Shown in pieces: positions 1 to 64,000 of a DNA stretch of 64,000 nucleotides. Under the pieces are notes generated by a model. It was given only the letters and a program-made list of their open reading frames with translations. It was not told the origin of the DNA and did no database searches. Position 1 is the first letter of the stretch; the number at the start of each line of letters is the position of its first letter. The stretch lies in IMG/VR virus record IMGVR_UViG_3300042315_000659. One strand, 5' to 3'. This DNA comes from an uncultured virus (IMG/VR IMGVR_UViG_3300042315_000659). Lineage: Duplodnaviria > Heunggongvirae > Uroviricota > Caudoviricetes. The position numbers and the translations under genes are program-made.

Positions 1-657
1 TTTTACTTTTCTAGTTTCACCTTCTCTGTTTAGAATAGATACGGTCTGTTTGGTAAATGTGTTATCGATTACTTCTTGAAACTTATTTACGCATGGCATC
101 TCACCAAAAAGATTTAATTCTAATTGTTTAGTTCTGGGTTCAATTGCTTGAGTTTCGGTTATATTGACTTGAGTATCCTTAGATTTATTAATTGTCTTTT
201 CTGGTTTTCGATAAAACTCGTCTTTAAATGCTTGTTTCTTCTCGATCCATAGACAGTATTTTTCTGTTAATCCCCTTTTATCCATTTCTTGCTGGTATTG
301 ATCAACCCAATAAACTACCTGTAGAAGGAGATGGCGATCTCCCCATTGAATATCTTTTTGTGCCTTAAAGTCTTTTTGCATTGATTGGGCAGCCAAAGAA
401 TACTTCCATCCGTCAATAATTTTTTTGTCTGTCAGTTTAGGAGATAGCACGTTGCAGCAGTGTTTTTTAAGGGTAGAAACACTAACAGGGATTTTAACAG
501 TTATATTTTTTACTTTTATTTCTTTTTTGGGCTTTAACTGCTCAATAGCTGATTCTACTTTTAGAATTTCTATAACAATCTTAGCCTTGGCACGATTGCC
601 TTTTGTAATTTTAAGTTGAGATTTCAATCGAGCTAATTTAGTTTGTAAAGTGTTCAT
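1..657 (-). CDS. Hypothetical protein, partial (runs off window start); N-terminus paralogous to 761..1432
   Basis: Manual translation from ATG 657 (MNTLQTKLARLKSQLKITKGNRAKAKIVIEILKVES...) stays open to position 1; absent from the ORF track because it has no stop in the window. Confidence 0.8.
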   Translation of the reverse strand, partial: MNTLQTKLARLKSQLKITKGNRAKAKIVIEILKVESAIEQLKPKKEIKVKNITVKIPVSVSTLKKHCCNVLSPKLTDKKIIDGWKYSLAAQSMQKDFKAQKDIQWGDRHLLLQVVYWVDQYQQEMDKRGLTEKYCLWIEKKQAFKDEFYRKPEKTINKSKDTQVNITETQAIEPRTKQLELNLFGEMPCVNKFQEVIDNTFTKQTVSILNREGETRKVK

Positions 658-691
658 TGTTTTAATCCTTGTGTGTTTTGTTTACTCTTCT

Positions 692-734
692 ATATTAGAT
701 CATTCTCCCAACAAAGTCAAGTATATGGGAGAAT
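692..734 (-). promoter_or_regulatory. Sigma70-type promoter (TTGACT-17-TAATAT) overlapped by inverted-repeat operator ATTCTCCCA-N15-TGGGAGAAT
   Basis: Read directly; near-identical copies at 1466-1508 and 13167-13209, each upstream of a minus-strand ORF. Confidence 0.75.
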
Positions 735-760
735 TATTTTTGAACGTTTGTACTACTTTA

Positions 761-1432
761 TTACAATTTCTTGAATTTTTGAGTCGTGACTAAAAACTCA
801 ATTTTAGATATTCTATCGTTAATCAGTTTTAACTCATCTTTTATAAATTGTATTGTCTCCCGATCATAGGATTCTCCCGATGATTTTTTACCTGTTTTTA
901 ATGCCTTTTCAAAGATAGGACGTTCTTTTATGTCCTTGATATACCGTTTTTTCTGTGTTGTTAAAGTATCTCTTTCTTTTGATGCGTTAACAGCATCTTT
1001 AGCATTCCGGAATAGTCTATCGTCAAACTGTTGACGCTTACTGTCTGATTGATTTCTAATACCACCAGTGTCAGCGGCAGGGCTAGAGTTTAAGATATTG
1101 TTGTGATTTTGAGATGTAATTCCGTTTATATCGTTATTTAATTTTTCAATCTTACAGTCAAGGGCGTTGATTGTATTAACGACTCGTTCTTTTGTAGATT
1201 CTGGAATTGATAACTTTTGTAACCATTCTGGTTGAGGTAATGTTACTACTTCATCTTTAAAAGATTGCATATTTTTAATCGTTGAGGACAAAAACTCAAT
1301 ATTTGATTCAATTTCTAATATATTTAAAACGATTTTAGCTTTATTCCGATTACCTTTAGTAACTGCTAGTTGAGCAGTTAATCTAGCTAGGCTAGTCTGG
1401 TATTTGTTTAGTTTAGATTGTTGAGTGTTCAT
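761..1432 (-). CDS. Hypothetical coiled-coil protein
   Basis: 223-aa ORF; first ~50 aa similar to ORF 1..657. Confidence 0.75.
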   Translation of the reverse strand: MNTQQSKLNKYQTSLARLTAQLAVTKGNRNKAKIVLNILEIESNIEFLSSTIKNMQSFKDEVVTLPQPEWLQKLSIPESTKERVVNTINALDCKIEKLNNDINGITSQNHNNILNSSPAADTGGIRNQSDSKRQQFDDRLFRNAKDAVNASKERDTLTTQKKRYIKDIKERPIFEKALKTGKKSSGESYDRETIQFIKDELKLINDRISKIEFLVTTQKFKKL

Positions 1433-1465
1433 TGTTTTAATCCTTGTGTGTTTTGGTTACTTTTT

Positions 1466-1508
1466 ATTGTGGATCATTCTCCCAATAAAGTCAATAGATT
1501 GGGAGAAT
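1466..1508 (-). promoter_or_regulatory. Second copy of promoter/operator (TTGACT-17-CACAAT)
   Basis: Same inverted repeat and spacing as 692-734. Confidence 0.7.
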
Positions 1509-1549
1509 CTTTTCTGAGCAGATGTACTAAGTATATTTACCTGTTACCA

Positions 1550-1985
1550 TTGTAGATAGATTGTAGATAGGGTGATCGACAACCGAAACCGTTACCCTGT
1601 AAAGGTTCTAGACTTTGTAGATAATGTCGATGTCTTATAAAGGAAAAAGATAAAAGAATAAACCAGACTGGACAATAAAAAATTGTAGAGTAAAAAAGCA
1701 AACAAGGTCAACAGCAAGGCTGTTGGATTGTGATTCGATTGTAGATAAGGTTATCTACAATCGAAAGCCTTGCAGGGTATAGGTTTCAAAGTTTGTTTAT
1801 CTTGTTGGCACTTTATGCAGGGGAGAGAAAAAATAGGGAGAGATAAACGAACTGGACAATAAGAGAAGGATAAAAAATCTTGACACAGGGAAATAGAGTA
1901 ACAATACTAACAAAGTCTGAAACCTATATATATCAATGCTTTTTATTGTTGATCACCTTATCTACAATCTATTTACAAACCAACA
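1550..1985. repeat. Dispersed ~100-bp palindromic repeat family, locus A (3 units)
   Basis: Units with TTGTAGATA..TATCTACAA and GAAAxCC..GGTTTC palindromes; homologous to 15985-16655 and 56665-56905. Confidence 0.75.
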
Positions 1986-1992
1986 AACTATA

Positions 1993-2018
1993 AACCCCCT
2001 ATGGACTCATAGGGGGTT
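1993..2018 (-). terminator. Hairpin terminator downstream of ORF 2038..2742
   Basis: AACCCCCTATG-GACT-CATAGGGGGTT inverted repeat. Confidence 0.6.
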
Positions 2019-2037
2019 TATATGGGTTTAGGTATTT

Positions 2038-2742
2038 TTACCGTTTTTTATCGTTTCTCATGAGCATTCGACCGCCTCGCCATCCCCGTGCTTTTTCTCG
2101 TTCGGTTTCGAGTAGGTTGAATTTAGCTATATCGCGCTCTTTTTCAGCGTGTAATTCTTCGATCACTAGCCGCTTATAGTCAAGCATCGAGTTTTTACTG
2201 CTAAAGTCAGCGATCATAGTCTTTTGAGTTTTGATCAACTCCTCTAGTATTTGCTTCTCTTCGCTTAGTTTGACGATTTGGCTCTCAAGTTGCCTTACCT
2301 CTGTAATTGCCTCGCTCTTGACGCGAAAACCAGCTAATGTGTGAAGGAATAATCGGACTCCTAGCTTAAGCACTTGAGAGGCTAACTCAGGATTATCCTT
2401 TGGCAACCACTTACAGATTAGGTCTTCTGGGATTAGATAAACCCCTTGCAACCCGCCCTCTGTTTGAATTTGAGCCTGTTTTAGCAATCCTAATCCTAAC
2501 CCCATTGTGTTACCCCCTTGTAACCTGCTCCCTGTTTGAATTTGAGGGCGATTTGGAGATTCAGAAGTTACCCCCTTGCTATCTTCTTTAGATAGCCGGT
2601 TTAACCGCATAGTGATAGCGTTGGAGCTTTTCCCAGACATACGAGCATATCCTTTGATTGAGGCAAAGCTTTCACCGGTCTGAGTGTCGATAATTAGCTC
2701 GATGCCGTCGTGATCAAAACGTTGTAAAATTAGATCAGCCAT
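2038..2742 (-). CDS. Phage antirepressor/KilA-N-like DNA-binding protein with C-terminal coiled coil; paralog of 15272..15796
   Basis: QRFDHDGIELIIDTQTGESFASIKGYARMSGK shared with 15272..15796; family assignment is inference. Confidence 0.55.
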   Translation of the reverse strand: MADLILQRFDHDGIELIIDTQTGESFASIKGYARMSGKSSNAITMRLNRLSKEDSKGVTSESPNRPQIQTGSRLQGGNTMGLGLGLLKQAQIQTEGGLQGVYLIPEDLICKWLPKDNPELASQVLKLGVRLFLHTLAGFRVKSEAITEVRQLESQIVKLSEEKQILEELIKTQKTMIADFSSKNSMLDYKRLVIEELHAEKERDIAKFNLLETEREKARGWRGGRMLMRNDKKR

Positions 2743-2986
2743 GTTAGCCTCTACAGTAGGTTGACTTAGTTAGTCCCTCGCGTCAACGAGGGCATATTAA
2801 TATTGTACTACATTAAATAATCAATTATTCCCCAATATAGAATTTTCTATATTGGGGAATCTGGACACAGAAAAAACGAGAATCGGGAAACCTATTAACA
2901 GTAGCAACAAACTAATAAAACGTATATATATCAATACTTTTCACTGTTAATACACTGTTAACAGATTGTTAGCAGTGTATTAACTA

Positions 2987-3014
2987 AAAACCCGTCAATT
3001 AATTGACGGGTTTT
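2987..3014. terminator. Perfect 28-bp palindrome, probable bidirectional terminator
   Basis: AAAACCCGTCAATTAATTGACGGGTTTT immediately after the stop of ORF 3017..3286. Confidence 0.6.
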
Positions 3015-3016
3015 GA

Positions 3017-3286
3017 TTAATTAAATTTTTTGTACTCTTGTAGTATTATTTGGGTTGCCTCCTCAATTTGGGTTCCTTTTGATAGCAGTTCAAGGACTTT
3101 AGCCAGAACTTGTCTGACTCGTTCTTTACCTATTCCTAATTCTGCTGTAGTTGATGCCACTCTAAAGCGATAGTTCCGATGACGGGAAGTTACAGGCACT
3201 GGGTCAAGATTATTGTTTTTTGCCCACACTAGATAGATGTAGGCTTGTCTAGAAGTTATCACTTTTGTTTTTTTAGTCTTAATCAA
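3017..3286 (-). CDS. Small HTH-like protein
   Basis: TAELGIGKERVRQV resembles a sigma region 4 type HTH. Confidence 0.5.
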   Translation of the reverse strand: MIKTKKTKVITSRQAYIYLVWAKNNNLDPVPVTSRHRNYRFRVASTTAELGIGKERVRQVLAKVLELLSKGTQIEEATQIILQEYKKFN

Positions 3287-3637
3287 GATCGAGTAATAAA
3301 GCTTTCATTTTTTCAAATTTTCCTCTACTTAAGCTTCGGGGTATCCCTAATAGGGATTATTAGATAAAGCGCACGCAACTACGATTATAGTTCATAGTTT
3401 CAATTCCTATTAGGAGTTCTTTGTGCAACTACCTTAAGTAAATCACTTAATTCTTGAAAATAGGTGTTTTGCTGTGCCACTTTAGGCACTGACACGCTGA
3501 GAAAAACGATAGCATACCTCTTGATAGGTGTTGTCCGAGTGTGACAGTTTATCAGGTGTCACAATGCTTGGGGACATCTAAAGCAGTTATTCCAGTGATT
3601 TACTGTCACTGGAATAACTAAGAATCTATTTAAAGTA

Positions 3638-3825
3638 ATAAGCACTAGACCAAGTGCGTGCGTCAGCCGACTACTATTCCAAGTCGGTTACTGGACTTAC
3701 ACTAGCAAGCTTAAAACGACTCATTAACCAGTCTCACCAGCCGACTACTATTTCAAGTCGGTTACTGATCCGCCCAGTAGCTTATGGAGGCTCTAATTAA
3801 TGGATGCACTCGGTTTAGTGCTTAT
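3638..3825. ncRNA. Candidate structured ncRNA / two-repeat mini-array
   Basis: 22-bp closing stem (3638-3659 with 3804-3825) enclosing two 30-nt hairpin repeats (3664-3693, 3738-3767; 29/30 identical). Confidence 0.5.
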
Positions 3826-3885
3826 ATTTTAAATATATCATGATAATTTTCAGATAGTTGGCAAAGCGTGACAGTTTATCAAGTG

Positions 3886-4959
3886 TCACTGTGTGTATTT
3901 TTGTACTGATTGTTCTGTAAACCACTGTAAATAAATCTGATGCGCTATCTGTGCAGTCATTACAGGAGGAACTGACATACCAATTAAATACTTTGGATCG
4001 ATATTTTTAAAGTTGTAATCGAGTGGATAGCTACCAATTAGGCAAGTTGCTTTATTTGATATATAATTATTTAAGTTACTGTGTATTAGTTTATTTTTGT
4101 TTGCTATTACTGTTAAAGGCGTTTGATTTTCTAAGCAAACAAAAGTAAATCCAATACCGCCGATTTTGCCATTTAAACTTTTTTTATGTGTTTGTAACGC
4201 ACCTGTTGATGTTATAGGGTTTTTTAAAAGTTTTTTTATATAATTACATTTAATTGCTTCTCCAATTTCATTTGTTCCAAATTCACCAAACAAAATTGGC
4301 TCTTCATTAAAACTTAACTCTAGATTTTTAAAGTTTAAATCATTCCTTTGGCAAATAAAAAATACTCGCTCACGTTTTTGAGGCACTCCCATGCTCGCAG
4401 CATTCAAAAGAAATAACTGTACTTTATATCCTGCTTTTTTAAATTCATCTTTTATTCGCTTTACATACGCTTTGGCATTACCTTGAATAATTCCTTTAAC
4501 ATTTTCAGCGATAACGACCTTTGGCTGTAGTTTTTTTGCTAATCGTATGTAATCAAAGAAAAGGTCATCAAGTCGCTGTTTAGCCTGACCTTCCCTAAAT
4601 ACTTTTTCTTTCCCCCAGTCTTTTTCTCTATTTCCTGCCATGCTAAATGAAGAGCAGGGAGGTGAGCCGTCTAAAATATCTAGGTTGTAAAGTTCATCGG
4701 GAAGAGTTGCACGATCAGCAAAATCTCTTATATCTTCAATAAATAAATATTTAGGATTGTGGTTAGCTTTATATATATTAGCTACTTGCGGGTCTATTTC
4801 AACACCTCCTAAATGGTCAAAACCTGCTAACTTGTAACCCATAGTCGAACCACCGCCACAGATAAAAGTACCAAATACTTTTAACCCATGTTTTTCAATT
4901 CCGGGTGCTGGGTATCCATCTGACAAATTCCACTTATATGCAAATTTATGTTTAGTCAT
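3886..4959 (-). CDS. DNA cytosine-C5 methyltransferase
   Basis: Motifs FICGGG, GSPPC, ENV, QKRERVF. Confidence 0.92.
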   Translation of the reverse strand: MTKHKFAYKWNLSDGYPAPGIEKHGLKVFGTFICGGGSTMGYKLAGFDHLGGVEIDPQVANIYKANHNPKYLFIEDIRDFADRATLPDELYNLDILDGSPPCSSFSMAGNREKDWGKEKVFREGQAKQRLDDLFFDYIRLAKKLQPKVVIAENVKGIIQGNAKAYVKRIKDEFKKAGYKVQLFLLNAASMGVPQKRERVFFICQRNDLNFKNLELSFNEEPILFGEFGTNEIGEAIKCNYIKKLLKNPITSTGALQTHKKSLNGKIGGIGFTFVCLENQTPLTVIANKNKLIHSNLNNYISNKATCLIGSYPLDYNFKNIDPKYLIGMSVPPVMTAQIAHQIYLQWFTEQSVQKYTQ

Positions 4960-5656
4960 TACCTAAAAGCTTCCATACTGCTTGTTCGGGTGTCGATGCT
5001 ATTTTACTTAATTGTTCTTTTACTTGCCAGTATTCATTTTCTGTATAACTTAATTTAATTATCATTTGCCCATCCATACCCTCAATGTCAATTTCTTTGT
5101 TTTTTCCCGAAAAATTATCTGTTATATTCGATTCAAAATTATCAGAATTATCTAAATTATCTGAAGTATTTAAAGCTTCTAGGATTGAATTTAAATCGCC
5201 GATTACTCCTAAATTTTCCCCCTCTTCATCAAGGTATTCAGCTTGGCTAATTAGTAAGTCAGTATCAAAAAGCTTTAATTCCGTAGCAAGGTCAAGCCCC
5301 GCCCCGTGAATCGTAGAATGGTTGTGAATAATCGAGTATTTTATAGCTTGAGCCTCATTTTTAGCGTGAACTCCTACTAAAATAGGAACCATCCACTCCC
5401 CATCGTTGTCAATATCTATACCTCTAGGTCGATCTATTTTGCGCTTTTTAATTGCTAATAGTGCGGCACACCGATCATGACCCTCAGTAATCCCCCCTTT
5501 TCCGCCGTTTAAGCTCGGATCGTAGCCAATTGGGTCTTTAAATCCCAGATCCAATATTGAAGCTATTGTGTTTTCAGTGGCGTGTTTTTTGGAATTACCC
5601 TTTAGTTGTTTTAGGTCGCAAAGCCGTCGATACTCAATTTCTAATTTATCTGTCAT
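4952..5656 (-). CDS. ParB/Srx-like N-terminal domain protein
   Basis: LKGNSKKH, GFKDPI, EGHDRCAAL motifs; typical neighbour of methylase and terminase; start reassigned to ATG 5656. Confidence 0.65.
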   Translation of the reverse strand: MTDKLEIEYRRLCDLKQLKGNSKKHATENTIASILDLGFKDPIGYDPSLNGGKGGITEGHDRCAALLAIKKRKIDRPRGIDIDNDGEWMVPILVGVHAKNEAQAIKYSIIHNHSTIHGAGLDLATELKLFDTDLLISQAEYLDEEGENLGVIGDLNSILEALNTSDNLDNSDNFESNITDNFSGKNKEIDIEGMDGQMIIKLSYTENEYWQVKEQLSKIASTPEQAVWKLLGND

Positions 5657-5697
5657 GATTGATGTAAGATTAAGTAACTCTACTACTATAATAACCA

Positions 5698-6462
5698 ATG
5701 GTTGTCACTAATCGAGGCAGAAAGCGTACATACTCTATTCATGAAGAGGTAATCGAGTTTACCAAATATCCTATCTGGGAACGGCAAGAACTAGAAACCC
5801 CTGACTGGTTTGAAAGATTTCAGATTTTTTACCTTCCTATTCCTTCAGGCTATCGCACTTTAAATCGAGCCTACGGTAACTGCGGGGAAGCTTCTGGGGA
5901 ACAGATAGAGAAGACTAAATTTAAACGAGCTAAAACTGTCCCCGATGACTGGCAGTTAGCGCATAAAAACTATCGATGGGAAGAGCGGGCGAAAGCCTAT
6001 TGGCTTTTAAAGATTCAAGAGCAGCAAGCTTACACTGATAGCATTTTACGAGAAATCCGAGAGAAGACTCTAAAGATTACTCTAAAAAACCTCGAAAAGA
6101 TTGAACAGATGACTAATTATCCGATTTCTCGCCGTCGGATAGATTCTGTAGATGAATCGGGCCGGCCGATTGCCATAACAATTGAACCTAACGGAAATTG
6201 GAATCATAGAGACGCAGTGACTATGGCTAAAACGTTGACTGATACCTTTGAAAAAGTTTTAGGTTTTGACACCATCGAGTACGCAATTAATATTGTTCAA
6301 AAGCACGGATTAGCTGTTATTGACCCTGACGGAAAACTTATAGGACATTCTGGCATAGAGAAACTCGACGACGGACTGACCTCGATTATTCGTGATAGTG
6401 CAGAATTTGATGATGATGTAATGGTTCCCACTAGGATAAGCGATGACGATGAAAGCGAGTAA
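5698..6462 (+). CDS. Terminase small subunit (putative)
   Basis: Overlaps the start of terL; WERQELET..F..F and W..RAKAY pattern. Confidence 0.65.
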   Translation: MVVTNRGRKRTYSIHEEVIEFTKYPIWERQELETPDWFERFQIFYLPIPSGYRTLNRAYGNCGEASGEQIEKTKFKRAKTVPDDWQLAHKNYRWEERAKAYWLLKIQEQQAYTDSILREIREKTLKITLKNLEKIEQMTNYPISRRRIDSVDESGRPIAITIEPNGNWNHRDAVTMAKTLTDTFEKVLGFDTIEYAINIVQKHGLAVIDPDGKLIGHSGIEKLDDGLTSIIRDSAEFDDDVMVPTRISDDDESE

Positions 6463-9334
6463 ATTATCATTAAAAAATCTCTCAAAGATAAAAACAGCGA
6501 CCGAAAAATATCGACTTGTTAACACCAAAGAAGAAATTGTTTTTCCTCAATTACAAGAGGGAAAACAAGCTTTATTTGGGGAAATTGACGCTGATGTAAT
6601 CTTCTATGGCGGAGGCGCAGGAAGTGGAAAAGCAGGGCGTGCATCCAAGACAGGAAAAGCGATTCGAGATAAAATGCTTTCTATGGCGGATGCGCTTTTA
6701 GGAAAAAGACTATTATCATATAATAGTAGTTTTAATGAATCACAAATGAAAGATTCAAAGGTCTTGGGATGGAGCGGTCAATGGATCGACTTCTCTGATC
6801 TTAAAGTCGGGGATAAGATTATGAATCCTGATGGTCAGTATCAAGAAATCATCCAAATTCACGAACAGGGATTCAAGCAATTTTATCGGGTTTCTTTTGA
6901 AGACAGTACAAGTACAGAATGCTGTGGCGATCATTTATGGTCTTTTTGGGAATCTCGCCGTAATAGCCGCAGGAAGTCTAGTAACGGGATTAATCGAATT
7001 GAGGAGAATCTGACACCTAGAGGATGGAATACTAATTACATTACAAGAGCAAGGGTTAGGGATACTAATTGGTTGATTACTGAGATTAGCAAAGGAAGAC
7101 GGTTTATTGTTCCAGTTAACGCGCCATTGCAATTTACGGCACTTAACAGGTCTGATACTGGCAGAGCCTATTTTTACGGTTGTTTAATAGGCGATGGTTC
7201 TTATTGTAGTGATTCAATTATCGTAACAACTTCTGATAGATTTATTGCTGATAAACTCGTTGATATTTTAGGGAAAGAAGCTACCGTTAAAACACGAACA
7301 CCAATAAAAGATAACCGTTTAGAAGTTTTATCCGTCAACGCGACAAAAGTTCAATGGGTTAAGTCTTGGATAAGCAACAATGAATATAAAGGAAAAAGAG
7401 CGTGGGAAAAAGTATTTCCCGACGGCTATTTATCAGCATCTCTTGATTTTCGTTATGCGTTTGCTCAAGGTCTTTTTGATACAGATGGAACTGTTGGAGA
7501 CAAAAAAAGAGAAGTTTCCTATTGCACAACCAGTAAAGATTTGGCTATTCAGGTAGCTTCTTTGGTTCGTTCTTTGGGTTATATGGCTAAGATTACGAAA
7601 AGACAACCAAAATATAGATACAAAGGGAAGCATTTAGATGGTCGTACAGCTTACGTCGTGGCTGTTGAGGGAAATCACCTTGAATTACTTTTTAGTTTGC
7701 CGCGTAAAGTTGAACGAGCGAAAATGCTTGGACAATTTAATAGGGGATCAAGTTGGCCGGGTAAAAGAATTGTTTCTATTGAACCAACTGAAATTGATTA
7801 CGCTCGTTGTATTACTGTTAGCAATCCAAATCATCTTTATTTAACAGATGATTATATAGTTACGCATAATAGTGCCGGGCTATTAATTGATTTTGCCCGT
7901 CAAGAATTTATTAGCAATCCTGACTATCGGGCTGTTATATTTCGTCGGACGTATCCTGAATTTACTCAAGCAGGTGGACTAATAGATGAAAGCCAAAAAA
8001 TCTATCAAGCAGTGAAAGGTAATTTTATTGAAAAGCCTCCAGGGTGGCGATTTCCATTTGGATCGAAAATATCTTTTAGACATTTACAATACGAAAAAAC
8101 TGTCTATGTTTATCAAGGGGGACAAATTGCAAGGATAGGTTTTGATGAATTAACCCATTTTACAGAAGAACAATTTTTCTATCTTCTCTCTAGAAACCGT
8201 TCGGTATCAGGCATTAAACCCGCAGTTAGAGCAACCTGTAACCCTGACGCTGACTCTTGGGTAGCTAGTTTTATCTCTTGGTGGATCGACCCTAAGACTG
8301 GGTATGCTATTGAAGAAAGAGGGGGAATAGTTAAATATTTTGTTAGACGAGAAAACATAATCCACTGGGCTGATACTAAAGAAGAACTAATCGATAAATT
8401 TAGTCTTAAAGATGAACTTTTTGACCTTATTCCTAAAGATAAAAGAGAAAAGTTTTTATCAAATATAGATACTAATATTACACCAGATAGACTGATTAAG
8501 AGTTTTACTTTTATTCCAGCTACGATTTTTGATAATCCAGCTTTAATTAGGGTTAACCCTACCTATTTGGCTAACCTTTACGCTTTACATCCTATTGAGC
8601 GGGAAAGACTTCTCAGGGGTAACTGGAAAGTTAAATATGAAGCTGGTACGGTATTTGATCGGACTTGGTTTGAGATTCTCGATAAAATACCTGACGATTG
8701 GAAGTTAATAGGTAAAGTAAGATTCTGGGATTTAGCGGCAACTGCTAAAGAGAATGCTGAGAACTATCATTGTTATACAAGTGGCACTCTTGTCTATAAA
8801 TACCAAAGAATTAAGAACACATTGCCAGATTCAACTGAGATTAAGGAATTTATTTATGTGATTGCCGATAATATCTGTGAGCAGAAAAAGGTCGGGGAAG
8901 TGGAATTAATGCTTAAAAATACTGCTGAATTGGATGGGAAAACTGTAGCTGTAAGATGGGAGCAGGAAGGGGGGTCGAGCGGTAAATTTGTTGAAAATAC
9001 CATTACTAATGTAATTAGAGAAAATCATCCAAATCATGACGTTAAAGCGATCGTACCTCAAGGGGATAAACTAACGCGGGCTTTACCAGTAGCCACGGCA
9101 GCTAGTCGGGGACAAATCTTTATCTTAAGAGATGGGACGTGGAACACTCGGTTTTTAAATGCCTGTCAGGGTTTTGATGGCAGTAAGAAAACACCTCCGA
9201 CTAATGACATTGTAGATAGCCTATCGGGAGCATTTTATTCCCTTGAAAATGAGTTTCAGGGACATGAAAAGGTTATTAGCACGATTATTACTTCTGCTCC
9301 TGTTAATCGGTTTAGGAGCGGTTTTAGGGGTTAG
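6443..9334 (+). CDS. terL: Terminase large subunit, intein-containing
   Basis: Walker A GGGAGSGK/S split by the intein; Walker B IGFDELTHF; ATCNP; nuclease WDLAAT and NDIVDSLSGA. Confidence 0.93.
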   Translation: MTMKASKLSLKNLSKIKTATEKYRLVNTKEEIVFPQLQEGKQALFGEIDADVIFYGGGAGSGKAGRASKTGKAIRDKMLSMADALLGKRLLSYNSSFNESQMKDSKVLGWSGQWIDFSDLKVGDKIMNPDGQYQEIIQIHEQGFKQFYRVSFEDSTSTECCGDHLWSFWESRRNSRRKSSNGINRIEENLTPRGWNTNYITRARVRDTNWLITEISKGRRFIVPVNAPLQFTALNRSDTGRAYFYGCLIGDGSYCSDSIIVTTSDRFIADKLVDILGKEATVKTRTPIKDNRLEVLSVNATKVQWVKSWISNNEYKGKRAWEKVFPDGYLSASLDFRYAFAQGLFDTDGTVGDKKREVSYCTTSKDLAIQVASLVRSLGYMAKITKRQPKYRYKGKHLDGRTAYVVAVEGNHLELLFSLPRKVERAKMLGQFNRGSSWPGKRIVSIEPTEIDYARCITVSNPNHLYLTDDYIVTHNSAGLLIDFARQEFISNPDYRAVIFRRTYPEFTQAGGLIDESQKIYQAVKGNFIEKPPGWRFPFGSKISFRHLQYEKTVYVYQGGQIARIGFDELTHFTEEQFFYLLSRNRSVSGIKPAVRATCNPDADSWVASFISWWIDPKTGYAIEERGGIVKYFVRRENIIHWADTKEELIDKFSLKDELFDLIPKDKREKFLSNIDTNITPDRLIKSFTFIPATIFDNPALIRVNPTYLANLYALHPIERERLLRGNWKVKYEAGTVFDRTWFEILDKIPDDWKLIGKVRFWDLAATAKENAENYHCYTSGTLVYKYQRIKNTLPDSTEIKEFIYVIADNICEQKKVGEVELMLKNTAELDGKTVAVRWEQEGGSSGKFVENTITNVIRENHPNHDVKAIVPQGDKLTRALPVATAASRGQIFILRDGTWNTRFLNACQGFDGSKKTPPTNDIVDSLSGAFYSLENEFQGHEKVISTIITSAPVNRFRSGFRG
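6632..7870 (+). mobile_element. Class 3 intein (413 aa) with LAGLIDADG homing endonuclease
   Basis: Begins with Ala after GSGK and ends IVTHN/S; WCT signature (DHLW, ARCITV, VTHN); LAGLIDADG motifs GCLIGDG and QGLFDTDG. Confidence 0.88.
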
Positions 9335-9341
9335 TAGTAGT

Positions 9342-9518
9342 TTATCCACATTCCCAAACGATACCAGAAGTATTAATGTTAATACGCTCTATTTCGATTG
9401 GATTGTCGTTATTGCCATCAAAATAGCTGCACCAATGCCAGATAGCCTCTGTTTCTGATTCTGATGCAATAAGAAGACCAAATGATGTAACTGAATCTCT
9501 AATTAAGTACAGATTCAT
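9342..9518 (-). CDS. Small hypothetical protein (58 aa)
   Basis: Manual translation MNLYLIRDSVTSFGLLIASESETEAIWHW...; GAGG RBS upstream. Confidence 0.5.
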   Translation of the reverse strand: MNLYLIRDSVTSFGLLIASESETEAIWHWCSYFDGNNDNPIEIERININTSGIVWECG

Positions 9519-9547
9519 AAATCCTCGTTAATAGTTGTAAAAATATT

Positions 9548-9826
9548 CTAATTAATTTGATTTACTAGAAATTCTCGATAAAGTCTTTCACGCTCTATCC
9601 AGAAACGAGCAGAAGGTGTGCCTAGAGCTAATTCCATTTTATAAGCAATACAAACAGTAATTTCTGCTTTACCTTTTATGAGTTGATTAATAGTTTTTTT
9701 CGGCAACTTCATGCGACTAGCAAACTCAGCTCTAGTTATTTCTCTCTCTCTCAAGATTTTAGCAAGGGTTTCTCCTGGCGGAGAAACAAAATCTGGTGTG
9801 TATGTGTTCTCGGTAGTATTAGTCAT
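9548..9826 (-). CDS. HigA-family antitoxin-like HTH protein (orphan)
   Basis: SPPGETL...ITRAEFASRM...INQLIKGKAEIT...A.FW pattern. Confidence 0.8.
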   Translation of the reverse strand: MTNTTENTYTPDFVSPPGETLAKILREREITRAEFASRMKLPKKTINQLIKGKAEITVCIAYKMELALGTPSARFWIERERLYREFLVNQIN

Positions 9827-9849
9827 AGATTTTCGTTAAACTACATATT

Positions 9850-10239
9850 TTACCATATTCCAGGCGGAATTAGACATTTTTGAACACCCCATAAAGCGCA
9901 TTGTTCTTTTTCGTCATCGTCAATCATGTCTTTGGCTATATCCCATCCCGTATGCTGATAGAAAAAGAACATAAACTTAGGTTGAGTCGAAATATTAAAT
10001 TTTTTTAAAATTGCCGTCGTATAATCATTTACTATTTCAGTTTTTAGTAAAAGTTTTTTAGCAATTTCTTTGTTATCAAACCCACGAAGAAAATAAAAAC
10101 AGACCTTTTTTTCTAGAAGAGATAATTGATACCAGCAAAGCCAAAAATGACGAGGGCTTGGAGACATACATTCTTCAATTTCTTCTTCGATTGTTTCTTC
10201 GATTTCTTCCATATATTCTTCCATTGTTTTACTCCTCAT
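9850..10239 (-). CDS. LuxR-type HTH protein
   Basis: LSLLEKKV...GFDNKEIAKKL...V.DY...ILKKF. Confidence 0.7.
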   Translation of the reverse strand: MRSKTMEEYMEEIEETIEEEIEECMSPSPRHFWLCWYQLSLLEKKVCFYFLRGFDNKEIAKKLLLKTEIVNDYTTAILKKFNISTQPKFMFFFYQHTGWDIAKDMIDDDEKEQCALWGVQKCLIPPGIW

Positions 10240-10780
10240 TGATTACAAAAAAATCGTGAACAAAATAATTAACAGCTTTAATAGCTTCTTTGACTCTTGG
10301 AATAAAGTCAATATCTAAGGTAATAAAAATAAAAGGGTCTTCTGTTTTTTTTGTGTTTTCCAGCTTATGGTAGCAGGATATGTCCAGTAGTAAAATATCT
10401 CCCGTTTTTAAGACTAATTTTTGAGTATCTTTTCTTTGGACTAATAAAGAGTTTATTTGATCATCCATACTTTTAAAGGGAGTATAATTTTTCAAGAGTT
10501 TTTCTAAGGTATCATTGTTTACTGTAGAAGAGTAGAGTTCATAGTTGTCACTCTCAACAACTAAAATAATTGAATATTTTTTATCTTCGTCAATGTCGTC
10601 AGTGTGCCATTCTAGCCCCAATGTCCACCATAGAGAATAAGGATCAAACAACTCTGAAAAAGGATTGTTAACCCAATTGTGTTTTGCTCTTGCAGAAAAG
10701 GTAGTAGAACTGCTCAATTCTACTATCTTGTTTAGCTTGTCTAGATTGTGATATTTGCCTAATTTATACAGAGGTTTCAT
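10229..10780 (-). CDS. Putative 2OG-Fe(II) oxygenase/cupin-like protein
   Basis: WHTD and a distal YH after GDILLLD suggest an HxD...H triad. Confidence 0.45.
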   Translation of the reverse strand: MKPLYKLGKYHNLDKLNKIVELSSSTTFSARAKHNWVNNPFSELFDPYSLWWTLGLEWHTDDIDEDKKYSIILVVESDNYELYSSTVNNDTLEKLLKNYTPFKSMDDQINSLLVQRKDTQKLVLKTGDILLLDISCYHKLENTKKTEDPFIFITLDIDFIPRVKEAIKAVNYFVHDFFVINEE

Positions 10781-10813
10781 TTTTTATTTGGTTGATGTTT
10801 ATTGACTGATAAC

Positions 10814-11020
10814 TTACAAATAGATAACTTTTCCTTCAAGTAATTCATTTAAACGGGTTTTAGCCAATTCTTCATCTAATCCTAAATATGCGCTTTCATC
10901 GCTTAAAAATGTTCCTAGTTGTCCTGATTCTCTCAATTTTAGTTGAACACCATATTTTACGGACTGACGCAAAACTTTAATTATTTTACCATGAACTATT
11001 ATATGAGCAGTATCTTGCAT
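10814..11020 (-). CDS. Hypothetical protein
   Basis: 68-aa ORF in the co-oriented cluster. Confidence 0.55.
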   Translation of the reverse strand: MQDTAHIIVHGKIIKVLRQSVKYGVQLKLRESGQLGTFLSDESAYLGLDEELAKTRLNELLEGKVIYL

Positions 11021-11054
11021 TTGCCATCACAATTTTAATGCTTTCAATTTTTTT

Positions 11055-11080
11055 ACTGATAACTGATAACTGATAACTGA
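11055..11080. repeat. Cyanobacterial heptamer tandem repeat (CTGATAA/CTGACAA)n; further copies near 11815, 13636, 13980, 52262, 52548, 55405
   Basis: Intergenic tandem heptamers between minus-strand genes. Confidence 0.7.
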
Positions 11081-11086
11081 TCGAAA

Positions 11087-11533
11087 CTAAGTAAATAATC
11101 TTGATGCAATACTAAGTAAATATATCCATTCTTCTTCAAGCATTAACATCATTCCAGAAGGATCGGGATTAGTAAGTAAGCAAAAGCTTACTTCGTCTAT
11201 GCGATCACCGTCGTAATATAATTCAATGTTGGTTTTTTGAGCCAATCTAAAACTATCGCAGGTTAGCATAGCTATATGTCCCCAAGAATCTCTAAAGCTT
11301 TGATAAGTTAGTTTTAACTTCCAGTCAATAACTGAGGGAAAGTCTTCTTTATGTTCTTCCTTCTTTACCCATTTAGCAATTTCGTCGATTATCCATTCTT
11401 GATCCTTTTGAATAAAATAGTGAATGCCTTCCGAATATCGAAACGGGAATAACTTTGTTTCGTACCACTTTAACTTAAAGTCTTGCGGGTTTGAATCAAT
11501 TTTAGGGAATTGCCCTATATCCATCATTGTCAT
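11087..11533 (-). CDS. Hypothetical protein (DUF6876-like)
   Basis: YSEGIHYF...WIIDEIA...WKL...AMLTCD pattern. Confidence 0.5.
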   Translation of the reverse strand: MTMMDIGQFPKIDSNPQDFKLKWYETKLFPFRYSEGIHYFIQKDQEWIIDEIAKWVKKEEHKEDFPSVIDWKLKLTYQSFRDSWGHIAMLTCDSFRLAQKTNIELYYDGDRIDEVSFCLLTNPDPSGMMLMLEEEWIYLLSIASRLFT

Positions 11534-11567
11534 GGTTTTTACTCCTAAATAATTTGTTTACTGATAA

Positions 11568-11789
11568 CTAATGATTGAGCAGATAATTTTCTAGTTCTTC
11601 TTCCGTGTAATTACATACAGGACGGTAATTTAATTCTTTATGGCAAAGATCGTAAAATTCAGCTTTACTGCCTGCTTTTTCCCATATCCAATGAATCATC
11701 TCACCGTCAATTCCTTGATTAATTGCCCACATATCCGCTTCAATTTTCTCAGATTCATCTTTCCAGTTAGAATTTTGTTGCTGTGTCAT
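11568..11789 (-). CDS. Hypothetical protein
   Basis: 73-aa ORF. Confidence 0.55.
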   Translation of the reverse strand: MTQQQNSNWKDESEKIEADMWAINQGIDGEMIHWIWEKAGSKAEFYDLCHKELNYRPVCNYTEEELENYLLNH

Positions 11790-11841
11790 GATACTTAACT
11801 CTTAGTGGTTTTTACTGACAACTGATAACTGACAACTGATG

Positions 11842-13131
11842 CTATTTTTTGAGAATGAGTTTAGGCTTTTTGTTAAACTCAACTGGCAGGTTTTTTTGCC
11901 GGCAGACAGTCCGGCAATCTGTCCATCTTTTACCGACCTTAGCAAGGTAGGAATCCTGATTCCACTCCACTTTGTACCCCGCCTTTTCGCAGGCTGTCTT
12001 ATAAGGAAGTTGGGATTCCTTCTGTTGAGCAGTAATCTGCTCTTCTTCAGCCCTTTTTAAGGCTTCTAGCTCGTTTTTGCGAGACTTAAAGGCTATGGCT
12101 TCGATTACTGCTTGATGCAGTTCGGTAGCATCCTTCGGAAAGGATTCGTAACCATTCCTTAAATCGCGGCTACGGACTACTACCCGTCTTTCTTCGCCAC
12201 TTGTAAGTCTTATTTGAATCCCTAGAGACAGGGATTCTTCGACAAGTTGGGGGAATTTAGCCCCAAAATCTTCAATTAATTTTTGATTTTCCGAAACTTT
12301 AGGAGCAGGTTCGGGTTCGGAAACTGCTACTTTAGGATTTTCTATATCCCATTTTCTTTTGGTCCAGTACCCAGAATTGTGGTTCAACGCCCAGTCTTTT
12401 TCCGATCTGGGTTTTGGAGGGTTTCTTAATGTTTTGGCTTCCCCACTGGGAAGCTGATAGGTTACGACCCGAACGGTCACATAACCGCCATGGGATCGAG
12501 AACCCATTCCGTCAGATGATGGGGTATCTGACCCCTCGGAATAAAACCTTTCGGTTCTTTCATTGATTACTATGCCGTGTGTCACGACATAATAATCGCT
12601 ATTTTCATAGCGGTCGTATTTTTTTAGCCTGTCTTTGATTGACAGGTAGTTACCCCATTCTTTTTCCCGCGCCTCTTCCCGCGCTTCTACGGCTCTTTTT
12701 TCCGCTTTTTCTCTTTCGGCTTGGCCGGCAATCCAAGCCTCTTTCGCCTTCCTAGAAGCCTCTAAAGAGGCTTCTAAAGAGTCCAGATAATTAATGATTA
12801 TCTGGTTGATTTCATCGTCTTTAAAACCTACTGAGTAGGTTGGGGAATCGATGAGATCGATTTCCCAAGCATCTGCCCACAGATTTCCGTCTGTAGTTAT
12901 TTCCCCGCCTGGCAAATACAAACCGGCGTAATCGCCGTATGTTTGAGCCATTTCTAGCGTAACAGGAATCTCTGCCCAACTGGCAGTGGGCAAAGGGACG
13001 AGGCGGTCTTCAAACCCGTCATTGTACCAGAAGCACTCTCCTTCCCTTACCGCGATCACTTTCCCTTCGAACAATACTCCCCCGTCCTCAGTGTCAAAGG
13101 GGATGTATGCGAGTGTAATTTGAGATTTCAT
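11842..13131 (-). CDS. Hypothetical protein (GC-richer than its flanks)
   Basis: 429-aa ORF directly downstream of the third promoter/operator copy. Confidence 0.75.
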   Translation of the reverse strand: MKSQITLAYIPFDTEDGGVLFEGKVIAVREGECFWYNDGFEDRLVPLPTASWAEIPVTLEMAQTYGDYAGLYLPGGEITTDGNLWADAWEIDLIDSPTYSVGFKDDEINQIIINYLDSLEASLEASRKAKEAWIAGQAEREKAEKRAVEAREEAREKEWGNYLSIKDRLKKYDRYENSDYYVVTHGIVINERTERFYSEGSDTPSSDGMGSRSHGGYVTVRVVTYQLPSGEAKTLRNPPKPRSEKDWALNHNSGYWTKRKWDIENPKVAVSEPEPAPKVSENQKLIEDFGAKFPQLVEESLSLGIQIRLTSGEERRVVVRSRDLRNGYESFPKDATELHQAVIEAIAFKSRKNELEALKRAEEEQITAQQKESQLPYKTACEKAGYKVEWNQDSYLAKVGKRWTDCRTVCRQKNLPVEFNKKPKLILKK

Positions 13132-13166
13132 AGCTTGTTACTTCTCTGTGTTTTGTTTACTCTTCT

Positions 13167-13209
13167 ATATTAGATCATTCTCCCAACAAAGTCAAGTATA
13201 TGGGAGAAT
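13167..13209 (-). promoter_or_regulatory. Third copy of promoter/operator
   Basis: 13147-13233 matches 672-758 at 85/87 nt. Confidence 0.75.
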
Positions 13210-13239
13210 CTTTTTTGAACGTTTGTACTACTTGCTAAT

Positions 13240-13614
13240 CTAAGGCTTTTGTAAGAACAAGCACCCTAGAATCAGTCCGGGGTTATTTTTGTCTCGGACT
13301 AACGCGCCGGGCGCAAGACAGTCCGTGCGTCCTATCTTAGCGGCAGCGGTAGCCACTAATCCTGACACGATATAGTACACCTCCTCCTGATACTCAGGGA
13401 GTCCCTCGATCTCCCCATAAATGACGGATTCAATAGGAATCCCGTCAATTTCCCCTGCGGGGGAATTGCTCATAGAAACACGGGGCAGTATTCCACTCGG
13501 AGGGATACTGCTGATAACTTCAACAGTTTCAGCGAGAAACTGTTTCTTGCTATCCTGTTCTATCCCTTGTTTAGAAACAAGGGTGATAGTGTGAGGGGTT
13601 GCGTTGATGATCAT
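13240..13614 (-). CDS. Conserved phage hypothetical protein
   Basis: IINATPH...GLPE...YYIVS..VA...RTD...P pattern common in phages. Confidence 0.65.
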   Translation of the reverse strand: MIINATPHTITLVSKQGIEQDSKKQFLAETVEVISSIPPSGILPRVSMSNSPAGEIDGIPIESVIYGEIEGLPEYQEEVYYIVSGLVATAAAKIGRTDCLAPGALVRDKNNPGLILGCLFLQKP

Positions 13615-13664
13615 TGTTTACTTCTAATAGTTTTTACTGACAACTGATAACTGATAACTGATAT

Positions 13665-13952
13665 TTAGTCAGGAATATCACACTCATTGCCGTACCCATT
13701 CCAAACTCGACCACCGATCTGCTCATCAATCCATTCTTTTAGACCTGGCGATAATTCAAGTGTTGTAATGACTGAATATGATGCAATTGGATCGTCGAAT
13801 ATTACAATATATTGTTCAGTGTTTTCAATTTGCGGACAAGGTAATAAATTCTCGTAAGTATCTAAAACACATAGTATGTATTTCGTACTGACAATAACAG
13901 CAATTTTGTCGCCTGACCTCGGAGAAAAACCTTCAATGCGAATACCCTTCAT
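13665..13952 (-). CDS. Hypothetical protein
   Basis: 95-aa ORF with GGAG RBS. Confidence 0.6.
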   Translation of the reverse strand: MKGIRIEGFSPRSGDKIAVIVSTKYILCVLDTYENLLPCPQIENTEQYIVIFDDPIASYSVITTLELSPGLKEWIDEQIGGRVWNGYGNECDIPD

Positions 13953-14001
13953 TTTTTTTGACTCCTAAATAATTGTTAGCTGACAACTGATAACTGGTAT
14001 A

Positions 14002-14478
14002 TTAAAACTCTTGCCATGTCATCGGGTCGGTCATTGGTTCGCTGTACCGACTTAAATCCGACGGCTCAGTATCATCATAAATAAAATCGTCATTACTCTC
14101 ATTACTAGGAATCTCATAGTAACGCCCTCCGCAATCGACAAATCCCATCGTAGGAGATAATACAAAAGATTTTTTGACGGGTTGAAATTTAATCTCAGGT
14201 AATTCGCGGTTGGGAAGTTTCCCATCGGGACTAAACCCCCGACTTAATTTGCCATCAAAGGTGTCAAACCACCACTCCTTCCCAGTTTGCTGGCAAGTGA
14301 CTCGAAGGGTTGTTATTTGACCCTCTCCCCATACTTCAAGAGCGACACGGTGCTTTTGACCTTTGGCGATCATAGTAAAATTGCCAGATACGACGGGGAC
14401 GGAGTTAGATTTGACAGAAAGAGAATTGGATGCTAACATGGCTTTTGACCTGATAAGGGTTGACGGAAAGGCGATCAC
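14002..14478 (-). CDS. Hypothetical protein
   Basis: 158-aa ORF; start may be the downstream Met (MLASN). Confidence 0.55.
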   Translation of the reverse strand: MIAFPSTLIRSKAMLASNSLSVKSNSVPVVSGNFTMIAKGQKHRVALEVWGEGQITTLRVTCQQTGKEWWFDTFDGKLSRGFSPDGKLPNRELPEIKFQPVKKSFVLSPTMGFVDCGGRYYEIPSNESNDDFIYDDTEPSDLSRYSEPMTDPMTWQEF

Positions 14479-14602
14479 ACTAATTTGGAGTTGGGAGTGG
14501 TCGTCTTTCTTTATATCTGTATATTACCGCAAAGTCAGCAATATTGTCAAGCATTATTCCAAAAAAAGTTATAATAAATTATAGAGACACAAAACTAATA
14601 CA

Positions 14603-14806
14603 ATGGTACTAAAAAACAGGGTCAAGGAATTTACGCAGTCTAGAGGCATCACAATCTATAAATTCATTCAGCAAACAGGCATTGCGATGTCCACGGGATA
14701 CAAGCTATCTCAGAATCCTAATCACTTGCCGTCTATCACAGTTTTACAGGCAATCTGTGATAGGTACGAGATACAGCCTAACGAAATTGTCTATTGGATT
14801 GATTGA
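14603..14806 (+). CDS. XRE/Cro-type HTH regulator
   Basis: RGITIYKFIQQTGIAMSTGYKL...LQAICD. Confidence 0.8.
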   Translation: MVLKNRVKEFTQSRGITIYKFIQQTGIAMSTGYKLSQNPNHLPSITVLQAICDRYEIQPNEIVYWID

Positions 14807-14826
14807 AAGTGTGATATACTGGCAAA

Positions 14827-14899
14827 GCGGGGGGAGTGAAATGGTTTCCACATAGGCCTCATAAGCCTAAAACACTAGGTTCGACTCCTAGACCCCACA
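14827..14899 (+). tRNA. tRNA with CAT anticodon (Met/Ile2), degenerate acceptor and D stems, possibly pseudo
   Basis: Anticodon arm TAGGC-CTCATAA-GCCTA; T arm CTAGG-TTCGACT-CCTAG; two acceptor mismatches and G instead of U8. Confidence 0.65.
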
Positions 14900-14903
14900 T
14901 TAA

Positions 14904-15197
14904 TCAAGTAAAATTCCAATTAAGAGAATTATCAAATCCTTGAATATCAGCAAGGGATTTTTCTCCTGATTGGGTAAGTCGATAGTATCTTTTTCTAGCA
15001 CCGGCTCTATCGTTAGATCGCTCGGTTCCCCATCGAGATTTAATGAGTCCTTTTTCCTCTAATTTCTGAAATATAGGGTAAAACGAGCCAATATCAAGGC
15101 TTCTACCTTTAGTACTGGCTATAGATTCAATTATCTGTAATCCCGACAATTCTTTATTGTAAAGAGTCTGCAAGACAAGGATTTCTTTAGGGGTCAT
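14904..15197 (-). CDS. PadR-family transcriptional regulator
   Basis: GSFYPIFQKLEEKGLIKSRW...RKRYYRLTQSG. Confidence 0.88.
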   Translation of the reverse strand: MTPKEILVLQTLYNKELSGLQIIESIASTKGRSLDIGSFYPIFQKLEEKGLIKSRWGTERSNDRAGARKRYYRLTQSGEKSLADIQGFDNSLNWNFT

Positions 15198-15271
15198 TTA
15201 AATATGGTATAATATTGATATGCCCCCGCGTTAACGGGGGACTCATCACAATTACTACTACAGAGTAAATC

Positions 15272-15796
15272 ATGACTAATTCTAGTTTACAGCGTTTTGA
15301 TCACGATGGTATTGAATTAATTATTAATACCGAGACCGGTGAGAGCTTTGCCTCAATTAGTGGATATGCCCGGATGTCAGGGAAAATACCTTCAACTATT
15401 TCTCGCCGTTTGACTATGATGGGTTTGCGTGAAAAGGGTCTTGAACAGGCTCAAATCGAGACAGCAGGCGGGTTACAAGGTGTTGCGTTGATACCAGAAA
15501 ATTTAATCTGTCAGTGGTTAATCAAAGACAATCACGAACTAGCCCTAAAAGTAATGCAGTTGGGCGTTCGCTTATTCCTTCACACCTTAGCCGGTTTTCA
15601 GGTCAAAAGTGAGGCAATTGAGACTAACAAGCAACTTGAGAGCCAAGTCGCTAAATTAACTGCCAAAATCGACGAATTGGATTATCGAGAAGTTGACTAT
15701 ATCGATGAAATCCTCGGATTAAAAGACCGAATCAAAGAGATTGAGAGCAAAAACTCTACTCTAGAGGAACAAATCGAGTTAATGGGGGGATATTAA
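15272..15796 (+). CDS. Antirepressor/KilA-N-like protein, paralog of 2038..2742
   Basis: Shared N-terminal domain and LGVRLFLHTLAGF motif. Confidence 0.55.
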   Translation: MTNSSLQRFDHDGIELIINTETGESFASISGYARMSGKIPSTISRRLTMMGLREKGLEQAQIETAGGLQGVALIPENLICQWLIKDNHELALKVMQLGVRLFLHTLAGFQVKSEAIETNKQLESQVAKLTAKIDELDYREVDYIDEILGLKDRIKEIESKNSTLEEQIELMGGY

Positions 15797-15909
15797 GTAA
15801 AAAGCAGTAAACAAAATTATTTACTGCTAAAATAAAAAACAATTGAAATTGACACCATAAATGGTACATAACTGATAAAGCTAACCCCTGTAGAAACTAC
15901 AGGGGTTTT

Positions 15910-15970
15910 TTGTTGTCTAATGTTCGGAGCTTGTTGTCTAATGTTCGGAGCTTGTTGTCTAATGCTCGGA
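15910..15970 (+). repeat. 21-bp tandem repeat, ~3 copies
   Basis: TTGTTGTCTAATGTTCGGAGC x2 plus a partial third copy. Confidence 0.85.
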
Positions 15971-15984
15971 AATTGGCTGGTTGT

Positions 15985-16655
15985 TAGATTGTTAATAGAT
16001 TGTAGATACTCTTATTAACAATGGAACCCTTGATATATATAGATTTCAGACTTTGTTTATATTGTTAGCCTTATTCCTGTGTCAGGATTTTTTGTGTTCT
16101 TGTTGCTGACTTCGATTAATTAGATTGTTAGTTTGTAAATAGATTGTAAATAAGGGTATTTACAAAGATAGAAAAGATGAAAGTATTGATATATATAGCT
16201 TTCATCCTTTTTTTACTTCTTTGTAGATATTGTTGATAATTACCCCGTGTGTATTTTTTTGTTTTACTGTTGAGCCTGGTGTTTTCTTATTGTTGACCTT
16301 GTTTGTTTTCTTTATCTTTTTTCTCTCTATAGAGCATCAACAATATCTACAAAGCCTAAAACCTAGTCGGGGTAAGGGTTTTGATTGTAGATAACCTTAT
16401 TAACAATTGAATTACAAAAAGAACAAATTAGAGATAAAGCACTTCTCGCTTTTAAAATTCTCTGATTAGCCGAAAATACGGCATTTTGTCAATAGAGTCA
16501 GTTTTGCGTTTAATCACTTTTATTGCTGACTTTGCTGTATATCTTCTTTTCTCTCTTTTCCTCTATAAGGCATCGACAATATCTACAAAGTCTAAAGCCT
16601 ATACTCAGCAAGGGTTTCGATTGTCGATAACCTTATTAACAATCTATCTACAACC
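15985..16655. repeat. Dispersed palindromic repeat family, locus B (4 units: two forward, two reverse)
   Basis: 16551-16652 aligns with the reverse complement of ~1550-1650. Confidence 0.75.
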
Positions 16656-16917
16656 TAACAACCGCTCTGTAGTATTTGTAGTATATGTAATACGGATAGA
16701 TAAAAAAAAATACCGCTCCCTCGTAGGGCGGTAATCCAAGTCAATCTTTAAAAAAATTCTCTCATAGTCTTAATAGAATTGTCAAGACAAAAAAATAACC
16801 GCGCTCCCGGGTGCGGTATAAAAGAGCGCGGCGGTGTAAATATGTTTTCCTTTTAATTATATCTCAAAAAAGAAAATTCAAGATATAATAATACAAGAAA
16901 CAGTACACATCTCATCG

Positions 16918-17397
16918 ATGGCTCAAAAAGTCCTTACTGGTAACTATTTTCTTAAAGGGCAATCGTATCCTACGATTGCCAGTGAAATTGTTATTGAGAT
17001 TAAAAAGGGTTCGACTTGGGATGAGGAGTTTTTTATTCAGGGAGATTTTACTACATGGAACATTAATTTTTATGTAGCAAAGCAATTTGGAGAAGATCGC
17101 ATGGCAGTCGGTCGGATCGATGGGTTGCAGTTTGGGGATTTTATTTTACCTGCTAATGAAGAGGGAGAAGACCCAATTGAATATCAAAATTATACTTATT
17201 TTCATTTAATTATCGATAGCAATATCACTGCTGAGATGGACGTTACTCCTGTCGCTTTTAAGGAAATCGGACAGCCAAAAGTGGGAAGAGATTACTGGCA
17301 GGCTGACTTAGAGGCATCTAAAACTATTGCTAATCGGCTCGTTGTTGAACCTTTAGGACTAGATTTAATTCCCGTAGTCGTTAGGGGGGAAGTTTGA
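16918..17397 (+). CDS. Putative virion/baseplate protein
   Basis: First gene of a structural-looking operon; EIKKGSTW pattern. Confidence 0.5.
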   Translation: MAQKVLTGNYFLKGQSYPTIASEIVIEIKKGSTWDEEFFIQGDFTTWNINFYVAKQFGEDRMAVGRIDGLQFGDFILPANEEGEDPIEYQNYTYFHLIIDSNITAEMDVTPVAFKEIGQPKVGRDYWQADLEASKTIANRLVVEPLGLDLIPVVVRGEV

Positions 17398-17840
17398 TGC
17401 CAATTGAAATAACTGGAAGTTCTAGGCAAGTAATTGTTTCAGCTACTCTTGGAGGTGCTGGATGGTCGCCTGTTTTGTCCCTAGTTACTGACGGCCATCG
17501 CCGGGTTTTTCAGGTAGTTAATTGGATAGGAGGTTCGGGTACTCCTCCAGCAACGGGTGGTTATATTGGGCCGTCTGGGCTAGTTTCTTCAATTAGCTCT
17601 GCTGTTGATGTTCGGGGTTCTCCTGGACTACCGGGAGAGGGAAGTGCTTTTTACAAGCATACTCAATCGCCTGCATCTGCAACCTGGACAATTATTCATA
17701 ATTTAGGCTTTGAGCCACAGACTCAAGTTTTTAGTTCAGGGGGAGTAAAAATAGAAGCTTTTGTACAAAACCTTTCTTTAAATACTACTCAAATTATTTT
17801 CAGTAGTCCCTTTAGTGGTTATGCAATTTTATCGAGGTAA
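17394..17840 (+). CDS. Putative tail fibre-associated protein
   Basis: HTQSPASATWTIIHNLG domain; Gly-rich. Confidence 0.6.
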   Translation: MMPIEITGSSRQVIVSATLGGAGWSPVLSLVTDGHRRVFQVVNWIGGSGTPPATGGYIGPSGLVSSISSAVDVRGSPGLPGEGSAFYKHTQSPASATWTIIHNLGFEPQTQVFSSGGVKIEAFVQNLSLNTTQIIFSSPFSGYAILSR

Positions 17841-17842
17841 TT

Positions 17843-18652
17843 ATGACTTTTATTGAATTTTGGTCTGACACTGAATTTAAAGGAAAAATTCGGGCTTCTG
17901 TTGCCCCAGAAAATCCTAACGATTTGGTCAATTTTGGTACTTTAAATGCTCTTCTGGAAGGGTTTGATTACAAGGACGCAGTATTTGCTTCTGCCCCATC
18001 AAATATCAATTTAAATGCTCCTGGCTCGACAATTGGTGGGGCCACGATGACTTTAGCCAACTCTCGCTTTATTGCCGCAAATCAAACTAATAACACAGAG
18101 AACGGACTTTATAATTGGAACGGAGCTTCTGTTGCAGCTACCCGCACTGCTGACGCTAGTACAGGAGCCGAACTCAGAAACGCGATTGTAACTGTTGCCT
18201 CTGGTAGTGGGAATAACGATGAGGGCGTGACTTACAGGCAGATTACTCAATCCGTGACTTTGGGAACTTCTCCTATAATCTGGCAAGTTCATGGGGCCGG
18301 AGTTCCTGACGCAAGTGAAACCACATCGGGTAAAGTACAGCGTGCTACTTTAGCCGAACTAGAAGCGGGAACAGATACAGCCAAATATGTCACCCCTTCC
18401 TTGCTTGCCAGTTGGTCCGGAAGACGGCGATCAGTAACTACTAATCCTTTTGGAGATGGCACTAATACGGTGTTTGTGATCACACATACGCTGACTGATA
18501 CTAATCCCAGCGTAGAAGTAATTCGTAATAGCGGTAATAGAGATACTGTAGGAGTTTTTACGGAACGATTGAGTAATACTTCAATCCGTCTAACTTTTGC
18601 CTCTACAGCAGTACCTTCTGTGAATGGATTTGTAGCTAAATTACTAGCTTAG
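17843..18652 (+). CDS. Putative tail fibre protein
   Basis: NQTNNTENGLY, ASETTSGKVQRAT and GDGTNTVFVITH motifs typical of tail fibre repeats. Confidence 0.7.
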   Translation: MTFIEFWSDTEFKGKIRASVAPENPNDLVNFGTLNALLEGFDYKDAVFASAPSNINLNAPGSTIGGATMTLANSRFIAANQTNNTENGLYNWNGASVAATRTADASTGAELRNAIVTVASGSGNNDEGVTYRQITQSVTLGTSPIIWQVHGAGVPDASETTSGKVQRATLAELEAGTDTAKYVTPSLLASWSGRRRSVTTNPFGDGTNTVFVITHTLTDTNPSVEVIRNSGNRDTVGVFTERLSNTSIRLTFASTAVPSVNGFVAKLLA

Positions 18653-18656
18653 TATT

Positions 18657-19067
18657 GTGAAAGAATTTCTCGGTCCTACTGACACTTTAGATTCGATCGC
18701 TACAGCCCGATGGGTTTCTACTCGGTTGCAAAGCGAGATAGTAACTATTACGAACATTTCTGCTGCACAGCAGATTCCTGTTACTTCTTTTCTAAGAGAA
18801 ATTACTCTTTTAGAAGTGCGAAACTTACGTACTTCTGCGGGAAGTGCTACAATAACTTTTAGCTTTGGCAGTGGTGCTTCTTTTGGGGCAATACCAGGAC
18901 TATCTAGCCTATCTCTTACTACTGCTCGGGCTAGTTTTATCGTTTCTGGGCAAGGACAAATTATTACTACTGCTCAAGAAATTCGATTCGATATTACCAG
19001 CGTTACTGGTGGACCATTGAGTATCCCTTTTTTGTTAATTTTTCGCGAAACACCGTCGCTAACTTAA
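18657..19067 (+). CDS. Putative structural protein
   Basis: Beta-rich ORF in the tail operon. Confidence 0.5.
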   Translation: MKEFLGPTDTLDSIATARWVSTRLQSEIVTITNISAAQQIPVTSFLREITLLEVRNLRTSAGSATITFSFGSGASFGAIPGLSSLSLTTARASFIVSGQGQIITTAQEIRFDITSVTGGPLSIPFLLIFRETPSLT

Positions 19068-19502
19068 ATGCCTAATAGTTTAACTGCTCAAAGCTTATTT
19101 TTAAATAGTCCCGAATATATTGAAAGATACCAAATTGCGCTAACAAATGTATCTGGGTCTTTCAATGAAATGTCAACTAATTCAGCTTTTTTTAATAGTG
19201 AAATCAAGCCTAATTTAATCGATGATGAATCTGTCCGATTTTATGTTTACAAAAGGATTTTATCAGAAATGATCGTTTTTAATCCTTATGTCAAGCTGAA
19301 TGTAGCTAAATTGGGAATGACGGCAGCAGTGTTTGGGGAAGCTCCAAGACTTGCGCTTTCTATTAATATTGGAGATAAATTAAATCCGATTTCTGAATCG
19401 GATATTTTGCAGGCAGTGACAGAACAATTCAACGACGAAAATCTGTTGGCTCAATTGTTGAATCAAAATATTCTCAAAGTGTCTGCGGTTTTTAATAATT
19501 AG
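19068..19502 (+). CDS. Hypothetical protein
   Basis: 144-aa ORF abutting the previous gene. Confidence 0.6.
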   Translation: MPNSLTAQSLFLNSPEYIERYQIALTNVSGSFNEMSTNSAFFNSEIKPNLIDDESVRFYVYKRILSEMIVFNPYVKLNVAKLGMTAAVFGEAPRLALSINIGDKLNPISESDILQAVTEQFNDENLLAQLLNQNILKVSAVFNN

Positions 19503-19521
19503 GTCTTGTAGGAGTTTTGTT

Positions 19522-19752
19522 ATGTTTGAATCTAAAAAATCACAAGAATCGCAATTGTGGACACCAGTAGAACTAAAATCTAAAAGACTTTATCTCTGGT
19601 TTGACGCTACTGATAATACTACTTTTGGTTGCGATAAAAATAATAGTATTTTTATCTTAAAAGGTGGAAGTAATCAGCATTTTCTACAAAAAGTATTTGC
19701 TTTCTTTAGAAAAGCAGTAATTAATCTGATAGCGATTTTTAAAGGTCTGTAA
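19522..19752 (+). CDS. Short ORF resembling the N-terminus of the next gene (possible remnant)
   Basis: LWTPVEL..LYLWFDATD vs LWTPTNL..LLGWWDASL. Confidence 0.45.
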   Translation: MFESKKSQESQLWTPVELKSKRLYLWFDATDNTTFGCDKNNSIFILKGGSNQHFLQKVFAFFRKAVINLIAIFKGL

Positions 19753-19760
19753 TTTTAAAA

Positions 19761-20540
19761 ATGCTAATAATTAATGCCAGTCCCCCATTATGGACACCTA
19801 CTAATCTTGGTATTAAATTATTGGGTTGGTGGGATGCCTCTCTTAGTGGAACTATTACTCTCGTCGATAATGCTGTATCACGATGGAATGATTTGAGCGG
19901 ACAAAACAATCATTTGATTCAACCAACAGCAGGAAAACGACCTATTAATGACACTTTTGCAGGACGACCTTGTGTTGCTCTTGATGGAGTAAATGACTCT
20001 TTATTAACAACTAATGTCTTACCACAAAATATAGCGATTTTTGCCGTTTTTGGATATCCAAATAATAATTCTCAGCCTCCATTTGCTTGGTCAAGAAATG
20101 ATGGAAATAATACTTTTAGCTGCCAAGAACTTCATTTGTCTGTGAATGGTTCAATAAGAGCCATCAACAACGACGTAGGTCCGTATGCCGATACGCCGAC
20201 TGGTACACCCCAATCTTTTTACGATAATTGCATTATCGGCGGAGCTTACGGGGAGAGCGGTAACAACGTGACGCGAGCGCACTTAAACGGGAGAGCCGTA
20301 CAAGCTACGCCCGTTCGCCAAGACAATATTACGTCTGTGCTATGCTTGGGTCAGCGCGATAATAATCTTTTTGCATCCGCTTCTCGCTTTACTGAAATAG
20401 CAATTTTTACCAATTGGACAATACCAGATATTCAGAAGATAGAAGGTTATTTCGCACATCGATGGCAGGGGCTTTTACTTTCAAGGTTGATCGCAGATCA
20501 CCCTTTTAAAAATCGGCCACCTCTTGTGTCTGATGTTTAA
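19761..20540 (+). CDS. LamG/concanavalin-like virion protein
   Basis: WWDAS...VSRWNDLSGQNNH...QKIEGYFAHRW pattern. Confidence 0.65.
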   Translation: MLIINASPPLWTPTNLGIKLLGWWDASLSGTITLVDNAVSRWNDLSGQNNHLIQPTAGKRPINDTFAGRPCVALDGVNDSLLTTNVLPQNIAIFAVFGYPNNNSQPPFAWSRNDGNNTFSCQELHLSVNGSIRAINNDVGPYADTPTGTPQSFYDNCIIGGAYGESGNNVTRAHLNGRAVQATPVRQDNITSVLCLGQRDNNLFASASRFTEIAIFTNWTIPDIQKIEGYFAHRWQGLLLSRLIADHPFKNRPPLVSDV

Positions 20541-20615
20541 GGTAAAATAAAATCAGATTAGCAAAACCGAAAAAATGGTGACATCAACGGCTTTCTGTCT
20601 TATCGAGCGATGCCG

Positions 20616-21683
20616 TTAAATATCATCCCATCCCGTTAAGCCAGAAGACATAACATAACTGGTAACAGTTGCTTCAAAAAAGTTTGACTTAGTGTGACCT
20701 TCCCCTTGAGTATCAGAGAATTTCTCTAAATGGGAATAGGGAGATTTTTTGTATTTGTCCTCGGTAAAAATTGGATTTAAGCCGATGGCTTTTAGTCGAA
20801 TATTGGCAAGGTATTTAGTATAGTGATCTATACTTTCTTCAGTAATGCCCAGTATTTGATTACCGATAATATGGTTAGACCAATTAATTTCTTGATTGAC
20901 AGCCTCTAAAAATGAACTTGCTATACCTTTTTTAATTGACTCTTTCGGGAATAATTGCAATGCTTCCACAATTAATTTTTGATACAATCGGACGTGACTT
21001 AATTCGTCTCGGTTGATCATCCTAAAAATATCGGCACTTCCAGCCATTAGCTGTCTAGAAGCTAAATTATAAAAATACTGGAACCCATTATAGAAATACA
21101 GTCCTTCTAGAATATAATTAGCAACAAGAGAACCAAAATAATTACCCTGTGTTGGGCTGTCAATATATTTTTGATAAGAACTAGCAATAAATTCACAGCG
21201 ATTTCTAAGAATTTTATCGGTGCGCCATAAATCATAAATTTCAGCCCTTTTGTTTGAGGGAATAATAGTCTCAATCAAGTATTGATAACTTTGATTGTGC
21301 ATAGCCTCTTGAGAGATTTGTTCTGCCATACAAAGGCTGATCTCTGGGGCTGTGACGCAAGATTTTAAGTGAGGAATGTTACAGGTTTGTACAGAATCAA
21401 GAAAAGTTAGATAGGATAAAATACCATCATAAGCGCGTCTTTCATCAAGGGTTAAGTTATTATAGTCAGTTATATCTTGAGTAATATCTATTTTTTGCGG
21501 AATCCAGAAATTTTCACGCATCTGTTGATATAAACCTACAGCCCAAGCGTAGCGGACATCATTTAATTGCATTAGGTTGGTAGTGTTACCAAACCAGATA
21601 GATCGAGTTTCAGTCGCATCATCCCCCGATGGATTGAAGATCGGGGAAATGGGCATTTTATTGTCAAGATTTGCTGATGTCAT
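20616..21683 (-). CDS. nrdB: Ribonucleotide reductase class I beta subunit
   Basis: FLDS, QEAMHNQSY, LEGLYFYNGF, RDELSH and NFFE motifs. Confidence 0.95.
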   Translation of the reverse strand: MTSANLDNKMPISPIFNPSGDDATETRSIWFGNTTNLMQLNDVRYAWAVGLYQQMRENFWIPQKIDITQDITDYNNLTLDERRAYDGILSYLTFLDSVQTCNIPHLKSCVTAPEISLCMAEQISQEAMHNQSYQYLIETIIPSNKRAEIYDLWRTDKILRNRCEFIASSYQKYIDSPTQGNYFGSLVANYILEGLYFYNGFQYFYNLASRQLMAGSADIFRMINRDELSHVRLYQKLIVEALQLFPKESIKKGIASSFLEAVNQEINWSNHIIGNQILGITEESIDHYTKYLANIRLKAIGLNPIFTEDKYKKSPYSHLEKFSDTQGEGHTKSNFFEATVTSYVMSSGLTGWDDI

Positions 21684-21700
21684 AGTTTTGATTGAGTAAA

Positions 21701-21973
21701 TTATCTGAAGATTGATTTAAAAGCTTCTAGGTCAAGATGTATGTCGTATTTTTTCCAGTGAATATAGCTGCCGTCTTCTGGAATAGTAAATCTTGATTGG
21801 TCGGATATTTCGATTCTTTTTAGTGCTGACAGAGAACTAAACGGAATCTGAAATAAATTTAAATTGCAATCAAAAACGATTAAGCTATCTTTAAAAACAA
21901 TAGCTGTACTAATCATCTTATTAGATGAACGCCATTTGTGAGCGATTATGATTCTTTTAATTATTGAAATCAT
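21701..21973 (-). CDS. DUF2442-like protein
   Basis: DGSYIHWKKYDIHLDLE. Confidence 0.5.
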   Translation of the reverse strand: MISIIKRIIIAHKWRSSNKMISTAIVFKDSLIVFDCNLNLFQIPFSSLSALKRIEISDQSRFTIPEDGSYIHWKKYDIHLDLEAFKSIFR

Positions 21974-22260
21974 GGTTTATCTGAAGGTTCCCAGTCTCTA
22001 CATTGTACACAAGAAATAGAAGGATTTACGCTACATTTTAGATTAAAGTCTTTATGGGTTTCAGGGTTATAATATTTACAAGAACTAATCCGATTATATT
22101 CATCTGTTAAATAGTATTTAAATTGTTTAACTGTGTAGATTAAATTAGTCTTAAATCTAAAAAACACTCTACACAAGACAACAGCAAAAATTAAAGCAGT
22201 ATAAAGTAAAAATATACTTAATACAATAGTTGCTAGAAAGTCAATAATTATTATTGCCAT
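21970..22260 (-). CDS. Membrane-anchored Cys-rich protein (DUF6464-like)
   Basis: N-terminal TM segment; SCKYYN...LKCSVNP...CVQCRDWE. Confidence 0.55.
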   Translation of the reverse strand: MAIIIIDFLATIVLSIFLLYTALIFAVVLCRVFFRFKTNLIYTVKQFKYYLTDEYNRISSCKYYNPETHKDFNLKCSVNPSISCVQCRDWEPSDKP

Positions 22261-22265
22261 AATGA

Positions 22266-22451
22266 TTATTTATTTTTTCGAGTATTGATGAAATCTTCAA
22301 GAATTTCAATAAAACATTCAACAAAACCTTCAAGCCAACCAATTGTATAAAACGAAATTGAAAAAACAGTTAGGGCAAATATTGTGCTAACTACAAGACC
22401 TACAGTACATAAAATTACATTAGAGATAATATTCATGATTAATTGGCGCAA
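22266..22451 (-). CDS. Small membrane protein
   Basis: Hydrophobic 61-aa ORF. Confidence 0.45.
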   Translation of the reverse strand: MRQLIMNIISNVILCTVGLVVSTIFALTVFSISFYTIGWLEGFVECFIEILEDFINTRKNK

Positions 22452-24700
22452 CTAGAACAACTATTGTCAGACTCTTTAAAGTTATCCTTTTGAACAGTTC
22501 GTACATAATAGACTGCTTTACATCCTAATTCCCACGCTAAGATTAAAGTTTCATAAATTTCTTTAACTGTTAATGCGCGGCTAGGTTCGTCAGGAAAATA
22601 AACACCCTGATTAAGGTTAAATAGTAATTCCATAGAAATCCCTGTATCAATCCATTTTTGCATTTCAGCAATCGCTTGAACGACAATCTTTTGATCAAGA
22701 TTTTGATTCTCTTGATAATACCAAAAAAAATCTTTAATAAAAGGAGGGCAATTAGGGATAGCACCCTTTGAGTTCTTTTCTGTAAATACCCGCTTAAAGA
22801 CAGGTAAAACACTGGCAGTGCAACCTTGAATTAAGGAAGAAGTAGTGTTGGGAGCTACAGCAGTAATATGGGAATTTCTAATGCCAAATTGTTGAATACT
22901 TTTGGCTAATTGATGCCAATTATAGGTATTATCAGAATTTACGTTGAACCATTCTAATGGTTTAGCCCCTAGTAATTTACCCTGACTCCATTCACTGCTG
23001 GAAAAAGCTTGATAAGCACCGCGTTCTTTAGCCAATCTCATCGAAGCGTGAGTACAATAATAGCTAATTCTTTCAAATAAATCATTGATAGATTTAAAGT
23101 CTTTATAAAATAATTTTTGTTTAGCTAACCAGTCAGCTAATCCCATAACCCCAACTCCAATAGTGCGATAACGGTCATTATGTTTTTTGGCTTCACCAAT
23201 CGGGGGACAAGTCAAGTCGATTGTATTGTCAAGCACTCTAACAGCAAGATGACACATTTCCGCTAAATTAGTAAGAGTGTCAATGTTGGCTAAATTAAGA
23301 CTAACTAAATTACAGCAATGGGCTGTTTTACCCGGTGTGACATTAGAAAAGCTCTCACAGCACAAATTAACTTGAGGGATGTACCCGTCGTGTTTATTAG
23401 GATTAGCCCGATTAATGGTATCTTTAAAAGCAAGATAGGGCATACCTGTCTCGACTTGAGAGCGCATAACATCTTTAAATAACTCCCTAGCGTTAACTTT
23501 TCTGTAGAGAGTAATTTCTGTCCCTAGATTATCTTCAATTAATTTGTAAGCATCTTCAAATTTTTCGCCCCATAATTCTGCTAATTCTATCCCTAGTTTT
23601 GCCCGAACCTCATAAGGATCAACTAATGTCCACTCGGCTTTATCTACTACCCGACGCATAAATTCATCGGTGATAACTAATTGGGGAAAAATATCATAGG
23701 CTTTGCGTCTTTGATCACCGTTTTCTGTCTGCATTTCTAAAAATTCTGGCACATCTAGATGCCAAATATCAACCCCAACAGTGACAGCCCCGGCGCGTCT
23801 CCCCCCTTGATTGACTGCAATAGCTGTATCGTTGAGTAATTTAATCCAGGGTATAATCCCACCAGAAGCGTTAGCTTTCCCCATTACCCAGCTACCAGTG
23901 GCACGGATTCTACTTACATTTACCCCAACACCGCCGCCATTTTTTGAGATGCGAGCAGTATTGGTAATCTCGCTAAAAATACTCTCTAGATTGTCTTCCA
24001 TTGCTACGATGAAGCAACTACTCAAGGAACCATTAGGGGTTCTTAGATTGCCTAAAATTGGAGTAGCTAAAGAGATTTTTCTTTGAGCTATAGCTAAGTA
24101 AATTTGAAACGCAATTCTTAATCTATTCTCTGGGTTTTCCTCTACGCTCGCAAGCAATAAAGCGCAAGCCAGGAAAGCCTCTTGAGGTAATTCACAATCA
24201 AGCAAATACCTCTCTGACAACATGATTGCACCAGCGTAGTCAAAATCTTTATCGTATTCTGGGTATATCCAATCCCCCGCAATCTTTAAATCGTTTTCGT
24301 CATAGATTTCAGTAATTTTTGAATCATAAACACCCCTATCCACTTGCCACTGGACATATTTAGCGTAGTCGGTTCCTTCCAATCTTCTGAAAACCGTGCG
24401 AGATAAATAGCCGCCAAATACTCTTTTAATCCTTGTATCTTTCCATAATCCCCAGATGTGAAGTCTTCCGGCTACATACTTCCAATCGGTTTCTTCTACA
24501 CAAAACAATTGTGTGGCAACATTGATTAAATTTTCTTGAATTTCTCGCGTAGTAATGCCATCTCGTAATCGAGAAGTTAATCCTGATTCTAAAGCGAGGG
24601 GATTTACTTCTAACCCTTCACACGCCCATTCAACTACTTGCCGAATTTTGGTGATGTCTAAGGGTCGAGTTTCTCCATTTCTCTGAATTACATTAATCAT
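22439..24700 (-). CDS. nrdA: Ribonucleotide reductase class I alpha subunit with ATP cone
   Basis: VIQRNG ATP cone; ATP..SSCF, NLCCE, APNTTSS, KAVYY, C-terminal CSSC. Confidence 0.95.
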   Translation of the reverse strand: MINVIQRNGETRPLDITKIRQVVEWACEGLEVNPLALESGLTSRLRDGITTREIQENLINVATQLFCVEETDWKYVAGRLHIWGLWKDTRIKRVFGGYLSRTVFRRLEGTDYAKYVQWQVDRGVYDSKITEIYDENDLKIAGDWIYPEYDKDFDYAGAIMLSERYLLDCELPQEAFLACALLLASVEENPENRLRIAFQIYLAIAQRKISLATPILGNLRTPNGSLSSCFIVAMEDNLESIFSEITNTARISKNGGGVGVNVSRIRATGSWVMGKANASGGIIPWIKLLNDTAIAVNQGGRRAGAVTVGVDIWHLDVPEFLEMQTENGDQRRKAYDIFPQLVITDEFMRRVVDKAEWTLVDPYEVRAKLGIELAELWGEKFEDAYKLIEDNLGTEITLYRKVNARELFKDVMRSQVETGMPYLAFKDTINRANPNKHDGYIPQVNLCCESFSNVTPGKTAHCCNLVSLNLANIDTLTNLAEMCHLAVRVLDNTIDLTCPPIGEAKKHNDRYRTIGVGVMGLADWLAKQKLFYKDFKSINDLFERISYYCTHASMRLAKERGAYQAFSSSEWSQGKLLGAKPLEWFNVNSDNTYNWHQLAKSIQQFGIRNSHITAVAPNTTSSLIQGCTASVLPVFKRVFTEKNSKGAIPNCPPFIKDFFWYYQENQNLDQKIVVQAIAEMQKWIDTGISMELLFNLNQGVYFPDEPSRALTVKEIYETLILAWELGCKAVYYVRTVQKDNFKESDNSCSSCAN

Positions 24701-24740
24701 TTATTTACTCCTACAGATTTTTAATTTTACTTTAATAATC

Positions 24741-24977
24741 CTAGCGTTTATTCAATATTAGGACGGTCATTTTTTTTTCTGATTTTTCGTAAGTCGCTTC
24801 TATAGCTTTATCAATCCAAGCATTGATTTGATCATGCCTAATTTCTCCATAATCGGTTTCATCGTAAACTTCATTTTCACTCTTAATTCCTATATTTGAA
24901 TAAAGTAATAAGAAATTGTATAAATCAATTTCGTTGACCGATTGTATTAACTCTGTAAGAACTTGTTTGGCGTTCAT
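24741..24977 (-). CDS. Hypothetical protein
   Basis: 78-aa ORF. Confidence 0.5.
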   Translation of the reverse strand: MNAKQVLTELIQSVNEIDLYNFLLLYSNIGIKSENEVYDETDYGEIRHDQINAWIDKAIEATYEKSEKKMTVLILNKR

Positions 24978-25013
24978 TGTTATTTATCCTGAGTGTAATT
25001 TAATTTGAAGTAA

Positions 25014-25412
25014 TTACATCTTTGTCGGTTGCCAATTGATTGATATTCTCAGTCTATCATAAGTCCCAGCTTTTATAAAGCCACACTCTTCTAAATATTC
25101 TATTAAAGGTTTAATTCGTGTTCTAGGAAACCCTAGAGTATCAGCTAATTCTGTAATATTAATCATTGTAAATTTGCCGTTATTTTTTTCTTTTATTGAC
25201 TTTGCAGTAGATATAATGATCTGTCCTTTTATAGCCAAATAAGCTTTTAAGTTGCCATAATATTGTTGTCCTTTTGCTGTCTTTAAAGAGTTAATTATAG
25301 CAGTCTCATTACCGTTAAAACACAGGTTGCAAGGATTAACATAGCAAGGGCATTTATACAGATAAGTGCCGTCGGGAAAGGATTGTCCTTTTGGGATGAT
25401 TTGTGTTGACAT
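25014..25412 (-). CDS. Hypothetical protein with C-terminal winged HTH
   Basis: ITELADTLGFPRTRIKPLIEYLEECGFI. Confidence 0.55.
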   Translation of the reverse strand: MSTQIIPKGQSFPDGTYLYKCPCYVNPCNLCFNGNETAIINSLKTAKGQQYYGNLKAYLAIKGQIIISTAKSIKEKNNGKFTMINITELADTLGFPRTRIKPLIEYLEECGFIKAGTYDRLRISINWQPTKM

Positions 25413-27011
25413 TTATTTATCCTGAGTGTAATTTGTTTTTAGTTGAGATGCCCGTTCAATTTCTCTGGCTAGGTAGCCAATATGAAACGATTGAATACTA
25501 GGGCAATCAGTAACTATTTGACGGATTAGCTTCAAAGGATTCTTACCTTCCCATTTTCCCACAAATTCACCGTTAGGGGTTAGCTGACTGACTGTGGTAT
25601 TGTTTCCATCCGTTTCTACTAAGAAGTTACCAGCAGGATCACTGTAAGATTGAATCTCTTTGTTAATAATCAATTGATATTGATTATTAATTAGCTGTTC
25701 TACATTTTCCCAACAATCATCGTAAATATGGGCTGATTGACTAATAGTAATCAGTGGACCCATTGTTAAATCGTACTCAGATTCACTAGCAATTTCATCT
25801 CTGATATGACGCTGTAAAGCCCGTAATCCCATTGCATTAGCTGGCCAAGCGGAAAACATATCATTACTTCTAAAGGTAGCTGTTAAAGAGAGTTCATTAT
25901 CTACTACTCTTACCCAGATATGATTGAGACAGGGAGATCCGCTGTGATTATGATCTGAATCGCCTACCGAGCGGCCTCCTCGGTCAATAGAATTTGGTAC
26001 TATTTCCCACCCGTCAGAATCGAAAAAAAGCTCGTTTGATCGGGAAAGCTGACTTTTTAAAGCCAAGCTGTAACATCCACTGGTAAGACTTTGGGGGTTT
26101 CCACTTCCGCTATCCCACAAAGACATAACGGCACTAGCTGAGTCATTTTCTTCAATCAATTTGTTGATAACTGCTTTAATCTGGTCTTGACCAAACCAAG
26201 AGCGTAATCGCTGACCATAGGTATATTTAACCCCTTCTCGATAATCAGCATCATTAAGTATTTGTGGAATATAGTTCTTTAGATACTCTCTGTCTAAAGG
26301 TAGATAGTTAGGTTCTGGAAAATAAAAGTCTTTCGGTTCATCGGTAACTATCGCCATTAAGTCGATTAACTCTTGCCATTTACCATCATACCCAGTAGGT
26401 CTGATAGTGCCAATAGTTTTGATTCTTTGCAATATTTTTATCCAAGTTTCAGCAATAGTTTTGCCCTCAACCCGATGCCCATAGCGCGGCCCGGGTTTTA
26501 CCTCTGATGTAGGTTCATTGTAGGGAAAAACCATCGGTTCTGCCCACGAACCAAGGGTTCCTACTTCTACTATTGATTTTATATCTATATCCCGTTCAAG
26601 ATTTGGTATTAAAATCATAGAATATCGTAATTGATTTAAAACTTCTAAAGGAATATCTAAATCGATGTATCCTTTTACTAAAGAATCAATTGCCCAGCAC
26701 TCTTTCCCTACATAATTCTTCCCTCTATAAACTCCATTCTCAAAGAAATCTTTCAAGCATTGAACACTACCAGAATTTTTGTCTTCTTGGGTTAAATCCA
26801 TTACAACAAGATAACGAACGTGAGGATTGGCCAATAAATTACGGACTAAAAAGTTAATTCCCCTTGACGCGCTATAAAGATTACCAATTACGGCATAATC
26901 AGAGGGATCGAGTTTTGCGGCTACTGACTTAGCAGGAGTCCATCCTGTACAGATAGCAATATAGCCACTGCCTAAAATCAACTGATTGGGCTTGTAGATT
27001 GCATTAAACAT
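25413..27011 (-). CDS. Thymidylate synthase-like protein with N-terminal MtrA-like and C-terminal DUF4346-like domains
   Basis: YTYGQR, SPCL, FRSNDM, SAHIY; N-terminal GINFLVRNLLANP; C-terminal DPAGNF..HIGYLAREI. Confidence 0.8.
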   Translation of the reverse strand: MFNAIYKPNQLILGSGYIAICTGWTPAKSVAAKLDPSDYAVIGNLYSASRGINFLVRNLLANPHVRYLVVMDLTQEDKNSGSVQCLKDFFENGVYRGKNYVGKECWAIDSLVKGYIDLDIPLEVLNQLRYSMILIPNLERDIDIKSIVEVGTLGSWAEPMVFPYNEPTSEVKPGPRYGHRVEGKTIAETWIKILQRIKTIGTIRPTGYDGKWQELIDLMAIVTDEPKDFYFPEPNYLPLDREYLKNYIPQILNDADYREGVKYTYGQRLRSWFGQDQIKAVINKLIEENDSASAVMSLWDSGSGNPQSLTSGCYSLALKSQLSRSNELFFDSDGWEIVPNSIDRGGRSVGDSDHNHSGSPCLNHIWVRVVDNELSLTATFRSNDMFSAWPANAMGLRALQRHIRDEIASESEYDLTMGPLITISQSAHIYDDCWENVEQLINNQYQLIINKEIQSYSDPAGNFLVETDGNNTTVSQLTPNGEFVGKWEGKNPLKLIRQIVTDCPSIQSFHIGYLAREIERASQLKTNYTQDK

Positions 27012-27195
27012 TGGCTTTTCCTTTTTCTTTAATATTGGGTTGCTTCCAAGTTTCTATTTCTTTCAGAAATAAATCAGATTTAGGTTTCCAGTTTTCTATT
27101 TCTTCTAGAAGCAAGTCCAGTTTTGCGTTGATTTCTTCAAGAGTCATGATCATAATTAATTTTGCCCTTATTTTGTTGAGAGATATAGAAACCAA
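27004..27195 (-). CDS. Small hypothetical protein
   Basis: Short ORF, likely starting at an internal Met. Confidence 0.45.
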   Translation of the reverse strand: MVSISLNKIRAKLIMIMTLEEINAKLDLLLEEIENWKPKSDLFLKEIETWKQPNIKEKGKANV

Positions 27196-27240
27196 TAACC
27201 AATAACTAATAACTAATAACTAATAACTGGCATTGTGGTA

Positions 27241-27444
27241 TTACTCTGTTTTTTGCCACGGATTATCATCTAATCCCCATCGATGCTTAAGAAAAGCTTT
27301 GTACATATTTTCTCTGACCATCATTTGTTCGTAAAGCTTGATCAGGAAATCCTGCGCTTGCTCTTGGCTCATTTTTTCTACCTGAGACTGAAAAGAACGA
27401 ATATTGAACTGCTGTTCTAAAGAAAGTTCGATAGGTTGAGACAT
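27241..27444 (-). CDS. nblA: Phycobilisome degradation protein NblA
   Basis: MSQPIELSLEQQFNIRSFQSQVEKMSQEQAQDFLIKLYEQMMVRENMYK; AGGAG RBS before ATG 27444. Confidence 0.93.
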   Translation of the reverse strand: MSQPIELSLEQQFNIRSFQSQVEKMSQEQAQDFLIKLYEQMMVRENMYKAFLKHRWGLDDNPWQKTE

Positions 27445-27457
27445 GATTACTCCTAAA

Positions 27458-27652
27458 TTAAAATTCAGACTCTTCTTTTTGAGGCTCAAATCTATTATCA
27501 AAATCTTCCAACGTTTGTTTTAAGCAGTGATAAAAGCCGTTAAATTCGTCAAAAGGTTCCCAGTCTTTTTCGTGATATTTGAGTAGCTTTCTTGCTAACT
27601 CTGGTTCAATGGGAACATAGATGTAATCTTCTAGCGTGAATTTATCTTCCAC
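27458..27652 (-). CDS. Hypothetical protein
   Basis: 64-aa ORF with GGAGG RBS. Confidence 0.55.
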   Translation of the reverse strand: MEDKFTLEDYIYVPIEPELARKLLKYHEKDWEPFDEFNGFYHCLKQTLEDFDNRFEPQKEESEF

Positions 27653-27920
27653 TGTCTAACTCCTCCCAAAAATTGTCAAAACAAGTGATTTTCATCTCTA
27701 ATCTTCTGTTAAATAAATCTTGAAAATTAGGATTATCAATTTCTTTTTTTATTCTATCAGAGTATTCATGTAAAAAAGAAATAATGTTTTCAACGCTGAT
27801 AGCATTGTTAGCTTCATCTTGATAATATTGTTCTTTTTGAGCATCCGACATTTTATCCCAAATTTGACTTCTTAATTCTATTAAGTCTTTTTTAAGGTTT
27901 TTTATTAGATTCGCATCCAT
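27642..27920 (-). CDS. Hypothetical protein
   Basis: 92-aa ORF. Confidence 0.55.
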   Translation of the reverse strand: MDANLIKNLKKDLIELRSQIWDKMSDAQKEQYYQDEANNAISVENIISFLHEYSDRIKKEIDNPNFQDLFNRRLEMKITCFDNFWEELDSGR

Positions 27921-27935
27921 ACCATAACACCTCTT

Positions 27936-28139
27936 TTAGATGATTATCTCTTTTTGATCGCCATTTTTTTCGAGTATTAACCGAGTATCTTTTTCTACCT
28001 GAGATTTAGCGTATAAAGCCATAAACTTTAATCCTTTGCGAATAATTTCAGGCTCCGATAAATTCAACTGCTGAGATATTTCTTCGAGATGTTCTGAGCT
28101 TTTCCCATTAAACTCTATTTGAAATTGTTTGATACTCAT
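27936..28139 (-). CDS. Ribbon-helix-helix (CopG-like) protein
   Basis: FQIEF...LEEISQQLNLSEPEIIRKGL. Confidence 0.6.
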   Translation of the reverse strand: MSIKQFQIEFNGKSSEHLEEISQQLNLSEPEIIRKGLKFMALYAKSQVEKDTRLILEKNGDQKEIII

Positions 28140-28142
28140 GTT

Positions 28143-28388
28143 TTAGCTCTTTTTGATATACGATTCTTTGGGGTCTTCTGAGCCTAAATCAACAACCCCC
28201 ACTAAGTTTCTTGTCCAAGAATCAAGATTGATTAAATCATCCGTTAGGGAATGAAAGGTAGTTTCTGAGGGTACATTCTGACGAAAAACACGCCCATATT
28301 CTAATGCTTTCTTAAAAGCCTCCTCATTAGAAATTGATCCAGAAAGATTATCTAACCAGGTTTCAGACTCTGATAAATTATTTTTCAT
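28143..28388 (-). CDS. Hypothetical protein resembling fused antitoxin fragments
   Basis: 81-aa ORF; resemblance recalled, not verified. Confidence 0.4.
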   Translation of the reverse strand: MKNNLSESETWLDNLSGSISNEEAFKKALEYGRVFRQNVPSETTFHSLTDDLINLDSWTRNLVGVVDLGSEDPKESYIKKS

Positions 28389-28494
28389 AATGTACTTACT
28401 TCCGAAATCTCCATAACTAAACTATATGGCTTCTTACTTGAATTGTCAAGAAAATCTTGGTACACTAAGATTAGAAAAATTTATATTAATACAA

Positions 28495-28929
28495 ATGTTC
28501 GACACTGCTATTGGAGTTGCGGGGAAATTTTTAGAAAATCCCACGATTAAGGCTAATGCCTCTCTATCCTTTTCTGTGGCTACAGGCTCTACCATGACTA
28601 CCGATGCCGTTGGTAATCCAGTTATGCGAGCATCTTCTATAGAGTCTTTAGTAATTGCCTGTTGGCTACAGCAGGCAAAACCGCCTGCGGCAGAAGTACA
28701 AGAAGGTAGTTATCTCGATTGTGAATATTTTGAGGGAAGATTGGTAAAGCCTAAAGATTACCCGTTCCCGATCATGAGTACAGGAGAATTACAGGTAACA
28801 ATTAATGGCAGAATCGGACTTGTGAGACAGTTAAATGTGTTTGAGTCCCCGACGGGTCAACAGCTAGGAATTGCCGCAAAACTAGGACGGAGAATTAAAC
28901 TTTATGCAAGATTTGATCAAGGTAGTTAA
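28495..28929 (+). CDS. Hypothetical protein (possible head closure/neck protein)
   Basis: ORF from ATG 28495; DAVGNP pattern. Confidence 0.45.
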   Translation: MFDTAIGVAGKFLENPTIKANASLSFSVATGSTMTTDAVGNPVMRASSIESLVIACWLQQAKPPAAEVQEGSYLDCEYFEGRLVKPKDYPFPIMSTGELQVTINGRIGLVRQLNVFESPTGQQLGIAAKLGRRIKLYARFDQGS

Positions 28930-29087
28930 TTACTGGAACCTTTTAAGTAGCCGAGGTATCCTGAAACAATTGCCACGATAACATTGCCGTAGGTGTCAGT
29001 AGTTTCAGGAGTAAAAAAAGAATGAATCAAGCAGGCGAAAACAATTAAAACACAGACAATAGACGGGTCTAACTTAAGATATGACAT
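28926..29087 (-). CDS. Small two-TM protein, holin candidate
   Basis: Manual translation MSYLKLDPSIVCVLIVFACLIHSFFTPETTDTYGNVIVAIVSGYLGYLKGSSN (53 aa). Confidence 0.45.
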   Translation of the reverse strand: MSYLKLDPSIVCVLIVFACLIHSFFTPETTDTYGNVIVAIVSGYLGYLKGSSN

Positions 29088-29484
29088 TGCTGTTATCATC
29101 CTCTATAAAAATTTTGTTTAGAATTGGTTTATCGCTAATTGTTAACTTTAATTCGTCTTTCGTCCATTTCGTGAATATTGAATCGTATCCATAGATATAT
29201 TTTAAATTATCGTCGACAATAACTCCTGTCTTTTTCAGTGCGTCATTAACGTATTTTGCGCTACCACAAACATTATCAGGGTCACGCCCAAAGTTTTTAA
29301 TTCGCCATTCGTAAAGCATCCATACTTTGTCAGGAAAACATGGAATTTTTTGTTCTATAATAAGTTTTTGTATATCAAAGTCCCATTCTTTTTTAGTAGT
29401 TGCGCTTTTAAATTTATTTGCACGAGCGTATCTTATTTGTTCATTAAGAGTCGGCGGAAGTGGACAGATAAAAATCGCTTTCAT
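29074..29484 (-). CDS. RusA-like Holliday junction resolvase
   Basis: PPTLN, RDPDN...KYVNDAL...GVIVDDN. Confidence 0.8.
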   Translation of the reverse strand: MKAIFICPLPPTLNEQIRYARANKFKSATTKKEWDFDIQKLIIEQKIPCFPDKVWMLYEWRIKNFGRDPDNVCGSAKYVNDALKKTGVIVDDNLKYIYGYDSIFTKWTKDELKLTISDKPILNKIFIEDDNSNVIS

Positions 29485-30152
29485 AATTTTATTGGGCGAT
29501 ACTTTTTAAATATCATTAGCAAATCATCAGGAATTGTACCAAGTTGACCAGTGCCATAATTGATTTTTACCTCTTCAAAAGGTAACTCAACTGACGAAAC
29601 ACCCTTAAAAGAACCCGTATTGCATACCCAATCTAAAACACGACCAAAAGCCGCTTTTATCTCTCTTGTTTGTCGGGTATCTTGGGTAAAATCAATGCCA
29701 CTGGAATACTCTACATCAGCCTCAGAAAACTCAGGATATGGTTCCCGACTGTAGCCACGATAGCCGCCATATCCCCACGATCTACCAATTGCTGTAGATA
29801 AGTGAATTTGCCCGTCTATATCGATTATGTAGTCGTTAGAACCTAAAGTCCGCCAACTATCAGGAGCGATAGCCCGATTAAATCCATCGGTAATATTGCC
29901 TAGTCTAGCTTTAATTATCGGAGCAGGATTGCTGATAATTGGAGTATTTATACTGACATAAGTTAATCTAAAATTTTGGAATTTTAGATTAACTCTTAGT
30001 CTTTCCCGGTGACGGGTAATCTCTAAGGGTCGATCTGCCCCTCTATCGCCTTCAATGATTGATTGAACAAAGTAAATCGCACCAGTGACGGCATCTTCTG
30101 ATAAAGATACTGATGGTGCGAAAATAGAGAGGTCATCAATGCTAAAAATCAT
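29481..30152 (-). CDS. Head-tail adaptor protein (putative)
   Basis: Downstream of the capsid gene; VEYSSG and terminal IFKKYR pattern. Confidence 0.6.
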   Translation of the reverse strand: MIFSIDDLSIFAPSVSLSEDAVTGAIYFVQSIIEGDRGADRPLEITRHRERLRVNLKFQNFRLTYVSINTPIISNPAPIIKARLGNITDGFNRAIAPDSWRTLGSNDYIIDIDGQIHLSTAIGRSWGYGGYRGYSREPYPEFSEADVEYSSGIDFTQDTRQTREIKAAFGRVLDWVCNTGSFKGVSSVELPFEEVKINYGTGQLGTIPDDLLMIFKKYRPIKL

Positions 30153-30376
30153 TAGGAAATTTTGCTCAATAGAGGACAACTGGTGTCTTTGACTGGACAA
30201 AATGGACGATGATCGAGATCAGTTCTGAGTTGACCTTTACACCGGTTACAGACTGGATAACCTAGCGCTTTCAGATTGTTATAAGTAACTTCATTGGTTC
30301 CATTTGTCAGGGGAAGGTTTTTAGTTCCACCTGTCACAGTGGGTAAAGTTTCTTCGAGGGTTTCTTTGCTTGCCAT
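30152..30376 (-). CDS. Small Cys-containing protein
   Basis: CNRC...CP...C. Confidence 0.55.
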   Translation of the reverse strand: MASKETLEETLPTVTGGTKNLPLTNGTNEVTYNNLKALGYPVCNRCKGQLRTDLDHRPFCPVKDTSCPLLSKIS

Positions 30377-30396
30377 AATTGTTAGAAAGATAAAGT

Positions 30397-32280
30397 TTAT
30401 ACCGCTACATCTAGGGTGCGTAATTCAGCTACTCGTAACTGCTGAGAGGCTTCCCCAGTACCTACGGGATCAACGTCAAGAGTTTTGTAGCCGAGCCACG
30501 CTAACCAAGTTGCGCGAATCCGACGATCAAATTGAGTGACATTATCAAAAGTGATTTGAAACGGCATCCCTACACCAACACCTAACGCACCGGCTCCAAT
30601 TAAATAACCAGTACGGGTAGTTCTAGCACCTAAAGAACCGCCCAATGTTTCACTTTGAACACCGGGTTGACCAGCCGCTCCGACACCGACACTATTGCCA
30701 GTTTCAAAAATATGGAATTTTTCTACCAACCCTAAATACGAGTTAACCCTTCCAGTATCCCCAGGGGGAATATAGGATGGATTGAGAATATTTAGTAAAG
30801 CGTCAAGATCGCGAGTCGTATTTGCTTGCCAATCGTCATCATAACTCTCTTTTAATTGCAGAATTTGAGTCGAATTTAGGAATAACAAATACGTCTGGTC
30901 AGGGTACATCTGGAACCTGTTATCGTGGGCGTATTGATATAATCGCCGCAAGAATCCTTTGGTAAAAGTTCCATCATCTCCTGTTGCCGATAGTCCAGTG
31001 GGGGAAGTAACGAGACTGCCTTTTTTATTATACAAATGCAGTGACGTGCTATCAAGCATAGTTTTGATCATGGTATTATCAAAACTTGCATAGTCGTAAT
31101 ACAGCGTATTTTGCATCCAATCAATCATCCCCATCGCACTAAAATATTCAGTGAAAGTTGGGATAGAAACAGGTCGGATTGCAGTAGAAGCACCTACTTT
31201 ACCGCGCCCATATTCAAAGATTTCTGCCGATACGCTAGACGCACTATTATTATCTGATTCAGAAGTCAGATCAGCATACTCACCCTTTCCTGATAGTTGA
31301 TAATCGCTTACCGACGGGGAACTTGTTAGGTAATTTAATCGAGGAATTCGGATAACAGTTCCATTACGAGCCGTAAAGTCTAAGGCATAATTAGGAATCT
31401 GCCAAAAGGCAAACCCAGGGATTTGAGTTTGACGGAGAATTGCTGACAAAGTGTCGAGAAAAAATGGGGGAAGATCAGCCGCAGTCGTTGGGGCATTTTT
31501 TGAAACTTGACCGCCCATTACAGGAGCCGAACGAGTCCCTCTGAACCAGCCTTGTTTGCGACCCCAATCATCTAAAGAGTTGACAATCTGTTGCCGGTTA
31601 TTTTTAACATGGCGATCTAATCGTACTTTATCGTACAGGTTTACTGTCTGATTACCGCCCATTACAGGAGCCGAATAGATTACACCAGAATTTTTCTGAA
31701 TGTCTTCAATCAAATCAAAGGTTTCGTCAAGCGCACCTGTAATTTTATCAGCATCATGAGCGACGGTTTTGTTGAAGTTAGGGAACTGCATTTTTTCTGG
31801 TGTTTGGCTACCGTAAAGCTTTCCTACGTCAGCAAAATTATTAATCGTCTTTTCCGACTCAGTGACTTTAGTTTCTAGTTGAGCGATTTTTTCATTAGAT
31901 TTTTGGATAGCTTCCGAAGCAGAATTGAGAGAAGCTTCTAGAGTAGCTTTTGCAGTCTCAAACTGTTGCTTTTGGGCTTCTAATGCAGATTGTTTTTCCA
32001 ATTCCATCGCTTGTTTTACCGACTCAACGGTTGCCGTCACGGTATTTTGTACAAGCTCTTCAAGCATTTTGGGGTCAAAAGCTGGCGCAGGAGCAGTAGT
32101 AGCGGGTTTGGGGTCGGAATTTTTAACTGGTACACCACCCTCAGAAGACTTTAAATCACCCCGAAAAGTGGCTTTTTGAGTCAGGGTGTAGATTTCTTCT
32201 TGAGAAGGAGCATCACTTCCTTCTGCTGAATCTTTGATAACTACGGGAGTAACCCGTTTGATTTCTTTTAGGGTATTCAT
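30397..32280 (-). CDS. Major capsid protein with N-terminal scaffold-like coiled coil (putative)
   Basis: Lies after the protease; ~200-aa coiled-coil N-terminus, then GTVIRIPR and RIRATWLAWLGY; start reassigned to ATG 32280. Confidence 0.72.
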   Translation of the reverse strand: MNTLKEIKRVTPVVIKDSAEGSDAPSQEEIYTLTQKATFRGDLKSSEGGVPVKNSDPKPATTAPAPAFDPKMLEELVQNTVTATVESVKQAMELEKQSALEAQKQQFETAKATLEASLNSASEAIQKSNEKIAQLETKVTESEKTINNFADVGKLYGSQTPEKMQFPNFNKTVAHDADKITGALDETFDLIEDIQKNSGVIYSAPVMGGNQTVNLYDKVRLDRHVKNNRQQIVNSLDDWGRKQGWFRGTRSAPVMGGQVSKNAPTTAADLPPFFLDTLSAILRQTQIPGFAFWQIPNYALDFTARNGTVIRIPRLNYLTSSPSVSDYQLSGKGEYADLTSESDNNSASSVSAEIFEYGRGKVGASTAIRPVSIPTFTEYFSAMGMIDWMQNTLYYDYASFDNTMIKTMLDSTSLHLYNKKGSLVTSPTGLSATGDDGTFTKGFLRRLYQYAHDNRFQMYPDQTYLLFLNSTQILQLKESYDDDWQANTTRDLDALLNILNPSYIPPGDTGRVNSYLGLVEKFHIFETGNSVGVGAAGQPGVQSETLGGSLGARTTRTGYLIGAGALGVGVGMPFQITFDNVTQFDRRIRATWLAWLGYKTLDVDPVGTGEASQQLRVAELRTLDVAV

Positions 32281-32335
32281 TACTGATTGCTGATCACTAA
32301 CTATTAGATATAATTGTACTACAGAACTTTCTGTT

Positions 32336-33055
32336 TTAGGTAAAAACAAAAGTATTGAGACGGGAATCTATTAATCTTGCTTGGCGACAACTGCCACTGG
32401 CAACAAAACTGCATTCGATAGAATCCATTTTTCCGGAACGGCGATAGTAAGGGGTTAGGGTTTCTTCATCTACTAGCCCTGCCATATACGGGGGGTAGTG
32501 AGGACATTTAGGATCACTGTAAGGAATATCGCAGATAGGACAAATCGACTCGCCATAAAAAATTCCCCCCATTGAAACATCGGCTTTTCTGCCATAGGAA
32601 ATTTCTGAAATAATCGGGTGAGCCGCTTCTACAAAACCGAAAACCAAGACCTGATGATAGCCGTCTTTTTGAATTATTCGATAATCTTCGTTTGGATTAG
32701 GAGATTTTTCGAGGATTCGTGCTATCCCTTCTTTGCTTACACGAGGCAAGGAATAAATAAAAGAATCATAGATCATCCCAAAAGTTTTGGTCTGATCTTT
32801 CCATTCATGATCGATCATCAAAGCGCATCCAGGGTAACTAGCTACCATAGTTTCTAAAACATTTTTATCCCATACCTGGCCAGAACTGTGAATTAAGTTA
32901 TTTGAGGCAATTAAAGCAAATCGCATCAGTTCCGATGGTTCCCACGGATCGAGTCCGTAGGGCTTGAATTGATTGATTAACGACATCTCCTCGTCGGTAG
33001 GATGACGGATCTGTAGCAATATCTCTAATTCAGCGCGGGTTAGTTTTAGTTCCAT
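32336..33055 (-). CDS. Prohead maturation protease (putative)
   Basis: LMIDHEW, DVSMG, CPIC...CPH, ECSFV. Confidence 0.65.
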   Translation of the reverse strand: MELKLTRAELEILLQIRHPTDEEMSLINQFKPYGLDPWEPSELMRFALIASNNLIHSSGQVWDKNVLETMVASYPGCALMIDHEWKDQTKTFGMIYDSFIYSLPRVSKEGIARILEKSPNPNEDYRIIQKDGYHQVLVFGFVEAAHPIISEISYGRKADVSMGGIFYGESICPICDIPYSDPKCPHYPPYMAGLVDEETLTPYYRRSGKMDSIECSFVASGSCRQARLIDSRLNTFVFT

Positions 33056-33096
33056 GTCAATAAAAAATACTTATATAAATAATTCTATCTAAAGGC

Positions 33097-33125
33097 TTGA
33101 CGTTTGTGGTTGGTTGATCTATATT
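33097..33125 (+). promoter_or_regulatory. Sigma70-type promoter TTGACG-17-TATATT
   Basis: Read directly; followed ~90 nt later by an intrinsic terminator. Confidence 0.55.
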
Positions 33126-33212
33126 AATAGTGTCGTCTCCAACCGAAACCTATAAATATAAAATTTCAATACAAAATATTTGTCTCCATAGAAAGTGTAT
33201 AGCTGAGGAAAC

Positions 33213-33240
33213 AACGCAGGATTGATACCCTGCGTTTTTT
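33213..33240 (+). terminator. Intrinsic terminator
   Basis: AACGCAGG-N8-CCTGCGTT plus T run. Confidence 0.6.
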
Positions 33241-33883
33241 ATTTCGTCCAGCCAAAGTTTAACGAGAGCATATTCTGGGTAGGTCGTGTCCTAGAGTTAG
33301 AAAAAACAAAGTAACAACCGCAATTAGCCCGACAAGTACATTTTTCAGTCGGTCGGGGGAGCGTTCCAATAGGCTGCCAACCGGCACTTTCATAAAAAAG
33401 ACACTCTTGGCAAGATTCTTTTTTGGTAATTATTCTCTTTTCCCACTTGTTGACTAGAGCGTGTCCTCTCCGGCTTCCCTCCTCAAAAGCTTCTCTAGAC
33501 TTGGCAACGTACTGTTTAGAGCGGTTGATTATTTGAGCCTCTGATTGAGTACCAAGAATAATATCACGGCAAAACTTTCTTAATCGTGCGTATTGTGTTC
33601 TAAGCATCTGACCAATTCTGCCATAGTCAGAAGCGTTCATGTCAGGCTTGCCAACTCGATAAAGCTGAATAGTTAGGTTTTTAATCTCAAAAGACATTTT
33701 CTCTTCCCACTCACTAACAGTTATTTTTTTCTCTAAAAGGTCACGGGTAAGTTTATCTGTTTTTTGAGTACGGGCATTAATAGTTTGTTGGGAGATTTGT
33801 CTAACTTTTTCAGTAGAGACAAATCTCCCCGTTCTATTGTCTCGATAGCGCCGAGTACCAGGGTTAAAAGAAAAATCACTCAT
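33239..33883 (-). CDS. Head morphogenesis / minor capsid protein (gpF-like)
   Basis: C-terminal CQEC...P.P...CRANCGC. Confidence 0.65.
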   Translation of the reverse strand: MSDFSFNPGTRRYRDNRTGRFVSTEKVRQISQQTINARTQKTDKLTRDLLEKKITVSEWEEKMSFEIKNLTIQLYRVGKPDMNASDYGRIGQMLRTQYARLRKFCRDIILGTQSEAQIINRSKQYVAKSREAFEEGSRRGHALVNKWEKRIITKKESCQECLFYESAGWQPIGTLPRPTEKCTCRANCGCYFVFSNSRTRPTQNMLSLNFGWTK

Positions 33884-34046
33884 AACTTATTTCAGGTTCT
33901 AATAGGTTTTTAAATTCATCATCCGGAGGTTTCTTTTTCCAGTCATTGATAGCTTTTTGAATGTCATCGGCTGTTACTTCGGCTCTCTCTAGTAATCGAC
34001 CAATTGGCTGTAGGTTTTTATCTTCTGGGTTGAATTTATCTGTCAT
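33876..34046 (-). CDS. Small hypothetical protein (56 aa)
   Basis: Manual translation MTDKFNPEDKNLQPIGRLLERAEVTADDIQKAINDW...; GGAG RBS. Confidence 0.55.
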   Translation of the reverse strand: MTDKFNPEDKNLQPIGRLLERAEVTADDIQKAINDWKKKPPDDEFKNLLEPEISYE

Positions 34047-34047
34047 A

Positions 34048-34272
34048 TTATTTGTCTCCTAATCCGTCATAAACTAATTCTTGGGTTTTTTCTGATTTAT
34101 TGAGTTTAGCTTTTAGGTTACGGTTTTTAATTTCTAACATTTTTACCTTTAATTTTAATGTTTCATAATCAAACATCAGGTTATCGTATGAGTTGGTTAA
34201 TTCGGCGTATTCGGCTCTCAAGTCTTCTATACTCAAATCTTCGATAATAGCGTCAAAGTTATTGTTATTCAT
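34048..34272 (-). CDS. Coiled-coil hypothetical protein
   Basis: 74-aa ORF. Confidence 0.55.
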   Translation of the reverse strand: MNNNNFDAIIEDLSIEDLRAEYAELTNSYDNLMFDYETLKLKVKMLEIKNRNLKAKLNKSEKTQELVYDGLGDK

Positions 34273-34530
34273 GAATTTTCTCTTTAAATTAAATAATAAC
34301 TCTTGACCGTCAAGAGTTATTTCTTGTCAGTTCCCTAATCCACTTACGCTTCTGTTTCTGCTTTGTTAAGTTCGCCGATCTAAGCTTTTAGCTTAGACAC
34401 CTCATCTTTTAAAGCTTCAATAACTTCCAGTTCAGTCATGTTAACGACCTGACCATCATTAGAATCGGAAACAACATAAGCTTTTAGATTTGTCATAATT
34501 ATCTCTTGGTTTTACTGTATTTTATCAAAT

Positions 34531-35889
34531 TTAAAACAGTTTTAACTGTAATGGAGAATTATCTACTGGTTCTTCTATCGGTTCATCTGGAATAGGTTCT
34601 ATAGGTTGGTCTAGCCTGTTACAAGCTATCTGATAATATTCTAACTCTTTCTCGATACAGATATAATTTCTACCTAATTCTTTGCAAGCTAAAGCGGTAG
34701 TGCCAGAACCACAAAAAGGGTCTAAGACTGTCCCACCCGGAGGTAATCCTAATGTGATCAGGTATTTCATTAATGCTAGTGGTTTCACCGTAGGATGAGT
34801 ATTACCTTCACCGCGTTCGGATTTACTAGCTTTAGCGCAATAGAAAAAGCGGGCAGCAGAGCCTTCGCTAGATAGAAAATACCCTGTTTTTTGAGTCAAC
34901 CCACGCTTAAAATCTACTACTGTTTTGTCACGCTTTATAACGTGAGGTTTAACCTTGCCTGACTTCTGATAAGGAAACAACCCCACCACCTCCTCGCTGC
35001 CGTCGTGGATGAAGTTGGCAGGCCAGCGGCCGGTGAGCGCATCGCCGGTCCTGGTTCCGCGTTCCATACCATAGCTGCCATAAACCTTGTTCTCGCCGCC
35101 ATAAGGGCGCTCAAGTCCGTCATTCGTCCCCACCCGACACCCATCGATATTAATCCCCCCAGTTCCCCACTGTAGGACATTCTCCGCGACCGTTCCGGTG
35201 AGAGGTTTACGAGCCACAATGATCGGTTCAAAGGCTGGCTTTAGAGCAGTCCCCCAGCCTTCCCATTGTTTTGCTTCGGGTGTGGCGGCGACGCTACTCA
35301 TGTATTCCCCGCCGGCAAAATCACCTGCCATGTTGTTACGAGTGCTTCCGCTTTTTCCCGCAACGCCAACAACCTCCCGATTTGCTCCGCGTACTTTTCC
35401 TGTACTGTTACACACATTACAGATAGATAAATCTTGCAATCGTTCCCACTCTTTGCGTGTCCCACCATAGTCTTGAGTTTTTTTAATCCACTCTTCCCAT
35501 GACTCAAGTTCAGTGTTTTTACTAATACCATTACACGCAGGACATTCAACTACTGCAATTTTATCAATCGCCTTGCTCACATCCAGCGATTTCGGGAACC
35601 CCGACCCATAGACCCACATAATGGTATCTCTGATTTCCCAACCAGCGTCCTCGATCGCTACTGCCAATCGGTGAAAAGTACGAGTCCCACCAAAAGCAAA
35701 TAGGTGCGCTCCTGGTTTAGCGACTCGTAAAGCTTCAATCCAAAACTGTACACCGGGTACACCATGATCCCAATCTTTACCCATGAACGAAAGTCCATAG
35801 GGAGGATCGGTAAGGATTAAATCAATGGAATTATCAGGAATATTTTTTAAAACATCAAAACAATCACCGTGAATAATTTGATTAATCAT
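34531..35889 (-). CDS. N4-cytosine/N6-adenine DNA methyltransferase (beta-class motif order)
   Basis: TDPPY, HPTVKP, LDPFCGSGTT. Confidence 0.92.
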   Translation of the reverse strand: MINQIIHGDCFDVLKNIPDNSIDLILTDPPYGLSFMGKDWDHGVPGVQFWIEALRVAKPGAHLFAFGGTRTFHRLAVAIEDAGWEIRDTIMWVYGSGFPKSLDVSKAIDKIAVVECPACNGISKNTELESWEEWIKKTQDYGGTRKEWERLQDLSICNVCNSTGKVRGANREVVGVAGKSGSTRNNMAGDFAGGEYMSSVAATPEAKQWEGWGTALKPAFEPIIVARKPLTGTVAENVLQWGTGGINIDGCRVGTNDGLERPYGGENKVYGSYGMERGTRTGDALTGRWPANFIHDGSEEVVGLFPYQKSGKVKPHVIKRDKTVVDFKRGLTQKTGYFLSSEGSAARFFYCAKASKSERGEGNTHPTVKPLALMKYLITLGLPPGGTVLDPFCGSGTTALACKELGRNYICIEKELEYYQIACNRLDQPIEPIPDEPIEEPVDNSPLQLKLF

Positions 35890-37165
35890 TTTGATTTATA
35901 TTTATTTTTTTAACAGGTTGTTTATTAGTTTCTTCATCGGTTAAATCAGAGTCAGTGTCTTCAACTTCTCCCCCAGACATACCATCAATAGATTCACTCC
36001 ATTCTGGCCACAGTATCCGATATTTATTTCTAGCATTTTCGGCATAAAAATCTAATCCTTTTCTGAGAATGATTTCTGTGTCAATTACCTGTTTGATAGC
36101 ACCGCTAAGAAGCTGACACCATCCGTATCTCATCCTAGAATAGCGACGATCAGGCGACCGGGATAACTCTTTAGTTCCCCCTTTTGATTCTAATCCTGGG
36201 AAGAAATAGGTCGGAAATCCAGGGATAATTAGCTTGTACCGGCATTGCAAAAGAGTATCAATTAGCCCTGTTAAATCAGGGTTAAAATTAGCCATTTTAC
36301 GAATATCTTGCCCAGGATAGCTGAGAATATGGTCGGATATTATTCCGCTTTTTCTACGGATTTCTAATTCTCGCTCATAAATTCTTTCTTGCTCGGTAGA
36401 AATACCTGGCATAATATGAAGAGTCGGGGAAACTCCTAAGTCATTGGATGCCCTAATCAAATTATCGAAAGCTTGTTTAACATCAGCCCAAGCATCTAAA
36501 GAAGCTAACCAAAGAGAGCGACCATAAAGAAAATCAGGCTCATGGCGAATATGACAGATTTTATAGGGTTCAAAAAAATAATCAGGATCAGATTCCGAAA
36601 CGTATTTCCTTTGCTCAAACCCAATTAGTTCCCCTTGATCTGTTTCTTTTCTAAACATCTCAAAGGTAGGTAAATAAAGAGTCTTTGCTACACCAAAATC
36701 TTTAGACTTGTTGGCAGATAACCCTTCTCGTTCAATGCCCAACTCTAGAAAACATTCTCCTTTCCCTAATGCCCATCTTAGGGCTTTCTTGAGTCTATCC
36801 CCACCAATCATGTAGGTTGAAAAATTCTGCTTTCTTAACCTAATATCTTCTGCAATGGCAAACACTTCTGAGTTAACAGGAGTTTCTTCATCATCAAGGT
36901 TTTTTGCTACTATCCATCCCTGATCGTCTCCATCGTCAGATGCAAAGGTATCAGAAGCGGCCATATCAAGGGCGTGGACGACTTCATAGCACCATTGATT
37001 AAGTTCGATTAATTCTCTTGATATTCTCGGATCACGGATAGGATTTTCCGTAATCTCCAAATCGTACCGACGTGATACCGACACGATCCCCGGTGAAGTA
37101 AGGGATCGCTGAGAGCCTCTTAATTTGTCATCCTTTTTCTTCTTTTTTGCCATTAGAACTGCCAT
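35882..37165 (-). CDS. Portal protein
   Basis: GECFLEL, ICHIR...YGRSL; size and position upstream of the head genes. Confidence 0.8.
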   Translation of the reverse strand: MAVLMAKKKKKDDKLRGSQRSLTSPGIVSVSRRYDLEITENPIRDPRISRELIELNQWCYEVVHALDMAASDTFASDDGDDQGWIVAKNLDDEETPVNSEVFAIAEDIRLRKQNFSTYMIGGDRLKKALRWALGKGECFLELGIEREGLSANKSKDFGVAKTLYLPTFEMFRKETDQGELIGFEQRKYVSESDPDYFFEPYKICHIRHEPDFLYGRSLWLASLDAWADVKQAFDNLIRASNDLGVSPTLHIMPGISTEQERIYERELEIRRKSGIISDHILSYPGQDIRKMANFNPDLTGLIDTLLQCRYKLIIPGFPTYFFPGLESKGGTKELSRSPDRRYSRMRYGWCQLLSGAIKQVIDTEIILRKGLDFYAENARNKYRILWPEWSESIDGMSGGEVEDTDSDLTDEETNKQPVKKININQND

Positions 37166-37186
37166 GTACTATTTCTATGATATAAG

Positions 37187-37217
37187 AAAACAGACCATTT
37201 TGTTAATGGTCTGTTTT
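37187..37217. terminator. Bidirectional terminator-like hairpin
   Basis: AAAACAGACCATT-N5-AATGGTCTGTTTT. Confidence 0.55.
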
Positions 37218-37243
37218 AAATCACCCAAGGAGAAATCTAAATA

Positions 37244-37510
37244 TTAAAAATATCTATCAAATGTTCCATCGCTCCGCAAAACTCTTCTTTCGTCAATGTC
37301 ATCACTAGAAAAAAATAAATCAGTAGTTAACGCGTTCATTAAAGCCTTAGCCGCAACATTGGATATTGCAATCCCCACTTGTGAAGTCGCATCGACTATG
37401 TAATTATCTTCAATAGAGCAATGGGTGCTTGTAATAATATCGTAACAGTTAATAAATGCCGGATGACCTTCTACTGTTTCTAGTATTAACGGACGAAATT
37501 CTTTTCTCAT
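37244..37510 (-). CDS. Hypothetical protein
   Basis: 88-aa ORF. Confidence 0.5.
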   Translation of the reverse strand: MRKEFRPLILETVEGHPAFINCYDIITSTHCSIEDNYIVDATSQVGIAISNVAAKALMNALTTDLFFSSDDIDERRVLRSDGTFDRYF

Positions 37511-37535
37511 GACAACCTTTAGTTTTAACTAAATA

Positions 37536-38324
37536 TTACAGGTTACTTTTTGAATTGTCAATATCTTGGATAAACTTTAAAGCCCTCTCATAATATCGTT
37601 TTCTTTCGGCTAGTCCATTTGTACCACCGTTGACACGACGGGTAATTTGTTCAACGGTTGCCCCACGGTCACACAACTCATTCATTTTGTTATTCATCCA
37701 CCAAAATCCAGATGGTAAAAACAAATATCTTTCGCCAACATATTGCCACCCTTCCATAACACGCTGATCGCCTATATAGTTAGCAAATGCCTGATAATTG
37801 GCTCTGCCAGTCATCTGAAGGGCATCTACACCTCTGAACTTTTTGCCGTCACCAGGTCTGGTATTCCCTAAGTCTTTTCGTCCTTCATAATTTGAGCCGT
37901 CGTGGATTTCTACCATGTACCGTAATCCTGCTGATTCATGGGCTATTTGGCTTAAAAAATGTCGAACTCTTTGTACTGTGGTAATGTCAAATCTCTTAAG
38001 GCACTCATCTAATTTTTGAAACTGAAAATCAGTAATTTTATCGTTAAGCCTGTCAAACACACCCTCAACTTGATCCTTGGGGACTACAGGGGGATTGGGA
38101 TCGTTAAAGTGACCAACAAAAGCGTACCAATTAAATTTACCCTCAATCGGGGGCTTTATTTCTAGCAAATAGTGATTTTTTTCTCTTTTGAGAATCTGAC
38201 TATAAATTACTCTTTGTCCAGCTTTGATTGGGATTGCCCGAAAGTCTTGAGGAAGACTTTCGGAGTTAGAATCCATTAAGTACGATTTTAAAATAGTGTT
38301 GCGATTTGCTGTTAAAAATTTCAT
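37536..38324 (-). CDS. Endolysin, glycoside hydrolase family 19
   Basis: HFLSQIAHESAG, YEGRKDLGN, QMTGRANY, TRRVNGGTNGL. Confidence 0.9.
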   Translation of the reverse strand: MKFLTANRNTILKSYLMDSNSESLPQDFRAIPIKAGQRVIYSQILKREKNHYLLEIKPPIEGKFNWYAFVGHFNDPNPPVVPKDQVEGVFDRLNDKITDFQFQKLDECLKRFDITTVQRVRHFLSQIAHESAGLRYMVEIHDGSNYEGRKDLGNTRPGDGKKFRGVDALQMTGRANYQAFANYIGDQRVMEGWQYVGERYLFLPSGFWWMNNKMNELCDRGATVEQITRRVNGGTNGLAERKRYYERALKFIQDIDNSKSNL

Positions 38325-38355
38325 GGCAATTTAGTTAGTAAAGTTGACAATTCTG

Positions 38356-38760
38356 TTAAGATTTATGTTCAAGTATTCCGATTCGTATATCAAGTTCTTC
38401 CTGTTTTTTGCGAAGTCCTTCTATTTGAGTAGAAATAGAAGAGAAAGTTTCTTGTTTGGCTTTAATAAGACTTATCTCTTTGTCAAGTTGCGCTGTTAAT
38501 ATAGTCAGTTTTTCTATTCCTGTTGATAGTCTTTCAACCATTTTCTCTAGCTTTTGCTCAAGAGACTCCATCTTCCTTGATGTTTTCTCAAAGGTTTCGT
38601 GGTCAAGTTCTTTAGCCTGTGATTTGGTATTTCTTGAAAACATACTAAGTAATGCTATTGCGATAGCAACGACAGTCCCAAGATCGTTAAAATTTATTTT
38701 TAAATCGTGATTCTCGACATAGGGGGGACGGCTTTGGTTGGCAACAGAAATATAATACAT
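38356..38760 (-). CDS. TM plus coiled-coil protein (possible lysis accessory)
   Basis: One TM segment then a long coiled coil, next to the endolysin. Confidence 0.5.
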   Translation of the reverse strand: MYYISVANQSRPPYVENHDLKINFNDLGTVVAIAIALLSMFSRNTKSQAKELDHETFEKTSRKMESLEQKLEKMVERLSTGIEKLTILTAQLDKEISLIKAKQETFSSISTQIEGLRKKQEELDIRIGILEHKS

Positions 38761-38841
38761 GGCAAAAGGGAAACATCAATAAAACTATTCTAGAGTTTTT
38801 TACTGTCATTCATGAATTGAAATTAATTTTTTTAGAAACAC

Positions 38842-40503
38842 TTAACTTTGCTTTGGAGAGCTTAATAAAAAGTCATTCCCAGGCATAAAGTTACCAAAAC
38901 TGGGGATATTGCCAAAATTTATAGCATTATTCCAAGTGTTTTTACAAGTACTGTAGGTTTTATCGCATCCAGCAGTAAGGATTACGCCATCGTGGGTAGC
39001 TACGGAACCAGATGCTTCAGTAAACAACTGAATTTGAGTTTTACCTCCAAATATTGAAACAGTTCGGTAAATTGCGTAAGTAGCTGATTTATTTGCTCCG
39101 TCTGTAAATGTGCATTTTCCCCAAGCAAGATTTTGGTATTCTCCCCACACCTCAAAGTCTCTCCGACTACTAACACCAGCAACCTGAGTCTCGTAAAATG
39201 GTACTTGTTTACGGCATCCTGAGTTATCACCGTTATCCTGTCCAAAGGCCCATCGGCAAAAAGGCGATGTTTTTTCATCTCTACTTTGCCTTAAATTAAT
39301 ACTAGAGCCAGTAAGATTTTCAAGTGTATAGCTTTCGCCACCAAGTGATTTAATTTCTCCCACATAACCTATTTGTATTTGCTCGTCTGGAAGATCTAAA
39401 AGTGAATTAGGAGGATATTGCCAATCAACAATTGCTGTGATAATTCGAGCTTCTCTAAATCTATCAGAAAAAAGTAAATTTTCGTCAATATTATCACTAA
39501 AAGCACCTCTATATTCTTGATTATCCGATTGTATTCCCAATTGTTTTTCTATTGCAGTCGGATCAAGAGCTTGCTTTGCTCGAAATACTACCCCACCAAT
39601 TTTTAAGTCTTGGGAAAAATTTGTATAACCGAGCTTTTCTCCGTTTGTAAGTTCAATTAAAACGCAATAACAAAGCGTTAAAACAGGATTTGCGAAAGAA
39701 TCGTCTAACCCTAAATCTTGTTGTACCCCCTCGGTAAATCTCCTGATCTGTAATTCTCCAAGTGAATAAATCTGTAAAGAGGATTGGTTCTGGTAGCTCA
39801 AAGAGACAGAGTTGAATCGGGATAAAATTGATAAACCGTTAACTAAATCAGGATAACGAAATGTCGCTCCTGAACCCTTGGCGCACAACCACAAGGCAAT
39901 CAGATAATCAATATCTTTTTGAGATAAAGTTTTTCTTTGCTGTAAAGAGCTAATATCGGAAGGAGTATCTCTCCGAGAAAATCTTTTTCTTTCTCCACTA
40001 GATAAACTAATAGTATTTGTCTCAAATTCAGGAGAAATTGTACACCTTTTAGTTAAATTTAAATTAAAATCGTGATTTAAGTCCGAAGAAAAAACATCAC
40101 TAGGTAGCAATGCAATTTCAGGCTCAATTCTTGATTCTCGTAAAATTAATTTTGGGATAGAAAAAATAGCGTTATCTCTATTTTTTGTAATAGGTTGATA
40201 ATCTAGTTTGTCTTCTTCAAAATGACACAATACCTTAAAAGTGCCTTCCCAAGTTAATTTGGGGCTATTAGGAGGTGGATTGTTGAAAACTATTTTACCA
40301 GGAGCTACTATATATTCCGACGGTGGTATTTCTGTAGTTCCTTGATAGATTTTTAGGCTATCAATATCTGGATAAAGAATAGGTCTGTGATGAACGTTAT
40401 TGCCGCAAGAATATGCTTTGATCAAAATAAATTCTGTATTTACTCCATTGTGTTCTGGGGAAAATATTCCTTCTGTGTTATCTTGATTAGTTAAATTAGT
40501 CAT
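38842..40503 (-). CDS. Tail hub protein: DUF2460-like segments fused to DUF2163/BR0599 domain
   Basis: LTNGEKLGYTN, CRWAFG...GC, AGCDKTYSTC...NAINFG. Confidence 0.8.
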   Translation of the reverse strand: MTNLTNQDNTEGIFSPEHNGVNTEFILIKAYSCGNNVHHRPILYPDIDSLKIYQGTTEIPPSEYIVAPGKIVFNNPPPNSPKLTWEGTFKVLCHFEEDKLDYQPITKNRDNAIFSIPKLILRESRIEPEIALLPSDVFSSDLNHDFNLNLTKRCTISPEFETNTISLSSGERKRFSRRDTPSDISSLQQRKTLSQKDIDYLIALWLCAKGSGATFRYPDLVNGLSILSRFNSVSLSYQNQSSLQIYSLGELQIRRFTEGVQQDLGLDDSFANPVLTLCYCVLIELTNGEKLGYTNFSQDLKIGGVVFRAKQALDPTAIEKQLGIQSDNQEYRGAFSDNIDENLLFSDRFREARIITAIVDWQYPPNSLLDLPDEQIQIGYVGEIKSLGGESYTLENLTGSSINLRQSRDEKTSPFCRWAFGQDNGDNSGCRKQVPFYETQVAGVSSRRDFEVWGEYQNLAWGKCTFTDGANKSATYAIYRTVSIFGGKTQIQLFTEASGSVATHDGVILTAGCDKTYSTCKNTWNNAINFGNIPSFGNFMPGNDFLLSSPKQS

Positions 40504-40570
40504 GGTGTTCTATCAAATCCTGAGTTGTTAAGATCAAAAGCGCAATAAGTAAACTGTCCATCTACCGTAT

Positions 40571-41281
40571 CTACAGGCGCATACTATTAACAATAAAATT
40601 GCTTAGTTGGCAATAAATAAGAGGTGTAAATAGGCTTTTTTTTACTTGATAGTCAGAAAGGTCACGATAAAGAAAGTCTTTTTTTGATCCTTTCATTTCT
40701 TCATGAAAGTCGAGAATAGCATTTAAATCATCAGATTGTAACGTAGTTCGAGCAAGATTGAACACTCTAATAGGGCTAGACCATTCCACTATTCGTTGTT
40801 CTGCCCCTTCTGTGTTTTCTAGTAAAGAATTAGAAAACTGAATTTCTGTTTGATAGTCTTTATCTGGAATAATAGGAAATTCAGGAGTATTTACTGGGTA
40901 AGGATCATCAGGAAAATCAGTCTGATTAATGACACGAATAATGTCAATTACTGTAACATCATAAGCTAGTTTTTTGGGTTCGCTTACAGTGCCAGAATAA
41001 GTGTAGTTTTTACTGGTTCTCTCTAAGGGGATTATGTCAGCAATTGAACCAGTGTAACGAGAGTTGTACTGATCAGAAGGAATAGAAAAAATACTTACTT
41101 GTTGACCGTATTTGCTAACTATTTTCCAGAATTGACCAAATAGATTAATTCCACCAACAGTTTTCAATGTCGGTTCTTTGTCCCACGAAATTGATATACC
41201 AGTACGCCAAAATATAGGATTATCTTGACTTCCATCTAAGCTTTTTTCTCTAGCAGTTCCAAAAACGTGATAATAGATCAT
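40571..41281 (-). CDS. Tail protein ending in the N-terminal half of a DUF2460 (distal tail) domain
   Basis: GAEQRIVEWS...FHEEMKGSKKDFLYRDLSDY. Confidence 0.65.
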   Translation of the reverse strand: MIYYHVFGTAREKSLDGSQDNPIFWRTGISISWDKEPTLKTVGGINLFGQFWKIVSKYGQQVSIFSIPSDQYNSRYTGSIADIIPLERTSKNYTYSGTVSEPKKLAYDVTVIDIIRVINQTDFPDDPYPVNTPEFPIIPDKDYQTEIQFSNSLLENTEGAEQRIVEWSSPIRVFNLARTTLQSDDLNAILDFHEEMKGSKKDFLYRDLSDYQVKKSLFTPLIYCQLSNFIVNSMRL

Positions 41282-41282
41282 A

Positions 41283-42158
41283 CTAAACTAACCCTGTAGC
41301 CCACACTCTCATTAACAAAGATTCGTTCCCTATTTTCGCCACGCATTTCCAAGTGTCTATATTAGAGTCATCAGGATCAATTCCTTTATTTGGATATATT
41401 CCCCCCACAGGAATATCCAAAGAGCATTTTAAAAGATTCGGAACATATCCAACGGCTTTATTAGGAGCTACATTATCTCTTAAATAAAATTCTGTTGCAT
41501 TAGCTCCGGGGGTAGCGGTTTGACAAGAGACAGGATAATTGGCAATAGGATCTGGAGTTGTTGCTGTTGGTAACACAAAATTTTGCCTAGCACTCCCTCC
41601 CAATGATGGACGGCCAGCCGCTCTACTACCGGAATTTGGCCCAGTCGTGTATAAAAAATAAGCATTCTGAACAAAAGCCGATTGAGGAAACAAAGGGTTT
41701 CTTAGCCATCCGCAACTAAAAAATGACAACGGAGTACCCTGACTACCCACATTATACCTGAGAATACTTAAACTGTGCGAATTCAAAACTGCCCAATAAT
41801 AAGATGGAGAATGTCCGAAAATATTAGAAAGCAAGTCAAGGCAGTTATTTCCACAATATTGGGCATCCATCGTCGTCGTCGAAGGGTTTCCAATAGTGCG
41901 ACTTATTCCTAGATTGTTAAATCTGAATTTTGACGCAGTTACGGGCAAACTTAGTGATTCAAAACTAACTGGTAAAATTAAATGAAACCCTGTAGTGGCA
42001 TCTGCGAGAGCGCAAGGTTGTCCAAAAAAACCATTTATCCAATTAGCGCATTGAATGCGTGTAAATCCCAAAGACTCTGGGGCCCAATCTTGATTATTAG
42101 TTGTCCAGCCATAATAAGAATTACCGACGTTGTCATTGTTAATTAAGGGTAAGTTCAT
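41283..42158 (-). CDS. Putative tail/structural protein
   Basis: 291-aa ORF within the tail block. Confidence 0.5.
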   Translation of the reverse strand: MNLPLINNDNVGNSYYGWTTNNQDWAPESLGFTRIQCANWINGFFGQPCALADATTGFHLILPVSFESLSLPVTASKFRFNNLGISRTIGNPSTTTMDAQYCGNNCLDLLSNIFGHSPSYYWAVLNSHSLSILRYNVGSQGTPLSFFSCGWLRNPLFPQSAFVQNAYFLYTTGPNSGSRAAGRPSLGGSARQNFVLPTATTPDPIANYPVSCQTATPGANATEFYLRDNVAPNKAVGYVPNLLKCSLDIPVGGIYPNKGIDPDDSNIDTWKCVAKIGNESLLMRVWATGLV

Positions 42159-42169
42159 AGAGTGTAATT

Positions 42170-42715
42170 TTATAAAGAATGATCTTGTCCGTTAACGTTG
42201 AATTGAAAAGCGCTAAATGTAACAGAAAAATTATTATCCCAAGTACCTCCTTGATCATTACTATAAAAGGAATTATTACCAATCGACCAGCCAGGAAGCC
42301 CTGTTTGATTGGGTGAGGTAGTAAAGCCCCAAAAATCTTCCCCACTGCCCCCTGAAATCCCAGCAACTAACCAGTAAGTAGTATTAGCGGTTAATATTTG
42401 CGGAGTAGTAATGGTAAAGATGTAATCGTCGGTAATGTTAAGAGTGAAACTGGGGTTAGTAAAACTGGCTATCTGGCTACCGAGTCCTCCAGGGCTGGCG
42501 TTATAGAGCCTGACAAAAAAATTGGGATTTGCAGTCAATTTTGCTAACCGAAGAGTGACCGAGTTAATAGTATAGCCATAACTGCCACTGCCAGTCGTAA
42601 AACTTGAACTTAACCAGTGATTATTATTTATCGAAAATCCTGAGTTAGTTGTTTGAGTTAAATTACTAACAAGATTTACGACCATTGTACCTGGCCAGTG
42701 CAACCATCTAGACAT
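42170..42715 (-). CDS. Beta-sandwich protein resembling choice-of-anchor R domains
   Basis: LVSNL...SFTTGS..YTINSVTLRL...LTANTTYWLV. Confidence 0.55.
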   Translation of the reverse strand: MSRWLHWPGTMVVNLVSNLTQTTNSGFSINNNHWLSSSFTTGSGSYGYTINSVTLRLAKLTANPNFFVRLYNASPGGLGSQIASFTNPSFTLNITDDYIFTITTPQILTANTTYWLVAGISGGSGEDFWGFTTSPNQTGLPGWSIGNNSFYSNDQGGTWDNNFSVTFSAFQFNVNGQDHSL

Positions 42716-43640
42716 ATTTTCTTCCTATAGTAAAAAATAAATGCCTAGAGTTATCAACAGCAGAAACAACAAGTTCTAACCTGTTTCCTACGCTAAGAAG
42801 ATTCCCTGTTGTTACGGGAACAGTTAATCGAGTAGAAGTAATAGATAAATTATTCAATCCAGGAACATTTATTCCATTAATCCTAACCGATATAGTAGCT
42901 GTACCAGATTGAGTTACGGCACTAAAGCTTAGGATATTATACCCTTTTAATAAAGCGAAATCAAGAGGATAAGTTTGAACAACAGGAGATTCTATGTCCC
43001 CAGAATATTGTTCGGTATTATCATTAATACTATTAATTTGATTTTGGAGTTTGCCAAAAGCCTGTAAAATATTATCAGTAGCAGTTATTGCGCCACCAGT
43101 AGTTATATTTAGAGCCGACAATGAAGTTGATAAAACTTTTGAGAAGAAACCGAAGAATCCTTTATTTCCTGATTCTTTCCCGTAGAAAGTATCATTACTA
43201 GGATTCCCTACAATTTCATCAGATCTAGCCACTGTCCCGAACGATGATCCCCCGTAATCAACGATAAGCATATCCCCCGTGACTCTTATTTGCCAATCTG
43301 TGCCATTAAAAAATATTACTTCTCCAGAAACAAGGAAAACTGTTAATCCAGTAAAAGGCTGCCAGAATTTCCAAGTTCCTGTAGGCAATCCATTCAAGCC
43401 AATTACAGGATAAGCTATCTGATTAGTTTTTCCCGCCCACGCCCCAGTAGCTCCTGCGGGGACAATATAGTAGCTATCTATACTTTGAGGACTTGGGGGT
43501 GTGGTAAGGGTATAGGAAAGAATAGGAGCAGAGCCTATAGAAATAAGTCTAAATAGCTCGTTCGCTATTTGTTCTTTGTATTCCTGGGAAGATGCCAGTA
43601 ATAATCCATTAGAGCCGAATATTGTCCCAGCCATCTCCAA
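42708..43640 (-). CDS. DUF2793-domain tail fibre-like protein
   Basis: YIVPAGATGAWAGKTNQIA; TATDNILQAFGKLQNQI. Confidence 0.75.
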   Translation of the reverse strand: MEMAGTIFGSNGLLLASSQEYKEQIANELFRLISIGSAPILSYTLTTPPSPQSIDSYYIVPAGATGAWAGKTNQIAYPVIGLNGLPTGTWKFWQPFTGLTVFLVSGEVIFFNGTDWQIRVTGDMLIVDYGGSSFGTVARSDEIVGNPSNDTFYGKESGNKGFFGFFSKVLSTSLSALNITTGGAITATDNILQAFGKLQNQINSINDNTEQYSGDIESPVVQTYPLDFALLKGYNILSFSAVTQSGTATISVRINGINVPGLNNLSITSTRLTVPVTTGNLLSVGNRLELVVSAVDNSRHLFFTIGRKYV

Positions 43641-45438
43641 ATTCCTCTGCCATCTTAGCTTTTACCCAGTTATTGTTCTCGATTTTACAAAGACTTTTCA
43701 AGTAAGCTTCGTAATTATTCAAGTCATTTTCATTATAGTCTTTTTTGAAGATTGCGTGTAACTTCCAAGATTTAGGGGGCATCCAGTCTTTGCTTAGTCT
43801 AGGATTTTTAAATGTTTTTACCATCCATCCCCGGACACTTTCAATATGCTCACCTTTTTTGTAAGCTTGTCTAAGAGCGTACTTGTAGGCTAGGTATAAT
43901 TCCCTATCTTTATCGTGAATTATAATCTCTAGTCTTTCGTTGGCGATTTGTTTCTTTTCTTTTGTTGGAAATTCATGTCCACAATAAGGACAAATACGAG
44001 CGGAAGCGTAGGTTATTTTATTGCAATTTTCGCACTCTTTAGTCGGAGCTTGTCCTTTTTGGGTATCAGAAGATGTAAAAAGCTTAGGATACTCTACATC
44101 CTCGATAAATCCATGCTCGGTTACGTTCCCCGCTTGATCCAAAATCAGACAATCAATCTTGTCTAACCAGCTACAAAGCCGTTGACCCCGACCAGTCATC
44201 TGAATATAAAGAGTTCTGCTCTTAGTTGGCCTAGCGTGAATAATGCAAGAAATTGCGGGCAAATTAAATCCAATTCCACAAGTATTAATATTTACAATCC
44301 CCCGCAATCTTAATTCAGCTACTTTTCTAAATATTTCTCTTCTTTCCTGCTCTGGTGTTTCGGCTGTGATAATGGCCGTGGGAACACCCCTCTCGTTAAA
44401 TTCTGTACAGAGGCTTTTAGCGTGTTCTACACCCGCAGCAAAACAAACAAATTGTCTCCCTTGACCGAGCCTGCGATACTCGGAAACTGTTGATTTTACC
44501 GCCTCAAGACAACGAATCTCTAACTGACTAGCATCAAAATCACCGCCATTAATTTTTACTCCTTTAGTATTAATTTTATTTTTAGTTCCAAAATAAACAC
44601 AACCGACAAGCGCGCCACGTTCGATCATTTCTTTTGGAGTGGGGCCAGTTATTTGAACCTCAAAAATATCTCCCAACTCTTCACGCTTCGATAACCGCCA
44701 CGGGGTTGCTGTTAATCCAATTACAAGGCGATTATCTACTAGTAGGGTTTTCCCTAAAAAAAGATGCTGTTGTTTACGAATGATTTCCCATGCCGAGTTT
44801 ATTTCTTGTAATATCTCTTTTGACTCAGCGTGAACTAGACTAAGGTGTTTGCATTTTTCTTTAGCTTCCTCAAAAGTGATTTTATAAGGTTCTATGTCTT
44901 CTCTTTCTACAGCGATACCTAATACTGCTAATTCGTCACGAATGTCTTTGATTGAGGTTGTTTGCTTACCGTTTTTAAGGTTGGGAAAGCTATCTTTAAA
45001 CCATTGGCAGTAAGCTGATAGATGAACTTCATCGGCTAGTATTACTTCGGGATTAAACCAAGTAATATCTCGTCCTCTAGATAAGGTTTGAGTTGTTGCA
45101 ATTTGTACTAATTGGTTTCTATCTTCTTTGTAGTTACCAGCAATTACCCCAGCAGATAGTCCAAATTTTCCTAGAGTTTCTAGGGTTTGCTCAATAAGTA
45201 CCGTAAAAGGTACTACGATTAAAGTCCGTCGCTGTCTTTTTACGGCGGCATCGTAGATTATTTGACAAAAAAATACTGTTTTACCCCATCCGCAAGGGGC
45301 AACGACTAAGGCTCTTTTGTAGATTTTTGGATTTAGAGCATCATACAGTTCTCTTTTAAGAGCTTTTTGGTCATCTCTTAATTGAATTTGTGGTTTAGTC
45401 GGTGCAAAAAGTGTTTGTGTTTGTATTGCTAGTGTCAT
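43609..45438 (-). CDS. SF2 DEAD/DEAH-box helicase
   Basis: APCGWGKT, DEVH, GLTATP, QMTGRGQR, C-terminal zinc ribbon. Confidence 0.9.
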   Translation of the reverse strand: MTLAIQTQTLFAPTKPQIQLRDDQKALKRELYDALNPKIYKRALVVAPCGWGKTVFFCQIIYDAAVKRQRRTLIVVPFTVLIEQTLETLGKFGLSAGVIAGNYKEDRNQLVQIATTQTLSRGRDITWFNPEVILADEVHLSAYCQWFKDSFPNLKNGKQTTSIKDIRDELAVLGIAVEREDIEPYKITFEEAKEKCKHLSLVHAESKEILQEINSAWEIIRKQQHLFLGKTLLVDNRLVIGLTATPWRLSKREELGDIFEVQITGPTPKEMIERGALVGCVYFGTKNKINTKGVKINGGDFDASQLEIRCLEAVKSTVSEYRRLGQGRQFVCFAAGVEHAKSLCTEFNERGVPTAIITAETPEQERREIFRKVAELRLRGIVNINTCGIGFNLPAISCIIHARPTKSRTLYIQMTGRGQRLCSWLDKIDCLILDQAGNVTEHGFIEDVEYPKLFTSSDTQKGQAPTKECENCNKITYASARICPYCGHEFPTKEKKQIANERLEIIIHDKDRELYLAYKYALRQAYKKGEHIESVRGWMVKTFKNPRLSKDWMPPKSWKLHAIFKKDYNENDLNNYEAYLKSLCKIENNNWVKAKMAEEFGDGWDNIRL

Positions 45439-45452
45439 GTTTTTATTTCAGA

Positions 45453-47034
45453 TTATATTTTAGTTTCGATAAAATCTATAGTCAATTGTAAGCAACTATT
45501 TTTTGTAACCTTTTTAGACAAATCTATTTTGATTTGTATTTCATTTTCGATAAAATCTAAAATAGGTTTTATTGTTTTTTTTGTTTCTGGTAGTAAAATA
45601 TCCAAATGTTTACCATCTCCCTGTATTTTTTTCCTGTTTGATTTTATTTCAACCCAACTAAGATAAGGTACAGAATTATACTCTAAAGCTAAACAAGCTT
45701 CTACTGTAACTATTAATTTTTTAGAATATTTATTTTGATATTCAATCCACACCTTGTATTTACATTGAGTTAGACTTTGGCAAAAAATTTCCAGTGTTCC
45801 CTGTAGATAGGAAAATCCGTCTTCTGTCTTTATTTGCCATTCCGAGCGATTAGAATGGCTAAAAGTTTCTTTACAAAAAACCTCAATTTGTTTTAATGCT
45901 TCTGTTTTGTTCATTAGCGTTAATCCTTAGCTTTAATTGTTTTGATAAAACCTAAAATAGTCTCCATTATCTTTGTCGCTTCTGGGATCAAGATATTTAA
46001 GGTTTCGTTGTCTCCTTCACTTTTTGGTTCTTTTTTAATCAAATCTATCTCAACCCAAACATTGTATTTTCCTTTTAGCTCGTCTGGATAGAGAATATTG
46101 ATAGAGCCTTCTAATACTAAATCGGTGAAAACATCTATTTGCCTTGGCTTAAGAGTCCATTTTGAGTAATCAGCTATTTTATAGGCAGTATCACAAAAAA
46201 CTCTGATTTGTTTTAACACTTCTATCATTTTGTAAGCATCTATTTGCCATGTGTCCATGTGTTGCTCCTATTTACTCTTGGATTTCATCGAGAATAAAGT
46301 TAAAAATATTTAACATTATTTTTCGGTATTGACTAACTAATTTCCAATGTTCTGCACTCCATAGCTTATGTCTATAATAGGCAAAATTCTTAAAAACTAT
46401 AATGTCTTCATACCGATCACTCATGTCTTCAGTAGGAGGATTTATCCAAATTTTAAACCTTCCTATTTGGTTATTTTGCCACTGAACACACTTAAGTCGT
46501 CCGTCTAATCCCGTACAAAAACCGTGTTTAATCTCTATGTTGTCATTAGAAAAAGTTAAGCATTGAATGATTTTGTAGTCATTATCTGTAAAATCAGAAT
46601 TCCAGTCTAAATCCGGGTATTTTTCTTCACAGAAATTGAATATTTTTTCTGTTACTTGTTTTATGTCCATTTGTTACTCCTGTCTATTCTTGGATTTCGT
46701 CTTCAATAAAATTAAAGATTTCTCTTGCTATTTTTCTGGCTTGTTTTACTAAAAGCCAGCTATCATCATTCCACCCGTCATGAGTGGCAATCGTAAACTC
46801 TAACTCGCCATTCTTATCATGGTTTAGACTTACTTGATCGTAAGAATAACGCTCTTGTTTTTCCTCTGAGCGAATTTCTAGCTCCAGTTTAAACAAAGAG
46901 CAAGAACCAAAAATAAAGTGAATATCCTTACAACCATCAATATCATTATAAGAGTAATTCCATGCCCATTTTAAATCTGGGTATCTTCCCTCACAAAAAT
47001 TAAATAACTTTTCCGCTATTTGCCATGTGTTCAT
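45453..47034 (-). CDS. Tandem array of four related hypothetical ORFs (45453-45914, 45920-46258, 46272-46670, 46684-47034)
   Basis: Shared N-terminal (I/L)..FC motif; shared C-terminal I..FI..EI; GGAG(T/C)AACA RBS on three of them. Confidence 0.65.
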
Positions 47035-47372
47035 TTGTTACTCCTGTTGGGTGAAATTATTAGGAAATACCTACTGTTTCTTCTACTACAATGCCACGAT
47101 GCCCGTTGCGGCTTAAAGCGTCCAAGTAAGCCATTAGCCGGCTTTCGTGCATAGAAGCTTTAATCTTGCAAGGCTTATTTCTTCTATCTATTGTCCTGAT
47201 CGTGTATCTCATTGTCTCCAATCCTTTAAGTGTTTTCTACAATTTTCTAAATGCGCTTTAAATCTTTTGGCAGACTCTTGCTCATCTGTCCCTCTGATAA
47301 GTCCTTTGTTTTTATCAATGTCATCCTGACTTGATAATTTAGCCCATGCTTTTTTAGTTTCTTTCGCCATGA

Positions 47373-47561
47373 TTACACCTTTACTTTTTCAAATCCACGC
47401 TGTTCTAAAATTTTATTATACTCTTTGATTTTCGAGTATAAAGCGTCACGTTTTTTGCGTACATTTTCCCCAGTTTCTTGCTTGGAAATTCGATATTGTT
47501 CTGCGTAAAAATCAGCGTAATAACTAATTTTAGCAGTGTCCATATTTGCAATAAGCCTCAT
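47373..47561 (-). CDS. Hypothetical protein
   Basis: 62-aa ORF with AAGGAG RBS, downstream of promoter TTGACA-17-TAAGAT (~47588-47616). Confidence 0.6.
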   Translation of the reverse strand: MRLIANMDTAKISYYADFYAEQYRISKQETGENVRKKRDALYSKIKEYNKILEQRGFEKVKV

Positions 47562-47612
47562 GATTTTCTCCTTGATTCATTACTTAAATCTTACATTATT
47601 TTACTAGAATTG

Positions 47613-47816
47613 TCAAGAAATTTCTGTGAAATCTTCTTTTCTAAAACAGTAAAAATGTTCTCCTTTTGTGAGGTGATCGAGTGACTCAAAGTGATAGTAG
47701 ATTCCCATAGCAGTCTTAACAATCCCCAGTGGTTTGCACCGGGGGAAAATACGTCCATAGGAATTGACACGATAAACCTTTTCAGGGTATCGAGAGGGAA
47801 GGTATTGTCCGATCAT
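47613..47816 (-). CDS. Hypothetical protein
   Basis: 67-aa ORF coupled to the primase stop. Confidence 0.55.
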   Translation of the reverse strand: MIGQYLPSRYPEKVYRVNSYGRIFPRCKPLGIVKTAMGIYYHFESLDHLTKGEHFYCFRKEDFTEIS

Positions 47817-50707
47817 TAGGTATTTATATCCTGTAGATAACAGTTAGAGAATGGAATTGAAAAAGTGATCGCAGACCCATTTAAGGTAGTTTCTACCCTC
47901 AAAAGCCATTGATTGTCAAAAGTGTCAAAAGTTGCTTCTATAACTTTTCCGACCGCTCTTGGTGGGATAGTTCGCTCTCCTATCTCTACAGATGCAGCCG
48001 TTCGTATTAATACGGTTTCTTTTTCAAGATCAGGGAGGCTATCGACATGGACACCATCAGCCGATAACTCATCGACTGGCTCTGATTCAACTTCTACTAT
48101 CTCAGTGTCAGAAACTGGTTCGGGTTTTGGTGTGGGAGTGGGAGCCTGGACAATTTCTTCTTTTATCTCTGATTGGTATTCTAGGGATTCATCCTCTATC
48201 TCAAAAGCTTCTAATTCTTTTGGCTCTTGATAGTGTAATACCATACCCCTTGATTTGATCTCTAGTCGTCCATAACCAGCTTGTTCCAACTGAGTAAGTA
48301 GGGTACGGGCGATAGATGTATTTACTTTTTCCCCATTAATTTTACGCCCGCCGAATTTTTGGGCAACGTCCCGAGGTTTAATTTGACCTGCGCTTTTAAC
48401 GATCTCCCAGATTTCGGATAAAATTCCCTGTACTGGATTGTCATCCTGAGATGTGACTCCTTGAATTGTCAAGAATTGACTGATATAGAAGTCGGTCATC
48501 TTAGCAGCTTTAATGGCTGTTTGCACAGGAATACTGTAAAGATTAGTATTGCCTGGATCAAATATCCAATTCAGAAGATGGATGCTTAATGTAAGCCTTA
48601 AAAAAGTCTTCATTTGCTTTCCTAGATAGGAAGCAAATGATGGATTAATCGCTCGATACTTCTTAATAAGTATCTCGTAATGGTACTTGATACCAAAGGC
48701 ATAATTTTCTCCAATTTCGCTAAACCAGCAATTATAAGGATCGACAATCCCATTTTCATCAGCTTCTAGACTAATTCCACTGATTTGATTGACCAGTGTT
48801 TCGATACACTCATCGATAGAATTAGGGTCTTCTGGCGGCTTACCAGGACGAGGATCAAGGGGTTCGTGTAGCAAGAAAAGATACCGAGAAACTGCCCCAT
48901 CGACATCATTAGATAAATCAAGATATTTCCTGAGTTTCTCGACTTGTATCCCACCTAATTTATTAAGTGTTTGCCCATCTAAATAGTATCGATTGTCTTT
49001 GTTTGCTCTATCGAAGGTGTTTCGGATAGGGCCATTCCAGTTGCTTAAATCTCTTTGCCGGTCATTACCTTTACCACCTGATCGGTACTGATTTAATCCT
49101 TCAAAAAATCCCGATAATTCGTCATATACGACTACCCCACCTTGCCAAGAAGGTTGCGAGGACATCGTTTTTAAGATGCCATCAAGAGTGCCTTCATCGT
49201 AAAACCACCGACGCGCCTGACAGTGTTCTTTCTCATAAAGACGAGGGTTGATTTCAGCGTTTGTTTTGTTTGCCTTGCGATCTGACGCTGACATCTCTTG
49301 CCACGCAGCTTTTAGATCGTCTAGTGTGGATTGTTCCTTAGTAACTCTTTTCTGCTCGGCTAAATCTTTTCTTTTCAAAACCCGACAAACTTCGTTTTGA
49401 GTGAGAGTTTTACCGGTAGAAACCCCGCCTAAGTCCGCACAGTAGAAGATCGGGTATTCCTTCCAGCATTCCCTTTCTCTTGCAGTAGTTCGGAGATTAA
49501 TAGCAAACCGACTTCCTAAAATAGCTCCTAGTATTGGCCATAAAGAATGCAGTAATCTGATTGGGGGTTGATTTAATGTCTTGGCACGGCTTATAATCGC
49601 TTCGGCTAAAGGTTTCGGAAGTATCTCAAAAAGATCAATCTCTTTCTGCTGATAATGCTTACCTTTCAGGAACCCTTCTAATCCTGATTTGATAGCGTCC
49701 CCTTCTGCTATTTCTGTTTTACGGATTTCAATTAAATGTCGTATGTCCGATGGTTTCTTACCAGTGGCTTTTGCCCACAGATCAACTTTTTCTTGCCACT
49801 GAGTTCGGGTGATTTCTTCCTGACCAATACAGCCGTCAATAGCTGTTATTAGGTCTTGAAAAGTCATCGTTTCTGTTACTGTGACTTCTTTTTCTTTGCT
49901 CTCTTTTATTTCTCTTGGTTTATCAACTATCGAAGCTAATAATGTATCGCAAGTTACCTTCTTTTCTTCAATCCAATTGATAATATCTACCCCTTGAGAT
50001 TCTGGCAAGTGATCCCATAAAGGAGAATCTGGATAGGCATAAAGCCATTTTGCATCGGGGAAATCTTGATAAATTTTCTGGCAGTGAGCCACTCCCCCTT
50101 TGTCGCGATCAGGGCATAAAATCAGATTTGCTCCCTTTAAAGCTTCTGTGTGAAGCGGCTGCCATTTCTTTGATCCGCCTATATTGCAAGTGGCAACCAG
50201 CCCAAACGACTCAAGCCTTTCTACCTTAGTCTCGCCTTCTACTACAAATATCTGGGTCCCTTCTTTAATAGCCTTTTCTAGGCGGTCTTGACGATAAAGA
50301 GGTATATCTTTGTACTCAATATCATCTATGCCCCACTTCCAATTTTTACCATTATCTGTAGAGTGCTGCTGTTTAATATCCTTTTTCCAGATACCATTCT
50401 CTTGATAGTCCTTCCGGTACACACGGACTCTTAACCCATTGGCAAGAGGGGGATAAAGAAAATATTGGGTTTTTTCTGTTTTGTAGTCGGAAAATTTGAC
50501 TTCTTTCTTAAAATAGTAGATTGGCTTGCCCTGGCTATCTAATTTAGAAGATTTTTCCCATCCCGGTGCGGGTTCGTGATCTCGATTGCAGACCGAGAGT
50601 AAATTGCCGTCTTCAGATGTGTACATATAGCACCAATCAGGCTTGCCACAGTGGGGACAAGGATTGTTTTTGTCGATCTTGACACGATTCGAGGATTGTG
50701 TTACCAT
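47816..50707 (-). CDS. Primase-helicase replication protein (Zn finger + TOPRIM + DUF3987-like P-loop domain)
   Basis: CPHCGKPDWC, VVEGE, PDRDKGG, GGVSTGKT, VYDELSGFF. Confidence 0.85.
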   Translation of the reverse strand: MVTQSSNRVKIDKNNPCPHCGKPDWCYMYTSEDGNLLSVCNRDHEPAPGWEKSSKLDSQGKPIYYFKKEVKFSDYKTEKTQYFLYPPLANGLRVRVYRKDYQENGIWKKDIKQQHSTDNGKNWKWGIDDIEYKDIPLYRQDRLEKAIKEGTQIFVVEGETKVERLESFGLVATCNIGGSKKWQPLHTEALKGANLILCPDRDKGGVAHCQKIYQDFPDAKWLYAYPDSPLWDHLPESQGVDIINWIEEKKVTCDTLLASIVDKPREIKESKEKEVTVTETMTFQDLITAIDGCIGQEEITRTQWQEKVDLWAKATGKKPSDIRHLIEIRKTEIAEGDAIKSGLEGFLKGKHYQQKEIDLFEILPKPLAEAIISRAKTLNQPPIRLLHSLWPILGAILGSRFAINLRTTARERECWKEYPIFYCADLGGVSTGKTLTQNEVCRVLKRKDLAEQKRVTKEQSTLDDLKAAWQEMSASDRKANKTNAEINPRLYEKEHCQARRWFYDEGTLDGILKTMSSQPSWQGGVVVYDELSGFFEGLNQYRSGGKGNDRQRDLSNWNGPIRNTFDRANKDNRYYLDGQTLNKLGGIQVEKLRKYLDLSNDVDGAVSRYLFLLHEPLDPRPGKPPEDPNSIDECIETLVNQISGISLEADENGIVDPYNCWFSEIGENYAFGIKYHYEILIKKYRAINPSFASYLGKQMKTFLRLTLSIHLLNWIFDPGNTNLYSIPVQTAIKAAKMTDFYISQFLTIQGVTSQDDNPVQGILSEIWEIVKSAGQIKPRDVAQKFGGRKINGEKVNTSIARTLLTQLEQAGYGRLEIKSRGMVLHYQEPKELEAFEIEDESLEYQSEIKEEIVQAPTPTPKPEPVSDTEIVEVESEPVDELSADGVHVDSLPDLEKETVLIRTAASVEIGERTIPPRAVGKVIEATFDTFDNQWLLRVETTLNGSAITFSIPFSNCYLQDINT

Positions 50708-50769
50708 AAATGTTATTGAAATAAAAAAAAAGTGTTTTGTTTACAGACCCGCTTCCGAGCGGGTTTTTT
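50679..50769 (+). ncRNA. Candidate antisense RNA unit against the primase leader (promoter plus ~55-nt transcript plus terminator)
   Basis: TTGACA (50679-84), 17 nt, extended TGnTACCAT (-10 at 50702-07); terminator GACCCGCT-TCCG-AGCGGGTT plus T run at 50746-50769. Confidence 0.55.
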
Positions 50770-50850
50770 GTTGGGTGGAGTGGTAGGAAACAAATCAAAG
50801 TATCTACTATCCTAGCAGAATTTTCTTGATCGGTAAATACTACACTTACA

Positions 50851-51099
50851 CTACATCTGTAAATCCTTGCTACGCTTAGGCTTTAGGCTATGTAAGGAGT
50901 TGTAAAACGCAGCTTCGCCCTCTTTTCTAGCATTGAGTTCGGCATCAATGGGGATAAAAAGGTAGGATTTTAGTGCAATCTCAAACACTTCTTGGGTCTT
51001 TAGGTCTAAAACCTCAGCCCTTTGACAAATTTCAGCCCATAGCTCTCGTTTTACGCGGACTGAAACAACTTTTATTAGGGCATCTTGATTAGCGGACAT
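50851..51099 (-). CDS. Ribbon-helix-helix (CopG/Arc-like) regulator
   Basis: VVSVRVKRELWAEICQRA...QEVFEIALKSYL. Confidence 0.6.
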   Translation of the reverse strand: MSANQDALIKVVSVRVKRELWAEICQRAEVLDLKTQEVFEIALKSYLFIPIDAELNARKEGEAAFYNSLHSLKPKRSKDLQM

Positions 51100-51150
51100 A
51101 GTTTAATCTACAGAATTTTCTATATTGTAGCATAAAAGCTGAGATTGATC

Positions 51151-51183
51151 GTAAGTTTTTTGTAAGTTTTTTGTAAGTTTTTT
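51151..51183 (+). repeat. 11-bp direct repeat GTAAGTTTTTT x3 in the divergent intergenic region
   Basis: Read directly; reverse-complement copies at 56606-56627. Confidence 0.8.
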
Positions 51184-51227
51184 GCAGGGTAGTGTAAGAT
51201 AAGGGTATCTTATCAAAATACACTTTT

Positions 51228-51833
51228 ATGGCTACACCACGATTCAATAGCGACGGATCACCCCGAAAACGAGTAAAAAGTTCGGCTCTGACAGAAAAAG
51301 GGATAAGCAAAATGTCCGACACTATTAAGGCAAAAAGAATGGGGCTAGGTATGACCCAAGCCGAATTTACTGAGTGGATACTAAAAGAAGGCCGGCGATT
51401 GGGATTACCTGGCACAGAATTTTCTGGGGGAGCGGTTCAAAACTGGGAGCTAAAAAATATCGCTAGTTGCCCTGATCTAGGGAATATGCGATTACTAGCT
51501 GCTGTATTTGGTCTTGATACAGATTCTTTTGTGAATTATCTTAATGGCGACTGGCTAACAATTCAGGATTTTCTAAAAGATCCAATCAATCAAAAAAAGG
51601 ATTGTGTTAAAAATCCTAATTTAGTTCCCGAACTTTTTCAGGAAGCTGATACTCAAGTTAAAGCAAAGCTTGTAATTAAAGAAGTTGAGTCTCTTTACTC
51701 AAAGCTAGATGAGTTACAGAAGATGATTAAAGAGATCGATCTAGAAGATGTGAAAGCTTTTCTGTGTTCTGCCCCAAAGGATTTACAGAAAGAAGTTTAC
51801 CAATATTTACAGGAGAAACTGATCGGAGCATAA
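51228..51833 (+). CDS. XRE-family repressor (CI-like)
   Basis: IKAKRMGLGMTQAEF...AVQNWE...PDLGNMRLLA; divergent from the replication genes. Confidence 0.75.
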   Translation: MATPRFNSDGSPRKRVKSSALTEKGISKMSDTIKAKRMGLGMTQAEFTEWILKEGRRLGLPGTEFSGGAVQNWELKNIASCPDLGNMRLLAAVFGLDTDSFVNYLNGDWLTIQDFLKDPINQKKDCVKNPNLVPELFQEADTQVKAKLVIKEVESLYSKLDELQKMIKEIDLEDVKAFLCSAPKDLQKEVYQYLQEKLIGA

Positions 51834-51837
51834 CAGA

Positions 51838-51867
51838 AAAAAACAGAGGGTTAACCCTCTGTTTTTT
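51838..51867. terminator. Bidirectional terminator
   Basis: Perfect palindrome AAAAAACAGAGGGTTAACCCTCTGTTTTTT between convergent genes. Confidence 0.7.
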
Positions 51868-51876
51868 ATTTGAGAT

Positions 51877-52233
51877 TTATTGGAACATATCATTTGTTGC
51901 TTGATATGTTCCAACTGGAGTAAATCCTTGTTTATCTTTTCGGTTAATTCCATAATCACTTAAGTACGGACCGTAAAGGGGAATACTTTCTAAATGTCTA
52001 TAATAATCCTTTAAGCTCCATCGGCTGCCATCAGAAAATACATAAACTGTATATCCGTAAACTATTTCAATTTTTTCTAGACTCCCAAGTATTCTTTTTG
52101 AATGAACACTTCTAAAAATCTTTTTTTCTGCCTGTTTTTTTTCTTGTTCTATTTTTTCTGGACTCAGTTGTACGGGGTCAAGCTGAGGCCACTCTGTGTG
52201 ACGAGAAGGACAATCTGAGACGAAAAAAGACAT
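51877..52233 (-). CDS. Hypothetical protein
   Basis: 118-aa ORF with GGAG RBS. Confidence 0.6.
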   Translation of the reverse strand: MSFFVSDCPSRHTEWPQLDPVQLSPEKIEQEKKQAEKKIFRSVHSKRILGSLEKIEIVYGYTVYVFSDGSRWSLKDYYRHLESIPLYGPYLSDYGINRKDKQGFTPVGTYQATNDMFQ

Positions 52234-52285
52234 AATACTCCTAATTGTTTTGATTTTTAGTTGATAACTGATAGCTAATTTTAAA

Positions 52286-52516
52286 CTAATCTAACTTAGA
52301 TAGTAAAGCTTCAATTGTTTTTAGCCCATTCCCCGCCGCTACACATCCGTCTTTAGAAGCTAAAAGCGACAAATCTACAAGTATTAATTCAAAAAAGACT
52401 GTTTTTTCTTCTTTACTAGCAAAGGGAAAAACTAAATCACCGACTACATCTGTTAGTTTTTCGGCCATTAGTGAAGTCTGTGTAGGATCGCTGTAATAGT
52501 CAATTTTTTGGCTCAT
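52286..52516 (-). CDS. Hypothetical protein
   Basis: 76-aa ORF. Confidence 0.55.
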   Translation of the reverse strand: MSQKIDYYSDPTQTSLMAEKLTDVVGDLVFPFASKEEKTVFFELILVDLSLLASKDGCVAAGNGLKTIEALLSKLD

Positions 52517-52568
52517 TGTTTTTCTCTGATTTATTTAGTAATTTTCTACTGATAACTGACAACTAATC

Positions 52569-53630
52569 CTAACTTAATCTTTCTACAAAATTAATAACTT
52601 TTTCCCATAATTCTTTAGGAAAGTCCACACTAATTGTATTATCATCTGTTTGTCTTGCGTTCCCCTCGTTTACTAGAGTGATCAGCAGATATTTAACTTC
52701 TTTAGCTTTCGGAGTAAGCTTAATTGGTTTTGGCTCTGTTTCGTCACTGGGTTTTACGTTTCCATCAGAGTCTAAAAAAGTTGGATTTTTGGACTCTATA
52801 AGATTAGCTGCTACAGATTGAACTAATTCTCCAGTGGCTTTTATCCCTTTTTCTTCCGCTATAGCTACAGTCTCTAAAAGAACATTTTCTTTCTCCGAGA
52901 GTGTTAGTTCATTTTTCCTTACAAGATTGTGTAAAGTCGTCTCCGATACTTTACCTTCGATTGCTTTTAATGTCGGACTAGACATCGAAGAAATCTCTAG
53001 AGTCCGATCATATTCTGATTTTTTCCATCCAGTTTTTTCGCAAAACTGTTGGTAGGACTGTTCTTCAGTTAAACCAGCTAATCTATCCTCGTGTAAATGC
53101 CGTCTGATCAGTTTCGCTTTGTCGTACACCGATAGTTTTTCGCTATCAGTGCCGTAGGAGAGCATTTGATACTCTAAATCACGGACGGTTAGCCCGCCCG
53201 ACAAAGGCTTAATAATTGCTAGAACGTTAGGAATTATTATTTCTTGAGAGGCTAAAAACAACCAAGCTAATACCCTTCGATGCCCGTCCATAGGAAACAG
53301 TCGATCACCGTCTGCAATCAAGTGTAAAGGTTGATAGATTACGCCCGATGCCAGTATCTTATCGGCTAGTTCCTGAATTAACTCCAAGTCGTAGGTAACG
53401 CGGGTATTCCATCCGTTTTCTCCTGAGATGGACTCAATTAAGTCTTGACTAAAGATTAAATGGGTTTCGCTAGGTAGGACGCGCATTTTGCCGTCGTCAT
53501 GAAGACCTATTCTCGGCCCGATAAAATCACCATTAGCCAGTCTAAAAGAAATTAGTCGGGGATCGATCACTATTAACTCTCCCCGTGCAGAGCCATAGGT
53601 TCTGATTTTGTCTCTTGAATTTGCACTCAT
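52569..53630 (-). CDS. ParB-like protein
   Basis: ELADKILASGVIYQPL, DGHRRVLA. Confidence 0.75.
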   Translation of the reverse strand: MSANSRDKIRTYGSARGELIVIDPRLISFRLANGDFIGPRIGLHDDGKMRVLPSETHLIFSQDLIESISGENGWNTRVTYDLELIQELADKILASGVIYQPLHLIADGDRLFPMDGHRRVLAWLFLASQEIIIPNVLAIIKPLSGGLTVRDLEYQMLSYGTDSEKLSVYDKAKLIRRHLHEDRLAGLTEEQSYQQFCEKTGWKKSEYDRTLEISSMSSPTLKAIEGKVSETTLHNLVRKNELTLSEKENVLLETVAIAEEKGIKATGELVQSVAANLIESKNPTFLDSDGNVKPSDETEPKPIKLTPKAKEVKYLLITLVNEGNARQTDDNTISVDFPKELWEKVINFVERLS

Positions 53631-53634
53631 TTTG

Positions 53635-54893
53635 TTACTCCTCAGTTGTGCTTGGGTTGTAAGTTAGTCCCCAGATGTGAGACGTTCCGTATATTTCTTT
53701 ATAATCACCCTCTACTACAAAATTAGAGGCTATAGCGATAGCTTCCATAAACAAGTTAGCATCCTTTTTCAACTGTTTAGGGATAGGAACATCTGTCTTA
53801 CAAAAAGCAAGAAATAACCACACCCAAAATGTTATTTTCTTTGTAATAGATTGATTCCAATCGTAATTACCAAGAACAAGACAATCCATTATATTGCCCT
53901 TGATTGCGGATTTATAAAACAGTTCTAAATAGTCTAATTTAGGATTCTGTTTCACTTCTAATAGTAAAGTATCAACGTATTGTTTAGCTTCGGTAGGCAA
54001 GCTATTGTATTTTCTCTGAACTAGCATTGCGCGTTGAATGTCCATTGGGTTACTCCTTCTGTAGATTATTTTTAGTTGTTTCTTGCTTTATTCGTAGTCC
54101 CATCAATGGGAGAATGACATAACCCTCCTTTACAAGGTAACTAGCTATAACAAAAGATTGTAGAAAAAGACAATAGTTTTTCTTGAGAAGATTAGGTATT
54201 GCTACACCTGTTAAAATCGAAAAGATAAACTGGAGTATAGCAGTTTTAAAACGCCAAAAACATCCTACTTTCCTATTTGAATCAGCGTCAATAAATGCAC
54301 TGCTTAAAAGACATTCTATATCATTGTCATCTGCTTTGATTACGCTTTCATAAACTCCTTCTAGTAGTTTTGATACAAAGGGGTTTTTTGATGTTTTAAG
54401 AACTAAGCGATCAACATATTGCTTGGCTTCTGTTGGCAACTCAGCGTAGCTTAAGTTGATTAGCACTCGATAGGTCAGGCTTTTCATTTTTTTACCCCTT
54501 AGTTGTATTGTCGGTTATTTCTTTATACCAGCTTTTTTCTGCTAGAAAAATCGACGCTAGTGTTAAAGCTTCTCTGAAAAGATCAAAATCTTTTTTAAGA
54601 GGAGAAGGAATAGCAACTCCTGTACATATAGGCATGAGAATAGTTATAACCCAAAATTTAACCCGATTAATAAAAGAGAGATTCCATTTACCATCGAATA
54701 AGTACAGATAGACGTATCCTTTTTGTATATCTCCTTCCCACCACCAGATTAATATCTCTTTAGTTATTTGGCTAGTTTGAGATTTTTTTAATAAATCATC
54801 AATCCAATTTTTTGAGTCAAGAGATAATTCGAGATATTTATTTTTAATCATAAGCTTATACAGCTCCTCTTTGAGATGCGAGTTGATGTTCAC
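53635..54893 (-). CDS. Three tandem paralogous hypothetical ORFs (53635-54045, 54050-54487, 54492-54893)
   Basis: Shared Y..L..EAKQYVD and IP..LKK...LF.....IAS patterns. Confidence 0.65.
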
Positions 54894-54926
54894 TGTTTTA
54901 CTCCCTAATTGTGCTAGTTTTTACTT

Positions 54927-55346
54927 TTAAGGCATTTTTAGGTCTTCATAGCGTTTTCCCCATTCGTTAACAAGAATCGTAATTTCTGGAAAATTAATCG
55001 CCTTACCTTTAATCCATATATACGGATTATTTGATTCCGATAAACTTGTTAATGTTTCAAATAGCAAGTTCGTAGAATTGAAATCTACAAATGTTAGATT
55101 AATCTTGATTACTTTTTTAGTCTTGCCAGAATCGCAAGTAATCTCAAAATCTGCCCTTAATTGCTGTACTTGATCAATACCTACACTAAAAACTAGGTTA
55201 GCTACCAATCCATGTAAGCAAATACTTTCGACTTGCCTTGTACTTAAAACTTTCCATTGGTTTTTGCTGCTTTCAACTAAGATTTCTTGTATTTGCTGGA
55301 AAGTCAGTTCATCCCACCAATCACGACTTAAGAGATTCAGATTCAT
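54927..55346 (-). CDS. Hypothetical protein
   Basis: 139-aa ORF with GGAG RBS. Confidence 0.6.
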   Translation of the reverse strand: MNLNLLSRDWWDELTFQQIQEILVESSKNQWKVLSTRQVESICLHGLVANLVFSVGIDQVQQLRADFEITCDSGKTKKVIKINLTFVDFNSTNLLFETLTSLSESNNPYIWIKGKAINFPEITILVNEWGKRYEDLKMP

Positions 55347-55436
55347 TTAATACTCCTTAATTTCCATTTTTAGATTTTTTAGCTTTTCAGGTCTTTATAG
55401 GTTGCTGATAACTGACGACTGACAACTGGCAACTAA

Positions 55437-56234
55437 TTAAAAATCTTCACTGAGAAGTTCACCAGGATCAATATTTTCACTGCGAACTTCTATTACTGGC
55501 TTTTGCCTTGCCTCTATAGCTTTTTTTAGGAGGTCGGCTAATTCTTTTTCAGAGGTTGCTTGTTGGGCTATTTGCTCTGCTTCTGATTGAGGTAATCCTT
55601 GAGTTACAGCCCAAGTAATTCCAGCTTGTTTGCGTTCTGATAGCACCGACTGTGGTTTGTTTGGCAAAGATACTTCCACATCTACTACATTACCAGATTC
55701 GCCAATTTCAGCGCCTAACTCATCAGGATTATAAATAGGTGCGCCAAGTGCTAAGTCGGGGCAAAACTCACGGAATCCGTTAGAAATCGCCCTTGCAAAA
55801 AGCATATTTTTGGGGTATTTTTTCCAGTTAGGATTCCCTGCGAGAAGTCCCGCTACTTGGGCATCGTCTTTTGAAAAAGAACTAATTCCTAATGATTCCC
55901 AGTTGTTTTGCCAAAGCTCAAAAAACTCTAATTCGCAGATTTCTGGCGTGTGTTTAATTTTTTTGTATCGGTATTTACCCGATCCTTTAATTAAAGCTGC
56001 CATTAAATTAGCACTTAGTGCAGGCTTTCCTTGTATTAAATGAATACCAGTCATCGAGGCAAAAGCAGGAATGCCTAACTCTTTTCCCGCTAAAACTTTG
56101 ACAAAACATTTAGCAGCACTTTGTACATCCCCAAACATTCCTGATTTTGCCAGAATATCAGAAACTTTGTAAATGTCATCGACTGTTTTAAGTTCTAATG
56201 GGGAAGATTTGATATTGACAATTTCACTAGACAT
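55437..56234 (-). CDS. RecT/Bet-like single-strand annealing protein
   Basis: AGKELGIPAFASMTGIHLIQGKP, WKKYPKNMLFARA, FCPD...IYNPDEL; start reassigned to ATG 56234. Confidence 0.75.
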   Translation of the reverse strand: MSSEIVNIKSSPLELKTVDDIYKVSDILAKSGMFGDVQSAAKCFVKVLAGKELGIPAFASMTGIHLIQGKPALSANLMAALIKGSGKYRYKKIKHTPEICELEFFELWQNNWESLGISSFSKDDAQVAGLLAGNPNWKKYPKNMLFARAISNGFREFCPDLALGAPIYNPDELGAEIGESGNVVDVEVSLPNKPQSVLSERKQAGITWAVTQGLPQSEAEQIAQQATSEKELADLLKKAIEARQKPVIEVRSENIDPGELLSEDF

Positions 56235-56244
56235 AATGTTACTC

Positions 56245-56538
56245 CTAAAAAGAAAGGTTGCTAAGATCGCTAAATCTATAAGAAGAAGGAAACTCATCTG
56301 TTTCTTTGCCAGCAAAATACTTGACCACACTTGGGCAAGTGACATTATGAGCCTTTGTTACTTCCAGAAGTTTCGACATAACCACTTGCTGTGCTTGATT
56401 TAAAAGAAATTCATAGCAAGCATCAGCATCTTCGCCGTCTTCTGGTTTTCCATGAATATTTATACTCACATTCACAGACTCAAAGTTGCCAAGATTGACT
56501 TTCTGGCTATAATCTACCGAGATATGGGTGATAAGCAT
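56245..56538 (-). CDS. Hypothetical protein
   Basis: KVNLGNFES motif; promoter TTGACA-17-TAAGAT upstream (~56565-56593). Confidence 0.65.
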   Translation of the reverse strand: MLITHISVDYSQKVNLGNFESVNVSINIHGKPEDGEDADACYEFLLNQAQQVVMSKLLEVTKAHNVTCPSVVKYFAGKETDEFPSSYRFSDLSNLSF

Positions 56539-56664
56539 TTCTCCTCTAAAATTTGATTAATACAATCTTATAGTAGATTACTAGAATTGTCAAGTATTTT
56601 TAAAAAAAAAACTTGCAAAAAACTTACAAAAAGATAATAGTACAGAAGAACTAAGTTATTATCG

Positions 56665-56905
56665 TTAATAGATTGTAGATAAGGATATTAACAATGAAAG
56701 TCTTGATATATATAGGTTTCATCCTTTGTTGATACTGTTAACGCTATCCCCCAATATTATTTTTTTTACACTCTTATTGTCTAGTCTGTTTATCTCTTTT
56801 TATCTTTTTTCCTCTATACAGTATCAACGGTATTAACAAACCTTGAAACCTAGACAGCGTAAGGATTTTGATTGTTAATAAGGTTATTAACAATCGAATT
56901 ACAAA
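56665..56905. repeat. Dispersed palindromic repeat family, locus C (inverted pair of units)
   Basis: Homologous to loci A and B. Confidence 0.7.
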
Positions 56906-56953
56906 AGAACAGTAGATATACTTAGCATATTTAAATTAAATACTGCTATCTGC

Positions 56954-59260
56954 TTAGATGATCGTTGCTAGTGATTCTTTAAAAGGTACTGGATAACTTG
57001 AGCTTTGAAAAACCCGTATTGTATAAGCCGATTGGACTGACCCCCAATCGGCTATCTGTTGCGATTCTGTGTAAACGACGCTTCGGGCTGACGATACTGA
57101 CCATTCTCGTTTTACTGTGTCCCCGTCGTAAATTCTGACTACATAGCCGTCCAACTCTCCCGCTGCGTAAGCAATGTCGATATAGTCGATCCAACGACCA
57201 TTTAACCGCGTCCGTCGATACCAAGTAATAATTAAATCGTTGTTATCTTTTTCCCCTCTTACAGCACAAGGGAAAGGCTTCAATCCTTCTAAGGTGATTG
57301 TGTGAGAGACTTCCTCCTCTATATCGGTTTCAAGTAATCCATTAGGAACTACTTTTAATAAATATTCTCGATTAATATCAGAAAGATTTAAGGGGAATCG
57401 AACTAAATAATTAGTTAGTAACACAAATTTTTCTCCTATTATATGCCTAGAGATAGCCGGTTCAGTTCCTTTGACTCCACGAATTGTATATGAAATATCA
57501 AAGGTCAAGGGATTGTTGGACACAATAGCAGCATTTTTAAACGCTATAATTTCTCCAGTAGAAAACCAACCTAATTGTTTGCCTGATAGAAATGTTTCAA
57601 GAGTAACTGGCTCTAATTGCCCTGAATTCATGATTACTCGTATCCAATTTAAATCGTCAATAAAACTAGGAGAAGCGTTGTTAAAATTTGGGGAGAAGCT
57701 TAATACAGTACCAGTTACGCTGTTGACAACATTGCCAACAGCAAAATCATAACTTAAGCCGTTGTCATCGGAATAAAATAAGGCTCCTCTGTTAAAACTA
57801 GAGTTACCTTCAATTGCCACATAAATTCCTGCGTCGGCATCTCGGCTATTAACTATTGGGCATTCAATAGGAATAGCGTTAGCGCGTCCGTAGGGACGAG
57901 GAGTGTTATTGTCTGGCGGAAATTCGTTATAGGAACGAGGAATGTTATTGTCATTGTCTGGCGGAAATTCGTTATCTATAGGAATATCTGGCAAATATCC
58001 TACTCCTTGAAATCGAGCAGCTTCAATTTCAATTAAATAATTTACTCCTCTTACTTTCTTTGTAATTTGCATCAATTCTTGATGGTAATTGTTATTATCA
58101 TCAGTAAAAATTATATCCCCAACCTTTAAATTTTCCCATGCTGGTAATAAAAACATTTTTGAGAAAGTTTTTGATTGCGTTTTCCCTAAAAAAAGAATTT
58201 TTGAGGCAATATTCATAAAAAACATATCTATGTCTATTAGCTTAGTTTGGAAACTAAGCTCGTTTGTGTGAGTATCTGATGGGTCTTTAGCTACTGCGGT
58301 AATAGTTTCATAATTTTTTAAAACATTTAGTCCAGATACCGTAACGGCACTAGGGGTTTCTCTAAAATGAGTCAGTTTTTTTTCATTAAGGTCAATAGGA
58401 TTTTCTCCAAATTTTTTAGACCCAAAAGAGCTTTTAGGGATAAAAATAGGATCAGATGATTGTTCTTGTCTTTTAAAAATGATTTTATCTTTTGGCTCCC
58501 CTGTCACAATAAAAAAAGCTCTCATAAGTTCTTCTAACTGATCAGCAAAAGATGTCCCATCAAACAATAAATCAAATCCTTGAATTTGGTAATCATTAGG
58601 AATATCAGTTACGTCAATTTGATCGTCTGTTCTACCAGCTAATTTACAAATAGTTTTCAAAATATCTTTTATTTTTGGATTGTTTCCACTTTCTCCAATC
58701 ACTTCAACATCAATAGTAGGAAATCCAGTGCCGTCATAATTAGCAATCGGATAATTATTAAAAACTAAAAAAGACATTCCAGTAAAAGCAGGTACTGGGT
58801 TGGATTCTTTTGACTGAATTACTGACGATGGTGTAGTTTGATTGCCAGTATAAATAGTTGTGTGTTCAATAAATTTTAGGCTTTTTTCGTCATTGGTTTC
58901 AGAGTTGTAAACAAGGACGCTATTCATCCAAACTCGCCTAACAGAGCCAATTTTTCTAGCAATTGGATAAGCGGCTGTCAGAAAATAAGTGTAAACTTCG
59001 GTAGTTTGCCCACCACCACCACCTTTTCCGCCTTGTCTTTCGGACGTGACGACTTCCTTAAGGGGAATCCCCCACATCATAGTTAGCCCTTCTTTCCTCA
59101 CCCTTCCAAAAGGATAAGATAGGCTTCTGCCGTATTCAGCATCGGGAACACCAGTATCCTCAATTTTTCCTTTTTGTTGGGTAGGGGGTTTAGGAGCAAA
59201 TAGAGATAATAATAGGTTAGCTCCGATCCCTATTGCTACGGGAATGAGAAAATTAGCCAC
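56954..59260 (-). CDS. GTA-megatron-like tail / host-specificity protein
   Basis: YGRSLSYPFG, GGKGGGG, IGSVRRVWMN, EIIAF...IRGVKGTE, ITWYRRTR. Confidence 0.85.
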   Translation of the reverse strand: MANFLIPVAIGIGANLLLSLFAPKPPTQQKGKIEDTGVPDAEYGRSLSYPFGRVRKEGLTMMWGIPLKEVVTSERQGGKGGGGGQTTEVYTYFLTAAYPIARKIGSVRRVWMNSVLVYNSETNDEKSLKFIEHTTIYTGNQTTPSSVIQSKESNPVPAFTGMSFLVFNNYPIANYDGTGFPTIDVEVIGESGNNPKIKDILKTICKLAGRTDDQIDVTDIPNDYQIQGFDLLFDGTSFADQLEELMRAFFIVTGEPKDKIIFKRQEQSSDPIFIPKSSFGSKKFGENPIDLNEKKLTHFRETPSAVTVSGLNVLKNYETITAVAKDPSDTHTNELSFQTKLIDIDMFFMNIASKILFLGKTQSKTFSKMFLLPAWENLKVGDIIFTDDNNNYHQELMQITKKVRGVNYLIEIEAARFQGVGYLPDIPIDNEFPPDNDNNIPRSYNEFPPDNNTPRPYGRANAIPIECPIVNSRDADAGIYVAIEGNSSFNRGALFYSDDNGLSYDFAVGNVVNSVTGTVLSFSPNFNNASPSFIDDLNWIRVIMNSGQLEPVTLETFLSGKQLGWFSTGEIIAFKNAAIVSNNPLTFDISYTIRGVKGTEPAISRHIIGEKFVLLTNYLVRFPLNLSDINREYLLKVVPNGLLETDIEEEVSHTITLEGLKPFPCAVRGEKDNNDLIITWYRRTRLNGRWIDYIDIAYAAGELDGYVVRIYDGDTVKREWSVSSARSVVYTESQQIADWGSVQSAYTIRVFQSSSYPVPFKESLATII

Positions 59261-59294
59261 GGCTTTTTAAAAGATAGTATTTTCTCTATTCTAA

Positions 59295-59367
59295 TAGGTT
59301 GAGTAGGAATCGAACCTACCTAAGACGAATTATGAGTTCGTTGCCTTAACCGCTCGGCCATCAACCC
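59295..59367 (-). tRNA. tRNA with CAT anticodon (Ile2 or elongator Met)
   Basis: GGGTTGA..ACGAA-CTCATAA-TTCGT..GTAGG-TTCGATT-CCTAC-TCAACCT-A cloverleaf; no encoded CCA. Confidence 0.9.
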
Positions 59368-59372
59368 TTGAC

Positions 59373-59834
59373 CTATTTAGGAAAAAATAAAGTAGGAGAG
59401 ATATTAAAAAAATCGGCTAATTTTTGAACGTGAATATCTGTTATCTCTCGCTGCCTATTAAAAATATCATCTAGGATTGATTGATCCTCAAAAATAGATA
59501 GCAAATCTTGCTTTTGTAGGTTTCTTTCCTCTAATATGAATTTCAACAATTCAAGTCCATAAATATCAGGTATTGGCTCTTGATTTTCCTCATACTCATA
59601 ATTTTCTTCATACTCATAAATCAAAGCTCCTAAAACACTTAAATACTCCCTTTCTTCTATTGTCAATTGAATTTTATCTAATATGATTTTATCTAAAAAA
59701 GAACTGATAACTCTTTCCGTGTTTTCTAGCCCTTCCTTGTCGTAAATAGGACGAGGAGGGTATTGTTTTAATAATTCTAAGTATTTATTTGTATCAAACA
59801 TAGTGTGACTGTAATCGCTGTAACTTTTTATCAT
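59373..59834 (-). CDS. HigA-like HTH antitoxin (orphan)
   Basis: PPRPI, LGALIYEYE, LKFILEERNLQKQDL...REIT..HVQKLADFF. Confidence 0.75.
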   Translation of the reverse strand: MIKSYSDYSHTMFDTNKYLELLKQYPPRPIYDKEGLENTERVISSFLDKIILDKIQLTIEEREYLSVLGALIYEYEENYEYEENQEPIPDIYGLELLKFILEERNLQKQDLLSIFEDQSILDDIFNRQREITDIHVQKLADFFNISPTLFFPK

Positions 59835-59874
59835 AGGTCAAGCCTTTGATTTTGTCAATATGTTTGATTTTAAG

Positions 59875-59957
59875 TGGGTTAGGCTGGATTTGCACCAGCG
59901 TGGAATTAAATCTACAGATTTACAGTCTGTCACCTTCGGCTACTCGGTCACTAACCC
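59875..59957 (-). tRNA. tRNA-Tyr(GTA)
   Basis: ACAGA-CTGTAAA-TCTGT anticodon arm, long variable arm, perfect acceptor stem; atypical T loop TGCAAAT. Confidence 0.85.
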
Positions 59958-60015
59958 TTGTTTGTTTCAATCCCTTGTTTAAATTTATCTTACTATAATT
60001 CTTAATACTTGTCAA

Positions 60016-60561
60016 TCATATTGGTTTTTGATTTTCTTGATTCTTTTGAGATTCTTGCAAATTAAGAAGTTGAAGCATTGCTTCTCCTGCGTCTTTACGC
60101 GCCATGCTACAAGTCCAGAGTCTTTGTTCATTGCGCTTGATAATGATAATTTCTGTATTAGAAACTAAACAAACTAAATCATTTTTCTGTTTTATTAGCT
60201 GATTAATAGCTTCTATTCGTTGCTCCTGTTCTAGTTGGGAAACGGGTTGAGGGTTTTCTCCATACTCTTGTGTGGAGAAAACAACAGCTAACATAAAACT
60301 TTTTGTTTCTTTAAACTGAAAACGAATAATCTGCCAACTGAATTCACCATCAGGTTCTAATTCTCGATTCCAAATATTTAGAAAGGCTTGTAAATAACCT
60401 TCTAATCCTTTTTGAGTTTGACGGTTTTTATTAATATCGTTGAGAAGTCCTTGATTTTGTTGAGGATAGCTTTCAACAGGTTTTACTGACTCACTGTCTT
60501 GAATAGAGCAAGAATGACAAGAATTAAATGAAAACATAAAAGGCCTATTGGTTGCTATCAA
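60016..60561 (-). CDS. Hypothetical protein resembling the C-terminal part of cyanobacterial N-6 DNA methylases
   Basis: WNRELEPDGEFSW and IIKRNEQRLWT; resemblance recalled, not verified. Confidence 0.4.
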   Translation of the reverse strand: MIATNRPFMFSFNSCHSCSIQDSESVKPVESYPQQNQGLLNDINKNRQTQKGLEGYLQAFLNIWNRELEPDGEFSWQIIRFQFKETKSFMLAVVFSTQEYGENPQPVSQLEQEQRIEAINQLIKQKNDLVCLVSNTEIIIIKRNEQRLWTCSMARKDAGEAMLQLLNLQESQKNQENQKPI

Positions 60562-60630
60562 GATATTAGGAAAGTTTAATAATTTGTTACAGATTAACTA
60601 TATTAGATTTATTCTCTGTAAAAATTAAGA

Positions 60631-61315
60631 TCACACCAAAAGGAATCTTTCCAAAAATTTATCAATTTTATATTTTTTTTCAGCTATTAATTTTCGCCAA
60701 AGACGAAAATTCTCAAAAAAGTTATACCATCCAAAAGGAACATCCTCTCTAAGGGTAGTCCAAATAATAGGTAAATAGCTTTTGATAGTCATGGCAGCAA
60801 TCAAAAGGTAATAGTTTATTTGTTTAGTCTTTTTCATGTCTTAATAGTCTTAACTTTATTTAAATCCTACCACTTATTTTACATTTAATTTTTCAAAAGT
60901 TAATCCTAAACAAAATGCAAACCAAAGCCAAATATACCAAAACCTGAGAAACAACTCCGACCATGTTAGCTGTAAGTTGTTAAGTCTTATGACAGTAAAT
61001 ACACAGGTAAAAATAATTAAATTTACAGCCACTAATAAATAAGGTTTTTTCTGTTTTTTAGACTTCATTTTAGTTTAATCTTTTTAGGTGTTCTATATTA
61101 CTTTACTACAATTAAAGTTATTTGTCTATAGTTTTGATAAGAAAATAAATTAAATTTATCTTTTCTGCCGTCAGTGTTTTAAGTATCATTAAGATTTCTA
61201 TTAATTTATCCTTAAGTTCTTTTTTAGTGGGTTCTGTGTCACTTGGTTCATAGATGAAAGTTTTAGCACTTCCATCCTGTTCTATTTTAGTCAAAGTGTA
61301 TTTTTCCATGATCAT
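60631..61315 (-). CDS. Three small ORFs (60631-60837 and 60874-61068, hydrophobic; 61118-61315)
   Basis: ORF track; the first two have TM-like segments. Confidence 0.5.
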
Positions 61316-61338
61316 AGTGCCTTCTTTTAGGTGTAGGT

Positions 61339-61794
61339 TTATCTTAATATATCTAGCCCTCGATTTCTGATTCTTTGAGCAAGGTCTTTATTAAATACTT
61401 TTGATTTTTTAATCACAGTAATCTGATTGCTTGGCCAGTATTCTAGCAGAAAATCAACGAGTTCTATTGAAGTTGTGTGTATTCTAGCTTCTTTGCTGTA
61501 TCCTTTTAGTAATTGGTAAAAAAGAAATAGCCCACTAAGCAGGTCTTTTTCAATTACCCAAAATACTAATTTAATTAATGTATTGCTAAGTCGCCAGTGT
61601 TTTAGGAGTTGGCATAGTTTTGTTTCCTCTAATTGCCAGTAACTGAAAAAATCTAAAACATTAGAGATTACTGGGTAGTCGCTTCTACTTACGAAGTCAG
61701 ATACTAGAGCATCGATTGCTTCTAGAGATTGACACATCCCGATGGATGCAATCGATAATCCCTCTAATTTATATCCTGAGATAATTTGTAGCAT
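61339..61794 (-). CDS. Hypothetical protein directly downstream of the CRISPR array
   Basis: 151-aa ORF. Confidence 0.6.
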   Translation of the reverse strand: MLQIISGYKLEGLSIASIGMCQSLEAIDALVSDFVSRSDYPVISNVLDFFSYWQLEETKLCQLLKHWRLSNTLIKLVFWVIEKDLLSGLFLFYQLLKGYSKEARIHTTSIELVDFLLEYWPSNQITVIKKSKVFNKDLAQRIRNRGLDILR

Positions 61795-61857
61795 GGTTTT
61801 GGAGTTTTGTTTTGTTTTCTTGCCTTAGTTTGCCTTGCCTTGTCTTGTATTTGTTTC

Positions 61858-62179
61858 CTTGCAATCTACTTAACAAGTCAAGCCGATTGTTACAAAAAAG
61901 GAGATTAAAAATGTATAACGATTATAGCACTTGCAATCTACTTAACAAGTCAAGCCGATTGTTACTCCCCTAGATAGCGAGGATCGGGAATTTTGGCAAT
62001 GCTTGTAATCTACTTAACAAGTCAAGCCGATTATTACGTGGCAACGACCTATCGCCCTATCTGAATTGGCAACTTGCAATCTACTTAACAAGTCAAGCCG
62101 ATTGTTACAAAACCCACCGATCCAGACACTTTAGCGGTTCTGGCTTGCAATCTACTTAACAAGTCAAGCCGATTGTTAC
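61858..62179 (-). CRISPR. CRISPR array: 5 repeats of 36 nt, 4 spacers of 36, 36, 35 and 35 nt
   Basis: Repeats at 61858-61893, 61930-61965, 62002-62037 (2 variants), 62073-62108, 62144-62179; minus-strand consensus GTAACAATCGGCTTGACTTGTTAAGTAGATTGCAAG; strand inferred. Confidence 0.96.
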
Positions 62180-63852
62180 CCAGTCTCCCAGAGTGTAAGC
62201 TGCGTATAGCCTGCGTTGACTGTTTGCGCGGGTTGCGAGTGGATCGACCTTTTCCTTGTTTTTTTCTTGGGTGTCACTGGCTCGGAGGTCAAAACCAGTA
62301 AGGTTTCGAGGGTTTCTTCCCCAAGTAACAATCGGCTGGACTTGTCAAGTAATTCCTCCTGCGCTGATTCCTTATCGAAATCCTTCAGAGGCTTAACTTC
62401 CCCGGTACAAGCCGGGTAGCTTCTTACGAAGTCTGCTTTCCCTAAGATGTTGATTGCGGCGGCCACATCTCTGGGTAAAGTACATCCACACTCTAAACAT
62501 TTATGGGTGCGGGTTGATAAACTTTTTTTAACACGATTGCCACAGCGAGGACAATCCTGACTGGTGTAAGCTGGTTGAACCTTGATAAACTCTCGGTTGG
62601 GAGTTTTCATTTTCGTTTCAAGAAAACCGGTTAATTGTCCTAAACTAGCATCAGCAAAGGATTTATTTAATCCCCCTTTGGCTTTCGCGTTATTGCGTTC
62701 GTAGCCTTTACCGTCTTCTCTTTTTTTCGGTTTAGGTCGTCGCATTAAATTCTTTAAGTTGAGGTCTTCTACGGCTACAGCGCCATGATTTTTGACAATA
62801 TCGGTACTTAGGGCATGATTAAATCCTTTGCGTTGTCTTGCTATTTTTTCGTGAGTTTTAGCAACTTTAGCACGAGTTTTAGCGAGATTTTTGCCGTCTT
62901 TATTTTCCCCTGCTTTATACTGTCTAGCGGTTTTTCTTTGCAGTCTTGCTAGTCTTTTTTGCTGTTTTCTATAGTATTTGGGCGGGTCAATTTGTTGGCC
63001 GTCGCTGGTACTAATTATATATTCTAGTCCTACGTCAATACCGATTGCTTTATCGGAATCAGGTAGATCATCTACTTCAAATTCACCAAATAGACTTAGA
63101 TAATATCCCGATGGGTATTTGATAATTGATACGGTAGAGGCTTTTCTGTCACCCCATCGAATGTCTAAAATATTGTTGATAATCTTTAAATCGCCTAATG
63201 TTTTACTACAGCTACCTATAGATATTTTATCCCCTTTTCTAACAGCGCAATTGCTGATCTCAGAATAAAGAGATTTAATTTTATCTTCTTTTCTTTTAAA
63301 TCTAGGAAGTTTTCTGTCTAAATTCTTTTTATCGAGTTTGGTGTAAGCTTTCCAGGAATCAGCAAGCTTTTTTAAAACCCCTTGGACAAAAGCCATAGGG
63401 ATGTCCTTGCATAGCTCTGGACATTTTTCTTTTGTAATACAGCCACATAACCCAAAATAATTATCAGATTTTAACCGCCGTTGAATAGGAATATGAACAG
63501 GATAAGAGTGACCTGCTTTTTGTCTTTTTTCTCTAGCTATCTGTATTTTAACTTTTTGCTTGCCAGTTAAATATTTAGGGGTGTAAAGGGGATTAGGAAG
63601 GGATTTACCTTTTTCGTTTTTCAGGGAGTCAATAAATTGAGGTTTTTTAGCTAAACGACGTTTAACCCGTTTAACTGGTTTTTTTGTTATTTTCTCAAGC
63701 TCGTCGTAATATTTATTAAGCTGATATTCCATCAGTAGCTCTAGTCCAAAATTCCAGACAGCTTTAAGCTCGTCCATCCAGCGATCAATATAGGCTCGCT
63801 GAGTGGCATTAAGGTTAAGTTTTATGTCCGCAATAGTTTTCTTGACTAGCAT
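62176..63852 (-). CDS. TnpB/Cas12f-like RNA-guided nuclease (558 aa), CRISPR-associated
   Basis: RuvC-I IGIDVGL, RuvC-II VAVEDL, Zn finger CPRCG..CLECG, RuvC-III RDVAAAINI; stop codon lies within the first repeat. Confidence 0.92.
   Translation of the reverse strand: MLVKKTIADIKLNLNATQRAYIDRWMDELKAVWNFGLELLMEYQLNKYYDELEKITKKPVKRVKRRLAKKPQFIDSLKNEKGKSLPNPLYTPKYLTGKQKVKIQIAREKRQKAGHSYPVHIPIQRRLKSDNYFGLCGCITKEKCPELCKDIPMAFVQGVLKKLADSWKAYTKLDKKNLDRKLPRFKRKEDKIKSLYSEISNCAVRKGDKISIGSCSKTLGDLKIINNILDIRWGDRKASTVSIIKYPSGYYLSLFGEFEVDDLPDSDKAIGIDVGLEYIISTSDGQQIDPPKYYRKQQKRLARLQRKTARQYKAGENKDGKNLAKTRAKVAKTHEKIARQRKGFNHALSTDIVKNHGAVAVEDLNLKNLMRRPKPKKREDGKGYERNNAKAKGGLNKSFADASLGQLTGFLETKMKTPNREFIKVQPAYTSQDCPRCGNRVKKSLSTRTHKCLECGCTLPRDVAAAINILGKADFVRSYPACTGEVKPLKDFDKESAQEELLDKSSRLLLGEETLETLLVLTSEPVTPKKKTRKRSIHSQPAQTVNAGYTQLTLWETG
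62325..62425 (-). ncRNA. Candidate tracrRNA/omegaRNA-derived scaffold embedded in the nuclease ORF
   Basis: Anti-repeat at 62325-62351 (25/27 complementary to the repeat); hairpin at 62401-62416 with loop CUUGUA complementary to the repeat 3' end. Confidence 0.75.
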
Positions 63853-63888
63853 GGCTTTTATGGATCGACCTTCTTTTATTCTTATTTA

Positions 63889-63918
63889 AATCTACCATAA
63901 CCCTGCTAGAAATGTCAA
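63889..63918 (-). promoter_or_regulatory. Promoter of the nuclease gene (TTGACA-18-TAGATT with extended TG)
   Basis: Read directly; resembles the TTGACAATTCTAG promoters at ~47610 and ~56590. Confidence 0.6.
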
Positions 63919-64000
63919 GTAAGAAGTCTAAAGATTTTTTGGGATACCAGTTCCCACATCAGAACCTATAGCCCAACCCTTATAAAAGTTAAAGGCAGTA

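Follow-up and report, generated by a model that had tools for sequence, protein, structure and literature searches.

The window, a stretch of 64,000 nucleotides from an uncultured virus of the Caudoviricetes (IMG/VR record IMGVR_UViG_3300042315_000659), carries a nuclease gene that directly adjoins a CRISPR array, the stop codon of the gene lying inside the first repeat (Table 1). The predicted product, P0001, scored 371.5 bits against the NCBIfam C2c8 model NF038192 (cutoff 350), with residues 9–443 covered, and also matched the Pfam families OrfB_IS605 and Cas12f1-like_TNB. TnpB models match the protein as well (NF040570 at 226 bits; ISDra2 TnpB at E 1.5e-20); IS200_TnpB (175 bits versus 425) and IS607_TnpB (87 versus 350) fall below their own cutoffs. 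Across an alignment of 31 homologs (A1) the RuvC triad D273/E362/D462 is invariant, as are the zinc-finger cysteines C434/C437/C452/C455 (CxxC..CxxC). Judged by its sequence, the window encodes a phage-borne type V-U2 (C2c8) CRISPR effector. Relatives were found by a profile scan of genome contigs, a single-protein scan of the same contigs giving none; a DNA-level search for the locus in a phage collection gave no match, and the closest available comparisons for the locus were one genome (G001) and one virus record (G002).

No adaptation genes were noticed in the list of adjacent ORFs. Spacer content varies among phage contigs that are otherwise 97–100% identical, and many related loci retain arrays of 4 to 28 repeats. 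Compared with phage records, the terminal spacer gave chance-level matches only (E 0.1 or worse), and the remaining spacers had matches solely in the corresponding arrays of sister contigs. In several relatives (L128, L009, L059 and L121) the ORF is followed directly by no more than a solo or truncated repeat.

Table 1. Features of the V-U2 locus, with coordinates in the window
Feature	Position	Strand	Description
Promoter-like site before nuclease gene	63889..63918	minus	TTGACA, 18 nt, TAGATT; consensus match only
Type V-U2 (C2c8) nuclease ORF	62176..63852	minus	558 aa; called ORF and translation (P0001)
Putative guide-RNA scaffold (H1, linker, H2)	62353..62418	minus	Overlaps codons 479–500; covariance model and MFE fold
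Hairpin H1	62401..62416	minus	Stem 62416–62412 with 62405–62401; loop CUUGUA 62411–62406
Nested stem H2	62355..62391	minus	Outer 62391–62387 with 62359–62355; inner 62382–62377 with 62371–62366
Anti-repeat (R:AR-2)	62325..62352	minus	Complementary to repeat nt 1–27/28; overlaps codons 501–510
QLTLW, conserved end peptide [QE]LxL[WF]	62188..62202	minus	Codons 551–555, just before stop; alignment A1
CRISPR array	61858..62179	minus	5 repeats of 36 nt, 4 spacers of 35–36 nt

The last 80 codons of the nuclease gene also carry a folded-RNA element and a stretch complementary to the array. AlphaFold2 gave pLDDT values below 50 and no secondary structure for residues 484–558, and the tail after RuvC-III, with the anti-repeat inside it, is predicted to be disordered. 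Within the end peptide L552 is nearly invariant in A1 and the codons of the motif differ between lineages; we take this peptide to resemble a sliding-clamp-binding motif. The reading frame is open through the scaffold region up to the array in most V-U2 loci; the ORF of L127 ends before the scaffold and that of L007 (phage CL131) ends 33 nt into it, with the scaffold retained in both. Sequence comparison supports a constraint at the RNA rather than the protein level in this region.

The hairpin CCCGG-CUUGUA-CCGGG (H1) lies where the original prediction had put it; it is followed by GAAGUUAAGCC and ends 49 nt ahead of the anti-repeat; the MFE fold of the 68-nt stretch gives both this helix and the nested stem (H2) that had been proposed between hairpin and anti-repeat. 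The folding energy of the 68-nt scaffold corresponds to z = -1.73, a stability matched by 9 of 200 shuffles, and that of the whole 246-nt tail to z = +0.31. Thermodynamics alone are therefore weak, and the argument for the structure rests on covariation.

Compensatory changes across homologs, looked for as a check on the original prediction, were found in both the hairpin and the nested stem. In A4, a MAFFT alignment of 11 diverged loci from cyanobacteria and phages that was not fitted to the structure, 93.3% of the pair cells are paired, compared with 67.6 ± 2.7% in shuffles (none of 500 reaching the observed value) and 32–52% in slid controls. Changes on both sides affect 10 of the 15 pairs, comprising three of the five stem pairs in H1, and all six inner pairs together with one outer pair in H2. 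A covariance model, R1, scored the window scaffold at 61.4 bits (E 1.9e-13) and returned 60 matches in 76 sources; in the resulting alignment of 40 distinct rows 92.4% of cells are paired and 15/15 pairs have changed on both sides, although this alignment was fitted to the structure. The CL131-like group, whose 12-nt insertion was misaligned by MAFFT, was left out of the seed, and R1 matches these loci in H1 only (22.9 bits). No Rfam family reached its gathering score, the sole match in the tail being PreQ1 (16 bits, E 5) at 62250–62304, a segment that falls outside the scaffold and anti-repeat.

Variation at shorter range was available from 22 distinct near-identical strain variants. At each of the five polymorphic sites in H1, its loop, H2 and the anti-repeat, pairing is retained or strengthened, also at those in the anti-repeat (62346 and 62345); these variants are mostly transitions, of which about half would be expected to preserve pairing by chance. 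Three of the five sites alter the amino acid.

The H1 loop CUUGUA had been predicted to pair with the last six bases of the repeat, UGCAAG, and can do so with six pairs, one of them U.G. Across loci, the loop 4-mer (scaffold nt 8–11 in the window) is complementary, by strict Watson–Crick rules, to the last four repeat bases in 22 of 26 rows, against 0/70 in a cross-class control. The complementary rows fall into six classes (CUUG/CAAG, CUUC/GAAG, CUUU/AAAG, GUUC/GAAC, GUUU/AAAC and GUUG/CAAC); by eye, similar pairs were seen in L009 (AUUG/CAAU), in L121 and L128 (GUUC/GGAAC) and in L010 (CUUU/AAAG). The array of L124, whose orientation looked ambiguous, was kept as found because its H1 loop CUUC fits the repeat end GAAG. 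The predicted pairing is a pseudoknot of the omegaRNA type, in which a 5' scaffold strand would pair with the repeat bases that border the guide on its 5' side.

The anti-repeat itself is as first described: plus-strand 62325–62351 carries repeat nt 1–27 in inverted form, with 25 of 27 positions complementary, and the two differences are the wobble that had been claimed (U.G) and one U.C mismatch. A repeat search paired the anti-repeat with four of the five repeat copies, through arms of 27–28 nt that are 93% complementary. In a scan for repeat duplexes over 5 kb outside the array the best site was this anti-repeat, at -43.0 kcal/mol, over a background with a median of -11.7 and a first percentile of -22.1 (1,828 windows of the scan). 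When repeats were swapped between families, the tail of the window locus formed its most stable duplex with its own repeat (-41.8 kcal/mol; rank 1 of 19), the best of the repeats from 18 other V-U2 families giving -28.3. The anti-repeat of the window locus is specific to its own repeat.

The same swap test over all 19 families placed the own repeat first in 5 and third or better in 9, and fifth or worse in 10 (L124 at rank 8, L008 10, L188 6, L174 8, L126 13, L181 8, L001 13, L013 5, L117 6 and L178 10), the global duplex search being noisy. Given these 10 families, long continuous anti-repeats are not general in V-U2, and many loci show, by eye, merely short anti-repeat stretches of 7–12 nt. 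Three diverged loci (L007, L119 and L129) have an anti-repeat 132–143 nt ahead of the array, the corresponding distance in the window being about 144–145 nt; these anti-repeats differ in sequence, yet match their own repeats.

We consider it likely, at a probability of roughly 0.8, that the 3' tail of the nuclease gene encodes, on the mRNA strand, a V-U2 guide-RNA scaffold that works as part of a dual guide. An RNA from about 62420 to at least 62325 would fold as H1 with the nested H2; the first four to six loop bases of H1 (CUUG, then UA) would pair with the repeat end (CAAG, with UG before it) directly 5' of the spacer, forming R:AR-1, and the anti-repeat of 27–28 nt would pair with repeat nt 1–27 as R:AR-2. 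The structural side of this reading was borne out by the covariation of the scaffold, by that of loop and repeat end and by the own-repeat anti-repeats of diverged loci. Scaffold, repeat and spacer together would resemble a TnpB omegaRNA divided between a tracrRNA-like RNA and a crRNA: the element lies over the 3' end of the ORF, as in tnpB, and each guide is part of a separate repeat-spacer unit, hence a 'split' layout. Descent of the scaffold from an omegaRNA is what we infer from this resemblance. The RNA is presumably made and bound by the nuclease, which should use the assembled RNA to cut spacer-matching DNA, and the same DNA would also be translated into a disordered tail ending in the conserved short peptide. 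TnpB is reported to excise its omegaRNA from the mRNA that encodes it, and by analogy the nuclease itself could release the scaffold from the mRNA or array transcript, or RNase III could do so by cleaving the 27-bp duplex.

RNA-library contigs cover this part of the locus. A 273-nt contig from metatranscriptome run X2 spans exactly 62150–62422, and one from run X7 stops at 62403 and continues into adapter-like letters that we take to be sequencing adapter; contigs from X1 and X4 extend to 62586 and 62568. Assembled contigs cannot reveal the ends, strand or level of an RNA, and parts of the gene they leave uncovered need not lack a transcript. The X2 and X7 ends near the scaffold start are a weak hint of an RNA end. 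Three contigs (62144–62586, 62150–62422 and 62151–62568) extend across both the tail and the first repeat.

Such bridging contigs would also suit a purely cis arrangement, in which a single transcript lets the in-ORF anti-repeat pair with the first repeat, chiefly for autoregulation of the nuclease level rather than to supply all spacers with a trans-acting tracrRNA; the outcome would be a naturally single guide carrying spacer 1, a site at which cleavage destroys the mRNA, or both. With the stop codon inside the first repeat, neither a terminator nor a promoter has room between them, and a scan of the minus strand called no promoter-like site from the gene start to the scaffold. The same scan called no terminator 3' of the anti-repeat. 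The solo or truncated repeats of L128, L009, L059 and L121 would be workable only in cis, and the reported excision of the omegaRNA by TnpB provides a parallel. Against this stands the retention of arrays with 4–28 repeats in many loci, whose guides would need trans action or processing to use the scaffold. We regard an arrangement confined to cis as possible but somewhat unlikely; it is in any case compatible with the dual-guide reading, since an RNA that acts in trans can be derived from a cis precursor. We infer for the window locus that a separate tracrRNA acts in trans on all repeats.

A more speculative extension, to which we would give rather little weight, is that the nuclease mRNA is the tracrRNA precursor and so couples guide maturation to protein output. 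The repeats of crRNAs would form the 27-bp duplex with the anti-repeat inside the ORF, and cleavage of the mRNA would fall upstream of the codons for [QE]LxL[WF], so that the level of the array transcript would switch between a full-length, peptide-bearing nuclease and a truncated or silenced form. As V-U2 also includes loci with solo or truncated repeats, a single clade would show several stages of the split from omegaRNA to tracrRNA and crRNA.

It is very improbable that the locus is instead a transposon-type TnpB with its omegaRNA, the repeats being an omegaRNA or right-end array that serves maintenance of a transposon rather than immunity. The matches to NF040570 and ISDra2 TnpB, the lack of adaptation genes noticed among the listed neighbouring ORFs and the single repeat-like unit of some relatives would fit such an element. 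The C2c8 model, however, scores higher and above its cutoff where IS200_TnpB and IS607_TnpB remain below theirs; spacers differ between contigs that are 97–100% identical, as they would in a CRISPR array; and guide and scaffold are not joined, with about 144 nt between the anti-repeat and the first repeat. Least credible of all is the view that the anti-repeat is a functionless relic, for instance a degenerate inverted repeat left behind by recombination with the array, and that the apparent hairpins reflect nothing but selection on the protein segment YP...GEVKP...QEE. In its favour, the protein alignment shows partial conservation of YPxxxGEVKPxK..SxQEE, the two outer H1 pairs are fixed by Pro (CCN) and Gly (GGN) codons alone, and the folding energies (z = -1.73 and +0.31) are unexceptional. 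Against it, both partners have changed in the inner H1 pairs and in all six inner pairs of H2 although the intervening amino acids vary freely, the scaffold is kept untranslated in L127 and CL131, lineage-specific anti-repeats match their own repeats, nonsynonymous strain variants preserve pairing, and no protein constraint explains the covariation of loop and repeat end.

If the dual-guide reading is right, the scaffold, the pseudoknot rule and the anti-repeat would provide what is needed to rebuild V-U2 nucleases of 450–680 aa, the element indicating which RNA to co-express, in which direction the array is read and where a single guide could be fused. V-U2 would be a second, independent Cas12 lineage in which the omegaRNA position has been kept within the gene, which bears on the transition from TnpB to CRISPR; and a folded RNA sharing its codons with a disordered tail and end peptide would make a compact natural case of joint RNA and protein constraint. 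The carriers are freshwater cyanophages seen in many metagenomes, and the system may have a part in how phages compete with one another or with their hosts.

A related V-U2 locus is that of cyanophage vB_AphaS-CL131 (MG209611), which encodes a homologous nuclease (38% identical) with an array of 36-nt repeats downstream. The same scaffold is present there at L007 3872–3946 and an anti-repeat at about 3993–4027; unlike in the window, the RNA is mostly intergenic, given where the ORF stops, and the scaffold has two extra hairpins ahead of the anti-repeat. The paper describing CL131, the one found on a phage V-U2 locus, reported tracrRNA sequences to be absent around the locus and the system to be possibly regulatory (PMC6293099).

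Among characterized systems the layout resembles that of Cas12n (V-N, formerly V-U4), for which the accessible parts of two reports describe a tracrRNA in the disordered C-terminal tail, overlapping the ORF (PMC12216341; 10.64898/2026.03.27.714800). On that description the two share an RNA in a disordered ORF tail, a pseudoknot beside the guide and an array downstream; adaptation genes are absent in Cas12n, and none were noticed here among the listed neighbouring ORFs. P0001 differs in passing the C2c8 model, its best curated family, the Cas12n chain 9J09 matching residues 287–474 only (E 2.2e-16). Further, the Cas12n tail is described in those parts as dispensable, whereas the V-U2 tail ends in [QE]LxL[WF] with the frame mostly open to the array, and the V-U2 hosts found here are cyanobacteria and cyanophages.

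The TnpB omegaRNA of ISDra2 likewise runs over the end of its nuclease gene, and its scaffold comprises stems and a pseudoknot next to the guide (PMC10097598). The element in the window, too, overlaps the end of the nuclease ORF (codons 479–510 of 558), with predicted stems and a predicted pseudoknot 5' of the guide, and the protein has the same RuvC and zinc-finger core; the omegaRNA guide, however, is fused and derives from the transposon flank, whereas here guides would come from a repeat-spacer array and an anti-repeat would be needed. The dual guide of Cas12f combines a short with a long repeat:anti-repeat pairing (PMC10097598), matching the proposed R:AR-1 pseudoknot and R:AR-2 stem. Unlike in the window, the Cas12f tracrRNA lies between gene and array, outside the ORF, according to the available portion of one report (10.64898/2026.03.27.714800), and Cas12f is stated, in the part of another that was available, to act as a dimer (PMC12255294).

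Cas12p (the 'Cas12 hacker') is also a phage-borne miniature Cas12, of 500–700 aa with a disordered C-terminal domain, and the excerpted text describes a 4-bp pseudoknot between tracrRNA nt 7–10 and crRNA positions -1 to -4 that is stated to be general for Cas12 tracrRNAs (10.1101/2025.01.20.633832). The R:AR-1 motif AAAC:UUUG, conserved in Cas12p according to the same excerpts, recurs as the pairing of the V-U2 class of L185, L001 and L003. A Cas12p structure (9jfs) is the second-best solved relative of P0001 (E 4.8e-26), but only the RuvC half aligns (residues 265–459), and Cas12p needs host thioredoxin.

That omegaRNAs were split in the course of Cas12 evolution has already been proposed, as the available passages put it (PMC10097598; Jin et al., Cell 2025, cited in PMC13565253). 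The function of V-U2 was called unknown in a 2021 review (PMC7889808), and the table of a 2024 review lists V-U2 (C2c8) with neither a PAM nor a size (PMC11641405). Within the searchable literature, supplements aside, there is no report of an in-ORF guide scaffold or tracrRNA for V-U2, and nuclease activity, PAM or RNA requirement is reported for no V-U2 effector. As far as the accessible parts of these sources go, the layout is known for Cas12n, and the pseudoknot and repeat:anti-repeat design for TnpB, Cas12f and Cas12p; the V-U2 case is apparently new.

P0001, the 558-aa nuclease of the window, passes the NCBIfam model for C2c8 (V-U2) type V effectors (371.5 bits; curated cutoff 350) and contains OrfB_IS605 and Cas12f1-like zinc-ribbon domains, with RuvC residues D273, E362 and D462 and four zinc cysteines invariant in an alignment of 31 homologs. 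Among solved proteins, its sequence is closest to those of an AI-designed TnpB-like nuclease, Cas12p and ISDra2 TnpB. The stop codon of its gene falls within the first repeat of the adjacent CRISPR array. The surrounding DNA is phage-like; the nuclease is 93–100% identical in 28 IMG/VR viral contigs, with the same repeat detected on 27 of them, and cyanophage vB_AphaS-CL131 encodes a homolog 38% identical to P0001, with its own array.

Features of the V-U2 locus, in window positions
Feature	Position	Strand	Remarks
CRISPR array	61858-62179	minus	five 36-nt repeats, spacers 35-36 nt (repeat search)
Terminal spacer of array	61894-61929	plus	resembles a ribosome-binding site plus ATG
Nuclease ORF	62176-63852	minus	558 codons; immediately upstream of array
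End peptide QLTLW	62202-62188	minus	
Anti-repeat	62325-62351		one repeat copy matches over 28 nt
H2 (nested stem), outer	62391-62387 with 62359-62355		
H2, inner	62382-62377 with 62371-62366		
H1 (scaffold hairpin), stem	62416-62412 with 62405-62401	minus	loop CUUGUA, then GAAGUUAAGCC
9-mer TACTTGACA	63913-63921; 56588-56596; 62343-62351	minus	contains -35-like TTGACA; at the nuclease promoter-like site, at a second site 7 kb off and inside the anti-repeat, respectively
Promoter-like site of nuclease gene	63918-63889	minus	consensus match only

The original prediction placed an anti-repeat and two hairpins inside the 3' part of the nuclease gene, and all three are present. The anti-repeat shows 93% complementarity with four repeats of the array's five, differing from a perfect complement by one U.G wobble and one U.C mismatch, and is the best duplex for the repeat in 5 kb outside the array (-43.0 kcal/mol, against a median of -11.7 and a first percentile of -22.1 kcal/mol over 1,828 windows). 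The 68-nt stretch has H1 plus H2 as its minimum-free-energy fold. Folding energy by itself was not persuasive as support for structure, the scaffold having a z value of -1.73 against shuffles and the 246-nt tail one of +0.31.

Loci drawn from reference genomes, viral contigs and metagenomes share this architecture, in very different sequences, directly 3' of the invariant Tyr479 codon. In A4, for which MAFFT aligned 11 diverged loci without fitting to structure and the structure was written by hand, standard pairs occupied 93.3% of cells compared with 67.6 ± 2.7% after shuffling (0 of 500 shuffles as high); the covariation score was 0.682 against 0.182, and pairing fell to 32–52% when partners were slid by 1–3 columns. 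Ten of the 15 pairs changed on both sides, a count reached by 39 of 500 shuffles. R1, a covariance model built from A4, gave 60 matches with E up to 1 among 76 sources, the window scoring 61.4 bits (E 1.9e-13); in the R1-fitted alignment, which leans towards structure, 92.4% of cells paired over 40 distinct rows and all 15 pairs changed on both sides. The covariation across homologs that had been asked of the scaffold is seen in both alignments, as compensatory changes of its pairs. H1 stems occur as CCCGG/CCGGG, CCGCG/CGCGG, CCCCG/CGGGG, CCCUC/GAGGG and others, and the three residues between the H1 Pro and Gly codons vary freely.

The H1 loop had also been proposed to pair with the last six repeat bases, and six pairs are indeed possible in the window, as they are in L008, L126, L181, L127 and L188 among related loci. 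The first four loop bases, compared with the repeat 3' end in the 26 rows with a script-detected array (an internal second copy in L124 was dropped), showed a strict Watson-Crick fit in 22, with six perfectly complementary classes: CUUG/CAAG, CUUC/GAAG, CUUU/AAAG, GUUC/GAAC, GUUU/AAAC and GUUG/CAAC. Two misses (L126, L129) have repeats ending in UAAG, giving a G.U pair; in the other two the consensus repeat is too short, the sister locus L176 showing GGAAC for L014 and the L177 repeat continuing to GCAAG. When loop classes were set against repeat ends of other classes, 0 of 70 fitted. Loci with no script-detected array also fit by eye (L010, L121, L128, L059, L190, L229, L191, L206, L015, L187 and L012), as does L009 with a seventh class, AUUG/CAAU; for L011 a fit was not established by eye.

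The long anti-repeat is more restricted. In the CL131-like group (L007, which is CL131 itself, L119 and L129) it lies 132–143 nt before the array, compared with 144 nt in the window, is unlike that of the window in sequence and matches its own repeat at -27.1, -33.3 and -28.8 kcal/mol, respectively. When own and foreign repeats from 19 families were swapped in this search, the own one ranked first in five (window, L127, L014, L007, L119), second or third in four (L193, L186, L192, L185) and fifth or worse in ten. By eye, those ten hold only short complementary stretches of 7–12 nt, usually pairing with repeat nt ~24–33 just before the pseudoknot bases, sometimes with a second stretch pairing with the repeat 5' end. 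A single long continuous anti-repeat right after H2 is a peculiarity of the window, relatives having two further hairpins there.

RNA constraint and protein constraint both seem to act on the tail. RNA constraint is indicated because the scaffold is kept where it is untranslated, the nuclease ORF of L127 ending before an intergenic scaffold and the CL131 frame stopping 33 nt into it, and because variants respect the pairing: the window and its 30 near-identical contigs, 31 sequences in all, included 30 of equal length that gave 22 distinct versions, in which pairing was kept or improved at all five polymorphic sites in H1, its loop, H2 and the anti-repeat (62404, 62407, 62370, 62346 and 62345), with the amino acid changed at three. 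Protein constraint is indicated because the frame stays open to the array in most rows and the end peptide is conserved with codons that differ between lineages. Of the 27 array-bearing rows, 23 have their first in-frame stop between -31 and +54 nt relative to the first repeat, one of them, L127, in a frame discontinuous with that of the nuclease; the exceptions are L185, L001, L003 and L007. The other two frames reach stops after 8–155 nt. Synonymous and nonsynonymous changes numbered 7 and 7 in the tail and 54 and 37 in the gene body, the tail counts being too few to compare. In an AlphaFold2 model from the 31-sequence alignment, residues 484–558, beginning where the scaffold begins, had pLDDT below 50 and lacked secondary structure. 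In most C2c8 homologs the conserved end peptide, [QE]LxL[WF], follows a basic, disordered linker of variable sequence and stands 3–12 codons short of the stop; it resembles a bacterial sliding-clamp-binding motif.

A single transcript starting at the promoter-like site probably spans the nuclease gene, the scaffold and the array, and the scaffold would come from the 3' portion of the nuclease mRNA. The H1 loop would form a pseudoknot with the repeat end beside the spacer and the anti-repeat a long duplex with repeat nt 1–27, and the nuclease would bind this omegaRNA-like assembly; for binding, action in trans and processing we infer from Cas12n, Cas12p, Cas12f and TnpB. The element may instead have a cis-only or autoregulatory role, which could coexist with that of a guide scaffold. 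Part of the stretch was present in 18 metatranscriptome runs, all as contigs, which show neither ends, strand nor level; those of four runs from four studies were examined. They covered 62144-62586 (X1), 62151-62568 (X4), 62150-62422 (X2; 273 nt aligned end to end with zero differences) and, in a diverged strain, 62080-62403 (X7), followed by letters that we take to be sequencing adapter. Every contig breaks within repeat one or two, as would follow from spacers that differ between strains. The X2 contig stops 4 nt before the scaffold and that of X7 inside H1, which at best hints weakly at an RNA 5' terminus around 62403-62422; the other two contigs extend further. A promoter scan called no promoter-like site inside the nuclease gene.

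Further scaffold matches were found elsewhere. Sister phage contigs, L103 (1169-1282, 1584-1835) and also L112, have another scaffold (35.8 bits) plus another array, whose different repeat ends in UUGAAAC, ~700–1300 nt upstream of the nuclease gene, beyond window position 64000; the phage thus seems to have two tandem guide modules of V-U2 type. In L124 an in-frame second copy (3023-3088, 56.5 bits) lies mid nuclease ORF and corresponds to the 40-aa insertion of protein P0018, its loop lacking the NUUN pseudoknot bases. In some contigs, such as L128 (2262-2324 minus, 6217-6285) and L015 (2038-2098, 2639-2701), the nuclease 3'-end match is accompanied by two or three more, which suggests that one genome has several modules of V-U2 or TnpB-like kind. 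For the terminal spacer of the window array, a search of phage records found no target. It recurs over 31/31 nt as the terminal spacer at L003 (420-450), in the nearest genome compared, where the array has a different V-U2 repeat type and the repeat beside the spacer is degenerate; a preprint (10.1101/2021.02.06.429022) mentions spacers common to V-U2 and other arrays of cyanobacteria.

V-U2 function was called unknown in a 2021 review (PMC7889808), a 2024 review table lists V-U2 without PAM or size (PMC11641405), according to the CL131 paper (PMC6293099) tracrRNA sequences are lacking there, and the main texts accessible to the search held no description of a V-U2/C2c8 guide scaffold. We rate the in-gene scaffold as real and useful, yet as no new principle; its layout, two-part design and the splitting idea are already published. 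In the Cas12n reports (PMC12216341; preprint 10.64898/2026.03.27.714800), a tracrRNA overlaps the part of the ORF that encodes a disordered C-terminal tail, the same layout as at the window locus. The two-part repeat:anti-repeat design is known for Cas12f and has been compared with omegaRNA (PMC10097598), whose discussion raises the split of an omegaRNA into tracrRNA and crRNA, as do Jin et al. (Cell 2025), as cited in PMC13565253 and in 10.64898/2026.03.27.714800. Several V-U2 loci without an array (L128 ~4095-4110, L009 ~4015-4030, L059 ~4003-4016, L121 ~4100-4150) carry, immediately behind the ORF stop, just one repeat-like unit of ~14 nt, solo or truncated, by eye the repeat 5' end joined to its pseudoknot-forming 3' end, a layout nearer to a fused omegaRNA. 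The loop/repeat-end pairing of V-U2 matches that of ISDra2 TnpB, in which guide-adjacent bases -5 to -3 pair with -103 to -105 (PMC10097598), and, in Cas12p, the R:AR-1 (short repeat:anti-repeat) pseudoknot of crRNA -1 to -4 with tracrRNA nt 7–10, which has a conserved AAAC:UUUG motif; the Cas12p authors consider this pseudoknot characteristic of Cas12 tracrRNAs (10.1101/2025.01.20.633832).
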